Assembly: GCF_002087085.1 (NCBI RefSeq) | Contig: NZ_MWQY01000008.1 | Location: 1 to 64,000 of the forward strand | Direction of reading: 5' to 3' | Length of the DNA stretch: 64,000 bases | Part shown: positions 1 to 64,000 of the stretch, piece after piece | Layout: each line of letters opens with the position of its first letter | How positions within the stretch are numbered: position 1 is the stretch's first letter | The notes under the pieces: generated by a model | Told to the model about the DNA's origin: nothing | Databases searched by the model: none | Seen by the model: only the letters and a program-made list of their open reading frames with translations | Position numbers and translations under genes: made by a program

Positions 1-68
1 TCATTACACCACATGGAGGTATTTTTTTCTACACGTGAAAATCGCTCAGGTTAGGAATAAGTCAGATT

Positions 69-2903
69 ATGAGACTACAGAGATCACAACCCCTCGCCAG
101 AAGACTGTTCCTGCGCTACGGGCTTATATCCCTCGCTCTGATTCTGATTGTCGGCCTGGGGCTCTTTTTTGTTCTTTCCAACTGGGTGAACAGGAACATC
201 CGCAGTTCCCTGGAAAAAACAAACAGAAGCATTGTCGAAATCATCGAAAACGGTGCCCGCAGAGAGATTCGGCGCCTGCTGCAGGCGGAAGTAAGCGCTG
301 CCATGGACCGGATTGCCCGGATGCGCAGCGAAGCCCGGGAAGCGGGAGCCGGGGAACAGCAGATCCGGCAGATGGTAATCGATATGCTGGCGGCCGAGCA
401 CATAGGCAGGGAAGGCTATTTTTTTATCATCCACGGCAGCGGGAAGGTCATCTACCATCCCCGGAAGGAACTGGTGGGTGAGGAGGTCAGAAACCTCGAC
501 TTTATTCAGGCCATGAAGGAACAGAGGCGGGGCTTCATGGAGTATGAGAGTCGCCTTCCCGGGGAAGAGCAGGTTCGGGAAAAAGCCCTGGTATCGGACG
601 TAATTACCGACTGGGACTGGATTATCGCCGCCTCGGTATACTGGACCGATTATCCCCGGCTCTTTGATATCAACAGCCTGGATGATTTTATCCAGTCCAT
701 AGATCTGGGAGACCGGGGGTACTCCTTTGTCGTTAACGGGGAGGGGACCCTACTTGTTCACCCCACCCTCCGGGGACGCAGCCTGCCGGAAACTGACACA
801 CCACTTCTTTCAATAATGCGAAGGGGCGCAGAAACATCCTCTTCAGGTTTTATCCCTTATTCCTGGCATCCTGATGGCCGGGACCGATGGGAGAAAAAAC
901 TGCTCCACTATATTCAATTGAAGGAGTTCGACTGGTATGTGGCCTCCACGGTATACCTGACTGATGTTCAGAGGCCTCTGTGGAGACTGGGGATATTCAT
1001 TTTCCTCTTCAGTATCCTTACACTGATAATCTTTCTGATAGTATCTTCGAGGTTCGGCAGGATACTCTCCCGGCCTCTCGACTCGATCAATGAGTGCCTC
1101 GATAAGGGAGAAGCCGGGGATTACAGCCGTCGGGTCGCCCCTGTGGGCGTCAAGGAACTGGATGCTCTGGCGGAACACTTCAACCGTTTTATGGAACAGC
1201 TGGAACAGGGAAAGGAAGTCGCCATGTCCCTGGAAACCCTCCGGGCTCTGTCGGATACGGTGTTTCAGAACACCATAGAAGGCATCGCCATTACCGACCT
1301 TGAAGGCACGATTCAGCAGATAAACCAGGCTTTTACCGAGATCACCGGATACACCATGGACGAGGTGCTGGGAAAGAACCCCAGGATGCTCAAGTCGGAT
1401 CGTCACGAGAGGGATTTTTATGAATACATGTGGCGGTCCATTAACGAAACCGGCAGATGGAGCGGTGAAATCTGGAACCGGAGAAAAAGCGGAGAGGCCT
1501 ATCCTGAATGGCTCTCCATTACCACCCTTCGCGGAAACAGCAATGAGCCGGTGGGATACATAAGCATCTTTCACGATATATCCCGACAGAAGAAAACGGA
1601 ACAGAGGCTCAGCTATCAGGCATATCACGACGCCCTGACGGGACTCCCGAACAGAAGTCTCTTCCGTGACCGCCTGGAAATGGCCATTGCATCGGCCAAC
1701 CGTACGGGCGAAAAAGGTGCGGTTATATTCATGGATATCGATAACTTCAAGCAGGTAAACGATGTTCTGGGACATATTCAGGGCGATCAGTTCCTCTCAA
1801 TCCTGGCCGAACGTCTGGTGCGTTCAATCAGGGAGGTCGATACTGTGGCCCGTCTGGGGGGCGATGAGTTCTCCCTGCTTCTCCCGGTACTCCAGGAGCA
1901 GACCGATGCCATCGAGGTGCTTACCCGTATTATTGACAGAATTGAGGAGCCCGTACTCCTGGGGACCAAGACCATCCATCCCAGGGCCAGTTTCGGGATT
2001 ACCTACTTTCCGGAGGACGGAAACGACTCCGACCGGCTCATGCGTAACGCGGACATGGCCATGTATCGTTCAAAACATCGGGGCGACGGGGGATACACCC
2101 TGTTCAATGCAAACATCGAGAAGAAAAACCTGCGCCGGACATCCCTGGAAGACAAGCTGCGCGGGGCCGTCACCGCGGGACACTTCCTGGTCTATTATCA
2201 GCCCCAGTACAGCCTCGAACAGAAACGGGTCACCGGTTTCGAGGCCCTTATCCGCTGGAATGACCCTCAGGAGGGGTGGATTTCCCCGGGAGAGTTCATT
2301 CCCATCGCAGAATCCAGCGGCCTTATCTCCGCCATCGATACCTGGACCCTGCGTCAGGCCCTGGGAACCATAAATACGCTGAACCGGGAAACAGGAAAGC
2401 AGTACACCATCAGCGTCAACGTATCGGCCCTGCAGTTTCGCGAGGAAGGATTTGTAGAGTCGATTCTGGCGGCCCTGAATGCCACGTCTTTTCCGCCGGA
2501 GCTGCTGGAACTGGAGATAACCGAGAGTACCGCCATGCAGAATGTAAGCGCGGCCATAGCGAAGATCGAAGAGCTCAGCAAAAGGGGAGTCTGTTTTGCC
2601 GTGGATGACTTTGGCACAGGATACTCTTCGCTGAGTTACCTGAACCGACTGAAGGCAGATACCCTCAAGATCGACAGCTCCTTCATTCAGGAACTCGACA
2701 CCGTTCCCGAGGCAGCCGCTGTTGTCACCTCCGTAATTGCCCTTGGAAAGAACCTGGGCATGAGGATAATAGCAGAGGGAGTGGAAACCGAGGCACAGCT
2801 CGAATTCATACAGAAACACTCCTGCTCCATCATACAGGGCTACCTGTTCGGACGCCCCATGCCCTTCGAAGAACTGAAAGAGTTTCTGAAACATGAAGCC
2901 TGA
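69..2903 (+). CDS. Membrane c-di-GMP cyclase/phosphodiesterase (Cache-HAMP-PAS-GGDEF-EAL)
   Basis: Two TM segments flank Cache-like regions (GREGYFFII, GDRGYSFVV). PAS (W-x-GEIWNRRKSGE), GGDEF with an upstream RxxD I-site (REVD), EAL and DDFGTGYSS motifs are present. Confidence 0.93.
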   Translation: MRLQRSQPLARRLFLRYGLISLALILIVGLGLFFVLSNWVNRNIRSSLEKTNRSIVEIIENGARREIRRLLQAEVSAAMDRIARMRSEAREAGAGEQQIRQMVIDMLAAEHIGREGYFFIIHGSGKVIYHPRKELVGEEVRNLDFIQAMKEQRRGFMEYESRLPGEEQVREKALVSDVITDWDWIIAASVYWTDYPRLFDINSLDDFIQSIDLGDRGYSFVVNGEGTLLVHPTLRGRSLPETDTPLLSIMRRGAETSSSGFIPYSWHPDGRDRWEKKLLHYIQLKEFDWYVASTVYLTDVQRPLWRLGIFIFLFSILTLIIFLIVSSRFGRILSRPLDSINECLDKGEAGDYSRRVAPVGVKELDALAEHFNRFMEQLEQGKEVAMSLETLRALSDTVFQNTIEGIAITDLEGTIQQINQAFTEITGYTMDEVLGKNPRMLKSDRHERDFYEYMWRSINETGRWSGEIWNRRKSGEAYPEWLSITTLRGNSNEPVGYISIFHDISRQKKTEQRLSYQAYHDALTGLPNRSLFRDRLEMAIASANRTGEKGAVIFMDIDNFKQVNDVLGHIQGDQFLSILAERLVRSIREVDTVARLGGDEFSLLLPVLQEQTDAIEVLTRIIDRIEEPVLLGTKTIHPRASFGITYFPEDGNDSDRLMRNADMAMYRSKHRGDGGYTLFNANIEKKNLRRTSLEDKLRGAVTAGHFLVYYQPQYSLEQKRVTGFEALIRWNDPQEGWISPGEFIPIAESSGLISAIDTWTLRQALGTINTLNRETGKQYTISVNVSALQFREEGFVESILAALNATSFPPELLELEITESTAMQNVSAAIAKIEELSKRGVCFAVDDFGTGYSSLSYLNRLKADTLKIDSSFIQELDTVPEAAAVVTSVIALGKNLGMRIIAEGVETEAQLEFIQKHSCSIIQGYLFGRPMPFEELKEFLKHEA

Positions 2904-2956
2904 CAGGAAATTCCATGGCATTTTTCTACCTTTGCCACAATTGGAATTGCCTGTGC

Positions 2957-2985
2957 TTGACAAAAATCCGTTAATCGGCTAAGTT
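2957..2985 (+). promoter_or_regulatory. sigma70-type promoter of tRNA-Asp
   Basis: TTGACA-17 bp-TAAGTT ends 14 bp upstream of the tRNA. Confidence 0.7.
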
Positions 2986-2999
2986 CTGCTGACCTAAAC

Positions 3000-3073
3000 G
3001 GGGGTGTGGCGAAGCTGGTTATCGCGCCGGCCTGTCAAGCCGGAGACCGCGGGTTCAAGTCCCGTCACTCCCG
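3000..3073 (+). tRNA. tRNA-Asp (GTC), CCA not encoded
   Basis: Acceptor stem GGGGGTG/CACTCCC, D-arm with TGG, anticodon loop CTGTCAA, T-arm GGTTCAAGTCC, discriminator G. Confidence 0.95.
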
Positions 3074-3080
3074 TTATACG

Positions 3081-3107
3081 AGCCTCCGCTTCTGCGGAGG
3101 TTTTTTT
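3081..3107 (+). terminator. Rho-independent terminator
   Basis: AGCCTCCGC-TTCT-GCGGAGGTT hairpin followed by a T tract. Confidence 0.85.
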
Positions 3108-3115
3108 ATACCCCC

Positions 3116-3859
3116 CTATAATCCCGTGACCTGATCAGATCCCAGCACAGTCAGAAAATAATTCCACAGTGCGTCAGAAGGCGGCGGGGCCAGGCAGCGT
3201 ACCATCCTGCCCTTTTCTCCGATGGGATGTTCAAAAACGAGGGACCGGGCGTGGAGGGAAATACCGCCGTCGGGGTTCGAACGCCTGGCACCGTACTTCA
3301 GGTCTCCCCGGATATGCATACCCCGGGCCGCCAGCTGACAACGGATCTGGTGATGCCGGCCGGTACCGATCTCGACCTCGAGCAGACAGTAACGGTCTCC
3401 TCTGGCCAGGAGTCTGTACTTCAGCAGGGCCCGTTTGGCGCCCTTCGCCTGTCTGCTCCCCGGAGAGGCCTGGGAGGCAACAAAGGATTTATTCTTCTTT
3501 ACATCCTTCCAGAGAAGATCATCAAAACTCCCCTCCTCCTCCGGAGGCGGTGTATCCACCAGAGCCCAGTAGCGCTTTTCCACCAGGCCCTCACGAAAAA
3601 GGGCATTGATCCTGGAGAGGGCCTTCCCCGTTTTGGCAAAGATAACGGCCCCGCTGGTGGGCCGGTCCAGCCGGTGGGTGACCCCCAGAAAGACATTCCC
3701 CGGTTTGGCATCCCGGATACGAATGTACTCCTTGACGGCCTCCCCCATGGGGGAATCCCCGCTGCTGTCTCCCTGGACAAGTTCCCCGGGGAGCTTATTT
3801 ACGACAATAAGATGGTTGTCCTCGTAGAGGACCCGTTCAGAAAAAGCTGATTCGGACAC
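3116..3859 (-). CDS. RluA-family pseudouridine synthase
   Basis: Motifs VVNKLPG, HRLDRPTSG (catalytic Asp), TGRHHQIR, GDLKYG, LHA. Confidence 0.93.
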   Translation of the reverse strand: MSESAFSERVLYEDNHLIVVNKLPGELVQGDSSGDSPMGEAVKEYIRIRDAKPGNVFLGVTHRLDRPTSGAVIFAKTGKALSRINALFREGLVEKRYWALVDTPPPEEEGSFDDLLWKDVKKNKSFVASQASPGSRQAKGAKRALLKYRLLARGDRYCLLEVEIGTGRHHQIRCQLAARGMHIRGDLKYGARRSNPDGGISLHARSLVFEHPIGEKGRMVRCLAPPPSDALWNYFLTVLGSDQVTGL

Positions 3860-4020
3860 ATCCCCTTGTACCCTCCCGGCAGCTCATGGTCAAGAGTCCT
3901 GGCCGTGCAGTCTTTTGTTTCAAGATGTTGCTTAATCGCTATTTTCTCTAAAATGTATATTTTTGCTTGACAGCAATCCAAAAGGGATACATTATGAGTA
4001 CAGTCAACATTTATAGTTGA

Positions 4021-5019
4021 TTGATACAACAAACAGACCCTTTGGAAGGAGCCCTTTGCGGCATGAAGCATCTGTCCATCGAAGAATACCCGGAAGGTAT
4101 TCTCATACTCGATACATCTACCCTGCAGATACAGGATGGTAACGCACGGGCCGCCGAACTTTTCGGGATCGACAAAGAGAGGATCCCGGAATTCAGGCTG
4201 CCGGAGCTTCTTCCGGAGGCGGCGTCCCTGATTTTCGACGGGGAAGCCGCCTCCATGATCCACGAATTACCCGATAAAACAGGGACCAGGGTACTGGAAA
4301 TCAGCCTGGCTCCCCGGGAAAAGGACAGAACTTCCAGCCGCCCTCTTTTTCTGCGGGAGATTACATCCCATTGTGCAATCCGCCGGGAGCTGGAAAAGGA
4401 GCTTGAACGTCACCGCCTGCTGGATCAAGAGACCCATCACCGGGTAAAAAACAGTCTTGCCATCGTCTCATCCCTGATAGGCCTTAAGTCGGTGGACCTT
4501 GAAAACCCCGGGGAACTCTTCCACCTTGCCAGCCAGGTGGATGCCATAGCAGCCATACATCATGAGCTGGCAAAGAAACCCGGCAGCCTCAGAATCAATA
4601 TCTGCTCATACCTGAGCACGGTGGTACAGAACGCCCTCCGTGCCTACGGTTTCCAGCAACTCCTTCCGGAAATGAACATCGAAAACCAGGATGTTCCCGC
4701 CAAAACGGCGACAAGCCTGGGCATTATTGTCAACGAGATTATCATCAACGCCTGCAAATACGGCTTCAAGTCCGGGACCCTTTCCGAAGCCAGGGTCTGG
4801 CTTGAGCTCAGCACCATAAGCCGGACCGACGGGACAGAAATAATGCTCAGGATAGGGAACAACGGCACCTTCCACACAGTAAACTCCCCTGCCGGGGACT
4901 CCTCGGGGACAGGAATGGCCCTGATCAACTCCCTGCTTCAGGAGATGAATGCCCGCCTTACGGTAACAAAAGAACCCCATCCCATTTTTGAGATCCGCTT
5001 GACCTTGACCGGTAAATAG
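4021..5019 (+). CDS. PAS-containing HisKA_2 sensor histidine kinase
   Basis: ETHHRVKNSL H-box, NEIIINACKYG N-box, GTGMALI G-box, N-terminal PAS-like segment. Start codon uncertain. Confidence 0.85.
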   Translation: MIQQTDPLEGALCGMKHLSIEEYPEGILILDTSTLQIQDGNARAAELFGIDKERIPEFRLPELLPEAASLIFDGEAASMIHELPDKTGTRVLEISLAPREKDRTSSRPLFLREITSHCAIRRELEKELERHRLLDQETHHRVKNSLAIVSSLIGLKSVDLENPGELFHLASQVDAIAAIHHELAKKPGSLRINICSYLSTVVQNALRAYGFQQLLPEMNIENQDVPAKTATSLGIIVNEIIINACKYGFKSGTLSEARVWLELSTISRTDGTEIMLRIGNNGTFHTVNSPAGDSSGTGMALINSLLQEMNARLTVTKEPHPIFEIRLTLTGK

Positions 5020-5028
5020 GGGTAGCTT

Positions 5029-5075
5029 TTTTTCAGGTGCTTGGATCAACCATAACGACCGAGACGCCTGAAGGA
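5029..5075 (+). ncRNA. Candidate pan-motif cis-regulatory RNA hairpin
   Basis: UUCAGGUGCUUGG-A-UC(loop)GA-CCG-A-GACGCCUGAA hairpin with one bulged A on each strand, in the 5' leader of a pantothenate ECF/coaX operon. Confidence 0.55.
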
Positions 5076-5126
5076 TCGCCATGAGACATTCCCAGCCTGC
5101 CCTTTGCTCAAATATCGGGAGCTTCA

Positions 5127-5936
5127 ATGATCGAGCTTGACGGGGTGAGCTATACCTATCCGGGATCAGAAAGCCCTGCAGTCTCGAAGCTGAGCACCCG
5201 GATCAATCCCGGGGAGATAACCCTCCTGGCAGGATCCAACGGTTCAGGAAAATCAACCCTGACCCGGCTTATCCTCGGGCTGCTGGAACCCGACGAGGGA
5301 AGCATACGCATCGACGCGAATACCAGCCCGAATAATCGCCGCAGCCTTATCGGTCTGGTGCGGCAGGATCCCCGCAGCCAGCTTATTGCCTCCCTTGTCG
5401 ACGAGGAGGTTGCCTTCGGCCCGGAAAACATCGGGCTTGCCAGGGAGGAGATCCGCGTGCGGGTGGCGGAATCCCTGGAAAAGGTCGGCCTGTCCGGTTT
5501 CGATGACCGTAATCCGGACACCCTCTCCGCAGGACAGCAGCAGCGTCTTGCCATCGCCGGTGTTCTTGCCATGAAACCCGCCTACGTAATCTTTGACGAG
5601 GCCTCCTCCATGCTCGATCCCGCAGGGCGGGAGGATTTCTATCGGCTCTGCAGGGAACTTGCCGCCTCGGGTGTGGGAGTCCTGAGTATTAGCCATTTTC
5701 CCGACGAAGCCCTTCAGGCGGATACGATGATCCTCCTGGAAAAAGGATCACTGGCCGCCCAGGGACCTCCCCTCACTGTCTTTCGCCAAAGGCCGGAGCT
5801 GAAGCGCTCTTTTCTGCTCAGGCTTACCGAAGCCCTCAGAAACCGGGGGATCTCACTCCCCGACAGGATCAGTACCCCCGGGGAGCTGATCGCCGGTCTT
5901 GATGCTTTGCTGACAGAGGGAGAAGGAAGAAGATGA
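5127..5936 (+). CDS. ecfA1: ECF transporter ATPase A1
   Basis: GSNGSGKS Walker A, EEVAFGPEN, LSAGQQQR, DEASSMLDP. Confidence 0.9.
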   Translation: MIELDGVSYTYPGSESPAVSKLSTRINPGEITLLAGSNGSGKSTLTRLILGLLEPDEGSIRIDANTSPNNRRSLIGLVRQDPRSQLIASLVDEEVAFGPENIGLAREEIRVRVAESLEKVGLSGFDDRNPDTLSAGQQQRLAIAGVLAMKPAYVIFDEASSMLDPAGREDFYRLCRELAASGVGVLSISHFPDEALQADTMILLEKGSLAAQGPPLTVFRQRPELKRSFLLRLTEALRNRGISLPDRISTPGELIAGLDALLTEGEGRR

Positions 5937-6808
5937 ACCCGGTTATACGTGTTGCCGGACTTGAATACCATTACGGCAGACAGGAGAAAAACCTCCCCTC
6001 TCCCCCGAAGGTCCTCGAAGGAATCGATCTGCGGGTGGAAAAAGCCGAACTTTTGGCAATTATCGGTGCCACAGGCTCGGGTAAAACGACCCTGCTGCAG
6101 ATACTGGCGGGACTTCTGCTTCCTCAAAAGGGAGAGGCCAGGGTCCTCGGTCTTGATCTGGGCAACCCGAAGATCGGGGAAAAAGAGCTGGACGCCCACC
6201 GTCGGCGGACAGTTATAGCCCTGCAGCGTCCGGAGGAGATGCTCTTCCGGACCTATGTCGGGGATGACGTTGCCTACGGACCCGCCAACTACGGCATCAG
6301 GGGGCGGGCCCTGGCCCTGCGGGTAAAGGAGGCCATGGAAACCATGGGCCTCTCCTACACCCGCTTCAAGGACCGGCGCACCGACTCCTTAAGCGGCGGA
6401 GAGATGCGCAAGGCGGCCCTGGCGGGGGTTCTGGCACTGAAGCCGGAGATCCTGCTTCTGGATGAGCCGGCGGCGGGACTCGATCCGCCCTCTGCAGGAG
6501 ACCTTTTCCGGCGGATAAGGGATCTTCGCGCCGGAGGGGTCACCGTTATCTTCTCTACCCACGACATGGACCAGGTCATGCTGGCCGACAGGGCGGCGGT
6601 TTTTCGCGAAGGACGCCTCCTGGCCGTCGAGTCTCCGGAACAGCTCTTTTTCCACAGCGATATCCCCGAGAAGGCTGGGCTCCTTCCCCCGGAGTCCGCC
6701 CGTATCTGCCGGAGCCTTATGGACAGGGGAATGGATCTCCGGAGCAACAGCGCCTTCGCCCAGGATCCTGAAGCTCTGGCGGAGATCATCGCAGGAGGCC
6801 TGGCATGA
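5933..6808 (+). CDS. ecfA2: ECF transporter ATPase A2
   Basis: GATGSGKT, DVAYGP, LSGGEMRK, DEPAAGLDP. ATGA overlap with the upstream gene. Confidence 0.9.
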   Translation: MNPVIRVAGLEYHYGRQEKNLPSPPKVLEGIDLRVEKAELLAIIGATGSGKTTLLQILAGLLLPQKGEARVLGLDLGNPKIGEKELDAHRRRTVIALQRPEEMLFRTYVGDDVAYGPANYGIRGRALALRVKEAMETMGLSYTRFKDRRTDSLSGGEMRKAALAGVLALKPEILLLDEPAAGLDPPSAGDLFRRIRDLRAGGVTVIFSTHDMDQVMLADRAAVFREGRLLAVESPEQLFFHSDIPEKAGLLPPESARICRSLMDRGMDLRSNSAFAQDPEALAEIIAGGLA

Positions 6809-7680
6809 AGGATTTCGGAAGCTTCGGCGGAGGATTTGAGCTTTTCCGCCGACAGGCCTGTTCAGGTCCCCTGGGCCGGCTTCATCCGGGAGTCAAAGCA
6901 GCGGGGCTTGTCATCGGCATCGGAACAATCAGCCTGATCAGTTCCGCCAGCGGTCTTTTTATCATTCTCTGCTGCCTCCTGTGGGCAGCCGGCATCTCCG
7001 GTCTGTCGCCCTCCAGGCTCTTCAGACCCCTGCTTCCCGTTGCGCCCTTTCTTGTACTGCTTGTACTGCTTCACGGGGTCACCCGCAGCGGTTCCCCGGA
7101 GGAGGCCCTTCTCTCCCGGGGGGACATTCTCCCCATGCTGATCATGAGCCTGCGAATCATCACCCTGATGGGCTGGATAGGACTCTCCAGCGCCACGGTA
7201 ACCACCCCGGAGGTGAGTTACGGAATAGAGTCCCTCTTTTCGCCCCTGGAACGCCTCGGCTTTCCCGCCGGGGAGCTGGGACTCATCGCCACCGTCACCT
7301 TCCGCTTTATTCCCTTTTTACGGGAAGAGAGCGAACGCCTGGCCAAGGCCCAGACCGCCCGGGGCGGCAGCCTGGGCTTCAGGTCCGCCAACCCCTTCCG
7401 CAGAATGAAAGCCGCCCTTCCCACCATGGTACCCCTTTTTATCGGGACCCTGAGACGGGCGGAGGTTCTGGCGGAGTCCATGCACCTCCGGGGCTACGAC
7501 GAAAAAGGTGGCAGAATACGCCTGCGCCGGTATCGCTTGAAGCCTCAGGACCTTCTCTGGTCCGCAGCAGGCGCCGCTGTCCTGGGTGCCGCCGTTCTTA
7601 TGCAGTACGTAAATACGGACGCTCGTCTTGTACGGGCACTGATACATATCATTTTCATTTTTAAAGGAGCTGCAGTATGA
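6805..7680 (+). CDS. ecfT: ECF transporter transmembrane component T
   Basis: Hydrophobic, with RFIP..AQTARG and ..RRAE.LAESM.LRGY coupling motifs. Confidence 0.9.
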   Translation: MKDFGSFGGGFELFRRQACSGPLGRLHPGVKAAGLVIGIGTISLISSASGLFIILCCLLWAAGISGLSPSRLFRPLLPVAPFLVLLVLLHGVTRSGSPEEALLSRGDILPMLIMSLRIITLMGWIGLSSATVTTPEVSYGIESLFSPLERLGFPAGELGLIATVTFRFIPFLREESERLAKAQTARGGSLGFRSANPFRRMKAALPTMVPLFIGTLRRAEVLAESMHLRGYDEKGGRIRLRRYRLKPQDLLWSAAGAAVLGAAVLMQYVNTDARLVRALIHIIFIFKGAAV

Positions 7681-8240
7681 ATACACGAATACGTTTTCTG
7701 GTGATAACCGGTGCCCTGGGGGCCCTCTCCATCGTCCTCTCCCTGACTCCCCTGGGATTCATCCCCTGGGTCGGTGGAGCCTCCCTGACAACCATGCACA
7801 TTCCGGTCATTGTGGGGGCGATCATCGAGGGACCCGTCGCCGGTGCCATAATCGGAGGTATCTTCGGAATCTTCGGAATGATCCGAGCCGCCATAGCGCC
7901 CCAGGGGCCCCTGGATCCCCTCTTCGTCAATCCCCTGGTCTCCCTTCTGCCGAGGCTCCTGATCGGTCCCGCCGCCTGGGCTGTCTGGAGCTTTCTGAAA
8001 CGCTTCCCCCTTCCTGCCCTGACCCTGGCGGGTATCGCCGGAAGCCTGGTAAACACCGTACTGGTCTTGAGCGCCCTGGGGCTCCTGGAAGCCCTGCCCT
8101 GGAAGGTCATAGCCGGCGTTGCCGTGGCCAACGGACTGCCGGAAGCCGCCGCAGCGGCCCTGATTACCCTGGCGGTGGTGGCGGCCTGGAAGCGCATCGA
8201 TACCGGAAAAGGACGCTCATCCCTTGAGGACCTGGAATAA
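7677..8240 (+). CDS. ECF S component, probably pantothenate-specific (PanT-like)
   Basis: 187 aa hydrophobic protein with MHIPVIVGAIIEGP..G..IG.IFG. Coupled to coaX. Confidence 0.8.
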   Translation: MNTRIRFLVITGALGALSIVLSLTPLGFIPWVGGASLTTMHIPVIVGAIIEGPVAGAIIGGIFGIFGMIRAAIAPQGPLDPLFVNPLVSLLPRLLIGPAAWAVWSFLKRFPLPALTLAGIAGSLVNTVLVLSALGLLEALPWKVIAGVAVANGLPEAAAAALITLAVVAAWKRIDTGKGRSSLEDLE

Positions 8241-9025
8241 TGCTGCTGGCAATCGATATCGGCAACTCGAACATCGTCTTTGGTCTCTACGGCAGCCGGG
8301 GATGGATCGACCACTGGCGGATCCACACGGATCACAACAAAATGCCCGACGAGTACGCCGTCCTCTTCCGTGACATCCTCAGGGAAGAGAGCGTACCCCG
8401 CGAAGCCATCGGTACCACGATAATCAGCTCCGTGGTTCCCCATCTTACCGAAAAGATCAAGGAAGTCACCCAGGCTCTCACGGGCAAGGACCCCCTCATC
8501 GTCGGTCCCGGCATAAAAACCGGTATAAAGATACGCACCGATAATCCGGCGGAGGTGGGTTCAGATCTGGTCTGTAACGCCGTCGCCGCCTACGAGCGGG
8601 TAAAGGGCAACTGTATAATTGTCGATTTCGGGACAGCCCTGACCTTTACCGCGGTCAACGACAAAGGCGACCTGATGGGAGTCGCCATTGCACCGGGTAT
8701 TCAGGCCGGGGCGGGTGCCCTGGCCGCCTCAACAGCCCAGCTGCCCCAGGTCTGGCTTCAGGAACCGGAGCACGCCATAGGCAAAAACACCACCCAGTCC
8801 ATCCGTTCGGGAATCCTCTTCGGTTACGCCGGGCTCGTGGAAGGACTGATACGCCGGATCCGGGCGGAGCTCGGGGGAGAAGCGACGGTTATCGCCACGG
8901 GAGGCCGGGCCTCGGTCATAGCGCCCCTTACCGACTGCATTACCCTGGTGGAGCCCTGGCTTATCCTGGAAGGACTGCGGCTCATAGCAGGACGAAACAA
9001 CTGGTCCGCACAAAGGGCTGTATGA
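8240..9025 (+). CDS. coaX: Type III pantothenate kinase
   Basis: LAIDIGNSN, SSVVP, EVGSD, IVDFGTA, IAPG, IATGG motifs. Confidence 0.95.
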   Translation: MLLAIDIGNSNIVFGLYGSRGWIDHWRIHTDHNKMPDEYAVLFRDILREESVPREAIGTTIISSVVPHLTEKIKEVTQALTGKDPLIVGPGIKTGIKIRTDNPAEVGSDLVCNAVAAYERVKGNCIIVDFGTALTFTAVNDKGDLMGVAIAPGIQAGAGALAASTAQLPQVWLQEPEHAIGKNTTQSIRSGILFGYAGLVEGLIRRIRAELGGEATVIATGGRASVIAPLTDCITLVEPWLILEGLRLIAGRNNWSAQRAV

Positions 9026-9074
9026 ATTTGCATTTTCCCGAAGGAATGTTCATACTGAAGAGAGGAGGAGCGCA

Positions 9075-9590
9075 ATGTCGGGTCCGCAATCCACAATCAA
9101 TACCCTTACGCGTCAGTATCTGACCTTTCATCTGGAAAAGGAGCTGTACGCTGTTGACGTCCGGAATGTACGGGAGGTGCTGGAGGTACCCAGAATAACA
9201 AAGATTCCCCGTATGCCTGAGTTCATGAAGGGGGTAATCAACCTCCGGGGCAGCGTCGTTCCGGTAATAGATCTGCGCCTCAAGCTTGAGCTGCCCTCGG
9301 CGGAGCAGACCGAAAGCACCAGCATTATCATTCTGGAAGTTCTCCACAAGGGGCAGGAGCTGCAGGTAGGGGCCTTCGTCGATTCCGTTGACGAGGTCGT
9401 CGAGATCGACGAAGCCAGCATCGAACCTGCACCGAAGTTCAGCACCCAGATCAATGCCGATTTTATCAATGGTATCGGAAAAATGGACGAGGAGTTCGTT
9501 ATTATCCTGAACACCTTCAAGGTCTTCAGCGAAACCGAGCTTGGAATCCTCTCCGCCGCTAATGACGAAGCAGTGCCGGCGGAGCAGTAA
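9075..9590 (+). CDS. cheW: Chemotaxis coupling protein CheW
   Basis: QYLTF, GVINLRGSVVPVIDLR, VDSVDEV. Strong RBS AGGAGG. Confidence 0.93.
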   Translation: MSGPQSTINTLTRQYLTFHLEKELYAVDVRNVREVLEVPRITKIPRMPEFMKGVINLRGSVVPVIDLRLKLELPSAEQTESTSIIILEVLHKGQELQVGAFVDSVDEVVEIDEASIEPAPKFSTQINADFINGIGKMDEEFVIILNTFKVFSETELGILSAANDEAVPAEQ

Positions 9591-9592
9591 AC

Positions 9593-11284
9593 CTATCCCC
9601 GGTTTTTCAGCTTCGCCCAGGTATCCTTTAATCCCACGGTGCGGTTGAAGACCGGGGCTTCCGGGGTGGAATCCAGGTCCACCGTATAGTATCCCTGACG
9701 CAGAAACTGGAAAATTCCTTCAATGGAACCGTTTTTCTCTCCCCTGGCAGCCTCCGCCAGGGCCGGTTCGAGCTTAACTCCCTGTACTATCTCCAGGGAA
9801 TCGGGATTCATGATCTCTGCAAAATCCCCATCATGTTCCCAGGGGCGTTCTTCACTGAAAAGTTCGCTGTAGTTCCTGACCTCCGCCTCAACGGCATGTC
9901 TGGCGCTGACCCAGTGGCTGGTTCCCCTGACCCTGCGTCCGTCTTCGCTCCAGCCGCCCCGGCTTTCGGGATCGTAGGTGCAGATGACCTCCGTCACCCG
10001 GCCGGAATCATCGGTCCGGTAGTCTGTGCAGGTTACATAGTAGGCGTGTTTAAGACGAATCTCGTTTCCCGGGGCAAGGCGGAAGAACTTCTTCGGAGGA
10101 TCCACCATAAAGTCCTCCTCCTCGATGTAGAGATCACGGCAGAAGGGGATCTTTCTGCTTCCCGCCTCCGGGTCCTCCGGGTTGTTCTCCCCGTCGAACC
10201 ACTCCACCTGGTCCTCCGGATAGTTGCTTATGGTCAGCTTCAGGGGCTTGAGAACCGCCATTCTCCTGAGGGAACGACGGTTAAGGTCTTCCCGCAGACA
10301 GTATTCCAGCTGTCCCGAATCGATAATGCTGTGGGCCTTTGAAATGCCGATCATCTCCACAAAGGCCTTGATTGCTTCCGGAGTATAGCCCCGGCGGCGC
10401 AGGCCCCGGATCGTGGGGACTCTGGGGTCGTCCCAGCCGGAGATCAGACCGTCTTTCATCAGACGGACGTAGAAGCGTTTTGATAAAAGGGTATTGGTTA
10501 TCTGCAGACGGGAGAACTCAATCTGCCGGGGACGATGAACCGGGAGCTGTTCCAGAAACCAGTCATACAGAGGACGGTGATCCTCGAACTCCAGGGTACA
10601 GAGGGAGTGGGTGATCCCCTCGAAGGAGTCTTCAAGGCCATGGGCCCAGTCGTACATGGGGTAGATGCACCAGGCATCCCCCTGACGGTAATGGGCAGCG
10701 TGCTGAATGCGGTACATCACCGGGTCCCGCATGTTGATGTTGCCGGAGCTCATGTCTATTTTTGCCCGAAGGACCCGTTCTCCGTCGGGGAACTCCCCTT
10801 TGCGCATGCGCCGGAAGAGATCGAGGTTCTCCTCCGCGCTCCGGTTGCGGTAGGGACTCTCCCTGCCGGGCTCGGTCAGGGTCCCCCGGTACTCCCGGAT
10901 CTCGTCGGCGGAAAGGTCATCCACGTAGGCCAGGCCTTTTTTTACAAGCTCCTCCGCGAGTTCATACATCCGTTCAAAGTAATCCGAGGCGAAGGTAAGA
11001 TTGGCCCACTGATATCCGAGCCAGAGGACGTCCTCCTGGATCCCGTCTATAAACTCCTGTTCCTCTTTGAGGGGATTGGTATCGTCCATGCGCAGATTGC
11101 AGTAACCGCCGTAGCGCCGGGCAGTCTCGAAATCGACATAGATGGCTTTGGCGTGGCCTATGTGCAGGTAGGCATTCGGTTCAGGAGGAAAACGGGTTAC
11201 AATCCTGTCGGGTACTTTTCCTGCGGCAAGGTCGCTGTCCACGGCCTCCCAGATAAAGTTTGTTCTGGTATCAGCATCGCTCAT
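9593..11284 (-). CDS. glnS: Glutamine--tRNA ligase
   Basis: [43 protein letters not shown]. Start moved to the ATG at 11284, which follows an AGAGGAG RBS. Confidence 0.95.
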
Positions 11285-11384
11285 GTACGAACTCCTCTCT
11301 ATTTCTCCAATGGCTGTCGATTTTTTCAGCTGCATTGTAAATTAAAGAGGAGGACGTTACAAGCGAAGGAACATATCCTCCGTA

Positions 11385-11873
11385 CTAGTCCCCCCGGTCC
11401 ACCGCTGTTTCCGGCACTACCAGAACAGGACACGAAGCCCGGCGCACAAGTTCAGAGTCGACGCAGCCGAACAGCAGCTTGTAAAATGCACCGTGGGCAT
11501 GGGCACCCACTACTATCATGTCGACGCCCCGTTCCTCGGCGGTTTCCAGGATAGCCTGTGCGGGGTCTCCGGTCATCAGAACGGCTTCGACATTCAGCCC
11601 GTCACCCTTGAGCTGCTTTTCGATAAGATCGAGGGCGTGTTTATCATTCTTGAGCTGTTCGACCTCGATCTCCCTGCGCACGGATTCATCCAGTCCGAAT
11701 CCCAGGATACCGTGGTAGGTGTAGCCGGGAGAATAGTAGATATAGCCCGTCTGGGGTGGTTCCGTGTGAAGAAGCAGCAGTTTTGCCTGCCATGCCTTGG
11801 CCAGGTCCGAACCGTAGCGCAGAACCGGACCGCTGAGATCGGAGAAGTCATGGGCGATTAATATGGTCTTCAT
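11385..11873 (-). CDS. Universal stress protein (UspA family)
   Basis: KTILIAHDFS, GDPAQAIL, DMIVVG, CPVLVVP. Confidence 0.9.
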   Translation of the reverse strand: MKTILIAHDFSDLSGPVLRYGSDLAKAWQAKLLLLHTEPPQTGYIYYSPGYTYHGILGFGLDESVRREIEVEQLKNDKHALDLIEKQLKGDGLNVEAVLMTGDPAQAILETAEERGVDMIVVGAHAHGAFYKLLFGCVDSELVRRASCPVLVVPETAVDRGD

Positions 11874-11953
11874 GGTGTTCCTCCTTGCCTCACATTAAAG
11901 GTAAACGCCGGAGCGCCGGTTTGGCAAGGATAAAACACCAGAAGTGTCCGGGC

Positions 11954-12496
11954 TCAGGGTTCCAGGATTTCCGGCGGGTCTTCTCCTTCCGGAACAAAGA
12001 TCAGGGCATCGGAGTTGATGCAGAAGCGCAGGCCCGTGGGATCAGGACCATCGGTAAAAACATGCCCGAGATGGGCGCCGCTCAGGGAATCCACCACCTC
12101 GATACGCCGCATAAAAAGGGAATTGTCCGCGATCAGGGTAACGGCATCCTTGTCGATGGGAGCGTAAAAGCTGGGCCATCCGCTGCCGGAGTCATATTTT
12201 GTATCGGAACTGAAGAGGGGCTGACCTGTGGCGGCGGAGTAGTAGGTTCCCTTCTCATAGAACTTGTCGTACTTGCCGCTGAAGGCATATTCGGTACCTT
12301 CTTCGCAGAGAATGTAGTACTGATCATCCGTCAGACGCTGTCTCCACTCTACTTCCGACAGCTGCACCGGAAAATCGATCTCCTCCTTGTCCGTATGCAC
12401 CGTATACCCCTGAAGCCCGCGGGTCTTCGATTCGGCAACGAGAATAAGCCCGGGTAACAGCAGAAGCAGAACCAGGGCGATACTGAAACGTCTCAT
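11954..12496 (-). CDS. msrB: Exported peptide-methionine (R)-S-oxide reductase
   Basis: GTE, SGSGWPSF, HLGHVF.DGP.PTGLRFCINS. Start at MRRFSIAL after a GGAGG RBS, with a signal peptide. Confidence 0.9.
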   Translation of the reverse strand: MRRFSIALVLLLLLPGLILVAESKTRGLQGYTVHTDKEEIDFPVQLSEVEWRQRLTDDQYYILCEEGTEYAFSGKYDKFYEKGTYYSAATGQPLFSSDTKYDSGSGWPSFYAPIDKDAVTLIADNSLFMRRIEVVDSLSGAHLGHVFTDGPDPTGLRFCINSDALIFVPEGEDPPEILEP

Positions 12497-12661
12497 AGAG
12501 TCCTCCTTGGGATCTTCCCGTCGGTAAATTTCCATATTTACGACTATAAAAGTCAAATTAATTCTGGAATCGCCCCGGCGGGAGCCCCCTGACAAAACCG
12601 GCGGGATGGTCTATAGTGGGTCCTTGGGAACATAACAAACACATTTCCAGGGAGCTTGATA

Positions 12662-13807
12662 ATGCAAATTGTACAGAAGAAAACCACACCGGCGCTCAGA
12701 TCGATAGTGATTGTGCTGGTATTACTTTTAATCCTGGCGACTCCTGCCTTTGCCGGCGGGAACAAGGAGAAGGCAGCGGAGAACCAGGGAAAAACGGAAC
12801 AGGCTGCTGAAGCTTCACAGCCGGAGAACCAGAACGGAGACCAGGCCGGGAGCGCGGAAAATTCAAATAAAAAGCGCAGTACCCTGGCGGTCGCTTCCGG
12901 TGGAGCGGTAGCCTCGGTAAACGGGGAAGTCATTACCGAAGATGCCTTCAACGCCCAGATTGAAAACCTGCGGAAGAGCTACCGTGCCCAGCGTGGCAGC
13001 GATATCCCCGCCCAGGAGCTGGATAAACTGAAGAAACAGGTCGTTCAGGCCATGATAACAAAGAACGTGCTGCTGCAGAATTTCCGTGAACTCGGCTTCT
13101 CCGTTGATCCCGACAGGGTTGACAGGGAGATTCAGAATGTAAAAGACAATTACGGCTCCGAGGCGGAGTTCGAGAAGTCCATGGCCGACCAGGGTTACGA
13201 CATGGAACGGCTCAGGAAAGAGATTACCCAGAGCCTGCAGGTTTTCATGGTCCAGCAGCATGTGGTGGAAGACGTGGAAGTGACCGACGAGGAGATGCGC
13301 CGGGCCTACAACTCGAATGTCGACCAGATCGCCCAGCCTGAAACCGTTCGTGCCCGCCACATCCTGGTAAGCCTGGAGGAAGGCGCCACGGAAGAGGACA
13401 AGGCGGCGGCCCGGGAAAAGATCGAGGCTATTCAGGAAGAGCTTGCCGCGGGTGCGGATTTTGCCGAGCTGGCAAAGGAGAAGTCCGAGGGCCCCAGCAG
13501 CAAGAACGGCGGCGACCTGGGGTATTTTTCAGCCGACAAGATGGTCCCCAGCTTCTCCGACGCAGCCTTTGCCCTGCAGCCCGGCGAGGTAAGCGGCATC
13601 GTGGAGACCCGCTTCGGCTACCATATAATCAAGCTGGAGGACCGCAAGGACGCCTGGCTGCCCAGCTTTGACGAGGTAAAAGAGCATTTAAGGCCCCAGC
13701 TGGAACAGCAGAAGGCCCAGATGGTTTTCCAGGAGTATGTTCAGCAGCTGCAGGGTAAGGCGGAAATCGAGATTCTGCGCCCCGACCTGAAGCCGGAACA
13801 GCAATAA
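12662..13807 (+). CDS. Parvulin-type peptidyl-prolyl isomerase (PrsA/SurA-like foldase)
   Basis: Signal peptide, SurA-N-like region (VNGEVIT), RARHILV, FAELAKEKS, GGDLG, ETRFGYHII. Confidence 0.9.
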   Translation: MQIVQKKTTPALRSIVIVLVLLLILATPAFAGGNKEKAAENQGKTEQAAEASQPENQNGDQAGSAENSNKKRSTLAVASGGAVASVNGEVITEDAFNAQIENLRKSYRAQRGSDIPAQELDKLKKQVVQAMITKNVLLQNFRELGFSVDPDRVDREIQNVKDNYGSEAEFEKSMADQGYDMERLRKEITQSLQVFMVQQHVVEDVEVTDEEMRRAYNSNVDQIAQPETVRARHILVSLEEGATEEDKAAAREKIEAIQEELAAGADFAELAKEKSEGPSSKNGGDLGYFSADKMVPSFSDAAFALQPGEVSGIVETRFGYHIIKLEDRKDAWLPSFDEVKEHLRPQLEQQKAQMVFQEYVQQLQGKAEIEILRPDLKPEQQ

Positions 13808-13833
13808 ATCTCCAAAGCTGTGGAATTATTTAC

Positions 13834-13861
13834 ACCGCTCCCCTTTCGGGAGCGGTTTTTT
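13834..13861 (+). terminator. Rho-independent terminator
   Basis: ACCGCTCCC-CTTTC-GGGAGCGGT hairpin plus T tract. Confidence 0.85.
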
Positions 13862-13927
13862 ATTGACTTACAAAAGCCATATGCTCTATCTTGATAGAAA
13901 TTAACGAATTCCTGAGGAGAACAGAGA

Positions 13928-14674
13928 ATGTTTAAAAGAATCGCACTTGTTTTTATGATTTCTTTAATTGGTTTCGCCCTTTTTGCCGGCGGACAGCAGG
14001 ACGACAACATGTATGTCTTCGCCTCCGACGTGGCCTGGGCCCCCATGGAGTTTGTAGACGAGAACGGCGATATGGTAGGCTTTGACATCGACCTGATGGC
14101 GGCCATTGCCGAAGAAGCCGGCTTCGAATACGAAATCCGCAACACCGCCTGGGACGGAATTTTTGCAGGACTCGCCAATGGTGCCTATGACGGAGTTATC
14201 TCCTCGGTAACCATTACAGACGACCGTAAAAAAGCCATGGACTTTTCCGAGCCCTACATCAATGCCGGTCAGGTACTGATTGTCCGCAAGGAGCTCAACG
14301 GAGTTACAAGCCTTGCCGACATGAAGGGCATGAAGGTAGGCGTCCAGAACGGCACCACCGGCGACTTTGTCGTGGAAGACGCCGAAGGGGTTGAGCGCCG
14401 GGCCTATGACGAGATCGGTTTTGCCGTGGAAGACCTGATGAACGGTAATGTCGAGGGTGTTGTCTGCGATTCTCCTGTAGCTGCCGACTATGTGCTTCAG
14501 AACAAGAACTACAAGGGTGCCCTGAAGATCGTCGGCGAACCCTTTACCGAAGAATACTATGGAATCGCTGTTCAGAAGGGAAACACCGAGCTGCTGAACA
14601 AGATCAACGCCGGCCTGAAAAAGATCATTGAATCCGGCAAGCGGGACGAGCTGATCGATAAATGGCTGCGATAG
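13928..14674 (+). CDS. Polar/basic amino-acid ABC transporter substrate-binding protein
   Basis: PMEF, GFDIDL, TITDDRK, DFSEPY, VGVQNGTT, YGIAV. Confidence 0.92.
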   Translation: MFKRIALVFMISLIGFALFAGGQQDDNMYVFASDVAWAPMEFVDENGDMVGFDIDLMAAIAEEAGFEYEIRNTAWDGIFAGLANGAYDGVISSVTITDDRKKAMDFSEPYINAGQVLIVRKELNGVTSLADMKGMKVGVQNGTTGDFVVEDAEGVERRAYDEIGFAVEDLMNGNVEGVVCDSPVAADYVLQNKNYKGALKIVGEPFTEEYYGIAVQKGNTELLNKINAGLKKIIESGKRDELIDKWLR

Positions 14675-15459
14675 ACCAGCCGGCAAAGGGCACCAGGATC
14701 GAGGTAACCGACGGTGCCCTTCTGCCCGTAAAAAGCGAACGGGGTATCCTGAACTCCTGGAGGGTTACCTTTGTTTTTTCCATTGTCATGCTGGCGATCC
14801 TCTTTTTCTTTTATGAGGATCCCTACTCCCAGATTGTCTATGTTGTTGCCAAGGGAATCCCCATAACCTTCAATGTCACAGTTTTCGCGATCCTCGGCTC
14901 AATCTTCATCGGTCTCTTTGCAGGACTCGGCCAGATTTCCCGGGTACGCATCGTCAACCTGATCGCCGGGGTCTATATCGAACTGATCCGGGGTATTCCC
15001 CTCCTGGTGCAGCTGATCTTTATCTATTACGCCCTGGGACGTTTCTTCAAGATCGAGGGAGCGGTGGCTGCGATTATCGCTCTCTCCATCTGTTACGGCG
15101 CCTATATGGGGGAGATCTTCCGGGCGGGAATTCAGTCCATCCCCAAGGGGCAGATGGAAGCTGCTCTTGCCCTGGGACTCTCCCGGGGACAGGCCATGCG
15201 CCTGGTAATACTGCCCCAGACCATCAAGATAATCCTCCCGGCCATCGGCAACGAGTTCATAGCCATGCTCAAGGACTCTTCCCTGGTTTCGGTCATCGCC
15301 CTCCGGGATATTCTCCGGCGGGGGCGGGAATACATAGCCAGAACCTTTCTGTCCCTGGAGACCATGGCCATAGTCGCCCTGGTGTATCTGGTAATTACCC
15401 TTGTGCTCTCCAAACTTGTTGCTATACTTGAAGACAGGATGAAGACCAGTGAAACCTAG
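14662..15459 (+). CDS. Amino-acid ABC transporter permease
   Basis: [33 protein letters not shown]. Confidence 0.93.
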
Positions 15460-16180
15460 AATTCGAATAGAGGAGGCCGTAAAGAATTTCGGCCACGTAC
15501 AGGCTCTGAAGGGCGCCAGCCTGGAGGTTCAGCCGGGAGAGGTCGTTCTGATCATCGGTCCTTCCGGTTCCGGGAAAAGCACCCTGCTCCGCAGCGTCAA
15601 CCGGCTTGAACGCCTGACCAGCGGCCATATCTGGATAGACGACGACCGCGTTTCCGGACCAAAGGCGGATATCCGGCGCATTCGTGAAGAGGTGGGCATG
15701 GTTTTCCAGAGTTTCAATCTCTTTCCCCATCTCAGGGTACTGGACAATATCAGCCTGGGCCCCCGGAACGTCAAAAAAACCGCGAAGTCCGCCGCGGAGG
15801 AAAAATCCAGGGCCCTGCTCAAGAAGGTCGGACTTTCCGAAAAGGAACAGGCCTGGCCGGAACAGCTCTCCGGCGGACAGCAGCAGCGGGTCGCCATAGC
15901 CCGCGCCCTGGCGATGGAACCGAAGGTCATGCTTTTCGACGAACCCACTTCCGCCCTGGATCCGGAGATGATCAAGGAGGTACTGGATGTCATGCTGGCT
16001 CTCGCCCAGGAGGGAATGACCATGCTGGTGGTTTCCCATGAGATGGGTTTTGCCCGTGCAGCCGCGGACAAGGTCGTTTTTATGGACGAAGGACAGATCG
16101 TAGAGCTTGGCCCGCCGGATCAGCTTTTCAATTCTCCCAGAGAAGAACGTACCCAGCGTTTCCTGAAACACATTTTATAG
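15449..16180 (+). CDS. Amino-acid ABC transporter ATP-binding protein (GlnQ-like)
   Basis: [32 protein letters not shown]. Confidence 0.93.
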
Positions 16181-16204
16181 ACTATCCTTAAAGGAGGTGG
16201 AGTC

Positions 16205-18100
16205 ATGCCCGATACCCTTCCCAAACGAATACTGCATTTTGCGGAAAAGCACCCGGAGGCAGTTATCCAGTACACGAAGGACGAAACCGGTACCTTTCAG
16301 CCGACGACATTTCCGGTATTCGTCCGGGAGTTCAAGGCCTTTGCTGCGGGACTGCATAACCTGGGAGTCAAAAAAGGAGACCATGTCGGGCTGATCAGCG
16401 AAAACCGCAAGGAATGGCTGATCAGCGATATAGGTATTCTCGCCCTGGGAGCTGCCGACGTCCCCCGGGGCTGCGATTCCACCGCCGAAGAAATAAGCTA
16501 TATTCTCTCCTTCTCCGAGTGCCGGGTGATCATCATTGAAAACGAGGCCCAGCTGGCCAAGATCAACGCCCACAAAAAAGAGCTGGGTCACCTGAAGCAT
16601 ATCATCCTGATCGACGCCGGGGTAAACCCGGAAGGCTGGCTGGGGGTCAAACTCCACAGTTTTGCCGAGGTACTGGAAAACGGAAAGGAACTGTACGACA
16701 AACGCCCCGAACAGGTGGATACGAGCATCCAGGAGGGCGACAGGGACGACATTGCCACTCTCATCTTTACCTCCGGCACCACCGGAGTTCCCAAGGGAGT
16801 AATGCTCACCCACGGAAATTTTCTCCATCAGGTGGAAAACGTACCGAAGCTGATCAACACCGGTCTCGGGGACATCTGGCTTTGTGTACTGCCGGTATGG
16901 CACTCCTTTGAACGGATCATGCAGTACGTGGCCACCGGCTGGGGGTCAGCCCTGGCCTATTCCAAACCCGTCGGCAAGATCATGCTCGCCGATATGCAGC
17001 AGATAAAACCGACGTGGATGGCTTCGGTCCCCCGTATATGGGAGGCCGTACAGGCTGGAATATATCGGAACATCAACAAGGAGGGAGGAGCCAAGAAACT
17101 TCTCTTCTACTTCTTCGTCGCCGCCGCCGGAGCCTGGACAGGATTCAGGAACCGGCTGTACGGACTGCTGCCGGAATTCAAAAAGCGGATCCGGGTGCTG
17201 GATATCCTGATCGCTGTTCTCCCCTTCCTTCTGCTCTACCCTATCAAAGCCCTTGGAGATCTCCTGGTCTTCTCGAAAATCAAGGCCAAGCTGGGGGGAA
17301 ATTTCGTGGCCGGCATTTCCGGCGGCGGAGCCCTGCCTAAATCGGTGGACCGCTTCTTTTCTGCTGCAGGGATTCTGCTTCTTGAAGGCTACGGCCTGAC
17401 AGAGACCGCCCCTGTATTGGGAGTCAGGGACCAGAAGCATCCCGTTCCCGGAACAATCGGTCCGGTTTTTCCCGGTACAGTGATCGAAATCCGCGATGAG
17501 GAAGGAAATATACTGCCCCCGGGGCACAAGGGAATCGTATTTGCCCGGGGCCCCCAGGTAATGAAGGGCTATTTCAAACAGCCGGAACTGACCAGGGCGA
17601 TACTTTCTCCCGACGGCTGGCTCAATACCGGTGACCTCGGTATGCTGACCTGGCACAACGAACTCGCGATAATGGGCCGTGTCAAGGATACCATCGTCCT
17701 TCGGGGAGGAGAAAACGTGGAACCCCTGCCCATCGAGCAGAAGATGCAGGAATCTCCCTATATTTCCCAATCCATGCTGCTGGGGCAGGACCAGAAATAC
17801 CTGGCAGCCCTGATTGTGCCGGATTTTGAGGCCCTCCAGGACTATGCCTCCCAGAACAACCTGAGTTTTATGGACAGGGAGGATCTGCTGGGCAGCCCGG
17901 AAATAGAGGAGCTCATTAACGGGGAAATTCAGGAACGAATCAACGGAAAAAGCGGTTTCAAGTCCTTTGAGAGGGTCAACCGCTTCCGTCTTCTGACCAA
18001 GCCCTTCGAGGTTGGTGATGAGCTCTCCCAGAAGCAGGAAATCAAACGCCATGTCATCAACGAAAAGTACGAAAAGCTCATTCAGGAAATTTTTTCCTGA
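16205..18100 (+). CDS. Long-chain fatty acid--CoA ligase
   Basis: FTSGTTGVPKG, EGYGLTET, TGDLG, GRVKD..GENVEP. Confidence 0.9.
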   Translation: MPDTLPKRILHFAEKHPEAVIQYTKDETGTFQPTTFPVFVREFKAFAAGLHNLGVKKGDHVGLISENRKEWLISDIGILALGAADVPRGCDSTAEEISYILSFSECRVIIIENEAQLAKINAHKKELGHLKHIILIDAGVNPEGWLGVKLHSFAEVLENGKELYDKRPEQVDTSIQEGDRDDIATLIFTSGTTGVPKGVMLTHGNFLHQVENVPKLINTGLGDIWLCVLPVWHSFERIMQYVATGWGSALAYSKPVGKIMLADMQQIKPTWMASVPRIWEAVQAGIYRNINKEGGAKKLLFYFFVAAAGAWTGFRNRLYGLLPEFKKRIRVLDILIAVLPFLLLYPIKALGDLLVFSKIKAKLGGNFVAGISGGGALPKSVDRFFSAAGILLLEGYGLTETAPVLGVRDQKHPVPGTIGPVFPGTVIEIRDEEGNILPPGHKGIVFARGPQVMKGYFKQPELTRAILSPDGWLNTGDLGMLTWHNELAIMGRVKDTIVLRGGENVEPLPIEQKMQESPYISQSMLLGQDQKYLAALIVPDFEALQDYASQNNLSFMDREDLLGSPEIEELINGEIQERINGKSGFKSFERVNRFRLLTKPFEVGDELSQKQEIKRHVINEKYEKLIQEIFS

Positions 18101-18128
18101 TCTCCTGAACACGGTCATCGTTCCGGTT

Positions 18129-18164
18129 AAGAACCCCGAGGAGCACTTCTTCGGGGTTCTTTTT
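18129..18164 (+). terminator. Rho-independent terminator
   Basis: AAGAACCCCGA...TCGGGGTTCTT hairpin plus T tract. Confidence 0.8.
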
Positions 18165-18234
18165 AGTTTGTAGTGCCTTGGTTCACAATAAAAAGAATCT
18201 CTTTGCTCATATATGACCAAAAAGATCAAAATGA

Positions 18235-18263
18235 TTGACCAATGCAACATTATAGGGTATGCT
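18235..18263 (+). promoter_or_regulatory. sigma70-type promoter of the ndh2 operon
   Basis: TTGACC-17 bp-TATGCT. Confidence 0.6.
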
Positions 18264-18361
18264 TTTTAATTGAAAAGATATAGTATTACGAATATACGAT
18301 TCTCATTGTATTTCTGGTCCCTGGTAATTACAATGAAGATGTCAAGAAGGAGTTACACTGC

Positions 18362-20527
18362 ATGAAGCGTATTGTTATTCTTGGCGGCGGGTATGGCGGT
18401 ATCGCCGCGGCTAAGAAGCTGGCAAAGATTTTCAAGAAAAACAACGATATCGAGATTACCATAGTCGACAAGAATACCTATCACACCCTTATGACTGAGC
18501 TCCACGAGGTAGCAGGATCAAGGGTGGATCCGGATTCGGTCATGGTCTCCTATGAGAGAATTTTCGCGAACACGAAAGTCAAGGTGATTACTGATTTTAT
18601 CACCGGTATCGATTTCGAGAAAAAAGCCCTCGTCTCCGAGAAAGCGGCATACCCCTACGACTACCTGATTCTCGGAACAGGCGGAGCCCCGGAATTCTTC
18701 GATATCCAGGGGATTCAGGAGAATTCTTTCTCCCTGTGGTCTCTGGAAGATGCCATCCGCATTCGGCAGCACATAGAAGAGCGCTTCAGGCTGGCGGCCA
18801 AGGAACCGGATCCTGAACAGAAAAAGCAGATGCTTACCTTTGTCGTTGCCGGGGCCGGCTTCACCGGCATCGAGCTCGCCGGTGAGCTTATGGAACGCAG
18901 GGACGTACTCTGTGCCCGCTACCACATCGACCCCAGGGATGTACGGATCATCGTGGTCGAGGCCATGGATCGGGTCCTTCCGATCATTGAAGAGCCCCTG
19001 CGAAAGAAAGCCGAAAAATACATGCGGAAGCATGGAATTGAAATCATGCTCAAGTCTCCCATTGTCGCGGCGGAAGAAAACCTGGTTATCCTGCAGAGCG
19101 GGGAATCCATAAAAACGGAGACCTTTGTCTGGACCTGCGGTATCCACGGTTCCGAGTTTACCAGCCGCATCCCCCTGGAAAAGGGACATACCGCCAGAGG
19201 AGAATGCTCAATCGCCTCCGAAGAAGGCATCCATGGAATGTCAGGCTGCCGCTTCGAAGAGGATGAAACCTATATCGTCGGCAAACGGGGACGTATTCTG
19301 GTCAATAATCTGATGCAGACCGCCGATTACCACGACATTTACGCCGTGGGAGATAACCTCTGGTTTGTTGAGGAAGGAAAGGTCCTTCCGCAGATCGTTG
19401 AGACCGCTCTTCAGACCGGAGAGTGCGCCGCCGAAAACATTGCAGCGGACATACAGAGCAAAGACAAGAAGGGCTTTAAATCAAACTACCACGGTTTCAT
19501 GGTATCCATCGGCGGACGCTACTGCGTCTCCAACGCGGGGGGTATCAAGCTTTCCGGTTTCTTTGCCATGGCCATGAAGCACATGGTCAACCTTCACTAT
19601 CTCTTTGGACTGGCCGGTATAAATGCCTGCTGGGCATATCTCAAACATGAGTTCTTCCATATGGAGGACAAGCGGACCCTGATAGGCGGACATCTTTCCT
19701 ACCGCATGCAGGGATTCTGGGCCGTTCCCCTGAGAATGTGGCTCGGACTTATGTGGCTCGTAGAGGGTGTGAACAAGATTGGAGAAGGCTGGCTCAATTT
19801 TTCCGCCGGCACAAAATCCGGCTGGATGTTCAGTAAGGGAGTAACCCAGGCGGGTGTCAAAGCAGCTGCGGATGCGGCCACTGCAGCCACCGGGGCCGCA
19901 GGGGATTATGCTGCGGACGCCGCGACTGCTGCTACCGGTGCCGCCGATGCGGCGGCCGAAACCGTCACAGCCGCCACCGGTGCTGCTGCAGACTATGCAT
20001 CCGACGCGGTAAGCGCCGCCACCGGAGCAGTTGCGGATACCGCCGCGGAGGCAGTAAGCGCTGCTACCGGAGCCGTCAGTGCAGCCGCCGACAGCGCCCA
20101 CGAGGCTTTCGGCCTGGTATGGGATACGGCCAAAACCATTATCCCCTACGATTCCGGATTCGTGACCTGGTTCAGGGAGATCTTCATGGACAGCATGGCC
20201 GCCTATATTCCGTACCAGCTCTTCCAGGTAATGGTTGTCGGGGTGGAGGTTCTCATCGGCCTTGCCCTCATCGGCGGGCTCTTTACCTTCCCCGCTGCCG
20301 GGGTCTCGATCATCATGTGCTTTGTGTTCATCTTCTCCGGAATGTTCAGCTGGAGTCAGCTCTGGTTCATCTTCGCAGCCATTGTTATGCTGGGCGGTGC
20401 CGGTCGAAGCTTCGGTCTGGATCACTATGTACTTCCCTTCCTGGGCAGGAAATGGCGCTCCATGTCGCTGGTACAGCGTTACCATCTGTACGGCGGCGAA
20501 CCGGTTAACACGAAGAAAAAGCGTTAA
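18362..20527 (+). CDS. Type II NADH dehydrogenase fused to a DoxX/DoxD-like membrane domain with an Ala-rich repeat loop (Listeria EET Ndh2-like architecture)
   Basis: GGGYGG and GAGFTGIELAGEL nucleotide-binding motifs, YAVGD, PQIVETA. C-terminal PLRMWLG..W and EVLIGLALIGGLFT..GAGRSFGLD (DoxX-like). Confidence 0.85.
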   Translation: MKRIVILGGGYGGIAAAKKLAKIFKKNNDIEITIVDKNTYHTLMTELHEVAGSRVDPDSVMVSYERIFANTKVKVITDFITGIDFEKKALVSEKAAYPYDYLILGTGGAPEFFDIQGIQENSFSLWSLEDAIRIRQHIEERFRLAAKEPDPEQKKQMLTFVVAGAGFTGIELAGELMERRDVLCARYHIDPRDVRIIVVEAMDRVLPIIEEPLRKKAEKYMRKHGIEIMLKSPIVAAEENLVILQSGESIKTETFVWTCGIHGSEFTSRIPLEKGHTARGECSIASEEGIHGMSGCRFEEDETYIVGKRGRILVNNLMQTADYHDIYAVGDNLWFVEEGKVLPQIVETALQTGECAAENIAADIQSKDKKGFKSNYHGFMVSIGGRYCVSNAGGIKLSGFFAMAMKHMVNLHYLFGLAGINACWAYLKHEFFHMEDKRTLIGGHLSYRMQGFWAVPLRMWLGLMWLVEGVNKIGEGWLNFSAGTKSGWMFSKGVTQAGVKAAADAATAATGAAGDYAADAATAATGAADAAAETVTAATGAAADYASDAVSAATGAVADTAAEAVSAATGAVSAAADSAHEAFGLVWDTAKTIIPYDSGFVTWFREIFMDSMAAYIPYQLFQVMVVGVEVLIGLALIGGLFTFPAAGVSIIMCFVFIFSGMFSWSQLWFIFAAIVMLGGAGRSFGLDHYVLPFLGRKWRSMSLVQRYHLYGGEPVNTKKKR
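19871..20071 (+). repeat. Five in-frame ~15-aa tandem repeats with core (D/E)xx(S/T)AATG
   Basis: DAATAATG (19871), DAATAATG (19916), ETVTAATG (19958), DAVSAATG (20003), EAVSAATG (20048). Confidence 0.9.
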
Positions 20528-20549
20528 TACAACCGTGCGATCCGATTAC

Positions 20550-21581
20550 ATGCCGCATCCTGGAGCCGAACACCGGCTTCAGGATGCGTCTTTTTCTACA
20601 GCCAGTTCAGCATTTCTCGGCGATATCCTGGGAACCCCCCGGATGGCGGGTGAGCTTGACAATGTACGCAGCATAATCCTCGACTCCGCTGCCGAAAGTG
20701 CGGCCCTCATCCGGGAAAGCCTCGGGGAGATGATCAACGCCGGGGGAAAACTGCTGCGACCTGCCCTGGTACTTCTGGCAGGCTGGTACGGGGGAAAAAA
20801 CCAGGAGACCCTTGGGGCCTTGGCCGCCTCGGTGGAGATGCTCCATATGGCCACCCTGGTGCATGACGATGTTCTCGATGATGCGCCTACCAGGCGGGGC
20901 AAACCGGCGCTGCACGTGACTGTGGGGGCCAAAGCTGCAATACTGATCGGAGACTATCTGTTTGCCCGCTGTTTCACCCTGCTCGATTCCCTCAAGAACA
21001 GGGAGATCGGCCTTCATGCCGCCCGGGCGGTGGAACGTATCTGCGACGGAGAGATCCGCCAGGACACGGAACGCTACTCCCTGGACGTAAGCATGCGCTC
21101 ATATCTTCGGCGGATTTTCGCCAAGACCGCCGTACTTATTACCGCCTCCATGGAGCTGGGCGCGGAACACGGCGAGGCATCGCCGGAGGATGTTCAGCGC
21201 TTCAGGCGGATCGGGTACAACCTGGGAATGGGTTTCCAGGTCGTTGATGATCTGCTCGATTTTACCGGCACAGAAAACCGGACGGGAAAACCGCTGGGCC
21301 GGGACCTGAGTGCCGGAATTTTTACTGCCCCGGTAATCTATACCCTCGCCGGTCCCCGGGGCCGGGACCTGCGGGAGCTGCTTGCATCTCCTCCCTATAA
21401 ACGCAGGGACAGGGATGCTGCGGTCTCTCTTATCCTGAAGGGCGACGGAATTGAACAGAGCCGCCGTCTGGCGAAGAGCTATACCCGACGGGCATTGAAA
21501 GAAATCGAAAGCCTTGAAAAAGGCGAAACCAGGAATCTTCTCGCCGCCCTTGCGGACAGCCTGCTTGTCAGGGAGATCTGA
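20550..21581 (+). CDS. Polyprenyl (heptaprenyl-type) diphosphate synthase
   Basis: GGKLLRP, LVHDDVLD..RRG (FARM), GDYL, KTA, FQVVDDLLD (SARM). Start taken at MPHP, after the ndh2 stop. Confidence 0.9.
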   Translation: MPHPGAEHRLQDASFSTASSAFLGDILGTPRMAGELDNVRSIILDSAAESAALIRESLGEMINAGGKLLRPALVLLAGWYGGKNQETLGALAASVEMLHMATLVHDDVLDDAPTRRGKPALHVTVGAKAAILIGDYLFARCFTLLDSLKNREIGLHAARAVERICDGEIRQDTERYSLDVSMRSYLRRIFAKTAVLITASMELGAEHGEASPEDVQRFRRIGYNLGMGFQVVDDLLDFTGTENRTGKPLGRDLSAGIFTAPVIYTLAGPRGRDLRELLASPPYKRRDRDAAVSLILKGDGIEQSRRLAKSYTRRALKEIESLEKGETRNLLAALADSLLVREI

Positions 21582-21647
21582 GAACCCCCTACATTCCTCA
21601 ACAGTATACACCGGTATTCTTTCTTGCTGACAGATTTTATCCTGGAG

Positions 21648-21683
21648 AACCCCATCCCTCGCTATGTCGGATAGGGTTTTTTT
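21648..21683 (+). terminator. Probable Rho-independent terminator
   Basis: AACCCCATCC...GGATAGGGTT imperfect hairpin plus T tract. Confidence 0.6.
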
Positions 21684-21796
21684 ATAATTTCTCTCTTTTT
21701 GTACACAATTTTGATATATACATCATGTTATTATAGCCCCAGGAACCAACATATGATACAATCATGAACAGTATATTACGTAAAAGGAGCTTCTGT

Positions 21797-23188
21797 ATGG
21801 CAATTCGATCGATTAATCCTTCCACCGGCAGGCTTATAAAGGAGTTCACTCCTCTGACAGAACAGGAGATCGAAATAAAACTGTCCCTGGCGGCAGACTG
21901 CTTCCGGGAATACCGCCGATTCAGCTTTGAAGAGCGCGCAGGGCTGATGTTCAAGGCCGCTGATCTTCTGGAAAACCGCAGGGACGATTATGCCGGTCTT
22001 ATAAGCGCTGAAATGGGCAAGACGATCCGGGATTCCCGGGCCGAGGTTGAGAAGTCAGCATGGGTATGCCGATACTACGCTGACAACGCGGCGGCGTTTA
22101 TGGCCGATGAGATGGTCGCCACCGAGGCAAAGCAGAGCTTTGTCCGCTACCAGCCCATCGGGCCGGTTCTGGCTGTAATGCCCTGGAACTACCCCTTCTG
22201 GCAGGTGTTCCGATTTGCCGCGCCCGCCCTTATGGCCGGTAATGTGGGACTCCTCAAGCATGCCTCCAACGTGCCTCAGAGCGCCCTGGAGATAGAGCGT
22301 ATATTTCTTCAGGCAGGCTTCCCGGAAGGAGCCTTTCAGACCTTATTGATTCCCGCCGGAAGAATAGCGGGCCTGACCGCCGACCCCCGCATAAAAGCAG
22401 CCACCTTGACCGGCAGTGAAGCAGCCGGCGCCAGCCTTGCGGCCAACTGCGGCGGGAATCTGAAAAAGACCGTCCTTGAACTCGGCGGAAGCGACCCCTA
22501 TATTGTGCTCCCCGATGCCGACATGGAGAAAGCTGCTGCAACTGCAACCCGGGCGCGACTGGTGAACAATGGTCAGGCCTGCATTGCAGCCAAACGCTTT
22601 ATCCTGCACCATGAGATTGCGGATGATTTTCTGAACCGCCTCGTTGCAGAGTACGGGAAGATACGGGTTGGGGACCCTGCGGATGAGTCTACCGATCTCG
22701 GTCCTCTGGTATCCTCCCAGGCTTTGGAGGAGATACGGGACCAGGTTGCTCAATGTGTCGCTCAGGGGGGAACGATTGCCTTCGGAAGAGATCCTGAGGA
22801 GCTCGAAACTTACAAAGACCCCGACTTGAGAGGCGGGTACTACTTTCCCCCCACGATAATCACCGGGCTAACCCAGGCTGCCCCCATATCAAAGCAGGAG
22901 ATCTTTGGCCCCGTGGCAATGATTTTTCGTGCCCGTGATCTTGACGAGGCCATAGAGATCGCAAATGCGACGGAATTCGGACTTGGTGCGAGCGCCTGGA
23001 CCGGAAATCCTGAAAACGCCGAACGACTGATCAATGAAATCGAGGCGGGTAACGTATTCATAAACAGCATGGTCAAGTCAGATCCCCGCCTTCCCTTCGG
23101 AGGAATCAAAACCTCCGGTTACGGCCGGGAACTGAGCGCTCTGGGTTTACGGGAGTTTACAAATATCAAGACCGTATGGGTGGACTAA
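21797..23188 (+). CDS. NAD(P)-dependent succinate-semialdehyde dehydrogenase-like aldehyde dehydrogenase
   Basis: MPWNYP, LKHASN, LTGS, LELGGSD, GQACIA, EIFGPV, PFGGIK. Start at MAIRSIN after an AAGGAG RBS. Confidence 0.9.
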   Translation: MAIRSINPSTGRLIKEFTPLTEQEIEIKLSLAADCFREYRRFSFEERAGLMFKAADLLENRRDDYAGLISAEMGKTIRDSRAEVEKSAWVCRYYADNAAAFMADEMVATEAKQSFVRYQPIGPVLAVMPWNYPFWQVFRFAAPALMAGNVGLLKHASNVPQSALEIERIFLQAGFPEGAFQTLLIPAGRIAGLTADPRIKAATLTGSEAAGASLAANCGGNLKKTVLELGGSDPYIVLPDADMEKAAATATRARLVNNGQACIAAKRFILHHEIADDFLNRLVAEYGKIRVGDPADESTDLGPLVSSQALEEIRDQVAQCVAQGGTIAFGRDPEELETYKDPDLRGGYYFPPTIITGLTQAAPISKQEIFGPVAMIFRARDLDEAIEIANATEFGLGASAWTGNPENAERLINEIEAGNVFINSMVKSDPRLPFGGIKTSGYGRELSALGLREFTNIKTVWVD

Positions 23189-23208
23189 TTCCCGGTTGAA
23201 ATGCTTAC

Positions 23209-23661
23209 TCAGCGAGCGTAATGTCCCACAATCCGGCATTCACCGCGGATGTGCCCTTCCATGGCTTTAAGCAGTTCCTTTTTGTCAGCCCCCTGTTTCA
23301 GGCTGAGAAGGGTATCCAGGGCATACAGCTTGAAAAAATAGCGATGCCTTCCCGCCGGAGGACAGGGACCGCCATAACCGATACGGCCAAAGTCGTTCTT
23401 TCCCTGCAGACCGCCGCCGTCGAGGACTCCTTTCGCCGGCAGATCCTCGGGAAGAGCAGAAGTCTCGCCGGGAAGGTTATAGAGCACCCAGTGAACCCAG
23501 GTTCCCATGGGTGCGTCAGGATCATCACAAATCAGGGAAAAGGAACGGACCCCTCCCGGAACACCCGACCAGCTGAGAGGGGGAGAGACATCGCTCCCGT
23601 CGCAGGTATACTTTGCAGGAATAGACTCCCCGTCTCTGAAAACAGGACTTTCAATCTTCAT
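23209..23661 (-). CDS. YbhB/YbcL (PEBP) family protein
   Basis: SPPLSW, DPDAP, WVHW, YGGPCPP, HRYFF. Confidence 0.92.
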   Translation of the reverse strand: MKIESPVFRDGESIPAKYTCDGSDVSPPLSWSGVPGGVRSFSLICDDPDAPMGTWVHWVLYNLPGETSALPEDLPAKGVLDGGGLQGKNDFGRIGYGGPCPPAGRHRYFFKLYALDTLLSLKQGADKKELLKAMEGHIRGECRIVGHYAR

Positions 23662-23690
23662 GCATGCTCCTCCTATCTGATATATGCGGA

Positions 23691-25276
23691 CTATATTCCT
23701 TCACCGGACCTGGAAAAACTTATCCTGGCCAGCAGATCAGGCTCGGGCAGAAAATCTATGGAGCCGTTGATCTGTGAAGCGAGCTGTTTGACAAGTTCAC
23801 GGCTTAAACTCTTATCTGTATTCAGCATGGGAATGGATGTGAAAGTCTCACCGGTATTCCTGAACCCGATATGATATACCCCCTCGGTATCACGATAAAA
23901 ATCGATACGCAGGCGAATGTTGCCGGGCCCATCATCGCTTTCCCCCAGAATAGTAAGCAGAAGTTCATGGACCATCAGACCAAGGGGCATCGCATAGTGG
24001 ACATCCAGCGTAAGATCCTTTCCATGGACTTCGATACCGCCGGAGCCTGCTTTTCCCCCCGCCGCGGGCAGGGTCTCCGCAAGGACCCTGAGAAACTGGG
24101 TAAAATTCAGCAGCGACAGGTCCTCATTCTGATAGAGCAGGTTATGAATCATGCTCAGAGCGTGTACCCTGCTGCCGGTTATCTTCAAACCGGACTTTTC
24201 ACGGTCAGGGGTATCGGTATCTTCCAGCTGTAAATCAATCAGACTGGCGATCAGTGCGAGGTTGTTTCGTACCCTGTGGTGAACCTCCTGCAGAAGGGAG
24301 TCCTTCTGCCGCAGGGCATGCATGAGCCGGGTCTCCACCTCCTTCTGTTCGGTAATATCGATGATCACGGAGTTCAGAATTGTACGATCCGGCAGCTGAA
24401 CGGCACTGCTGAAGACAGCAACGTCCCGGAGAGACCCGTCCTTCAGACGATGCCTGAACTCAAAGTAGTTTCTTTTGTTCTCCGCAGCAGAGCGCATCTC
24501 CTCGAGGATTTCCTCTTTTGAAAGGGTATTGATATCCGGCACACCCATTGTACTGAGCTCGTCCCTGCTCCAGCCGTAAAAATTGACGGCAGCCTGGTTC
24601 GCATCCAGTATCCTTCCGTCGGCGGGGTTAAGAATCAAACGGGGAGCAAAGGTATCCTCAAAGAGGCTCCGGTACCAGGTCTCGCTGGTGTGAAGATCGC
24701 TTTTGGTCCTGATCAGCTCCTGCTGCTTCAGAAAGAGAAGCAGGATCACAACCAGAGCAGGCGGATACAGCAGCATCACCCAGACTCCGATGGAGCGTAT
24801 TACCGAAATTCCCAGAGAGCCGGGTAAGGTCAGCTGACAGAGAAGCATTGTTGCGTGAACGGCAAGCCCCAGAAACCACAGATTCACAGGACGCTGCCAG
24901 GCCGGGTTTCGTCTGCGAAGAAAAAAGAAAAGAGTTCCGAGCGCGGCTGATTCGATAATGGTGAGGACCCCGGCAAGAACCCCGCCCCCCCCAGGTAGAT
25001 CCGGTAGGCAGCGGTAATGGATGCGGCGATGAACGCGGCGGCAGGACCGCAGATATAACCTGCGGCACTCAGCACAATGGACCGCCCGTCATAGATCACC
25101 CCGAGGGCAAAGACCATGGGGGTCATCATTCCGACAAGTCCGACACAGGCAAAAAGCAGACCGGCAAGAAGAGAAAAGAAGGGGTTTTCCCTCTTGAGTC
25201 TGGTATGGATCTGTTCGTACCCCACGGTAAGGGCTACCAGGAGCGCTATGTTATGTACCAGATCAAGAATAATCAT
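23691..25276 (-). pseudogene. LytS-type 5TM + PAS + HisKA_2 sensor kinase, split by a frameshift (one base short) in a G8CG4 tract
   Basis: The 5' ORF (25276-24884) is a 5TM-LytS N-terminus (GVIYDGRS, YRIYLGG). The 3' ORF has PAS and EVHHRVRNN. Adding one G at 24980-24992 restores one frame (LGG.GVLAGVLTIIESAALG...). Confidence 0.8.
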
Positions 25277-25461
25277 ATACAGGCACCTCTAAAAACGTGG
25301 CATTTTTACCATAGTCAAGGAGGAATGATTTTGCAGCCCCCGCAAACTCTTGTGCAACAAGAGTTGAGGACCGCGGAAAATCTCGACGACGCAGGATATG
25401 GGAAAAAGAACAATTTTTTAAGGTGCCCATACGTTTACCTTGAAATCTATCACAACCTTAT

Positions 25462-26394
25462 TCAAATCCCAGGACTGCCTTTTATTTCCGCCTTTGTTTC
25501 ACCGAATCTGCTTACCACCACGATTCCGGCAGCGATCAGGGCGACACTGAGAATCAGCCAGGGGGACAAGACCTCTCCCAGAAGCACACCGCTTAAAATG
25601 ACACCGAACAAAGGAGTAAAGAACGAGAAGGAGGTTATTACGCTGGCATTGTAGCGCCGTAAAAGGCTGGTGAGCAGAATAAAGCAGAAGCCTGCCACCA
25701 CTACACCCTGATAGAGAATAGCGGCGACAACCGCAGGATTTATCCTGTACTCATAGGAGCCTTCGAAAATGAACGTCACCGCCAGAAAAGCCGGAACACT
25801 GAATACCGACTGCCAGAATACCAGCTTTACCGGATGCAGCCCCTGGGTCATTCTCTTGGTAACCACCTGTCGCAGACCGAGAAGAATACAGCTGCTGAAC
25901 ACGATGAGATCACCCGCAATCGAACCTGCACTGCCGACTATGAAGGCTTCCCCGAATATGAGCGCCACACCGCTGAAGGAGACAGCCATGCCCAGGATCT
26001 TACCGCCGTTCAGGTGATCTCCCCGGATCAGCAAATGGGCGAAAAGGGCCGTGGCAAAGGGATAAGAGGAGATAAGCACCGTTGCATGGGCCGCCAGAGT
26101 CAGGGAGGTCCCTATATTCATCGTAAGTATCTGTACCACAAAGAGGGCCACAAGACCCAGTAAAAAAAGGAGTTCCTCCTTAACGAGCTTCAGGGAAATT
26201 CCCGCGAACCTTGCATAGGGCCAGACCGCCAGGGCTCCCAGAAAAAAGCGGACCGCCGCAATGGCCGCCGGAGGCATACCGCTGGAGGCGATCTTTATGG
26301 AAACCGTATTACCGCCCCATAAGGTTGCGGAAAGAAAAGCCAGGAGACCTGCCCCAAGGGTAAGCCTGTCATTCAGTATGGATGAGTCCTTCAT
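25462..26394 (-). CDS. DMT/EamA family transporter
   Basis: About 10 TM segments; LWGG, RF, LLGE motifs. Confidence 0.88.
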   Translation of the reverse strand: MKDSSILNDRLTLGAGLLAFLSATLWGGNTVSIKIASSGMPPAAIAAVRFFLGALAVWPYARFAGISLKLVKEELLFLLGLVALFVVQILTMNIGTSLTLAAHATVLISSYPFATALFAHLLIRGDHLNGGKILGMAVSFSGVALIFGEAFIVGSAGSIAGDLIVFSSCILLGLRQVVTKRMTQGLHPVKLVFWQSVFSVPAFLAVTFIFEGSYEYRINPAVVAAILYQGVVVAGFCFILLTSLLRRYNASVITSFSFFTPLFGVILSGVLLGEVLSPWLILSVALIAAGIVVVSRFGETKAEIKGSPGI

Positions 26395-26450
26395 TCCGGT
26401 GAGTGTAGGAACCCCGGCCCTTTAGGTCAAGCGCCGGAGGTGTAAGAACG

Positions 26451-26711
26451 TCAATCTTGAGGACAGGTCTCCCGTTCGAGTTCCGACAGGAACAGAAGGG
26501 CTTCCTGCCTGTTCGATCCGCACATACCGGGATCGGGACGCAAAGCGGCACACACCGCCGGGTAATCGGGAGAACCATGAATACTGCAGCGGAAATGTTC
26601 ATCAAGATTGACGCAGGGTACCCCCGCGGGTTTTCCATCGGGCATTCCGGGAATGGAGGATGAGATGGATATGGCGATGCAACAGGCTCCGCAGCCGGCC
26701 CGGCAGGTCAT
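26451..26711 (-). CDS. YkgJ-family CxxCxxCC cysteine-cluster protein
   Basis: MTCRAGCGACCIA..GKPAGVPC..CSI..PAVC. Confidence 0.85.
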   Translation of the reverse strand: MTCRAGCGACCIAISISSSIPGMPDGKPAGVPCVNLDEHFRCSIHGSPDYPAVCAALRPDPGMCGSNRQEALLFLSELERETCPQD

Positions 26712-26714
26712 TCT

Positions 26715-27611
26715 TCAGCCGCCCAGCTTCGCGAAGAGACTTCGGATTGTATCGTCATAGTCGGGAACTCCACCGGAGCGGGCGGCAGTAAAGGAGCCCA
26801 GGGCGGCGCCGTAGCCGGCAGCTTCGAAGGGATCCTTGCCCCGCCCCAGGGCATACATGAAGCCGGCGGAAAAACTGTCCCCTGCCCCCACAGCGTCGGC
26901 CACCTCCACCGGTTCAACGGGTATCCGACGCAGGATTCCACCGGACAGGAGGGTAACCCCGTCCTTTCCCCGGGTTACAATAAGGCTTTCCAGTCCGAAC
27001 TGCTCTGTCAGTCTGTTCATATGTTCTTCGGGGCTCCCGGTCCCGTCAAGACCGAACATCTCAGCCACAAGATCCAGTTCATCATTATTGAGCTTTACAA
27101 TGGTGGCGTGCCGGAGGGACACATCGATAATCTCCCGGGAATAGTAGCTCTGGCGAAGATTGACGTCATAAAAGCGATGTCGGGCCCGGACCTTCTCGAA
27201 AAGTGAACGCAGGGTTGTGCGGTTGATCTCGCTGCGCTGTGCCAGGGTTCCAAAGTAAAAGCAGTCCCAGTCTCCCGCCTGAATTGCGGCCAGTTGTTCA
27301 TCCTTGAGACGGATACAGTCCCAGGCGACTCCCTCGTGTATTGTATAGGAGGGCTGCCCGGCTTCGAGTTCCACCGTCACAGTCCCCGTCGGGGCATCGC
27401 CGACACGATTGATGTAATCCGCCTGAATTCCGTGCCTCACAAGAGCATCGAAACCCCTGTCGCCCCGCTCATCGTTTCCGAGAGCCGAAACCAGATACGA
27501 TTCCCCTCCCAGTTTTGCCAGATGGGCCGCAAAATTGAGGGAAGCCCCGCCTATATGCTCAGTATCGCCGATTATATCCCAGAGAATTTCACCGAAGGAG
27601 ATAGCTTTCAT
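26715..27611 (-). CDS. PfkB-family carbohydrate kinase (fructokinase-like)
   Basis: GEILWD, GGA..N, DVNLR, KLNNDE, DAVGAGDSF. Confidence 0.92.
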   Translation of the reverse strand: MKAISFGEILWDIIGDTEHIGGASLNFAAHLAKLGGESYLVSALGNDERGDRGFDALVRHGIQADYINRVGDAPTGTVTVELEAGQPSYTIHEGVAWDCIRLKDEQLAAIQAGDWDCFYFGTLAQRSEINRTTLRSLFEKVRARHRFYDVNLRQSYYSREIIDVSLRHATIVKLNNDELDLVAEMFGLDGTGSPEEHMNRLTEQFGLESLIVTRGKDGVTLLSGGILRRIPVEPVEVADAVGAGDSFSAGFMYALGRGKDPFEAAGYGAALGSFTAARSGGVPDYDDTIRSLFAKLGG

Positions 27612-27737
27612 GGACTCATAGTATCATGACAGGGGACATCTGGGAAATAATACTGAACGATTTGCGAGTATCGTCTATTCCCCATGTTTGATTTTCCTGC
27701 TATCGTTCCCTCTATAAGATAACCGGGGATAGTAAAA

Positions 27738-29003
27738 ATGCCAGATTCAACTCTGCACAATAAGCTTGGGAAAAACTTTTTTCTGAACGCCCTTGACGGC
27801 ATCTCTTTTCTTACGGGAATGATCTTTCTCTCCCCGGAAAGTGTTCTGCCGGTCTACATCGAACGCCTCGGAGGTTCCCCCTTCATACTGTCCCTTATTC
27901 CGGTTCTGCGCAATATCGGGGTCTTTTTCCCTTCCATCTTTGTGGCCAGATATATTCAGACCCTGCGTTACAAGAAGCCCTATATTCTGATTACCGGAGC
28001 CTTCCAGCGGGTTCCCTGGCTTCTGGCAGCCCTGAGCGGCCTGGCCTTTGGCGCGGAATATCCGGGGTTTGTCATCTTCAGCCTGATGCTTGCCCTCTTC
28101 ATTACCCAGGGAACCACCGGGATCGCCGTTCCCGCTTTCTTTGATCTGACGGCAAAGACCATTCCCATAAACCTTCGCGGCCGTCTTTTCGCCGTAAGGA
28201 ACCTGGGAAGCTATCTGATCGGACTTGCCTGCGGAGGAATCATCATTCGTATTATGAACACCGTCCCGTTTCCCGACAACTTTCCCCTGCTCATGATAAT
28301 CGGTTTCTCTTTTCTCATGATCTACCTGCCCTCCCTCGGTTTCTATTCCGAACCCCCGAGCAGACGGATACGATTCTCAACCGAACCATTGGGGAGTTTT
28401 CTGCGGGGCCTCCGGCAGATCCCCAGGGAGAACCGGGATTTCGGACGCTATATTCTTGGCAGGGTATTTTATACCCTGGCCTTTACCAGCTATTCCTATT
28501 TCGCGGTGCACCTGGTTCGCCGCTTTTCCCTGCATGAGAGCGAGGTGGGCCTTTTTACCATGATTACTGCGGCGACCTTCATTGTAGCAAATCCACTGCT
28601 TGGGGAGCTTGCCGACCGTAAAGGGCATCTCTTTAACCACCTTATCGGTGCCCTGTCCCTGATAATCGGAAACCTGGCGGCCCTTTTTGCGGGCTCCTAC
28701 TCCCTGGCCCTGATCAGTATCGCAGCAGGAGCGCTGACTCTCTGCATAAACAACGTGTCCCAGTTTGCCATTGTCATCGAGTTCGGCCAGGACTTCGAAA
28801 TCCCCGTGTATATCGGTATCGTCGGGCTGGCGGTGGGAATCTCGTCCCTGTCCATCATTTTTCTCGGATACCTCTCCTCCATCTTCGGGCTCGGGGTAAT
28901 CTTCTGGTTTTCCCTGGGAGCCTCCGTCCTGAGTCTTGGAATTTTCACCACAGTTACCGAGCCGAGAAAACACCGGCCACCCACGGTTGTGGACGCGCGG
29001 TGA
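27738..29003 (+). CDS. MFS transporter
   Basis: About 12 hydrophobic segments; RGR and GELADRKG loops. Confidence 0.85.
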   Translation: MPDSTLHNKLGKNFFLNALDGISFLTGMIFLSPESVLPVYIERLGGSPFILSLIPVLRNIGVFFPSIFVARYIQTLRYKKPYILITGAFQRVPWLLAALSGLAFGAEYPGFVIFSLMLALFITQGTTGIAVPAFFDLTAKTIPINLRGRLFAVRNLGSYLIGLACGGIIIRIMNTVPFPDNFPLLMIIGFSFLMIYLPSLGFYSEPPSRRIRFSTEPLGSFLRGLRQIPRENRDFGRYILGRVFYTLAFTSYSYFAVHLVRRFSLHESEVGLFTMITAATFIVANPLLGELADRKGHLFNHLIGALSLIIGNLAALFAGSYSLALISIAAGALTLCINNVSQFAIVIEFGQDFEIPVYIGIVGLAVGISSLSIIFLGYLSSIFGLGVIFWFSLGASVLSLGIFTTVTEPRKHRPPTVVDAR

Positions 29004-29086
29004 TCAACAGGAAAACACGGCTTAGCTCCATTCTCATGGTCTTTCCCCTTGACACCTTTCCGCTGAACCTGATCTAGTAACTGGCC

Positions 29087-32000
29087 ATGACGGATGCTCA
29101 AACCGACCCTGGACAACTGAAGAAACTCCTCCCCCACACCATGGGCGCAGAGCGGTATCGCCTTTCTCGGCGCCTGTCCAATGCCGGCAAGGACCCGCAG
29201 CGCCTGGAGGAGGCTGCACTCGGGATACTCGAGTCCGTTGAACAGAGACGCCGGAGAGCCGAAGGACTGCCCGCGCCGGACTACCCGGAGGAGCTTCCCA
29301 TTACGGCCCGGAAGGATGAAATCGTCGCAGCCATACAAAGGAACCAGGTGATCATTCTCTCAGGAGAAACAGGCTCAGGCAAATCGACCCAGATACCGAA
29401 AATGTGCCTGGAAGCCGGCCGGGGCATCGACGGCCAGGTAGGCTGCACCCAGCCCCGTCGTATCGCCGCCCTGAGCCTGGCATCCAGGGTTGCCGAGGAA
29501 CTTGGGGACGGAGAAAAAAAATGGGTCTCCAGCAAGATCCGCTTTCAGGAATCCGGCTCCGACGATGCCTATATAAAGTTCATGACCGATGGAATCCTGC
29601 TGGCGGAGACCCAGTCGGACCGCTTTCTGAACCGATATGACACCCTGATTATCGACGAGGCCCATGAACGGAGCCTGAATATCGACCTGATCCTCGGCAT
29701 TCTGCGGAAACTGCTCAAAAAACGCCGGGATCTCAAGCTGATTATAACCTCCGCCACAATCGACACGGAAAAGTTCTCCGCTGCCTTTGACGGAGCCCCG
29801 ATCTTTGAGGTCTCCGGAAGAACCTACCCGGTGGAGGTGATCTACCAGCCTCAGACCGGCGAATCCGAGGATCTCTCTTATGTGGAACAGGCGGTGGCTG
29901 CGGTTGAGAATATCTGTCGGACAAGCCGCGACGGAGACGTCCTTGTCTTCATGCCCACCGAGGCGGACATCCGGGAAACCTGCGACGGTATCGAAGGTCT
30001 GGGAATATCTTCCCTGACGGTGCTTCCTCTTTTTGCCAGGCTTACCTCCGCCGCCCAGAGCAGAATCTTCGCCACCCACGCAGGACGCAAGGTGGTCGTC
30101 GCCACCAACGTGGCGGAGACCTCCATAACCATTCCGGGAATTGTCTACGTTGTGGACACCGGCCTGGCCCGGATTTCAACCTATTCCCCCGCCTCGCGAA
30201 CCACCGCCCTGCCGGTTTCGCCGATATCCCGCTCCTCCGCGGACCAGCGCAAGGGACGGGCAGGACGGGTCCGGCCGGGGGTCTGTATACGGCTCTACCC
30301 GGAAGAGGATTACCAGAGCCGTGAGGAGTTCACCAGACCGGAGATTCTCAGAGACAATCTGGCGGATGTAATCCTGCGCATGGTGTCCCTGCGCCTTGGG
30401 GATGTGGAGGATTTTCCCTTTATCGACAAACCCTCGACCCGACACTTAAGCGACGGAATCGGCATTCTCCGGGAGCTCGGGGCAGTTACCCGGGACAGGC
30501 AGGGAGGTCTGCAGCTGACCCGCCACGGCCGCCTGATGGCCCGGCTGCCCCTTGACCCGCGCTTTTCCAGAATGCTTATTGAAGCAGCCGAGCAGGGCAT
30601 TCTGCGGGATGCAGCGGTCATTGTATCGGTACTGACCATCCAGGACCCCCGGGACAGGCCCCAGGGGGAGGAAGACAAGGCCGATTCGGCCCACAGGAAG
30701 TTCCATGATCAGGAGTCGGACTTTGTAAGCCTTCTGAATATCTGGGAAGAGTACCACCAGGTATGGCGACAGGTACGCAGCCAGGGCAGGATGCGCAAAT
30801 ACTGCAGCCAGAACTACCTGAGCTATCGCCGCATGAAGGAGTGGCGGGATATTCACCTGCAGGTTACCTCCCTGTTGAAGGAACAGGGCTACGAGATCAA
30901 AACACCCGATATAAGCAGAAAACCGGAGAAAAAGGGAGAACCCTCCCCCTGGTACACAGCTTTGCATATATCCATTCTGACAGGGCTGCTCTCCAATATT
31001 GCGGAGAAAAAGGAAAAAAACATCTATACCGCCGCCAGGAATCGGGAAGCGATGATCTTTCCAGGCTCCGGTCTCTTCGGGAACGGTCCCGGATGGCTGG
31101 TAGCAGCCGAGATGGTCAGGACCAGCCGGCTGTTCGCCCGGACCTGCGCCGGGATTGAACCCGCCTGGCTTGAACGGATAGCCACCGGACAGTGCAGCTA
31201 CAGCTATCATGGAGCAACCTGGGCGGAAAAACAGATGGAGGTCACTGCGGTGGAGCAGGTACGCCTCTACGGACTCCTGATAAACCCCGGACGGACCGTC
31301 GCCTACGGAAAAATCAATCCCGGGGAGGCCTCGGACATCTTTATCCGGGAAGGAATCATGGAGGGGAGGTACGACTTTCGCCGGATACACCGGATTCTCC
31401 CGGTCCTAGAAAAAAACAGAAACACCCTTAAGGGAATCCTCAAACTGGAGGAGAAACTGCGACGACGGGACATCTACTGCGGCGACGAGGAGCTCTTCCG
31501 ATTTTATCGGGAGAGGATTCCCCGGGAGGTGTACGATTTCAAGGGCCTTGAGAAGTACCTGAAAGAGAGCGGGGAGGGAATCAGGAAACTGGAACTCTCC
31601 CGGGAAGATATCATGCTCTACAATCCGGACAGCGAAATCCTGGAACGTTTTCCCTCAGAGGCAGTAATCGATGGTCATCGTATAGACCTCGAATATGTAT
31701 TTGATCCCCAGCGCCCGGAAGACGGGGTCACCGCCCTTATTCCGGAGCGCATAAGCCGTGATCTGACAACCCCTGTATTCGACTGGCTGGTTCCTGGACT
31801 TTTCGAGGAGAAGGTCAGCACCCTCATGAAAGGGCTGCCCAAGGAGTACCGCCGACGCCTCGCTCCGGTCTCGGAGAGCGCCGGAAGAGTTGCCCGGAAC
31901 ATACCCCGGAATACCCGGGAACGGCTCGTAGTAGCTCTGAGCCGCTATATTCAGGAGGACTTCGGCTTTCTTATCCCCGAATCCGCCTGGGACGAAGAGT

Positions 32001-33028
32001 CCCTGCCCCCCCATTTGAAAATGCGCTTTACCGTTGTTGATGCCCGGGGCAGGAGACTGACGGAAGGCCGGGACAGGGAAGTCCTGACCTCTGCGGGGCC
32101 CTCGAAGCATTTAACCGGCAGCCTGGACCGGCTGAAGCGCTCCTGGGAGATCGAGGAACTGCGGATCTGGGACTTCGATGAGATTCCCGAACGGGTGGAG
32201 GGAGACGACGGGCTCCCCGCTTTCCCGGCCCTTACGCCCGAAGGGACGCAGGTCGCCCTGCGGCTCTATTTAAGTGCCGAGGAGGCTGCAGGAATCCACC
32301 CCGACGGGGTGGCCCTTCTTGTCTACCGCTCCTTCTCCGATATTCTCAAGACCTTCCGCCATGAGTTCATGCTCGGTAAAGAGTATCAGATGAAAGTGCT
32401 GCCCTTCGGCGGTCTCGAGAGCTTTAACGAGGGGGTCTGGCGATCCCTGACCATGAGACTCTTCCGTCGCAGCATACGGAGCAGGTCCGAATATCAGGAG
32501 TTCTCCGAGTGGATAAAGCCGCGACTCTACTCGGAACTGAAGGAGCTCTATCAGCCGGTATTGAGTGTCCTGGAGGAATACGCCCAGGTGCGGGAGTGCC
32601 TGTCCCGCCTTGAGACCAGGGAAGGCTCCAGGAAGGGGGTCAAAAGGTTCCTGTCGGTCCGGCGCAAAGAGCTTGAAAACCTTGTGCCCAGAGAGTTTTA
32701 CCGACTCTATGACAAGGAGGAGCTCAAAGAGGTTCCCCGCTTTCTCAGGGCCCTGAAAACCCGCATCGAGAAGGGGGCTGTAAACCCGGCGGCGGACACC
32801 GAAAAAGCTTTCGCGCTTATCCCCTACCTCAGCTGGTACAGGGAGACCAGGGATCTCCTGAAGGAGAGGAGCGGAATGAGCTATGCAAAGCGTCAGGCCT
32901 TGAAGGAGTACCGCTGGGCCCTGGAGGAGTATAAAATTCAGCTTTTTGCCCAGGAAATGGGTACCCGGATAAAGATAAGCCCACAGCGCCTAGACAAGCG
33001 TATCAGGACCATCGAGGAGATGCTCTGA
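29087..33028 (+). CDS. hrpA: ATP-dependent RNA helicase HrpA
   Basis: GETGSGKS, TQPRRIAA, DEAH, SAT, QRKGRAGR, C-terminal DUF3418-like ending (EEYKIQLFAQ). Confidence 0.95.
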   Translation: MTDAQTDPGQLKKLLPHTMGAERYRLSRRLSNAGKDPQRLEEAALGILESVEQRRRRAEGLPAPDYPEELPITARKDEIVAAIQRNQVIILSGETGSGKSTQIPKMCLEAGRGIDGQVGCTQPRRIAALSLASRVAEELGDGEKKWVSSKIRFQESGSDDAYIKFMTDGILLAETQSDRFLNRYDTLIIDEAHERSLNIDLILGILRKLLKKRRDLKLIITSATIDTEKFSAAFDGAPIFEVSGRTYPVEVIYQPQTGESEDLSYVEQAVAAVENICRTSRDGDVLVFMPTEADIRETCDGIEGLGISSLTVLPLFARLTSAAQSRIFATHAGRKVVVATNVAETSITIPGIVYVVDTGLARISTYSPASRTTALPVSPISRSSADQRKGRAGRVRPGVCIRLYPEEDYQSREEFTRPEILRDNLADVILRMVSLRLGDVEDFPFIDKPSTRHLSDGIGILRELGAVTRDRQGGLQLTRHGRLMARLPLDPRFSRMLIEAAEQGILRDAAVIVSVLTIQDPRDRPQGEEDKADSAHRKFHDQESDFVSLLNIWEEYHQVWRQVRSQGRMRKYCSQNYLSYRRMKEWRDIHLQVTSLLKEQGYEIKTPDISRKPEKKGEPSPWYTALHISILTGLLSNIAEKKEKNIYTAARNREAMIFPGSGLFGNGPGWLVAAEMVRTSRLFARTCAGIEPAWLERIATGQCSYSYHGATWAEKQMEVTAVEQVRLYGLLINPGRTVAYGKINPGEASDIFIREGIMEGRYDFRRIHRILPVLEKNRNTLKGILKLEEKLRRRDIYCGDEELFRFYRERIPREVYDFKGLEKYLKESGEGIRKLELSREDIMLYNPDSEILERFPSEAVIDGHRIDLEYVFDPQRPEDGVTALIPERISRDLTTPVFDWLVPGLFEEKVSTLMKGLPKEYRRRLAPVSESAGRVARNIPRNTRERLVVALSRYIQEDFGFLIPESAWDEESLPPHLKMRFTVVDARGRRLTEGRDREVLTSAGPSKHLTGSLDRLKRSWEIEELRIWDFDEIPERVEGDDGLPAFPALTPEGTQVALRLYLSAEEAAGIHPDGVALLVYRSFSDILKTFRHEFMLGKEYQMKVLPFGGLESFNEGVWRSLTMRLFRRSIRSRSEYQEFSEWIKPRLYSELKELYQPVLSVLEEYAQVRECLSRLETREGSRKGVKRFLSVRRKELENLVPREFYRLYDKEELKEVPRFLRALKTRIEKGAVNPAADTEKAFALIPYLSWYRETRDLLKERSGMSYAKRQALKEYRWALEEYKIQLFAQEMGTRIKISPQRLDKRIRTIEEML

Positions 33029-35129
33029 ACTGTCCCTCACCCCGCAGACTGTCGATGTTTCTCTCGGAGATATCATTGATTGAGTTGATCACACTCCTCA
33101 TGTTGCCGAGCATTTCATCCATGGAAGCCTGAGAGGCATGCATATCCGCAGCCATATCCTTCAGCTCGGACAGGGAATCGGTTACCTGTGTCCCGCCGAC
33201 GGACATCTCGTCCATTGCCATGATTACCTCGCTGATACTGTCGGCAACTCCCTGTATATGATGGATCATTTCGTTGATACTCTCCCCTGTTTTCTGGGAA
33301 ACGCTGGAGGTATTCCGGATTTCACTGATGATATCCTTCAATGTTCCGGATATTGTCGTCGAGTTCCGGTGAGACGTCACGGACAGACGACGGACCTCGG
33401 AGGCGACAATCGCAAAGCCCCTCCCCGCTGCACCGGCATGGGCCGCTTCGATGGCGGCGTTTATGGACAGTATGTTCGTATTGTCCGCGGCATCATTGAG
33501 GACTGCAATCAGATTGTCTATATCCTCAATGGAATCCACTACCCTCTCGATTGATTCCACCGTATCCGTCATGTCTTTCCTGCCCGATCTGGCCAGATCG
33601 ACAAGATTCACGATGGCATTCTGTTTCTCCTGAGATTTTCTGGTGGTATTTCTTATGGAAGATATCATCTGTTCGATAACTGCCGAAGACTGCAGAATGA
33701 AGCTGTGCTGACTCTCGAACTTCCTGCGGACGTTTTCCATTAAACCCTCGATGCTGTTGATCAGTTCACGGGAATGCAGGATTTCCTCATGCAGGCGCGT
33801 GGAAATACCGGCGGTGTTCTCCTGAGATTCGACAATCATTCGTGTTTGATAGTGATGACAGTTTTCTGCTTTATTCAGACCGTTGAGAATTGCGGTTGCC
33901 ATCATTTCACAACTGTTATATCCGCAGGCAGCGCAATTCAGAACATCCTTGACCGTAGTTTTTTTCATATCCGCATATATTTTCTGTAATTGCTCAGCGT
34001 CGGGGTACCGCAGCTGCATGTTGGAGGATAAATCACGGTAGCCGCGATCATAGAGTCCGGATTTCCAGTAGGTTTTAACGACTTTGCGAATCTTCCTTGT
34101 TATCCCTTTGTCGCCTTTCAGCAACGTCGGTTTGTATTTCCGCCGAGCTGCTTCCATGCGTTTTTGGATGGAATATTCGACTTCATCAACAATTTTATCG
34201 CGATCAGGGGTTCCGGGACCTCCGTTACAGCCGGAACTGCAATTCAGACAGTCCACAAGCAGAGGGTTATATCCCTTCTTCAGCGCATGATGAAGAGTCT
34301 TGAAATATGGATAGACCGTCTCGGGCCCTTCGATTTTCCGTATTCTCTTGACAAGCCCGGGACGTTCGCGTTCGACGGTACGCATCAGGCCGCCGGGCGA
34401 CGAGAACAGGACCGCCCGCTCAGGCAGCGGACCGGCGAAATCAAGCTCCGGATATTTGGAGAGGTCAATCTTTTTTCGGTCCAGATAGGCCCGGATACCG
34501 GTAAAGGTCACATTATAGTCACCCATTCCGGTCTCCTCAAACTCACGTTTCTTCGCTATGCAGGGCGAAAGAACCGCAACGGCGTGGTCCTTGTATTCAG
34601 GGTAGAATTCACGAATCATGGCTATGGTATGAAGCATGGGACTCTGTGCAGGAGCCAGATATTTCAGCAGTTCCGGCTGGTAAATCTCAATATAGCTTAC
34701 AATCGCCGGGCAGGGCTGGGCGATCAGCATTTCGGGTTTTTTATTTTCAATATGTGCAAGGTATGAATGAACCGTCAGCTCAGCTCCGAAACTGACATCA
34801 AAAACAGCGTCAACCCCCAGGGAAGCAAGAAATCCGTTCAGGCGCAGATAGGAATCAGCGAAATTCGCCGCCACGGCGGGTGCAGAGATGGCGACCATCC
34901 TGACCTTTCTTTCAAGGTCAGTAAAAAACCGGGGGCTGTCATCAATCAGGCTGCGTGCGCCGTGGGAGCATGCATCAATACAGCTCCCGCAACCGATACA
35001 AAGATCGTGGTTGATATCAACATGCTCGCCGCTGCCGTCTATGCAGTATTTGACAGGGCAGACCGAGATACACATATGGCAATTTACGCACTTTTCCGGA
35101 TCCACCTCTACAACGGGAGTCAGCTTCAT
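33003..35129 (-). CDS. Sensory [FeFe]-hydrogenase-like (group C) domain fused to a methyl-accepting chemotaxis signalling domain
   Basis: N-terminal 2x[4Fe-4S] (CVNCHMCISVCP, CIGCGSCIDAC). H-cluster-like motifs AQPCP, SPCIAKKRE and DCLNCSSGCNGG. FeS motif CAACGYNSC..C. MCP signature TNILSINAAIEAAHAGAAGRGFAIVASEVR. Confidence 0.88.
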   Translation of the reverse strand: MKLTPVVEVDPEKCVNCHMCISVCPVKYCIDGSGEHVDINHDLCIGCGSCIDACSHGARSLIDDSPRFFTDLERKVRMVAISAPAVAANFADSYLRLNGFLASLGVDAVFDVSFGAELTVHSYLAHIENKKPEMLIAQPCPAIVSYIEIYQPELLKYLAPAQSPMLHTIAMIREFYPEYKDHAVAVLSPCIAKKREFEETGMGDYNVTFTGIRAYLDRKKIDLSKYPELDFAGPLPERAVLFSSPGGLMRTVERERPGLVKRIRKIEGPETVYPYFKTLHHALKKGYNPLLVDCLNCSSGCNGGPGTPDRDKIVDEVEYSIQKRMEAARRKYKPTLLKGDKGITRKIRKVVKTYWKSGLYDRGYRDLSSNMQLRYPDAEQLQKIYADMKKTTVKDVLNCAACGYNSCEMMATAILNGLNKAENCHHYQTRMIVESQENTAGISTRLHEEILHSRELINSIEGLMENVRRKFESQHSFILQSSAVIEQMISSIRNTTRKSQEKQNAIVNLVDLARSGRKDMTDTVESIERVVDSIEDIDNLIAVLNDAADNTNILSINAAIEAAHAGAAGRGFAIVASEVRRLSVTSHRNSTTISGTLKDIISEIRNTSSVSQKTGESINEMIHHIQGVADSISEVIMAMDEMSVGGTQVTDSLSELKDMAADMHASQASMDEMLGNMRSVINSINDISERNIDSLRGEGQFRASPRWS

Positions 35130-35161
35130 CGTTTACCTCATAGCTCTATTGGCATAACTAT

Positions 35162-35190
35162 ATTATAGCGAAGTGCTGCACCTGTTGCAA
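35162..35190 (-). promoter_or_regulatory. sigma70-type promoter of the hydrogenase-MCP gene
   Basis: TTGCAA-17 bp-TATAAT on the minus strand. Confidence 0.75.
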
Positions 35191-35204
35191 GCTGACAGAC
35201 TGTT

Positions 35205-35744
35205 TTACTCTATGGAGATGAAAACCAGAACGGTACGTGAACCGTTACGCAGAGTCCTGCAGGTCCCGTGAGCGACCCCGGGGGACAGATCGATTACAGC
35301 TCCCGACGCTCCGCCGTCAGGAGCACCACAGAAGGGACAGGGACCGGAGAAGATCCCCCAGAAACCGGAACAGAAGAAACAGCCATTCTGCAGTGCGGAA
35401 GAGAGGGGAATTATAAAACGCCCTCCCCTGGCAGCTTCTTCCGGGCTCAATACAAGCTCGATATCCGCCCTTGAATACCGGGGCCTGAATGCCTGTTCCC
35501 GTTTCAAGGGTCGATTCTGGACCGCCTTCCGGCTGCGCCGGGTATCATATTCCCGCCGCTTCTCCGGATCACCCAGGACCTCGTAGGCCTCCCGGGCAGC
35601 CCGGAAATCCTCCGACTTTTCAGGACTGCCGGTTATGTCGGGATGACAATCCTTGACCCGTCGCCGGTAGGCATCCCGGATCTCTTGCTGGGATGCCTGA
35701 GCCTCCAGACCGAGAGAACTGTAGTGATTCGGTATCCCCGCCAT
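35205..35744 (-). CDS. DnaJ-domain protein with a single CxxC..CxxC zinc finger
   Basis: J domain (YSSLGL..HPD..AYEVLGDP..YD), followed by EEAARGG and CFFC/CPFC. Confidence 0.85.
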   Translation of the reverse strand: MAGIPNHYSSLGLEAQASQQEIRDAYRRRVKDCHPDITGSPEKSEDFRAAREAYEVLGDPEKRREYDTRRSRKAVQNRPLKREQAFRPRYSRADIELVLSPEEAARGGRFIIPLSSALQNGCFFCSGFWGIFSGPCPFCGAPDGGASGAVIDLSPGVAHGTCRTLRNGSRTVLVFISIE

Positions 35745-35934
35745 ATGGTAAATTTTACCCTTTCATTTCCAATCGTCAAGGGGGTTCTTGCGTCATAATG
35801 ACCCAGATTCCGGCACACATTCCCCGGGAACTGTCGTCTTTTTGCCCATTCAGTTCCGAACAGGGCTATTCATCATCGAGGAGGCGAACACTATATCTCT
35901 TTACACAATAATGACTTAACCATGCTTTCAATAC

Positions 35935-35951
35935 TTGGCACATTTATTGCA
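35935..35951 (+). promoter_or_regulatory. sigma54 (-24/-12) promoter of the hsp20 pair
   Basis: TTGGCAC-ATTTA-TTGCA matches the TGGCAC-N5-TTGCW consensus and ends 44 bp before the start codon. Confidence 0.8.
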
Positions 35952-35995
35952 TATAAATTAATAGAAAGAATAAAACCTGTTAGAGGAGGCAGAAT

Positions 35996-36451
35996 ATGGC
36001 ACTTGTACGATACCGCAATTCCATTGACCCGTGGCGGGAGTTTGAACGACTCAGGGATGAGATCAACGATCTTTTCGATTTTGATCAGACCGGCGGAAAC
36101 CGCGGCCTTTTTGACCGCCATGTATCCCCGGCGCTGGATGTAATCGAAGGATCCGACAATTTCACCGTAATGTGTGAGCTTCCCGGCATCGAGAAGAAGG
36201 ACGTCGAACTGTCCATTACCGGCAATGTGCTGACCATCAAGGGAGAGCGTTCCGCGGATAAAGAGAAAAGCAGCGAGAAGGTCTACCGGCAGGAGTCCTG
36301 GAGTGGAACTTTTCAGCGGACAATATCCCTGCCCCAGACTGTGGATGCCGACAGGAAGGTCGATGCTGTTCTAGAAAACGGCATTCTGACTCTTACCCTG
36401 CCCAAGAAGGAAGAGGCAAAACCCAGGCAGATTTCGATAAAGGTACAATAA
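35996..36451 (+). CDS. Hsp20/alpha-crystallin small heat-shock protein
   Basis: PALDVIE, ELPG, LTIKGER, GTFQRTISLP, NGILTLTLPK. Confidence 0.93.
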   Translation: MALVRYRNSIDPWREFERLRDEINDLFDFDQTGGNRGLFDRHVSPALDVIEGSDNFTVMCELPGIEKKDVELSITGNVLTIKGERSADKEKSSEKVYRQESWSGTFQRTISLPQTVDADRKVDAVLENGILTLTLPKKEEAKPRQISIKVQ

Positions 36452-36465
36452 AGAGGAGGCGAATT

Positions 36466-36834
36466 ATGGCTGATAAAAATTTACAGAAACGATCGGAAAC
36501 CAGGCCCACGGTCCGCGCCTGCTGCGATGTTCTTGAAAATGACGGGGAAATCACCCTGAAGCTGGAGATGCCGGGAGTAACAAAGGACGGCCTCAATGTT
36601 AACATCGACGGCGATCAGCTGGAGATACGCGGCATGCGGGATGTAAAACGCCCGGAGGGAGGCAACTATCTGATCCATGAAATCCGGGAAGCTGACTTCT
36701 ATCAGGTATACACCATCGATGAAACCATCGACCGCAACAAGATCGATGCCTCCCTGAAACATGGGATTCTCACCCTCAAGCTGGGCGTAAAGGAATCTCA
36801 GAAACCCCGAAAAATCGAAATCGCGGCAAAATAG
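36466..36834 (+). CDS. Hsp20/alpha-crystallin small heat-shock protein
   Basis: EMPGV, IDASLKHGILTL, PRKIEI. Confidence 0.9.
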   Translation: MADKNLQKRSETRPTVRACCDVLENDGEITLKLEMPGVTKDGLNVNIDGDQLEIRGMRDVKRPEGGNYLIHEIREADFYQVYTIDETIDRNKIDASLKHGILTLKLGVKESQKPRKIEIAAK

Positions 36835-36852
36835 AATGAAGGGTCCTGAAAA

Positions 36853-36882
36853 AATAAACCCGCCGGAGACGGCGGGTTTGTT
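36853..36882. terminator. Bidirectional Rho-independent terminator
   Basis: AATAAACCCGCC-GGAGAC-GGCGGGTTTGTT between convergent genes. Confidence 0.8.
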
Positions 36883-38389
36883 ATTCCCCGGGGCAGCGAA
36901 AGGATATACGGACCAGTGTGCCCCCGTGATTTTCAAAGGAGAGAATCCCGTCCAGCTGGTTTTCCGCCAGCCCCTTTACCAGCCGAAGACCGAGAGAAGA
37001 TGCGGAATCAGGATCAAAGCCGGCTGGTAAACCCTTGCCATTATCAGCTATCCGAAGCTCACAGTAATCACCCCTCCTTTCGAACATGACGCTCACTACC
37101 CCATGACCATGGGGGAACGCATACTTGAGGGAGTTTGAAACCAGTTCATTCAGGATCAGACCGCAGGGAATCGCCGTATCGATATCCAGTGGTACCTCTT
37201 CGATGCGGATATCCGGGGTAATTCCGAATTCTCCCGAAGTCCGGTAGGTTTGAAAAAGGTCTGTCACCAGGGTTGTGGCGTATTCCCGGAAGTCTATTCT
37301 ATCGAGCTTTTCCGATCGATAGAGCTTCTCGTGAATGAGGGCCATGGCCCGTACCCGGTTCTTGCTTTCCTGCAGGGCCGCCCGGGAATTCTCGTCCTTG
37401 AGACTCGAAGACTGCAGTCTCAGAAGGCTGGAGATAACCTGCAGGTTATTTTTAACCCGATGGTGAATCTCCTTGATCAGGATCTCCTTCTCCCTGAGAG
37501 CCGCGCTTATCAGCTTTTCCGCATGCTTTCGCTCTTCGATCTCCGCCTGAAGATCCGCAGTCCGCTCCCTGACCTTTTCCTCCAGCATCGCTGCATTGGT
37601 GGTAAGTTCCTGGTTTATTCTTCCGATTGTCTGCACCATTCGGTTAAAGGAGCGGGAAAGCCTCCCGAATTCGTCCTGCGAGGAGTTTTGAATCATTGCA
37701 GCAGCCTCCGGACCATGCTCCTCAACGTACTCCACAGCCCTGGTCAACCTGGACAGATGACGCGTTACGGACCGGCCCAGTATAATCCAGGAGGCAATTA
37801 CCGCAAAAACCGATGTTGCCAGAGTTATCAGATATGACTGGTACCGGACAGGATTTATCCTCTCGTAAAGCCGCTTATGAGGAACAGCGACCTGCACCCA
37901 GGCCTGCATGCGTCCCAGGTGGTCCGTCGCCGGGAAACTGAGAGTCCACATCGCGGTGTCTCCCTCTCCCATGTTGACCTCTTCAACATAGGGTTCGGTA
38001 TATCCCGGATCATCAGTACCGGGAAGCCTTATGGCAGACCCGTGACGGTAGGACGAATTGTGAAAAATGACATTTCCCCGGGTATCAGCGACAAGAGCAT
38101 AATCCAGCAGTTTTTTTTCTGCTACAGCCTCCTCGCACTGAAGATCAAAACCGACAATCTCATCCAGTTTTATTTCGAAGCCCAGGATCCTCTCCAGCTG
38201 GATCCTCAGGTTCCGGGCAGTCCCCGTCCCTTCCAGAAGGAGCGCGTCCTGATAGGTTCTTACAAAGAGACGATTCATCAGAACCGAGGAGATCGACAGG
38301 GTGAAGATAAGAACAAGCAGGGTAATCAGGACAATTTTAAAGCGTACCCCCCGGGTCAGCCCCAGGATTCGCTTAATCGTTCCAGGCAT
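36881..38389 (-). CDS. Membrane HAMP + HisKA_2 sensor histidine kinase
   Basis: Two TM segments, HAMP (DEFGRLSRSFNRM), EIHHRVKNNLQ, NELVSNSLKYAF, DNGKG, SLGL. Start approximated at MPGTIK. Confidence 0.88.
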   Translation of the reverse strand: MPGTIKRILGLTRGVRFKIVLITLLVLIFTLSISSVLMNRLFVRTYQDALLLEGTGTARNLRIQLERILGFEIKLDEIVGFDLQCEEAVAEKKLLDYALVADTRGNVIFHNSSYRHGSAIRLPGTDDPGYTEPYVEEVNMGEGDTAMWTLSFPATDHLGRMQAWVQVAVPHKRLYERINPVRYQSYLITLATSVFAVIASWIILGRSVTRHLSRLTRAVEYVEEHGPEAAAMIQNSSQDEFGRLSRSFNRMVQTIGRINQELTTNAAMLEEKVRERTADLQAEIEERKHAEKLISAALREKEILIKEIHHRVKNNLQVISSLLRLQSSSLKDENSRAALQESKNRVRAMALIHEKLYRSEKLDRIDFREYATTLVTDLFQTYRTSGEFGITPDIRIEEVPLDIDTAIPCGLILNELVSNSLKYAFPHGHGVVSVMFERRGDYCELRIADNGKGLPAGFDPDSASSLGLRLVKGLAENQLDGILSFENHGGTLVRISFRCPGE

Positions 38390-39404
38390 AGTCGGTACAA
38401 ATCTCGGATGACAGTAATAGATCACTCGTTAACGAAATACCCAGAGATTTTGCCCGGGCCAGACTGATTACCGGTTCTCCCTTAAGACTGGGACTGACAG
38501 GAATATCCGCAGGAGATACACCCCCTGTCAGGATCTCTCTGGCCTTGCGTCCGGCCTCCCGGCCCTGCTCATAACCGGAGATCGTCACCGAGCAGAGGGT
38601 TCCGTACTGGATACGATCCTTCCAGTAGGTGAAATCCGGGAGCCTGCTGTTTTCTGCAGTCCAGCGAAGGACATCTATATAGGAAACATTGGAACCATGC
38701 TGATCCTTGAAGAGGAAAATTCCCAGAAGACCAATGGCATCGACGGTATCCTGATATTCAAGAATTTTCTGTTTGTACTCCTCGAAGCTGCGGATTACGT
38801 CCCAGCGGACAATCTCGATTTTGGGAAGCCGGGTATCGATATCCTGTAATCTCCCCACCACAGGATTCCACATGGGACTCTCATCCGTTACGACGGCGAG
38901 TTTTCTGACCTTCGGTTGTATGGACTGGAGCAGCCTTATGGATCCCAGGGCGTGCTCTTCCTCGAGAACACCAGTAGCCCAGGAGCGTATTGATTCGGGT
39001 ATCTCTTCAGCAGTGGCGTTTATTCCGCTGAAGACCATGGGAATATCCGAACGATGATAGTTCTCCAGCATATAGTCCAGGGCATCATCATCATTCAGGT
39101 AAATCAGGTCCGGCTCCCAGTCCGCAATAATCTGCAAGGCACTGCGACCGGCGGCTTCTATTCCCGCCGGAGAACTCTGGCGCTTCGCATCCAGCTCGAC
39201 AATTCTAATGTCCGCATCCGGAATGGACAGTCCGTCTCTGAACCCGGATAACTGATCGATGTTCCAGGGCCACGCGGCATGGTAGCTCATTATGTGCAGG
39301 ATTCGAACTCTCTCGCGCTGCTGGGCGGAGACTCCCACAGAAAAGAGCGTCAGGAACAGCAGCATGAGGATAACGGAGAGTCTCCGTGTCCGCTTATTCA
39401 TCAT
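38373..39404 (-). CDS. Periplasmic substrate-binding protein (ABC_sub_bind-like)
   Basis: Signal peptide, IMSYH, DDDA, PMVFSGIN, TGVLE, EQGREAG. Confidence 0.75.
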   Translation of the reverse strand: MMNKRTRRLSVILMLLFLTLFSVGVSAQQRERVRILHIMSYHAAWPWNIDQLSGFRDGLSIPDADIRIVELDAKRQSSPAGIEAAGRSALQIIADWEPDLIYLNDDDALDYMLENYHRSDIPMVFSGINATAEEIPESIRSWATGVLEEEHALGSIRLLQSIQPKVRKLAVVTDESPMWNPVVGRLQDIDTRLPKIEIVRWDVIRSFEEYKQKILEYQDTVDAIGLLGIFLFKDQHGSNVSYIDVLRWTAENSRLPDFTYWKDRIQYGTLCSVTISGYEQGREAGRKAREILTGGVSPADIPVSPSLKGEPVISLARAKSLGISLTSDLLLSSEICTDYAWND

Positions 39405-39789
39405 ATCCTCCGTACTTCTGCGGTCCCAGGGACGTCTCAATCGCCTGGATCAGCTCATTCTCATCAAAGGGTTTGGCCACCAGGGAACAGAGAGGAGAAG
39501 GCAGCCCGGCCTGTAATCCGGGAAGAGTGTTATTGGCCGTAAGAAAAATTATCGGGACCTGATGTTCCTTATGGATTTCTTCTGCAGCCTCAATTCCTGA
39601 GTAGGCATCTTTCAAACTTACGTCCATCAGAATACAGTCCGGTTTTTTCATCTCGCGTATATAATCCACAGCACCGCGGCCGGTATTGATTATGTGGTCG
39701 ACAGTGTACCCCCGTCGTTCCAGAGTTGTCTTGAGATCCGCTGCAACAATAAACTCGTCTTCCACAATCATCACGTTTTTTCTACACAT
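39394..39789 (-). CDS. Single-domain response regulator
   Basis: VEDE, PDCILMD, PIIFLTA, KPF; no output domain. Confidence 0.9.
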   Translation of the reverse strand: MCRKNVMIVEDEFIVAADLKTTLERRGYTVDHIINTGRGAVDYIREMKKPDCILMDVSLKDAYSGIEAAEEIHKEHQVPIIFLTANNTLPGLQAGLPSPLCSLVAKPFDENELIQAIETSLGPQKYGGYDE

Positions 39790-39930
39790 ATAGTAACACT
39801 ACTATATGATCAAAATATCTATTCTGTCAATTTTTTTCCAGATTCCAGGGATCGAATTATCCCCGGGGATTGAAACTTTTATGCATTATTCCGATACTTG
39901 AGCTCCCATATGACAATCCAAGGAGCCCCT

Positions 39931-40866
39931 GTGACTAAGAACGAGTGCGCCCTGCTGGCCGAAAATACCGCAAAGGTTGTTGTCGGCAAACAGCGCGCCA
40001 TGGAATTATTGACTGTCGCCCTTATAGCGGAAGGACATGTACTTCTCGAAGATGTACCGGGCCTGGGAAAAACCCTTATGGCCAAATCCCTGGCCAGGAG
40101 TATAGACGGCAGGTTCAGACGGATCCAGTTTACTCCGGACCTGCTGCCTGCGGACATTACCGGATTCTCGGTATACGATCAGAAAAGCGGCGATTTTGTT
40201 TTTCATCCCGGCCCGATAATGTGCAACGTACTCCTGGCGGACGAAATCAACCGGACAATTCCCCGGACCCAGTCGAGTCTTCTGGAGAGTATGGGGGAGT
40301 TTCAGGTCACGGTGGATGGCAGGACCCTGCAGCTGCCGAGGCCCTTTTTTGTTATTGCCACCCAGAATCCCATAGAAATGGACGGGACCTTCCCGCTTCC
40401 GGAAGCTCAGCTGGACCGTTTTCTCATGCGTATAGATCTGGGATATCCCTCCAGGGACGAAGAGATTCTCATCCTGGAACGTTTTCAGCAGGATGATCCC
40501 CTGGAGAGCCTGGAACCGGTCATAGATCCGGAACGCATTACCCATCTTCAGGAGGAACGAAGCAGGATAACCATCTCCTCCCCGGTAAGAGAGTATATTG
40601 CAGATCTGGTGGCCGCGACCCGCAGTCACGGGAAGGTACGCTTCGGCGTCAGTCCCCGGGGAGCCATCGGTATTATGCGGGCGGCCCAGGCCCTTGCCCT
40701 TCTGCGGGGACGGGAATTCGTTCTGCCGGATGATGTAAAGGAGCTTGCAGGTCCGGTTCTCGAGCACCGCATAATACTGCGTCACGATGAAAGAACCCGG
40801 GGGGCCACCGCCGCGGCGGTTCTGGGCGAGGTACTCGGCTCTGTTCCGGTTCCCGTACCTGTATAA
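39931..40866 (+). CDS. MoxR-family AAA+ ATPase
   Basis: EDVPGLGKT, RIQFTPDLLPADITG, LADEINR, ATQNPIE, PLPEAQLDRF. GTG start after AGGAG. Confidence 0.93.
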   Translation: MTKNECALLAENTAKVVVGKQRAMELLTVALIAEGHVLLEDVPGLGKTLMAKSLARSIDGRFRRIQFTPDLLPADITGFSVYDQKSGDFVFHPGPIMCNVLLADEINRTIPRTQSSLLESMGEFQVTVDGRTLQLPRPFFVIATQNPIEMDGTFPLPEAQLDRFLMRIDLGYPSRDEEILILERFQQDDPLESLEPVIDPERITHLQEERSRITISSPVREYIADLVAATRSHGKVRFGVSPRGAIGIMRAAQALALLRGREFVLPDDVKELAGPVLEHRIILRHDERTRGATAAAVLGEVLGSVPVPVPV

Positions 40867-40872
40867 AATCCC

Positions 40873-42087
40873 ATGAGCGATCAGGAATCGACCGTCTACT
40901 CCAGTTTCTTCTCCATGGGCTTCAGCCTTGGCCTTGTTTGTATCGTTCTGTTCATCGCTCTGGTACAGAAAAACCTTAATCTGGCCCTTCCTGCGGGAGG
41001 AATACTGATTATCGGGGTCGGTACCAGACTCTGGAGCCGCCTGTCCCTGTACAGGCTGGAGGTCTCAGTCGATTTGAGCACAGACCGCCTGTTCCCGGGA
41101 GAACTGCTCAGCCTCAGCGTAAAACTCGAAAACCGGAAGCTCCTGCCTGTTTTTACGGGACTTGAGCTGCACTCCCCTGCCCTTCTGGCTGATGAAAAGC
41201 AGCTGCCGCTTAACGGAGAGACACGGTTGCTCTCCTTCGAAAAAAGCCGACGGATCTGGCATGTGACGGCGCGAAAACGGGGAGTGGCCCCCCTGGGAGA
41301 GATACGTATCGCTTCAGGGGACCTTCTTGGACTCCACAGGAGAATCAAGACTGTAACCGATTCACGGGAGATTATCGTCTATCCGCGGCGTGGGGAGTTT
41401 CAGCCCCTGAACATCCCCTTCCAGGAGTTCTTCGGCATAAATGCCTCAAAGGGTCCGGTGGAAGATCCGGCCTGGTACGCCGGAACCAGGGATTACAGCG
41501 GAAACAGACCGGCGAGAAACATCCACTGGAAAGCCAGTGCCCGGCTTGGAAAACTCCAGGAAAAACTCTATGAGCCCACATCTCACCGAAAGGTCCTGCT
41601 GGTCCTGGACCTTTCGGGGTTCAGCCTGCTGGAAGATACGGAGGAGATTGAACACCTTATTACCAGTGTGGGAACCCTGGCCTACGTTCTGATGGAGACA
41701 GGCGCCTCCTTCGGGCTCGTAACCAATGCAGCCCTTGCAGGAGAATCAGAAGGCGTTCTGCCCATCGGCCGCGGTCCGGAGCACCTGGGACGGCTTCTCG
41801 AGATACTAGCCCGCATCGACTACAGAGAGGTCATAAGTATCCTGCCTCTTCTCAAGGTCCTGGACCACGGGGACCTGGGGCTGGTGTACTGTGCAGCCGG
41901 CAAATCACAGGCAATTGCCGAAAATCTTTCCGACATTCTTCCCCGCCGGCGAAGGATACTTTTTATTTTCTCCCGCCTGACGGAACACCCTGCCATGACC
42001 CCTTCCTCCTCCACAGGGCTGGTTGAACCTGCATTCTGGATGGGATTTCCCGCCTATCGTGCCGGGGAGGTGGTTCATGCCGAATAG
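40873..42087 (+). CDS. DUF58 family protein
   Basis: N-terminal TM segments; RRG-like RKRG..GD.LG, IVYP, RDY..G..RNIHWKASAR. Follows moxR. Confidence 0.85.
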   Translation: MSDQESTVYSSFFSMGFSLGLVCIVLFIALVQKNLNLALPAGGILIIGVGTRLWSRLSLYRLEVSVDLSTDRLFPGELLSLSVKLENRKLLPVFTGLELHSPALLADEKQLPLNGETRLLSFEKSRRIWHVTARKRGVAPLGEIRIASGDLLGLHRRIKTVTDSREIIVYPRRGEFQPLNIPFQEFFGINASKGPVEDPAWYAGTRDYSGNRPARNIHWKASARLGKLQEKLYEPTSHRKVLLVLDLSGFSLLEDTEEIEHLITSVGTLAYVLMETGASFGLVTNAALAGESEGVLPIGRGPEHLGRLLEILARIDYREVISILPLLKVLDHGDLGLVYCAAGKSQAIAENLSDILPRRRRILFIFSRLTEHPAMTPSSSTGLVEPAFWMGFPAYRAGEVVHAE

Positions 42088-43498
42088 GACAGGACTTTCC
42101 CCATATCTTCCGGTACTGCTTGCCACTGCGGCCATGGATCTCTGCCGCTGGTATATAGCCGCGGGTCTCTTTTTCATGATTCCAGAGCGCGGCAGCATTT
42201 CCCTGCTCCCGTCAGGCCTGGCCCTTACCGGGGCCATGTTCCTTTCTCTGCTGATGAGCAGACTAAAGAAGCGCCGTATCGCCGACCTGCTTGCACACAC
42301 CCTCGGGCTTGCGGCATCCCTCTGCCTTATGCTGAAAAGTTTTACGGGCCTGCCCTTCCATTTTTCAAAAGGCATCGCAGGTTTTTTCGGGGCTTACAGC
42401 ATGATCTCCACACCTGGAGAATGGTTTTCCCTTGCCCTTGTACTCGGCTGGACCCTCCTGCTCTGGCTGAGGGGCAGGCATCTGGGATCCCGGCCCGGGG
42501 ATTACAAGCGAACGGTTGCCCGTTTCGATGCTGGAATACTGCTTATTTTCGCCGTTTATTTCCTTCGCATGGGTATACGCCTGGAGGATCCCCATGCCAT
42601 ATCCTCCGTAAGCGCGTATCTGCTTTTCGGCATCCTCGCAATCTATGCGGCCCGCAATCGGGACAGGGACCGGAATTTCATACACACGACTTCAGCCTTC
42701 GGGCTTGTTCTGCTTTTTACTGTCGGCTTTATTCTTCTCGGGACCGCCGGCGTTGTGCTCTACCCTCTTATGGCGGATACAGCCGGCGAGGTATATTCGG
42801 TCATCAGGAAAGGGACGGAACCTTTTCAGCCCCTGATTATTGCCTTCCTTCGCTTTCTTTTCGGCCGACGATCTGCGGTATCAGCTGGAACGGCGGGCGC
42901 AGGTCCTTCCGCCGAGGAGCTCAGCGCCGGTCCGCCCCGGGAACCGGGCTTCTGGATGCAGCTCTTCGAGAAGATTCTGGTCTACAGCATCGGAGGCATC
43001 CTGGCTATCCTTACCCTCCTTATTGCCGGATACCTTCTCTGGCGGCTTGCAGGCTATCTTTTCGCTCCCGGGAAAAAGAAGGATGAAGGAATCGCTTTTC
43101 GAGAGTTCCTTCGGATTCTCCTGCAGAAAATCTCCGAGGGAACAGGCATACTCCTTCGTGCGGTCAGAAAGATCCCGGAGATCCTTTTAAAAAGCCGCAG
43201 GCGAAACCTGTCGGCAGGTTCCTCCGCCTTCAGGAAACTCATCTCCTGGGGCCGTTTTTCCGGGATAAGGATAGAAACCGACGAAACCGCCGGAGAGTAC
43301 GGCCGTCGTCTGGCAAAGGCTTTTCCCCCCGTTTCAGATGCCGTTCGTGCAATAGTCAGATACGCAGAGTCCGAAACCTATGGTGAGAAAGCTCTGTCCG
43401 GCGAAGAGCGTCTGGAACTCCGTCGTGCCCGCAGGAAGACAGGAACTTTCCGGCTGCTCCCTCTGCGCCTGGCAAACAGGATGGGGTTTCGTAGATAG
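42077..43498 (+). CDS. Multi-TM membrane protein with a C-terminal DUF4129-like domain
   Basis: Many TM segments; C-terminal ETAGEYGRRL...YG motif. Confidence 0.7.
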   Translation: MPNRTGLSPYLPVLLATAAMDLCRWYIAAGLFFMIPERGSISLLPSGLALTGAMFLSLLMSRLKKRRIADLLAHTLGLAASLCLMLKSFTGLPFHFSKGIAGFFGAYSMISTPGEWFSLALVLGWTLLLWLRGRHLGSRPGDYKRTVARFDAGILLIFAVYFLRMGIRLEDPHAISSVSAYLLFGILAIYAARNRDRDRNFIHTTSAFGLVLLFTVGFILLGTAGVVLYPLMADTAGEVYSVIRKGTEPFQPLIIAFLRFLFGRRSAVSAGTAGAGPSAEELSAGPPREPGFWMQLFEKILVYSIGGILAILTLLIAGYLLWRLAGYLFAPGKKKDEGIAFREFLRILLQKISEGTGILLRAVRKIPEILLKSRRRNLSAGSSAFRKLISWGRFSGIRIETDETAGEYGRRLAKAFPPVSDAVRAIVRYAESETYGEKALSGEERLELRRARRKTGTFRLLPLRLANRMGFRR

Positions 43499-43505
43499 TT
43501 TTTTC

Positions 43506-43551
43506 TTGACAGTATCTGACGGGAGAGTTAAAATAATAATCGTTCCTATTT
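43506..43551 (+). promoter_or_regulatory. sigma70 promoter with an overlapping Fur/Per-like operator
   Basis: TTGACA-17 bp-TAAAAT, followed by AATAATCGTTCCTATT. Confidence 0.7.
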
Positions 43552-43569
43552 TTACTTAAGGAGGAGAGC

Positions 43570-43968
43570 ATAGCAAAAAACCGCAGGTATAATCGCAGCA
43601 GACAGCGTGATCGAATACTTGAGCTGCTGCGAGAGACCGGTGACCATCCCACTGCCGACTGGCTCTACACCCAATTGAAGGATGAGTTTCCAAATCTCAG
43701 TGTAGGTACGATCTACCGAAACCTGAACATCCTTCTGGATCAGGGCCTTATTAAAAAGATCGACTTTGGAAGCACCTTCGACCGTTTTGAAGCGAATACT
43801 GCGCCCCATTACCATTTTATCTGTGATCGCTGCGGTTCCATTATCGATCTCGACCTTCCCATCGATCCCGACCTGGACTCCAGGGTCAATGACCGGACCC
43901 CCTACACCGCTCTGCGGCATAAGATCGAATTCTTTGGTCTTTGCAACCGCTGCTCTAACATGCAGTAG
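43570..43968 (+). CDS. Fur-family peroxide regulator (PerR-like), probable ATA start
   Basis: SRQRDRILELL..DHPTADWLY..LSVGTIYRNL, HYHFICDRCG, GLCNRC. The reading frame extends upstream of the ORF-track start to an ATA behind TAAGGAGG. Confidence 0.88.
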   Translation: MAKNRRYNRSRQRDRILELLRETGDHPTADWLYTQLKDEFPNLSVGTIYRNLNILLDQGLIKKIDFGSTFDRFEANTAPHYHFICDRCGSIIDLDLPIDPDLDSRVNDRTPYTALRHKIEFFGLCNRCSNMQ

Positions 43969-43985
43969 GTTTTTTTGCTTTAAAT

Positions 43986-44008
43986 ATAAGAATCGTTCTG
44001 ATTCTTAT
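43986..44008 (+). promoter_or_regulatory. Inverted-repeat operator upstream of dpsL
   Basis: ATAAGAATC-GTTCT-GATTCTTAT perfect 9-bp arms; shares AATCGTTC with the perR promoter. Confidence 0.65.
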
Positions 44009-44055
44009 TTATCAATGCGCAGGCATTGACAAACTTTTTTTCAGGGAGGCCTAAT

Positions 44056-44607
44056 ATGGCACGGGTAGCACAAGAGATGGTAAAAAAAGCGGGAGTAGAT
44101 CTGGATCTGCTCATCAAACTGTTGGTAAAAAACGCTTCTGCCGAGCTTACAACATTCTACTACTACACAATTCTCAGGGTTAATCTTATCGGACTTGAAG
44201 GGGAGGGAATCAAGGAGATTGCAGAAACCGCCCGTATTGAGGACCGAAATCACTTCGAAGCCCTGGTACCACGGATCTATGAGCTGGGAGGAGAACTTCC
44301 GGGGGACATGAAGAAGTTTCATGATATCTCTGCCTGCCCCCCCGCGAGCCTGCCCGGGAAGGCGAATAATGCCACTGAAATTCTGAAGGTTCTGGTGGAG
44401 GCGGAGCGCTGTGCCGTCCGGGGATATACGGAAATCTGCAACATGACCGCCGGCAAGGACCACCGCACCTATGATCTTGCCCTTGCGATTCTGAACGAGG
44501 AAATAGAGCATGAATCCTGGTTCTCGGAATTCCTGGGCGAAGGGCCCTCCGGCCACTTTCTGCGGCGGGGAGATACATCGCCTTTTGTTTCGAAATTTCT
44601 AAAATAA
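44056..44607 (+). CDS. DPS-like ferritin-family protein (DpsL)
   Basis: AELTTFYYY, EDRNHFE, ACP, EAERCA, EEIEHE di-iron motifs plus Cys pair. Confidence 0.88.
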   Translation: MARVAQEMVKKAGVDLDLLIKLLVKNASAELTTFYYYTILRVNLIGLEGEGIKEIAETARIEDRNHFEALVPRIYELGGELPGDMKKFHDISACPPASLPGKANNATEILKVLVEAERCAVRGYTEICNMTAGKDHRTYDLALAILNEEIEHESWFSEFLGEGPSGHFLRRGDTSPFVSKFLK

Positions 44608-44731
44608 GCCATGCATCCGGAGCCCGGAGCAGCAGAAGGGAATTCTCTGCTCCGGGCCCTTTCAGGGCAGCTTGCAAATCTACCTGTATAGTGTAAAATA
44701 CCATGAAATATTCCTTGATCAGTGGAGGTCC

Positions 44732-46015
44732 GTGCTGGAACGGGAGGAAAAGCGTCTCTATGGACTTATGTACATTCTGCTGGCTGGATTCTTCCTCGCC
44801 GGGCTTTTTACTCAAGGTCCGGCCTCAGTCGGCGCCGGGCTGCTTAAGATACAGGTACACCCGGCACGCCTTTTAAACGATTTTACCCTGGTGGGCGGGG
44901 AAGGCGCCGCCCTGGTGAATGCTGCCGTTATCGCAGCCCTTGGACTGCTGCTGGTCCGAATAAACCGGGTCCGGCTTTCCGGCCCCACCCTGTCGGCTGT
45001 TTTTACCATTTTCGGATTCGGGCTCTTCGGTAAAACCGTCTTCAATATTTTACCCATCGTAATCGGTGTGGTCATCTCAGCGCGTATCGCCGGAAAAAGT
45101 TTCAGGGAGTACATCCTGATGGCCCTCTTCGGTACGACCCTGGGTCCCCTGGTGACCAGCCTGGGTTTCGAAACCGGCCTGCCCCTGCTTCCGGCCATGG
45201 CCGTAGCTGTGGCTGGCGGTATCACCGTGGGGATCCTGCTTCCCCCTGTCGCCATGATCATGCTTCGCATGCACCAGGGTTTCAGCCTCTACAATATCGG
45301 ACTTACCGGCGGGTTTATCGCAATATTCGGTGCCGCTGTCCTTACAGCCTCCGGCAGGGCTCTGAATACTTCCCTGGTCTGGAACTCCGCGCCTTCCGGA
45401 CTGCTGATCTATCTGGTTCCCGTAACCTCCGCTGTTTTACTGATTTTCGGACTCCTGGGGAAGGCTAAACAAAACCTCGGGGATTTTATAAAGATTCTGA
45501 CCCTCCCCGGACGTCTGCCGTCGGATTTTATGAGTTCCACCTCCATAAGTGGCAGCCTGATAAATATGGGTATAATCGGTCTGCTGACCTGGAGCTATGT
45601 ACTGCTGGTAGGAGGCGATGTGAACGGTCCGGTTCTGGGAGGGATATTTACCGCCCTGGGCTTTGCCGCCTTCGGAAAGCATCCGAAAAACAGCTGGCCC
45701 CTTGTCGCCGGGGTAGTCGCAGCCTGCCTTGTATTCGGTAAGGACCTGGCCGCCCCCGGACCTCTTCTGGCAGCCCTCTTCTGCCTGACCCTGGCCCCTG
45801 TGGCAGGCGAATTCGGCTGGATGGCAGGTGTTATCGCCGGTTTCCTGCACCTGGTCATGGTGGAAAGAACCGGGGCCTGGCATCTCGGGATCAATCTCTA
45901 CAACAACGGCTTCGCCGGCGGTCTGACAGCGACCCTGATGGTTGCGGTGATCGAGTGGTTCAGAACCAGCCGCGAGAACAGCAGGACAGAACCGTCCTAC
46001 AGAAGGAGAAGATAA
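44732..46015 (+). CDS. DUF1576-like integral membrane protein (internal duplication)
   Basis: Repeated halves: GPT..GFGLFGK / GPV..GFAAFGKH, and GFSLYNIG / GINLYNNGF. GTG start after GGAGG. Confidence 0.75.
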   Translation: MLEREEKRLYGLMYILLAGFFLAGLFTQGPASVGAGLLKIQVHPARLLNDFTLVGGEGAALVNAAVIAALGLLLVRINRVRLSGPTLSAVFTIFGFGLFGKTVFNILPIVIGVVISARIAGKSFREYILMALFGTTLGPLVTSLGFETGLPLLPAMAVAVAGGITVGILLPPVAMIMLRMHQGFSLYNIGLTGGFIAIFGAAVLTASGRALNTSLVWNSAPSGLLIYLVPVTSAVLLIFGLLGKAKQNLGDFIKILTLPGRLPSDFMSSTSISGSLINMGIIGLLTWSYVLLVGGDVNGPVLGGIFTALGFAAFGKHPKNSWPLVAGVVAACLVFGKDLAAPGPLLAALFCLTLAPVAGEFGWMAGVIAGFLHLVMVERTGAWHLGINLYNNGFAGGLTATLMVAVIEWFRTSRENSRTEPSYRRRR

Positions 46016-46018
46016 GCA

Positions 46019-46408
46019 ATGAAACACAAGCGCACCGAGTTCATCCTGCATCTTATAAGCGAGGTTGCCCATTTTGTCCTGGACGCCGATCCCTCCAGAA
46101 TGGTCATATCCCTCCATCAGGAAAAAGACGGTCTGCATCTGGCGATCTTTGATGACCGGACCCGGAATGCGGAGGAACTCCAATCCATACGGAAGTCCCT
46201 GGAGCACCAGGAACGGCCTGAACTGGCCGGGTATTACGGTTCCATGGCAGGATACGATATGCTTGGAGAGGCACGCCTGGATCTGGTAGGCTGGCAGATA
46301 AAAGCCGCCACCGTCAGCGATACCGGCAGCGGAACCCAGATCGATCTATGGCTGGGGGGCGATCGTTTTGATCCGGAAAAGTTCACCCTGGGAAACACTA
46401 AGCAGTAA
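46019..46408 (+). CDS. Hypothetical protein, possible degenerate HATPase (GHKL) fold
   Basis: Operonic spacing of 3 bp; LHLAIFDD and SDTGSGTQIDLW resemble GHKL G1/G3 boxes. Confidence 0.6.
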   Translation: MKHKRTEFILHLISEVAHFVLDADPSRMVISLHQEKDGLHLAIFDDRTRNAEELQSIRKSLEHQERPELAGYYGSMAGYDMLGEARLDLVGWQIKAATVSDTGSGTQIDLWLGGDRFDPEKFTLGNTKQ

Positions 46409-46439
46409 TCAGGCACGGCTTTGAGTTGTAGAGAATCTT

Positions 46440-48164
46440 ATGTTGAAAAAGTTCCATTTCTCGTCCTTTAAGACCCTGTTCTCCGTAATCGTGGTCCTCT
46501 CCCTGGTACCTGCCCTGGTGATTATAATATGGACCGGAGTTGAACACGGTTCCTCCCTGGAAGAATCCGTCAGGGATGAGGCCTTTCGGCAGGTGGAAAC
46601 CCTGTCCATGGTTCAGAGAGTCATTTCCCAGTCCGTTTATCAGACCCTGATGACCCTGTCGATTCTGCCATCCTTTACCGACGGAGATTACGAAACCCAG
46701 AACATGGTCATCGGCGATCTGCTCAAGAAGAATCCGGAGTTTGTTAATATCTCCACCGTGGACACACGGGGCAGAGTCAGGGCCTCCGCTTCCCCGAATC
46801 TGGAAACCGGAATCGACCTCTCCCAGCGGCGACATATCAGGGAAGCCCTTGCGGGGAAGGGTTTTGTCGCCGGAGAGTTTATAATTGCCTACGTGGACCA
46901 GGAGCAATCCTTTCCCTTTGCCCTGCCCCTGAGGAGCAGAGAGGGAGAAATCATCGGGGTGCTTAACGCCGTTTACCGGCTGAGTGTCTACCGGACCATC
47001 TTTGACCGTCTCGAGCTGCCGGAGGAGACCATTCTCGGGATTACCGATTTCCAGGGTATCCGGATCTTTTTTCATCCAAGGAAGAAGACCAATCCGGTTG
47101 GAAAACCCATAAAGCAATCCGTCTGGCAGGGTATGCAGAACACAGCCGACTCAGGAACCCTCGTCGATACCGGGTCCGACGGTATACGGCGCTTCTATGC
47201 TTACCGGAAAATCAGGCTCTCTCCGGAGAGCGACCCCTACCTGTACATCGTACTTGGGATACCGGAAAGGAATGCGACCCGTCCCTCCCTCAGTATCCTC
47301 TACCGAAACATTATACTGATTGCGGCGGCGGCTCTGCTGAGTATCATAATATCCTCGGTACTTGGGCATATAAGCCTGGGCAGAAAACTGAAGAGCCTCA
47401 TTCTGACGGTTAAGCAGATCCGGGAAGGAGACCTCTCCGCACGCACGGGAATCGTTGATTCCGAATCCGAAGTGGGGCAGGTCGCCGAAGCCATCGATAA
47501 CATGGCCAACAGCCTTGAAGAGAGGAATTTCGAACGGGACAAGGCGGAGCGGATTCTGTCGGAGGCCCTTGCCGAGCGGGAGACCCTCCTGAAAGAGGTC
47601 CACCACCGGGTAAAAAACAACATGCAGCTGATTCTGAGCCTTCTGCACCTGGAGCAGCAGAACAGCAGCAGCATCGAGGACTTTTCCCTTCAGCTGGAAA
47701 ACAGAATAATGGCCATGTCCACGGTCCATGAAATGATGTACCAGTCCGAGACCATTGCGGAAATCAATATGGAAGATTTCCTCGAGCGCCTTGGATCCGT
47801 AACCAGGAACCTCTACGCCGGACTCGTAATCGATGTTCAGGCTGAACAGCTGGTCCTGACCCTGGAAGAGGCCGTCCCCCTGGCTCTGATCGTAAATGAG
47901 CTGCTTACCAACTGCGCAAAATACGGGAAATCTCCCGACGGGGTTGCCCGGGTAAACATTGCAATGGGTTCTGATGCGGGAAACGCGACTCTGACCGTTC
48001 GGGACCACGGACCGGGTTTTCCGGAACCCCGGGAAGAGAACAATCCCACAAATCTCGGAATGCTTCTTGTCAGCACCCTGTCGGAACAGATCGGCGGGAA
48101 GGTCTCGTTCTCATCCCGGGAGGGAGCCGTTGTAGAGCTCAGCTTTCCGCTGCAGAGAGTTTAA
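46440..48164 (+). CDS. dCache + HAMP + HisKA_2 sensor histidine kinase
   Basis: TM-periplasmic Cache-like region-TM, HAMP, EVHHRVKNN, NELLTNCAKYG, DHGPG. Confidence 0.88.
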   Translation: MLKKFHFSSFKTLFSVIVVLSLVPALVIIIWTGVEHGSSLEESVRDEAFRQVETLSMVQRVISQSVYQTLMTLSILPSFTDGDYETQNMVIGDLLKKNPEFVNISTVDTRGRVRASASPNLETGIDLSQRRHIREALAGKGFVAGEFIIAYVDQEQSFPFALPLRSREGEIIGVLNAVYRLSVYRTIFDRLELPEETILGITDFQGIRIFFHPRKKTNPVGKPIKQSVWQGMQNTADSGTLVDTGSDGIRRFYAYRKIRLSPESDPYLYIVLGIPERNATRPSLSILYRNIILIAAAALLSIIISSVLGHISLGRKLKSLILTVKQIREGDLSARTGIVDSESEVGQVAEAIDNMANSLEERNFERDKAERILSEALAERETLLKEVHHRVKNNMQLILSLLHLEQQNSSSIEDFSLQLENRIMAMSTVHEMMYQSETIAEINMEDFLERLGSVTRNLYAGLVIDVQAEQLVLTLEEAVPLALIVNELLTNCAKYGKSPDGVARVNIAMGSDAGNATLTVRDHGPGFPEPREENNPTNLGMLLVSTLSEQIGGKVSFSSREGAVVELSFPLQRV

Positions 48165-48256
48165 GCTTTCCCCGGGGACCTGTCGCATGTTTACCTATAG
48201 CATCACCGGCAAATAACTAGTATCCTTCCTGATATCCAGTTTTCAGGAGTTCCGAG

Positions 48257-48742
48257 ATGTCTCAATGTCCATGCGGCAGCGGAAAAAGTTTTTCCGCCTG
48301 CTGTGAACCGTACCTTACCGGTGCTGCCGATGCCCCCACTGCCGAGGCGCTGATGCGTTCGCGCTATACAGCCTACACCCTCAACAAAACAGCCTATATT
48401 GAGTCGAGCCACGACCCGGAAACCAGGGATTCCCTGGATCTCGAGGCAACCGGCCGCTGGGCCGGTGAATCAGAATGGCTCGGGTTGAAGATTCTGCGAA
48501 CCGAAGCCGGCGGCAAAAAGGATGACAGGGGAATAGTCGAGTTCGAGGCCCGCTACAGGCAGAACGGGGAAGAGGTCCTGCACCACGAAGAGAGCATCTT
48601 CATCAGGCGTGGGGGCACCTGGTTCTTTCACGACGGACATAAACCTTCCCTTACGGTAGTCCGGGAGGAACCCAAGGTCGGCCGCAACGATCCCTGTCCC
48701 TGCGGCAGTGGGAAAAAATATAAAAAATGCTGCGGCAGTTAG
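48257..48742 (+). CDS. YchJ family protein with SEC-C motifs
   Basis: CPCGSG at the N-terminus, [34 protein letters not shown]. Confidence 0.92.
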
Positions 48743-48767
48743 CCTTGCAGCGGAAAGGAACTGCTCC

Positions 48768-51239
48768 CTATCTGTTCAGAAAGCTGATGTAATTTTCGAT
48801 CTCCTCAGGGATCTTTACACCGGCTTTTTCGAAGCGTTTCTTTCGCGATTCCAGACGGAGCAGCTCTTTCCGGATCCGGTTCTGATACTTTGTCTCCATG
48901 TCGGTAAACAGGGGCTTCCTGGCCATCTCTTTTCGATGCTCCTCGGGAAAGGGAGCATAGCGGTAGAAGATCTCCCTGACCGCCGGATTCATTCTCAGCC
49001 GTCCCTCGAACTCGTAGTTGACCCAGGTAAGGTAATCACTGGTAAAGCGATCCCGGTCCGACCGGGTTTTCTGAATAAACTCTCTGAGTTTTTCCTTGGC
49101 CTCCGGGGTGAGTTTGGGATTCCTCCGATAGAAATTGATATAATCGTAGTAGGCGCCGACAATTCCCCCTTCGATGGGGTCGGTCCATTTGACCCCGGCC
49201 ATGGTCTTCTGCAGTTCCCAGCGGAACTGGGCCAGCACGGTGGGGATGGCCTCATCAAGACTCTCCGTAAAGAAGAGGGGTACAAAGATCCTCCCGGGGC
49301 TCTCACGTTTTGTACCGTCCAGCTCCTGCCACATCATGGCCCGGGAGCCGCTTACGGGATACAGTACAAAATTCGGCAGAAGCTCCTTGAACACCAGATC
49401 GTTACCGAACTTGTGGTGCAGAACAACCTCCCGGTAGAACACGGAAAAATCCCGTTCCCGATAACTGTTCACCCCTTCTCCCAGGGTCTCCGGTTCAATC
49501 AGCATTCGTTCCGCGGATCCCACAAAGGCTTCACTGCACAGAAAAGGAACGGAGCGCTGTCGTGCTCCCGAAAGCAGGCCGCCGGTCTGGGAGACCACAT
49601 TATGCAGTTCAAAACGCACCCGGTCCTCCGCCGTATCCTTGTACATATAGACGGAACTCTTCTGGGCTTTGGTCATTTTCGCCTGGCGTTTCAGAACTTC
49701 CCGAAAGGATTGCCCCATCTCGGTGATGGAGGGCAGAATTTCAGACCGGTAAATTTTTTCAAGAAAATAGGGCAGGGTCATGACCGGAATCTGCTCATCC
49801 GCATAGAGTACCCGTGAATAGGCATCGTCTATAGTGGCGAGATCCTCCCGGCTCAGAAGCGTCTCATCCACAAGACCGAAATGAAGCATGATACCCGGAA
49901 TAAAGCCCTTTAAATCCGTGTCGATGATTTTTAGAAAACATTTTTCATAGAGCTGCCAGTACTGCCCGCTGAGGGTTTCCCGCAGGTCCCTGAGGCCGCT
50001 GCCGAATTTATCCTGAGCCCCTCCGAAGCTGCGCATATTCTCCCTGAAGCTTTCGGAAAAATCACTGTCCATATCCGAAAACTCCAGGATCCGGTCAAGG
50101 AGATTGGCGTACTTTGCGAGACCTGACGCCCCATCCTTCTCTCCGCTTTTAGAGGTTCTCCGGCCTTTCCCCTCGAGCTCGAGGTCCTGGTACTGTCCAA
50201 GGCTGGAATAAACCGGAAATTCCCTGGCAAGATCGACCCCCAGCAGTTTTCTGGCATCCTGACGACAACGCCAGCAGAAGCGTCCCAGGTAATGGTTGAA
50301 AATCCCGGCCTTTTCACTCTCCGCCGGCTGGCGTTCAAGGGTCTGGTCAATCCAGCCGTCCTCAAGAAAGAGTCTCCGGATAAGATCATCAATCTCCGTA
50401 ACCAGGTGAAGGTTCTCATGAACCATTGTTTCGAGGGCCTTGCTCAGAAACTGGAAAATATAGAAATTGAGGGGTTCATCCTTTTTAAAGAGGGAGATCA
50501 GAATCTCATCGGGTTTCTGGACCAGCCGCTTCAGAAAAATGAGCTGCTGATAATCGATCATGTTCTCCACAACCCGGGCGTCCTGTTCCTCGTACAGACC
50601 CATAGCCTGCTGCAGACGGCCAAGAAAGAGATTATGGTCCCAGGGATCAGGCGCCTGAAGCCCCTCGGCGGCATTTATCCTCTTCCGGAGACAGGCGGCA
50701 TATTCCGCCAGATCTGCATTCTCCCTAGTGCAGGGGAGTTCTGCCGGACCGCTGTCCTCCGGAAAATCCCCGGCCAGGGCCAGGGTATCGGCTATGGAGG
50801 CAAATTTGTGCCAGAGATACTTATAATTTTTATGCAGAAAGACCGCCGATTCTATGCGCTGGGCGAGGGCACGCAGCACCTGCAGATTCAGCGAGATTCT
50901 GGACTGGAGAAGATGGATGATTTTTTCGTGTTTAACCGGAATAATGGTGACAATACAGTCGGTAACAGCCCGAATGGAGGTCTCATAGGGACCTTCTTCC
51001 CTGATGCCGAGGATACCGAATATGGACTCCCCCTTGATCAGTCCCACCCGAATACTGCTGTCTATAAGCTCCTCAGGGTCCGGGGGCAGGTCCCCTCCAC
51101 TGCGGGAACAGGAGAGGACCTCCGCCAGACCCGAGTGAAGCATGCTCATGGCCTTGGCGGTTTCTCCCTGAAGTATCAGGATCGTCCCCGCCGCAACCTT
51201 TTTCCGTTTTATCTCTTCGCTTAAGTCAAGTCGCTCCAT
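48768..51239 (-). CDS. Large protein with an N-terminal cyclic-nucleotide-binding-like domain and an uncharacterised C-terminal region
   Basis: ILILQGE..SG..EV, GESIFG, SIRAVTDC resemble the cNMP beta-barrel; the remaining ~680 aa are not recognised. Confidence 0.7.
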   Translation of the reverse strand: MERLDLSEEIKRKKVAAGTILILQGETAKAMSMLHSGLAEVLSCSRSGGDLPPDPEELIDSSIRVGLIKGESIFGILGIREEGPYETSIRAVTDCIVTIIPVKHEKIIHLLQSRISLNLQVLRALAQRIESAVFLHKNYKYLWHKFASIADTLALAGDFPEDSGPAELPCTRENADLAEYAACLRKRINAAEGLQAPDPWDHNLFLGRLQQAMGLYEEQDARVVENMIDYQQLIFLKRLVQKPDEILISLFKKDEPLNFYIFQFLSKALETMVHENLHLVTEIDDLIRRLFLEDGWIDQTLERQPAESEKAGIFNHYLGRFCWRCRQDARKLLGVDLAREFPVYSSLGQYQDLELEGKGRRTSKSGEKDGASGLAKYANLLDRILEFSDMDSDFSESFRENMRSFGGAQDKFGSGLRDLRETLSGQYWQLYEKCFLKIIDTDLKGFIPGIMLHFGLVDETLLSREDLATIDDAYSRVLYADEQIPVMTLPYFLEKIYRSEILPSITEMGQSFREVLKRQAKMTKAQKSSVYMYKDTAEDRVRFELHNVVSQTGGLLSGARQRSVPFLCSEAFVGSAERMLIEPETLGEGVNSYRERDFSVFYREVVLHHKFGNDLVFKELLPNFVLYPVSGSRAMMWQELDGTKRESPGRIFVPLFFTESLDEAIPTVLAQFRWELQKTMAGVKWTDPIEGGIVGAYYDYINFYRRNPKLTPEAKEKLREFIQKTRSDRDRFTSDYLTWVNYEFEGRLRMNPAVREIFYRYAPFPEEHRKEMARKPLFTDMETKYQNRIRKELLRLESRKKRFEKAGVKIPEEIENYISFLNR

Positions 51240-51292
51240 ATACAGCCTATGGTAGTAGGCCTTGGAAACAAATACAATAGCCGGAATGCCGC

Positions 51293-52264
51293 CTACTTAT
51301 TGAAGAGGTGACAGGCAACCTGGTGGCCCGGGGCTGCTTCGGTAATCTCCGGGTATTTCTCCTCGCAGATCGGCATCTTGTAGGGACAGCGGGGATGAAA
51401 GTGGCAGCCCGAGGGTGGATTTATCGGAGAAGGCACATCCCCCATGACTACCCGTTTTTTCTGATCCCTTTTGGCTGGATCATTTACCGGATAGGCGGCA
51501 AAAAGAGTCTTGGTGTAGGGATGCAGGGGATTGGCCATCAGCTCCACCTTATCCGCCAGTTCAACGATTTTCCCCAGGTACATAACCATGATCCGGGTGG
51601 AGATAAACTCAACCACCGAAAGGTCATGGGAGATGAACATATAGGTAAGCTTGTGTTTCTGCTGCAGGTCCAGAAGAAGGTTCAGTATCTGGGCCTGGAC
51701 GGAAACATCCAGAGCACTGACCGCTTCGTCGCAGACAATGAACTCCGGATTCAGGGCAAGGGCCCGGGCTATACCGATACGCTGACGCTGCCCGCCGGAA
51801 AACTGATGGGGAAAGCGACGCTGATGCCTGGGGTTAAGCCCCACCTCCTGCATCAGGCTCTCCACCCTTTCCTGGATCTCCGCATCGCTTCCTGTTTTAT
51901 GAATTTTATAGGGCTGTTTCAGCAGGGAGATTACCTTTTTTCGGGGATTCAGGGAGGATGAGGGGTCCTGAAAGATCATCTGCATCTTCTTCCGGTACTG
52001 CTTCATCTCCTTATGGTGAAGGGAGAATATATCCGTTCCCCGGTACAGGACATCCCCCGCGGCCTTCTCTTCAAGACGAAGAATAGTCCGGCCCAGGGTC
52101 GACTTGCCGCAGCCCGACTCTCCCACGACTCCCAGAACATCACCTTCGCTGATGGTCAGACTGACATCGTTTACAGCACGCAGAAGGGCCTTTTCCTGGT
52201 GCTGGCTTTTAACTTCAAAAACAGTATGCAGCCTGTCAGCATTAAGTACTGTATCGCCGCTCAT
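51293..52264 (-). CDS. dppF: Dipeptide/oligopeptide ABC ATPase
   Basis: [38 protein letters not shown]. Confidence 0.9.
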   Translation of the reverse strand: MSGDTVLNADRLHTVFEVKSQHQEKALLRAVNDVSLTISEGDVLGVVGESGCGKSTLGRTILRLEEKAAGDVLYRGTDIFSLHHKEMKQYRKKMQMIFQDPSSSLNPRKKVISLLKQPYKIHKTGSDAEIQERVESLMQEVGLNPRHQRRFPHQFSGGQRQRIGIARALALNPEFIVCDEAVSALDVSVQAQILNLLLDLQQKHKLTYMFISHDLSVVEFISTRIMVMYLGKIVELADKVELMANPLHPYTKTLFAAYPVNDPAKRDQKKRVVMGDVPSPINPPSGCHFHPRCPYKMPICEEKYPEITEAAPGHQVACHLFNK

Positions 52265-53298
52265 TCTTTGCTCTCCTTGACTGCAGAAAGATTGTGACAC
52301 CAGGCTGAGTGATCCTCAGAAAGCCTGGTCTCGTCGGGGAACTCTTTGCCGCAGATTTCCGTGGCATAACGGCAGCGGTTCATGAAGGGACAGCCTTCAC
52401 CGATGCTCAGAAGATCCGGAACCGTCCCGGGGATCGCCTCCAGTCGTACAGCACCGCGGTACTTTTCGTTGGAGGGAAGGGAGTTCATAAGTCCCAGGGT
52501 ATAGGGGTGGCTGGGCTCCCGGAAAAGGGAGAATACGTCTCCTTCCTCGACCTTGCGCCCGGCGTACATTACCACCACATGGTCCGCGGTCTCGGCGACG
52601 ACACCCATATCGTGGGTTATCAGCAGCAGGGACATGCCGATACGCTGCTGCAGGGAGACCATAAGATCCAGTATCTGGGCCTGAATGGTGACATCCAGGG
52701 CCGTTGTAGGCTCATCGGCAATCATCAGACCAGGATCGGGACTGGCAAGGGCCATGGCAATCATCGCCCGCTGCCGCATGCCCCCGGAAAGCTGGTGAGG
52801 ATAGCTCTCGGCCCGTTTCGCGGGGCTGGGAATCTTTACCAGGTTCAGGAGCTCAACCGCCCGCTCCCAGGCCTCCGCTTTACTCAAGGCATGGTGGGTC
52901 AGGAAGACATCCGCGATCTGTTTTCCCACGGAGAATACAGGGTTCAGGGAGGTCATGGGCTCCTGAAAAATCATGGAGATCTTCTCTCCCCTGATTTTCT
53001 GCATCTCCTTCTCACTCTTTTTCAGAAGGTCCTCGCCCTTGAACCAGATCTCACCGGAGACAATCTTTCCGGGAGGCACGGGCAGTAACTGATTGATGGA
53101 ATGGGCGGTAACCGATTTACCGCATCCCGACTCTCCCACCAGTGCGAGGGTCTTGCCATTGGGAATGGAAAAGGAGAGGTTTCTGACAGCCTTCACGACA
53201 CCCCGCTGGGTATAGAAGTTGACCGAAAGACCTTTGACATCGATCATGGTGTCGGCGCTGTTCTGCTTGTCCGTTTTCTGTTTTTCTGTAGTCTGCAT
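52261..53298 (-). CDS. dppD: Dipeptide/oligopeptide ABC ATPase
   Basis: [34 protein letters not shown]. Start at MQTTEK, after the dppC stop. Confidence 0.9.
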
Positions 53299-53312
53299 AA
53301 TTTGTCCGTGTA

Positions 53313-54203
53313 TTAATCCCTGAGTTTGGGATCGAGTATGTCCCGCAGACCGTCGCCGAAGAGGTTGAAACCCAGTACCGCGAAAAGGGTTGCAAGACCG
53401 GGAAACGTGACGATCCACCAGGCGTTGGTTATGAACTCCCGGGAACTGGCAATCATGAGGCCCCATTCCGGGGTGGGAGGCTGAGCACCAAGACCGAGAA
53501 AAGAGAGGGCCGCTGAGCTCAGGATTGCCTCGCCTACCCCCAGGGTGGCCTGTACCGAAACCGGAGCCAGGCAATTGGGAAGTATGGAGAGAAACATCAG
53601 CGAGAAGGGGGAGGCCCCCAGGGAGCGTTCGGCGGTAACATAATCGTTCTCCTTTTCCGCCAGCACAGAGGCACGCACAAGCCGGGCATACCGCGGAATT
53701 TGACTGATTCCAATGGCAACCATGGCATTGAACAGACTCGGCCCCAGAACCGCCACAATAACGATGGTAAGGAGGATATAGGGAAAGGCCAGCATGATGT
53801 CGATTAGCCGCATGACAATCTTGTCATACAGACCACCGATGTATCCGGAGGTAACCCCGATCAGCATCCCGAAGCCCATGGCAATACCGACAGAAACAAC
53901 ACCGATAACCATGGAGATCCGGGCGCCGTACATGAGCCGGCTCAGCATGTCCCGCCCCAGGTCATCGGTACCAAGAAAATATCCCGGGGAAAAGGGCGGC
54001 AGCGTACGGTCGGCTATGATCTGGTCATAGGGGCTTTTGGGCGACAGGAGGGGGGCAAATATTCCCACCAGCAGAAAAAGGGCGATTATAACGAGACCGG
54101 CCACGGCGGCGCGGTTCTGTTTGAGGTTGTGCAGGGACTCCTGAAAGGGTGTGGGGTCCTTGACCTCGATTATATTTCCGTTCTGTACAAGAGATTCATT
54201 CAT
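53313..54203 (-). CDS. dppC: Dipeptide ABC permease
   Basis: LGTDDLGRD, SFLGLG..PTPEWG, GDGLRD.LDP. Confidence 0.92.
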   Translation of the reverse strand: MNESLVQNGNIIEVKDPTPFQESLHNLKQNRAAVAGLVIIALFLLVGIFAPLLSPKSPYDQIIADRTLPPFSPGYFLGTDDLGRDMLSRLMYGARISMVIGVVSVGIAMGFGMLIGVTSGYIGGLYDKIVMRLIDIMLAFPYILLTIVIVAVLGPSLFNAMVAIGISQIPRYARLVRASVLAEKENDYVTAERSLGASPFSLMFLSILPNCLAPVSVQATLGVGEAILSSAALSFLGLGAQPPTPEWGLMIASSREFITNAWWIVTFPGLATLFAVLGFNLFGDGLRDILDPKLRD

Positions 54204-54212
54204 ACCTGTTAC

Positions 54213-55229
54213 CTACTTGAGCCGTACTTTCGGGTTAACCACGGAATAGAGAATATCCACCAGAAGATTGATAAGGACGAAAACGGTGGAAATTACAATG
54301 ATACCCCCCTGCACCGCGGGGTAATCTCTGGCGGAGATGGAATGGTAGATCCACTTGCCGATCCCCGGCCAGGCAAAAATCGTCTCCGTAAGGATCGCTC
54401 CCGACAGGAGAAGTCCGAACTGGATACCGATAACAGTAATAATCGGCAGCAGGGCATTTTTCAACGCGTAGCGGTAAACAACCTTCCGTTCAGGTATTCC
54501 GGCGGCCCGTGCGGTCTTTACATAGTCCTGCTTGAGGACCTCCAGCATGGAACTCCGGGTAGTCCGGGCTATAATTGCCAGGGGGATGGTTCCCAGGGCG
54601 ACGGAAGGAAGAATCAGGTGTTTCAGCGCGGAGCCCAGGTAGTGCCAGTCTCCGGTTTTAAAAACAGCAATAAGGGAATCAATGAGATAGAAATTGGTTA
54701 TGGTATCCATGTAATACCGAACGTTCATCCGGCCCCCGGTGGGGAAAAGGTCGAAGAATACGGAGAAAATCATGATCAGTACGAGGCCGAGCCAGAAAAC
54801 CGGCATGGAGACCCCAAAAAGCGCACCCACCATGGAGACATAGTCAACCATGGTGTTTCGCCGGGTAGCCGATATTACTCCTATTATTATCCCCGCCACC
54901 GAGGCAATCAACATGGCAAAAAAAGCCAGTTCCATTGTTGCCGGAAAAAGTTCAAGAACCTCTTCCACAACGGGTCTCCCGGTGGTAATGGATTTGCCAA
55001 GGTCGAGATGTGCTATTCGTCCGAGATAGGAAAAGTACTGCTCGTGCAGAGGCCGGTCGAGCCCCATGTCCGCCCGCAGCTTTGCCAGCTGCTCGGCAGA
55101 AGCCCTTTCCCCCAGCATGACCCTGGCGGGATCACCGGGAGATAGGGCTATCATAAAGAATACCAAAGTTATTACGCCCAGCAGGGTCGGAATCAACAGA
55201 CCCAGGCGTTTCAGAATGTATTTACCCAT
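54213..55229 (-). CDS. dppB: Dipeptide ABC permease
   Basis: PGDPA, DLGKS, PATMEL, DYVKTARA, RDYP. Confidence 0.92.
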   Translation of the reverse strand: MGKYILKRLGLLIPTLLGVITLVFFMIALSPGDPARVMLGERASAEQLAKLRADMGLDRPLHEQYFSYLGRIAHLDLGKSITTGRPVVEEVLELFPATMELAFFAMLIASVAGIIIGVISATRRNTMVDYVSMVGALFGVSMPVFWLGLVLIMIFSVFFDLFPTGGRMNVRYYMDTITNFYLIDSLIAVFKTGDWHYLGSALKHLILPSVALGTIPLAIIARTTRSSMLEVLKQDYVKTARAAGIPERKVVYRYALKNALLPIITVIGIQFGLLLSGAILTETIFAWPGIGKWIYHSISARDYPAVQGGIIVISTVFVLINLLVDILYSVVNPKVRLK

Positions 55230-55327
55230 ATAAATGGTGTCCTGGAATTAGAGGATACGGGCATCCCCCGGGGAACCGGGGGAGCCCATTCATGGTATTG
55301 TAACAGAAAATTAGCAGTTATGTCAGG

Positions 55328-56935
55328 TTATTTTTCGATCCAGACACCGCGGAAAACACGTTTTCCCGTGGGATAGATGTGGAATCCCTGAACACTATTC
55401 TTCATGGGAACAGAAACAACCGAGTGAGCGATGGGAAGCCAGGGGGCCTCTTCCTTGAAGACAACCTGGGCCTTTTCGTACAGTTCGGTACGACGGGCCT
55501 GATCCATGGTCTCCTTGGCTTCTTTGATCAGAGCGGTAAACTCGGCGTTCTTCCAGGCAGCGATGTTTCCGGCGGGAGGCTCAGCCGCGGGTGCGGAGAG
55601 AAGTACCCACAGGAAGTTGTCGGGGTCACCATTGTCTCCGGTCCAGCCGAGCATGGCCATGTCGTGCTCCAGGTTGTCGGTCTTGTCCAGGTAGGTTCCC
55701 CATTCGTAGGAGACGATCTCTGCGTCTACCCCGATTTCGGCGAACTGGGCCTGCATGATCTCGGCGATCTTACGGGCGTTGGGGTTGTAGGGCCGTGCAA
55801 CCGGCATTGCCCAGAGTTGGGTGGAGAAGCCGTTGGGGAAGCCTGCCTGGGCCAGCAGCTGCTTTGCCTTGGCGGGATCGTAGGGATAATCCTTGATGTC
55901 GTCGTTATAGGACCACATGGTGGGGGGCAGAGGGTTCTTGGCGGGGGTTCCCGCGGAACCGTAGACTGCGGTAATGATCTCTTCCTTGTTGATGGCGTAG
56001 TTCAGGGCCTGGCGAACAAGCTTGTTGTCAAAGGGTTTTTTGCTGGTATTGAATGCCAGATATCCGACATTCAGTCCTTCCTGCTGCAAAACCTTGACAT
56101 TGGGATCGTTCTTCATAGCCTGCAGGTCCTGGGCAGAGGGGAAGTCGATTACATCCACTTCGCCTTTCTGCAGGGCAAGCCAGCGGGCGGTTGCATCGGG
56201 AATGACCCGGAGGATAAGACGATCCAGGTAGACATCGTCCGCCCAGTAGCCCTCGTTGCGCTCGAAGATGATGGCATCGTCCTTGCGCCACTCGACGAAC
56301 TTGAAGGGACCGGTTCCCACGGGATTGTTTTTGAAGTCTTCCCCGAGTTTTTCAACAGCGGCGGGGGATACGATGCCTGCGAAATCCATGGCCAGGTTGG
56401 CGAGGAAGGGGGCTTCCGGTTTTTTCAGGTCAAAGCGTACGGTGTAATCATCCACAGCAACAACCGCATCGACGATGTTACTCATGTCCATGTAACCCCA
56501 GTACTTCCAGGGTCCCAGATCATAGTAGGGATGATCTTCCTTGAACTGGCGTTCGAAGGTAAATACGACTGCATCGGCGGTAAAATCGGTCCCGTCGTGG
56601 AACTTTACGCCTTTGCGCAGATTAAAGGTAACCGACAGATTGTCGTCCGCAACTTCCCAGCTTTCCGCCAGGGCAGGCCGAACCTCGGTTTTTCCGGGGA
56701 CAAACTCCACCAGGTTGTCAAATACAGCGGTGGCGCCGTAAAAGGATTCACCGTCGGTTTCCCGGGCAGGATCGAGTCCTACAGAGTCGCCGGAACGGGC
56801 AAAAACCAGGGTCCCGCCCATTTTTCCGTCGCCGCCTGCGCTGGATGCAGCTTCCTGTTCACCACCGGCAAATGCCATGGGCACAGCAAGCAGAAGAACT
56901 AAAGCGACGGATAGAAACATAATGCTTCGCTTCAT
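55328..56935 (-). CDS. dppA: Dipeptide ABC substrate-binding protein
   Basis: LDPA, LAESW, LRKGVKFHDG, PVGTGPF, AMPVARPYNPN, GWTGDNGDPDNF. Confidence 0.93.
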   Translation of the reverse strand: MKRSIMFLSVALVLLLAVPMAFAGGEQEAASSAGGDGKMGGTLVFARSGDSVGLDPARETDGESFYGATAVFDNLVEFVPGKTEVRPALAESWEVADDNLSVTFNLRKGVKFHDGTDFTADAVVFTFERQFKEDHPYYDLGPWKYWGYMDMSNIVDAVVAVDDYTVRFDLKKPEAPFLANLAMDFAGIVSPAAVEKLGEDFKNNPVGTGPFKFVEWRKDDAIIFERNEGYWADDVYLDRLILRVIPDATARWLALQKGEVDVIDFPSAQDLQAMKNDPNVKVLQQEGLNVGYLAFNTSKKPFDNKLVRQALNYAINKEEIITAVYGSAGTPAKNPLPPTMWSYNDDIKDYPYDPAKAKQLLAQAGFPNGFSTQLWAMPVARPYNPNARKIAEIMQAQFAEIGVDAEIVSYEWGTYLDKTDNLEHDMAMLGWTGDNGDPDNFLWVLLSAPAAEPPAGNIAAWKNAEFTALIKEAKETMDQARRTELYEKAQVVFKEEAPWLPIAHSVVSVPMKNSVQGFHIYPTGKRVFRGVWIEK

Positions 56936-57090
56936 CAGAGTACTCCTCTTTTTACTTGAAACAGATTTTAGACATATACAATGTCTTTAGCTTAGAGCCA
57001 TCTAAAAAAATTATCATACTGATATATTATGTCAAGTATATTTACTGTTCTAATCGGCCGCTTGGCCAAAAAAACAGTTCAAAATGCCGG

Positions 57091-57819
57091 CTAGCGTCCT
57101 TCACCGAGGCGCCGGACAAGATAATCAGGAAGATTGCACTCCCGCATACGCTTCTGAACCGCAGGAATATCATACTCCACCCGCCGAAGAAACCAGAGCC
57201 CTTTATCAGTGTCCAGTATCCCGTAAGCGGCCCGGGGATCGCCTTCCCGGGGCTGCCCGGTGCTGCCGGGGTTAAGCAGGCTCTGTCGGTGCAGGAGATC
57301 CAGATCATTCCTTTCACGGAGGGAATGACGCACGACCTGTCCGTCCGGTCCCCGACTGAAGTAAAAACGCAGATGGCTGTGGCCAAAAAGTCCCAGAGGC
57401 GTCTTCAGCAGGGAAAAGTTCTCTTCCGCGTCCAGGGAATCGAGAATATAATGGGTAATGGGGTCGGTAAGGGCCCCGTGAAAGAGGGTAAAGGTATCTT
57501 CCTGCACGAGGGGTTTCAGACGGGAAAGGTATTCCCTTGAGCCGGAGTTCAGCTGTTCCCGGGTCCAGATCAGCGCAGCCCGGGCATGTATATTGAAGTA
57601 GTCCAGGTCGAAACGGCCGATGGAGGCCCAGTCATGGTTTCCGGGTACCGCGGTTACCGGAAGGCGGGAGAGTTCCTCTGCACATTCGTTGGGGAAGGGA
57701 CCGTAACCGACGATGTCCCCCAGGCAGAGTATTCTGTCCCAGTCTCCCGCCGCATCTCCCAGTACCGCCTTAAGGGCCGGTAAATTTGCGTGAATGTCGG
57801 AGATAACCAGGTATCGCAT
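57091..57819 (-). CDS. Calcineurin-like metallophosphoesterase
   Basis: SDIHAN, LGDIVGYG, GNHD, FHG, GHSH, NPGS.GQPR. Start at MRYLVISD. Confidence 0.92.
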   Translation of the reverse strand: MRYLVISDIHANLPALKAVLGDAAGDWDRILCLGDIVGYGPFPNECAEELSRLPVTAVPGNHDWASIGRFDLDYFNIHARAALIWTREQLNSGSREYLSRLKPLVQEDTFTLFHGALTDPITHYILDSLDAEENFSLLKTPLGLFGHSHLRFYFSRGPDGQVVRHSLRERNDLDLLHRQSLLNPGSTGQPREGDPRAAYGILDTDKGLWFLRRVEYDIPAVQKRMRECNLPDYLVRRLGEGR

Positions 57820-57851
57820 GCTGTATATTACTATGGTGCGAAGGAAACAGA

Positions 57852-58445
57852 ATGGCAAGAGATAAAGTTGACAGAATAGTAAATGGGCTCGCGGAGCATT
57901 TCGCCTCCGCCTGGCGGCTCCTCTCGGATACAACCATCTATCTGTCCTCCCTTCCATCGGGAAAGGTGTTCCAGCGTTATGAGAACACCCTTCGTAAATG
58001 GCGTCACAGCCTGGAAAACGGCCGCAGAAACCCGGAAGTGGTCAACGAGGTACGCTCGCAGATCATCGCCTTCCGGAAAACCCTGCGCAAAATGGGATAC
58101 GACATCCGCCTGGGAGCCTACGAGATCAAATTCGAAGGTTTCCGGCACGACGATGCCATTGCAGAGGGTTTCCGGCGGATGGTTCTGTTCATCGCGAAGG
58201 ACAGTCTCTATTATCTGACGGGGTCGGAAAACCATATCGAACTGGACAGGATTCTGGAGAGCCGCCTGAAAAATGCGCGAATCAGTGAATCCATGCGGCG
58301 GCACTATCTGTGGTACCGGTGGCGGCAGAATACACTGGTACTGTCCGGCGCGGATTCGGAAATGAAGGAGTCCTTTGAAAAGCTGCAGCAGCTTGTAAAC
58401 GAAAATACCCTGTTTTTCATCAGGCAGCTGAAAAAACTGCCCTGA
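57852..58445 (+). CDS. Hypothetical protein
   Basis: 197-aa ORF with an AAGGA RBS and natural-looking composition; no motif recognised. Confidence 0.75.
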   Translation: MARDKVDRIVNGLAEHFASAWRLLSDTTIYLSSLPSGKVFQRYENTLRKWRHSLENGRRNPEVVNEVRSQIIAFRKTLRKMGYDIRLGAYEIKFEGFRHDDAIAEGFRRMVLFIAKDSLYYLTGSENHIELDRILESRLKNARISESMRRHYLWYRWRQNTLVLSGADSEMKESFEKLQQLVNENTLFFIRQLKKLP

Positions 58446-58547
58446 TTCTCCGGGTACTCACCTTTATTTATGATTATCTTTGTTTTATATTTGTCTGAAG
58501 GAATCGACGATTCCCAATTTTCCCGCGTATGAACGGACGGTAGCAGC

Positions 58548-59561
58548 ATGAGCATGAATTATTCCGTCTCCTCCACAGGAGAGACGCTGGCCCTTGTTCC
58601 GGAAGAGATAAACTCCCTGGTCGATAATATCAGGTCCGTAATCTTTATGGACAGAATAAAGCTCGAATACCTACTGGCAGCCAAGGTTGCCGGGGGCCAC
58701 GTCATTCTCGCGGATTCCCACGGCGTAGGAAAAACCTCCCTGGCCCGGGCTCTGGCGGGATCGATAATCTGGAAGGCGGAAACCGTAGCCGCCGAAGAGA
58801 TCGCCATGGACCCCTTCTCGCGGATCCAGTCCACCGTCGACCTTCTTCCCCAGGATATAATCGGCTACTCCCGGCTATCCGGTCCGGAAAACGAGGTTGT
58901 TTTCAACAAGGGACCCATTTTCGCCCATTTTGTGCTCTGTGACGAGATCAACCTGCTGACCCCCAAGACCCAGGGCTCTTTTTTCCAGGCCATGGAGGAG
59001 CAGATGGTCTCCATCGAAGGCAGAACCTATCCCCTGCCGGCGCCCTTCTTCATAATCGCCACCATGAACCTTAAAGGGGCCCATCTTTTTCCCCTCCCCG
59101 CACCGCAGCTTGACCGCTTCATGATCCAGTTGTCCCTGGGCTTCCCCAGTGAAGAGGACGAGGCCGCCATTATCCGTCAGCATGGCCGCACCGACGGCTG
59201 GGAACGTTTTAAACCCACCACGGCATCCACCGATCTTCTCCGCTGGCAGGCCATGGTGGACGAGGTGGCAATCCACGATGATGTCATCGACTATATAGTC
59301 GCCCTGGTCCGGGCCACCCGGAACCATCCGGAGGTCTCCATTCCCGCCTCTCCAAGAACCGGAGTAAAGCTCTCCCGTCTTGCCCGGGCCCTCTGTCTTA
59401 TCCGGGGCCGGGACTATGCGACCCTGGATACCATCAAGGAGATCTTTATTCCCGCGGTGGCTCACCGCATCAGCCTTCACGATCCGGAGCGTCCCAGGGA
59501 TGGTGTTCTGAAGGAGATACTGAACTCCGTACCCGTCGATCCGCGGCGAAGGAGACTGTAA
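58548..59561 (+). CDS. MoxR-family AAA+ ATPase (divergent)
   Basis: DSHGVGKT, RIQSTVDLLPQDIIG, CDEIN, ATMN, PLPAPQLDRF, SPR. Confidence 0.88.
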   Translation: MSMNYSVSSTGETLALVPEEINSLVDNIRSVIFMDRIKLEYLLAAKVAGGHVILADSHGVGKTSLARALAGSIIWKAETVAAEEIAMDPFSRIQSTVDLLPQDIIGYSRLSGPENEVVFNKGPIFAHFVLCDEINLLTPKTQGSFFQAMEEQMVSIEGRTYPLPAPFFIIATMNLKGAHLFPLPAPQLDRFMIQLSLGFPSEEDEAAIIRQHGRTDGWERFKPTTASTDLLRWQAMVDEVAIHDDVIDYIVALVRATRNHPEVSIPASPRTGVKLSRLARALCLIRGRDYATLDTIKEIFIPAVAHRISLHDPERPRDGVLKEILNSVPVDPRRRRL

Positions 59562-59574
59562 GGATCTGTCCACC

Positions 59575-60867
59575 ATGAAGAGGGCCTGGACCAGAGTGTA
59601 CCGCTGCTTTCCTTTAACGATACTGGGCTTTCCCGCAGCCGCAGGACTGCTTGGAGTTCTGGGCAGGGCCTTTGCCGCAGCCAATGCCTATGCTTATTTC
59701 TTTTCCCTCACAGGCTTGAGTCTCATGGGGCTCCTGATGCTCCTCTCCTTTCTGCAGGCCAGAAAAATCGGAGAAGACGAGATTGTCTGGCACAGCAGAC
59801 ACCGGGTTTTCGCGGGAAAGGAACCGGCACCCCACGGACTCGAGCTGAAAAGCAGCCGCCTTCTGCCTTTTTTCCGGGTCCGTTTCCGCCTTGCAGGAGC
59901 TTTGAAGGTGGAGGGGAGGTACCTGGGATATCACTGTCAGAGCGGCCGTTTCAAACCTGCAGAGGATTTCATCGTCCCCATGCCCCTGGGACTCCCCCAC
60001 TGCGGCAGTTTTCACGCCGAACTCGCCTTAAGCGTGGAGGACATCTTCGGGCTGACCCGCTTCTGCATCGGCACACCCGTAAGCAGGCTTATACCGGTAC
60101 TCCCCGGGGTTCTCCACAGGCCGGTGCGTTACCGGATCGCCGAACGGGGAGCCGAGGAAAAGAGCCGGGTAAAGGAGAGCGAGGTGGAGCGCTATTACAT
60201 GAGGGAGTATGTTCCCGGAGACCGCTTCCGGGACATTAACTGGAAGGCCTCCGGCAGGGGAGACAAACTCTTTACCCGGATATCCCCGGTGGCCCAGGAC
60301 GAGAGTACCACGGTAACCCTGTGGGTCAGGTTTTACGCCAGGGACCGCCGCCCCTCACCGGCCCTCCTTGCCCTGGCGGAGTACCAGAAATCCTGGGTAC
60401 TTACCTTCCTGCTTCGCATAAAAGAGGAACACCCGGACTTCATGTTCCAGGTATTCATGAACCGGGATGAATTTCTGCTGGAGAACGATGAAGACCTGGA
60501 AGCCTTCGCAACAGCCCTGGGGGGTAAATGGTTCAGTGCAGCCTCCGACGATCTTCCGCCTTTGCCTCAGGAGGGACGGGTCTACCTCTTCAGCAGCTCC
60601 GCGGATGAAAGCGCGGAACATATCAGGCAGCTTTATCCCCGGGTGGAGTTCAGCCTGCATCTTTCGCGGATCGCCCGCAGGGACGAAGAGAAAACAGGAA
60701 TCAGGATTCCTCTTTTTCCAGCATACCGGGGGGAGGATCTGCCTTCGCCCGCTTTTCTGCCCGGTATGTTCAGGAAACGGGGCCGCCTTGTTCAGCGCAT
60801 GCCCGGTACGGACGAAGAGGCCGTCCTTATTCCCCTGATCGGGAGCAGGGGGGAGCCCATACCATGA
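59575..60867 (+). CDS. DUF58 family protein
   Basis: N-terminal TM segments, DIFGL, REYVPGDRFRDINWKAS. Confidence 0.85.
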   Translation: MKRAWTRVYRCFPLTILGFPAAAGLLGVLGRAFAAANAYAYFFSLTGLSLMGLLMLLSFLQARKIGEDEIVWHSRHRVFAGKEPAPHGLELKSSRLLPFFRVRFRLAGALKVEGRYLGYHCQSGRFKPAEDFIVPMPLGLPHCGSFHAELALSVEDIFGLTRFCIGTPVSRLIPVLPGVLHRPVRYRIAERGAEEKSRVKESEVERYYMREYVPGDRFRDINWKASGRGDKLFTRISPVAQDESTTVTLWVRFYARDRRPSPALLALAEYQKSWVLTFLLRIKEEHPDFMFQVFMNRDEFLLENDEDLEAFATALGGKWFSAASDDLPPLPQEGRVYLFSSSADESAEHIRQLYPRVEFSLHLSRIARRDEEKTGIRIPLFPAYRGEDLPSPAFLPGMFRKRGRLVQRMPGTDEEAVLIPLIGSRGEPIP

Positions 60868-63065
60868 CGATTCTCTTTATTCTCCGCTCCCTGCTATACC
60901 TCTTCGCCCTGGCAATACCCTTTGCCCACAGCGGGGTGGTTATAGATTACGATCTCTACGGTCTGGGACTCTATTTCCTGCTTATTCCGGGGCAGGCCGT
61001 CCTGGCCTTTTTCTTTTCTCCCCCGGCCAGACGACTGAAACACAGTCTTCTGGCGGCGGGACTTTTTCAGCTTGTTCTCAGCCTCCTTTTTGCAGGGGGT
61101 GTTTCGGGGATACTTCAGTATCTTCTCCTGGGGTCCTGGAGTTTTCTGTCCACCTGGCTGCTCTTCCGCTTTCGCTGGAGAATCGCTGCTGTACCGGAAC
61201 TGATTTTTCTGGCAGCCGTGTATCTGCGGCTGGTCAATTTTACCCGGGGTCTCTCATCCTCCGCCGGAGTGCCTGACAGTCTGCCCCAGCTTCTGCTTTT
61301 TACCGGAATCGCCGCCCTCCTTATGCAGCTTCTGATTATCATGCTCATTCTGCGGCGCCGTTGGGAGGAACCCCGGGGAACCTGGGAATATACAAGCGTT
61401 CTGGCGGTAGCTGTACCACTTTTACTGGCCGCGGCCCTCCTGGTCCCCGGGGATTTCGTTCAGCATACAGTGGTCTTCAACCAGCTTTTTGAACCCCCGG
61501 AGCCGGAATACCGTCCCCTGGACGAGGAGGCGGAGGGACTTCCCGGGGGCAACCTTCAGGGACGTTCTCCCCTGGAGGGACGCCGCGGCAGAAACGGACA
61601 GCCCGGCCTCTACGGCCTGCCGGCGGACCGCTGGGGCGAAGGAAGACGACGGGGCGAGCGGGACGGGGAAGGAGAAGGCAGTGGCACGGGAGGCCGGCAA
61701 TATGCCGTAATGGTGGTCGCATCACCCCAGGACCCCACCTACCTTGCGGACGGATACTACGACAGCTTCGATCCGGTACGGGGATTCGGTAAAGCCCTTG
61801 AAATGCCCCTGAACGAGATCGTCGGAAGGCGCCTTCTGGAAACCTGGTTCAATCCTCTGATACCCCGGGATCGCTCCCGCCTGAACACGGAGATCTTCAC
61901 CCTCTCCACCAGGCCGGAACGGACCCTGGCCTACCTGCCCCTGCGGGCGGAACCGACCATATTCGACCCCTCGGTGCATCCCTTCACCTATTCATACCCC
62001 CACGTGGCGGCAATCTCCGTCAGCGATCCCTATGACTGGGTCACGTCCCGGGACTATAGCAGCCGGGAGAGGGAACAGTTGTCCGGGGAGCTGGAGATAG
62101 ACATGGACCCCGCAGCGGAGGAACGCTTCCGGTCCTACCTCGAGCCTGTCCTGGCCGAAGCGGAGGGACCGGGGGAGAAGATCCTGGCTATTCTGAAGAG
62201 TTTTGAGGAGCTCCAGTACGAAATCGGTTTTGACGAGGATGTCTCCGTGGCGGCCATGGAGCATTTTCTCTTTACCAGCAAGAGCGGCGACTGTACCGAG
62301 TTCTCCAATACCGCCGCCATTCTGGGACGCCTCGCGGGAATCCCCTCCCGCGTGGTTACCGGCTACCTGGCTTCGGAGGGGCTGCAGACCATGTCACACC
62401 TTCAGGGACTCATGCTGCTGCGGGAGAGCATTCCCAGCCTGAAGGATCATCCGCTGGAAGAGCTCTACCTGGTCACCACCGCCCACCGTCACTCCTGGCC
62501 CCAGTTCTATCTGCCTGACTACGGATGGATCGACTTCGAGTCGACCCAGTATGCCATACCACCGCTTCCCGGGGGAGACCCGAACTCCCAGGACGTTGTG
62601 ATTCCCCTTATCGAAAACCGGACTGTCGCCGGAAGAGATTTTCAGATCCCCTGGAATCTCCTCCGACAAGTGATGCTGAGCCTGTTTATTCTGCTCTTCG
62701 CGGCACTGTATGCCTACCGCTACGGACGGGAGATTCTTCTCAGGCACCTGGCATCCCGGCCGGGACGAAAGGGACTCCTTTCCGCGGAAAAACTGCTGCT
62801 GTCGCTGCTTGCCAACGAGGGCCTGCGCCTCAAGAAGAGATCCGAGACTCCCCGGGAATATGCAGAGGTGGTCCCTGAGCTGGGCCCCTTTGTCGGGATA
62901 TACGAAAAACTCCGTTTCAAGCCGGGTATCAGCACGGAGGAGGAAAAGAAACTCCGAAAGGAGCTCCTGGATGAACTGCACAAAGCAGTCTCCTTACGAC
63001 GGCGCCGTGGATTGAAGGGGGCTCTCTACAGGCTGCTGAATCTGAAAGGAGTCGTCTTCCCATGA
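60864..63065 (+). CDS. Membrane transglutaminase-like protein
   Basis: N-terminal TM bundle; GDCTEF (Cys), GIPSRVVTGY, HSW (His), GWIDFE (Asp); C-terminal ETPREY DUF4129-like tail. Confidence 0.88.
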   Translation: MTILFILRSLLYLFALAIPFAHSGVVIDYDLYGLGLYFLLIPGQAVLAFFFSPPARRLKHSLLAAGLFQLVLSLLFAGGVSGILQYLLLGSWSFLSTWLLFRFRWRIAAVPELIFLAAVYLRLVNFTRGLSSSAGVPDSLPQLLLFTGIAALLMQLLIIMLILRRRWEEPRGTWEYTSVLAVAVPLLLAAALLVPGDFVQHTVVFNQLFEPPEPEYRPLDEEAEGLPGGNLQGRSPLEGRRGRNGQPGLYGLPADRWGEGRRRGERDGEGEGSGTGGRQYAVMVVASPQDPTYLADGYYDSFDPVRGFGKALEMPLNEIVGRRLLETWFNPLIPRDRSRLNTEIFTLSTRPERTLAYLPLRAEPTIFDPSVHPFTYSYPHVAAISVSDPYDWVTSRDYSSREREQLSGELEIDMDPAAEERFRSYLEPVLAEAEGPGEKILAILKSFEELQYEIGFDEDVSVAAMEHFLFTSKSGDCTEFSNTAAILGRLAGIPSRVVTGYLASEGLQTMSHLQGLMLLRESIPSLKDHPLEELYLVTTAHRHSWPQFYLPDYGWIDFESTQYAIPPLPGGDPNSQDVVIPLIENRTVAGRDFQIPWNLLRQVMLSLFILLFAALYAYRYGREILLRHLASRPGRKGLLSAEKLLLSLLANEGLRLKKRSETPREYAEVVPELGPFVGIYEKLRFKPGISTEEEKKLRKELLDELHKAVSLRRRRGLKGALYRLLNLKGVVFP

Positions 63066-64000
63066 GAAAGCTTGCACGTGCGGTATTCTGCCTGCTTCTT
63101 GCCATGTCGTCCATGATATCCTGCAGCAGGGAAGCCCACTGGGTAATGTTCCGGGGAGAACAGAGCAAGGGATATACATCCGAAAAGGTCTACCCTCCCC
63201 TGGCGGTAAAATGGAAGCTGAAGCTACAGGAAAGTCCCGGAGAGAAGCGCAGCTTCAATCCCCCCATTGTGGTGGACGATACCATTTATTTCGGATCCAA
63301 CGACGGAAACTTCTACGCCCTGGATGTGGAATCCGGCTACATGCGCTGGGTTTTCAAGACCCTGAGCCCCATCAACTCCCTGCCCTACGCGGATGATGAG
63401 AAGGTCTACTTCGGCTCCTCCGACGGCTACCTCTACGCCGTGGACAGGGAAAGCGGAGAAAAGGTCTGGGACTTCAATACACGCTCACCGGTAAACTCCA
63501 CGGTTATCGGCTACGAAGACGGAATCGTCTTCACCTCCGATGTGGGGGCCAGCTACTTTTTCAGCGCCGAGGGGGAACTGCAGCACCAGATCCCGAATCC
63601 CGTATGGCTCTCCCACAGCTTCCAGATCCAGGACCACATCATGTACTTCGCGCCGGGACCGGAAACAAACCCGCACAGCTTCGGAGCCTACGACATCCGG
63701 GCCAGGGACTACCTCTGGTTCATCGACACCTGGGACGATGCTCCCACCTGGTACTCCTTTCCGGCTAAAAAAGGGAAGATCCTCCACTACGCCACCAGCA
63801 GGCTCTACGTTGACGGCTGGCTCCTCTCCTATTACGGGATTAACGCCCGAAACGGAGAGATAGAGTGGCTCCGGGAAGAGCCCGCGGTGCTGCCGGTCTG
63901 GCAGGACATCGATCACTACACCCTCTTTGAAGACTCCCTGGAACTCCTGGATTATCTTGCCCCGGCCCTCTGGAGAGACCTGGTTATCTATTCCTCCGGC
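63062..64000 (+). CDS. PQQ-like beta-propeller (BamB-like) probable lipoprotein, partial (runs off the window; not in the ORF track)
   Basis: The frame from ATG 63062 reads MRKLARAVFCLLLAMSSMISC..WVMFRG..IYFGSNDGNFYALDVESG..W..VYFGSSDGYLYAVDRESGEKVW. Confidence 0.85.
   Translation, partial: MRKLARAVFCLLLAMSSMISCSREAHWVMFRGEQSKGYTSEKVYPPLAVKWKLKLQESPGEKRSFNPPIVVDDTIYFGSNDGNFYALDVESGYMRWVFKTLSPINSLPYADDEKVYFGSSDGYLYAVDRESGEKVWDFNTRSPVNSTVIGYEDGIVFTSDVGASYFFSAEGELQHQIPNPVWLSHSFQIQDHIMYFAPGPETNPHSFGAYDIRARDYLWFIDTWDDAPTWYSFPAKKGKILHYATSRLYVDGWLLSYYGINARNGEIEWLREEPAVLPVWQDIDHYTLFEDSLELLDYLAPALWRDLVIYSSG

Follow-up and report, generated by a model that had tools for sequence, protein, structure and literature searches.

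The window analysed here is the whole 64,000-nucleotide stretch, and all features described lie on its forward strand (+). Within it, the ORF at 18362..20527 (721 aa, confirmed in the window) is assigned to an EET-type (clade D-like) Ndh2, made up of an NDH-2 domain and a DoxX-like four-helix membrane domain, and a gene for a long-chain polyprenyl diphosphate synthase (DmkB/HepT-like) follows at 20643..21581. Residues 1-432 (18362..19657) are predicted to form a cytoplasmic NDH-2 (FAD/NADH) domain that ends in an amphipathic C-terminal helix, as delimited by Pfam, solved relatives and pLDDT. Judged by sequence, the product is a type II NADH dehydrogenase, that is, a Pyr_redox_2 two-dinucleotide-fold flavoprotein close to solved NDH-2s: PF07992 matches residues 3-265 (E 2.8e-37, Pfam), PF00070 also matches (E 2.1e-11), and the best solved relative of the domain is the NDH-2 entry 4nwz (E 1.7e-67), with further NDH-2 matches to 9pxk (E 1.5e-57) and 5na1 (E 1.8e-54). 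The pLDDT of this domain is mostly >85, with the exception of an insert at residues 282-306.

The downstream gene is identified by its polyprenyl_synt match (2.6e-62, Pfam); in NCBIfam it comes closest to heptaprenyl synthase component II (7.8e-71), though short of the cut-off set for that model. Between the two genes lies a strong hairpin with a U-run (20554..20597, dG -29.7 kcal/mol; z -7.4, 0/200 shuffles fold as well), possibly a terminator or attenuator, which overlaps ATG 20550. RNA-library contigs from two studies stop at 20543 and 20551, a weak hint of termination. ATG 20643 gives a 312-aa synthase, most relatives align over ~309-340 aa, and 20643 is a more likely start than 20550. The synthase named in the initial annotation stands, while the 22-bp gap to ndh2 given there holds only if the hairpin-overlapped ATG 20550 is the start. 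The terminator placed after the synthase is present as a hairpin at ~21645-21681 followed by U7, but is weak (z -1.7).

The membrane part of Ndh2 was modelled by AF2 as four helices (residues 451-474, 618-638, 642-658 and 664-676; pLDDT mostly 85-94), so that integral transmembrane helices are predicted C-terminal to the NDH-2 domain, as in EET-type Ndh2. Helix 1 (19712..19783) was placed with the AF2 model and a 60-sequence alignment, in which R458, G462 and W465 are invariant. Helices 2-4 (20213..20389) are the part matching Pfam DoxX, and conserved residues in their region are Q622, E629, G633, G639, T642 and S659 (60 sequences). The protein scores marginally above the curated cut-off of the DoxX profile (PF07681; residues 612-659, E 3.5e-5, 24.8 bits vs 23.6), with a match that spans profile positions 35-82 of 85 only. 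Among 60 aligned homologues, DoxX is found in 37, DoxD in 3 and MauE in 3 (E <= 0.01). Among solved structures, the C-terminal model comes closest to 9h9e_C (Z 10.2, with rmsd 3.8 over 117 aligned residues; next match Z 7.6), which falls below the diagnostic level, as Z under ~13 for helical bundles may reflect a common arrangement only. A four-helix membrane bundle is also typical of the DoxX/DoxD family (PF07681/PF04173), to which NACHO/TMEM35A, a solved DoxX-type protein, belongs, whereas the Pfam score of the window protein is marginal and a quinone site in its domain is putative. With Pyr_redox_2, the marginal DoxX match and the four predicted helices, the fusion of NDH-2 to a DoxX-like membrane domain, as initially described, is borne out.

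Residues 475-617 (19784..20212) form a predicted periplasmic loop, acidic and Ala-rich and with a disordered middle, as assigned from charge and pLDDT (<50 at residues 513-558). It most likely faces the periplasm, given the N-in, C-in four-helix prediction, and the charge bias agrees: residues 473-612 carry 5 K+R and 16 D+E, and the basic, predicted cytoplasmic C-terminal tail (residues 687-721, 20420..20524) carries 8 K+R in 35 aa. The AF2 helices and this bias thus argue for the extracytoplasmic loop on which the initial annotation depended.

Five sites of the form [D/E]-x-x-[S/T]-A-A-T, each followed by G, lie in the loop between helices 1 and 2: DAATAAT (D504-T510, 19871..19891), DAATAAT (D519-T525, 19916..19936), ETVTAAT (E533-T539, 19958..19978), DAVSAAT (D548-T554, 20003..20023) and EAVSAAT (E563-T569, 20048..20068). 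The five repeats are as claimed, with starts at residues 504, 519, 533, 548 and 563, ~15 aa apart in a loop that is 37% Ala. They match the ApbE motif D-x-x-[S/T]-G-A-[S/T] everywhere but at -2, where Gly is replaced by Ala, and at two sites with Glu for Asp. Composition does not account for the array, as shuffling the 123-aa loop with composition kept gives a mean of 0.076 full motifs vs 5 observed, and 0/100,000 shuffles reach 5. Across the genome (31,018 stop-to-stop frames, minimum length 60 aa), ndh2 is the sole frame with at least two D..[ST]AA[ST]. No DNA repeat was found in the array by Tandem Repeats Finder, and the five copies diverge at synonymous sites with the peptide kept; the array is therefore not a product of recent slippage. 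A folded FMN_bind carrier (PF04205, PplA-like) was ruled out as the identity of the loop, given the lack of a Pfam match to PF04205 in the window protein at E <= 0.01 and pLDDT <50.

The loop might instead be an unmodified Ala-rich acidic periplasmic spacer, whose repeats come from unit duplication and helix-forming composition and whose likeness to ApbE sites is coincidental. The Ala content and low pLDDT would fit this, as would the Ala found in most copies at -2, where proven sites characteristically have Gly; the synonymous divergence of the copies speaks against it. The relatives divide in a similar way. On the side of a spacer, the loop is missing altogether in 10/120 homologues and the strict motif in 39/120, and copy number is highly variable (0-6). 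On the side of ApbE-type sites, 81/120 homologues have at least one strict site and 106/120 a looser one, 104 homologue loops contain 176 motifs vs 2.6 expected from composition-preserving shuffles, and the Ser/Thr-x-Ala-Ser/Thr core recurs despite spacers that differ in length and sequence. Among 248 loop cores, position -6 is D in 74% and E in 7%, and position -5 is A in 78%; the frequencies of Ala at -1 and Ser/Thr at -3 and 0 are no evidence, being fixed by the core selection. In the conservation check, D/E at -6 is kept, as are A at -1 and the final Ser/Thr, while copy number varies. At -2, A is found in 83%, S in 11% and G in 5% of cores, and Ala in place of the Gly of proven ApbE substrates is a point against flavinylation, which that exchange is reported to reduce, though not to eliminate.

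The canonical Gly form is found in the same loop in 5/120 homologues (P0011, P0047, P0091, P0118 and P0119); by locus, L052 has it at 4/5 sites and L010, L016 and L038 at one each. Clostridial relatives, which are 41-53% identical to the window protein, carry TGAS (L065), SGAS (L067 and L068) or SGAT (L085). That Clostridial relatives and some of the spirochaete ones have canonical SGAT/SGAS at this position is again contrary to a coincidental likeness. In Bacillota-type relatives, a site lies <=112 aa after helix 1 in 43/48 parsed proteins, 36 of those with D/E at -6.

One site suffices in Clostridial and many spirochaete relatives, as would be expected if a single flavin worked at a time, folded back against the DoxX domain and acting there as the internal cofactor for a quinol site, with extra copies raising the odds of modifying a poor Ala-variant site and no multi-flavin wire. 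A structured, conserved segment between the repeats and helix 2 (residues 590-612, pLDDT ~90) is consistent with this. So is one case reported in the available part of PMC12052999, in which Gly-to-Ala cuts modification efficiency, leaving ~50% flavinylation of K. pneumoniae fumarate reductase (Asp-to-Ala has minor effects). However, 4-6 copies are seen repeatedly, in several lineages whose spacers differ, which suggests more than redundancy, and we regard a single working flavin as quite unlikely.

A polyprenyl synthase homologue lies directly 3' of ndh2 in 70/80 related loci. ApbE is found within the fetched flanks of 32/80 (48/80 are without), in 19 of these at 150-330 bp upstream and divergent and in 5 just after the prenyl synthase; all 29 of the 29 neighbouring ApbEs read have a hydrophobic signal-like N-terminal stretch, most with a lipoprotein-type Cys. 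As EET clusters contain ApbE anyway, its proximity does not single out the loop. This proximity still counts against an unmodified spacer, and taken with the motif statistics leaves that alternative unlikely, although far from negligible. ApbE is present in 226/301 sampled genomes of the phylum, so that finding it in 11/11 genomes with a long Ndh2 carries little weight. Two ApbE genes occur even in the genome of the loop-less L008, and the genome of L077, with a one-site loop, had no ApbE match (completeness not given).

O-glycosylation of Ala/Ser-rich low-complexity stretches occurs in some other bacteria. The loop Ser/Thr might thus bear another periplasmic modification, such as general O-glycosylation, with a role in stability or envelope contacts rather than in redox chemistry, and a loop that is extracytoplasmic by prediction, low-complexity and Ser/Thr/Ala-rich would suit it. 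However, the loop sites keep the constant D(-6)...A(-1)-[S/T](0) register known from ApbE sites, the link with ApbE and EET genes would be left without explanation, and no glycosyltransferase was found among 13 annotated related neighbourhoods; such a modification is very unlikely.

Clostridial loci have the order ApbE-UbiA-Ndh2-NusG_II-Hpre_diP_synt_I-polyprenyl_synt. The initially suggested link to the Listeria-type locus is therefore real, and as the Clostridial relatives lie in Listeria-type electron-export loci, with an EetB-like gene among the members, the window protein is taken to be a spirochaete EET-type Ndh2. A flavin carrier built into the dehydrogenase had also been proposed. The motifs are indeed in Ndh2, but a general replacement of PplA does not hold: 7/68 spirochaete loci have an FMN_bind gene above the Pfam cut-off <=10 kb from ndh2 (L010, L023, L035, L036, L043, L078 and L084), with sub-threshold FMN_bind matches near ndh2 in L020, L022 and L028. 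Thus, the loop is not a simple replacement of PplA everywhere.

In the host genome, the search for ApbE gave a single gene (E 1.8e-97), with a lipobox/lipoprotein signal, on contig C56 and away from ndh2. Companion genes of the EET type are present: the polyprenyl synthase (DmkB) downstream, one UbiA prenyltransferase (DmkA, contig C34) and two PF07456/PF07009 (eetA/eetB-like) pairs on other contigs, PF07456 being EetB according to the available text of PMC9973259. Two FMN_bind+FAD_binding_2 lipoproteins (fumarate-reductase-like periplasmic reductases) are likewise on other contigs. The remark that apbE, pplA and eetAB are absent from the window was correct, and with ApbE, the eetA/eetB-like pairs, UbiA and the two flavinylated reductases located elsewhere, the compact module once proposed is not what the genome contains. 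By an operational definition given in the accessible part of eLife 2021 (PMC8238504), EET Ndh2 is an NDH with a transmembrane helix adjoining ApbE or FMN_bind; such a neighbour is absent here and, in the case of ApbE, adjoins in the 32/80 related loci and in Clostridial relatives. 'Clade D' NDH-2s are those with transmembrane helices in the available portion of Nat Microbiol 2026 (PMC13524794). No stand-alone PplA-like FMN_bind protein was found in the genome, the 4 PF04205 matches being RnfG, an NqrC-like protein and the 2 reductases. No known pathway for a naphthoquinone head group was found in the genome (no match to PF02621; MenB 69.9 bits vs cut-off 342.7), and the case for the quinone step therefore comes only from UbiA/UbiD/UbiX, the prenyl synthase and an NQR-like operon.

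Among known systems, the FLEET/EET Ndh2 of Listeria monocytogenes and other Bacillota, for which the comparison draws on background and later papers, is alike in having NDH-2 plus an integral membrane domain and a gene paired with a long-chain polyprenyl synthase. In contrast, the window comes from a spirochaete, which is diderm, its locus consists of no more than ndh2 and the prenyl synthase, and the loop between TM1 and TM2 has grown to ~140 aa and holds five copies of the motif. PplA/FMN_bind (PF04205) carriers, including multi-flavinylated 'beads-on-a-string' proteins, share with the loop an extracytoplasmic location, several [S/T]GA[S/T]-like sites, ApbE association and a proposed electron relay (available parts of PMC8238504 and PMC11334425), whereas the loop is without the FMN_bind fold and has Ala at -2 and closely spaced sites in a disordered stretch. 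That the sites lie where model confidence is low and the chain is probably disordered, with no FMN_bind fold to shield the flavin as in known carriers, is a further point against flavinylation. Modification of a short motif outside FMN_bind, as proposed for the loop, is described for FMN_red proteins associated with ApbE, in their unstructured C-terminal extension (mSystems 2024, PMC11334425, in part), and for the synthetic 7-residue 'flavin-tag', the 7-residue motif being sufficient also when it serves as a tag or sits within a surface loop (PMC12052999, JBC 2025 review, in the sections available). However, these have canonical Gly, and the FMN_red site adjoins a pre-existing flavin pocket.

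On the whole, the window gene is probably the spirochaete form of an EET-type Ndh2 in flavin-based electron export, with the loop as a putative ApbE substrate. The cytoplasmic NDH-2 domain would oxidise NADH and reduce a membrane isoprenoid quinone, whose side chain would be made by the co-located polyprenyl synthase, and the DoxX-like domain would serve as an anchor and perhaps also as a quinol site near the membrane's outer face. At the five ApbE-type sites of the periplasmic loop, the lipoprotein ApbE would attach FMN via phosphoester to T510, T525, T539, T554 and T569, using FAD exported by EetB-like carriers. The tethered flavins may then relay electrons from quinol to periplasmic acceptors, most likely the host's two flavinylated fumarate-reductase-like lipoproteins; periplasmic reductases are likely acceptors as much as extracellular ones. 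The predicted topology, the net charge and the lipoprotein ApbE in the genome fit periplasmic flavinylation of the loop. Of the refuting conditions named beforehand, none that computation could address came about, and the initial interpretation is partly supported. The analysis itself establishes what the domains are, that the motif is conserved, which topology is predicted, which genes lie nearby and that ndh2 occurs in RNA libraries; we infer that flavin is attached, that there is an outer quinol site, and which way and to which partners electrons flow, and a putative multi-FMN wire in the loop is speculation. No published description of Ndh2 flavinylation was found in the literature.

Listeria-type electron export is a widely used model in which the exit of electrons from membrane quinone to outer flavoproteins is undefined. 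With EetB reassigned to FAD export and the eetA deletion without an EET phenotype (PMC9973259, as far as available), EetA/EetB are no longer candidates for the quinol-to-flavin step. An ApbE-like site on the outward Ndh2 loop, in one copy in Clostridial relatives and in arrays in spirochaetes, is a concrete and easily testable candidate. The missing export step in Bacillota and Spirochaetota could be the Ndh2 membrane domain with a flavinylated outer loop, quinone being reduced inside and quinol re-oxidised outside onto tethered FMN, and the spirochaete site array could make a separate PplA dispensable; we hold this wider proposal to be a good deal more likely to fail than to hold. If the candidate site is confirmed, Ndh2 would be added to the ApbE substrates, the natural ApbE motif would widen to S/T-A-A-S/T, and a diderm phylum usually counted as fermentative would have a flavin-based periplasmic electron supply.

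Upstream of ndh2, a terminator-like hairpin (18129-18161) closes the acyl-CoA synthetase gene and is followed by a weak promoter-like site (18235..18263; consensus scan, 9/12 matches). RNA-library contigs of 4 runs start at 18290-18360 and none covers 18127-18253, which is weak evidence for a promoter. The ndh2 gene, including the repeat region, is covered by contigs of 4 metatranscriptome runs from 3 studies, mostly at >=99% identity.

The ndh2 reading frame (18362-20527, + strand) encodes a 721-aa protein, the N-terminal 430 residues of which are identified by sequence as NDH-2. In Pfam, Pyr_redox_2 matches residues 3-265 (E 2.8e-37) and Pyr_redox is also matched; the nearest solved structures are 4nwz (E 1.7e-67), followed by 9pxk and 5na1. 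An insert in this domain at residues 282-306 (window 19205-19279), which carries two cysteines (C282 and C296) and has low model confidence, is found in the family consensus and has no counterpart in the solved NDH-2 enzymes that were matched. An AlphaFold2 model built with 60 homologues as input (pLDDT 83, pTM 0.75) has a long amphipathic helix at 400-432 and then helices at 451-474, 618-638, 642-658 and 664-676, with pLDDT below 50 across residues 513-558. The C-terminal domain has a marginal Pfam match to DoxX at residues 612-659 (24.8 bits, cut-off 23.6), and among 60 family members DoxX is matched by 37, DoxD by three and MauE by three. The top structural match to the modelled C-terminal domain is NACHO/TMEM35A (9h9e_C; rmsd 3.8 over 117 residues), presumably a member of the DoxX family, with a Z of 10.2, which falls under the level diagnostic for helical bundles; the runner-up has Z 7.6. 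The family is small, as the C-terminal profile matches 597 of 1.84 billion cluster representatives at E <= 0.001. The NDH-2 domain must be cytoplasmic, and with four helices to follow, the loop that joins helix 1 to helix 2 is predicted to lie outside and the C-terminus inside. The charges agree with this predicted topology, with 5 K+R and 16 D+E among the 140 residues of the loop and 8 K+R in the 35-residue C-terminal tail.

Five flavin-attachment-like repeats had been reported in this loop by the initial annotation, and all are found in the translated ORF exactly as described: DAATAAT at 504 and 519, ETVTAAT at 533, DAVSAAT at 548 and EAVSAAT at 563, with Gly as the next residue in every case. 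Composition-preserving shuffles of the 123-aa loop gave a mean of 0.076 full motifs, with five or more in none of 100,000, and of the genome's stop-to-stop frames 60 aa or longer, 31,018 in all, Ndh2 is the only one to match D..[ST]AA[ST] more than once. Tandem Repeats Finder detected no DNA tandem repeat in 19700-20300; the repetition is seen at the protein level only, the five copies having the same residues with differing codons. Since tandem copies are not independent events, the comparative argument is stronger than the shuffles of the window loop.

At least one [DE]xx[ST][AG]A[ST] site is found in the C-terminal part of 81 of the 120 best homologues, with copy number ranging from 0 to 6, and 106 of the 120 carry a looser form; the ten homologues of 600 aa or less have neither loop nor site. 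Across 104 parsed homologue loops, 176 motifs were observed against 2.6 expected from shuffles. Residue frequencies were taken around 248 [ST][AGS]A[ST] cores in the loops, numbered back from the terminal Ser/Thr at 0; the pattern that picked the cores already fixes Ala at -1 as well as Ser/Thr at both -3 and 0, so frequencies at those positions are no evidence. Position -6 is Asp in 74% and Glu in 7%, position -5 is Ala in 78%, and position -2 is Ala in 83%, Ser in 11% and Gly in 5%. Motifs are separated by spacers of about 7 to about 26 residues, whose sequence varies by lineage. The recurrence of the motif across homologues, the varied spacers and the codon differences thus point to selection on a short peptide rather than a recent slippage array. 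That the loop carries a modification other than flavinylation, such as O-glycosylation, seems very improbable to us.

In Clostridial relatives of Ndh2 there is one site right after helix 1, with core TGAS in L065, SGAS in L067 and L068 and SGAT in L085; the remaining Clostridial sites are DATSSAS, DATASAS, DGTASAS, DAVTNAT and EGVTSAS. In an additional Bacillota-type set, a site lies no more than 112 residues past helix 1 in 43 of the 48 proteins parsed, and the spirochaete homologue L052 has five sites, four with the canonical Gly. The site therefore looks like an old feature of the membrane domain that was multiplied in spirochaetes. Searches for the Ndh2 of Listeria/Lactobacillales, by profile against the 1.84 billion representatives, by cluster name and by words, gave no names outside Clostridiales, Halanaerobiales, Anaerotruncus, Bacillota and spirochaetes.

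We consider it somewhat probable that a periplasmic ApbE, a flavin transferase, links FMN to the terminal Thr of these sites and that electrons pass from quinol over the tethered flavins to flavoprotein reductases in the periplasm. The NDH-2 domain would reduce the quinone and the DoxX-like domain would handle it. According to a JBC 2025 review, ApbE needs no more than the seven residues D-x-x-[S/T]-G-A-[S/T], which also work as a terminal tag and, less efficiently, in a loop, flavinylation is lost when the terminal Thr is changed to Ala, and Asp to Ala has minor effects (PMC12052999). Gly to Ala is stated there to leave about 50% flavinylation (PMC12052999). A loop that is flavinylated but has a single working flavin, with the further copies as back-up for a site that is modified poorly, is an arrangement we regard as improbable. 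Among the main weaknesses of the flavinylation reading are the Ala at -2 and a loop that has no flavin-shielding fold. Beside these stands the possibility that the loop is an unmodified Ala-rich spacer, which has to be weighed against the recurrence of the motif and which we judge unlikely, if worth keeping in mind. FMN_red proteins are flavinylated on an unstructured C-terminal extension, according to a further study (mSystems 2024, PMC11334425).

The gene neighbourhood was compared in 80 related loci (68 Spirochaetota, 12 Clostridia or other Bacillota), two of which belong to the named isolates Alkalispirochaeta alkalica DSM 8900 (L027) and Breznakiella homolactica RmG30 (L076). A polyprenyl synthase gene lies 3' of ndh2 in 70, and eight of the ten exceptions end at a contig edge within about 520 bp. 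ApbE is found inside the examined flanks of 32 loci (27/68 spirochaete, 5/12 Bacillota), 150-330 bp upstream and divergent in 19 and immediately past the synthase in five. Hydrophobic signal-like N-terminal stretches are present in all 29 of the neighbouring ApbEs inspected, most with a lipoprotein-type Cys. In a survey of the 68 spirochaete loci up to 10 kb from ndh2, using a custom profile and then Pfam, FMN_bind exceeded the Pfam cut-off in seven and was sub-threshold in three more; none was detected in the examined flanks of most ApbE-adjacent spirochaete loci. As ApbE is part of clusters for flavin-based extracellular electron transfer (EET) anyway, and some loci have FMN_bind genes, its adjacency does not single out the loop. 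ApbE is present in 11/11 sampled genomes with a long Ndh2, yet it is so widespread (226/301 sampled overall) that the phyletic test is uninformative; the genome of the loop-less homologue L008 still has two ApbE genes. An ApbE search of the 3.9 Mb genome of homologue L077 (G302) gave no match, which may reflect either a gap in the assembly or a genuine counter-example. The L077 Ndh2 has a single shifted site, QDVSAAT.

Two loci labelled Sediminispirochaeta (L012:12093-19480 and L017:7351-14549) have additional genes past ndh2 and the prenyl synthase, for an amine-oxidase-like flavoprotein, an SdhA/FrdA-like flavoprotein, a 2Fe-2S subunit, a 4Fe-4S protein, a CCG-domain protein and, last, ApbE. 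This set resembles a reductase that works with quinone and has been added to the module. Upstream of ndh2, an AMP-binding (acyl-CoA synthetase-like) gene is a conserved neighbour in the window (16205-18100) and in two or more of the related loci (L012:5655-7598, L019:6757-8703), and nothing evident connects it with the module.

In Clostridial clusters, Pfam annotation of 13 loci gives the set ApbE-UbiA-Ndh2-NusG_II-Hpre_diP_synt_I-polyprenyl_synt, which we take to be the Listeria flavin-based EET (FLEET) locus. Among the annotated loci, L053 and L073 have an FMN_bind gene as a neighbour. With its Clostridial relatives inside FLEET-like clusters, the window protein is, on present comparisons, the spirochaete counterpart of the EET-type Ndh2. 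It corresponds to the NDH-2 enzymes bearing transmembrane helices that PMC13524794 calls "clade D". An EET system has been defined operationally by a transmembrane-helix NDH within a flavinylation cluster, in a paper that also leaves some ApbE substrates unidentified, and the terms Ndh2, DoxX and spirochaet* are absent from its main text (eLife 2021, PMC8238504). The FLEET Ndh2 system is already known; full-text searches found no earlier description of the loop with flavinylation motifs, of its array form or of such a loop in a diderm phylum. Those searches found no statement on Ndh2 flavinylation and nothing relevant for DoxX with flavinylation or with type II NADH dehydrogenase, and term look-up in PMC8238504, PMC11334425, PMC9882099, PMC8837199 and PMC13524794 gave no mention of Ndh2 flavinylation.

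The genome of the window is 97% complete. A compact module had been proposed for the window, which holds two parts only; the system is dispersed, with ApbE, two eetA/eetB-like pairs, UbiA and two reductases on other contigs. A genome check for ApbE finds a single gene, on contig C56, with a lipobox; it is flanked by topoisomerase I and histidine kinases, outside any cluster. PF04205 matches four proteins: RnfG (Rnf operon), an NqrC-like subunit (NQR-like operon) and two fumarate/urocanate-reductase-like FMN_bind + FAD_binding_2 lipoproteins, one each on contigs C34 and C13, with no stand-alone PplA-like protein among them. The C34 reductase (about 217000-218800, - strand; L003/L093) has the usual site DTVAGAT within its FMN_bind domain and a second, DVVTAAT (residue 130), on the linker that leads to its FAD domain, with the Ala variant as in the Ndh2 loop. 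There are two NusG_II/PF07456 (eetA/eetB-like) pairs, and one lies directly 3' of the C34 reductase gene. According to mBio 2023 (PMC9973259), PF07456 is EetB, EetB is re-assigned to FAD export, and eetA deletion has no EET phenotype. The genome's single UbiA is flanked by homologues of UbiD and UbiX (C34:85400-89300, L092). The futalosine marker PF02621 has no match in the genome and a true MenB was not found there (69.9 bits, cut-off 342.7), despite the presence of Ndh2, an NQR-like operon and a long-chain prenyl synthase.

The gene 3' of ndh2 encodes a long-chain polyprenyl diphosphate synthase (Pfam polyprenyl_synt, 2.6e-62), with heptaprenyl synthase component II as its top NCBIfam match, under that model's cut-off. 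The 22-bp gap between the genes given by the initial annotation holds if the synthase starts at 20550; a hairpin at 20554-20597 overlaps that start, and the ATG at 20643 fits relatives, giving a 312-aa protein where most relatives align over roughly 309-340 aa. This hairpin (15-bp stem and U-run; dG -29.7 kcal/mol, z -7.4, 0/200 shuffles) lies just past the ndh2 stop and, if the synthase starts at 20550, within its opening codons; it may be a terminator or attenuator uncoupling ndh2 from the prenyl synthase gene. A hairpin is also present after the synthase, where a terminator had been placed, and is weak (z -1.7).

Four metatranscriptome runs, drawn from three studies, have contigs that lie on ndh2, the repeat region included, for the most part with at least 99% identity (for example 19503-20319, 19627-20001, 19888-20179 and 19735-20017); such contigs mark presence, not level, and may include DNA carry-over. 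None covers the intergenic stretch 18127-18253, a mild argument for real RNA, and the prenyl synthase gene is likewise bare in places, uncovered stretches being no evidence of absence. Two RNA contigs, from two studies, stop at 20543 and 20551, just 5' of the 20554-20597 hairpin.
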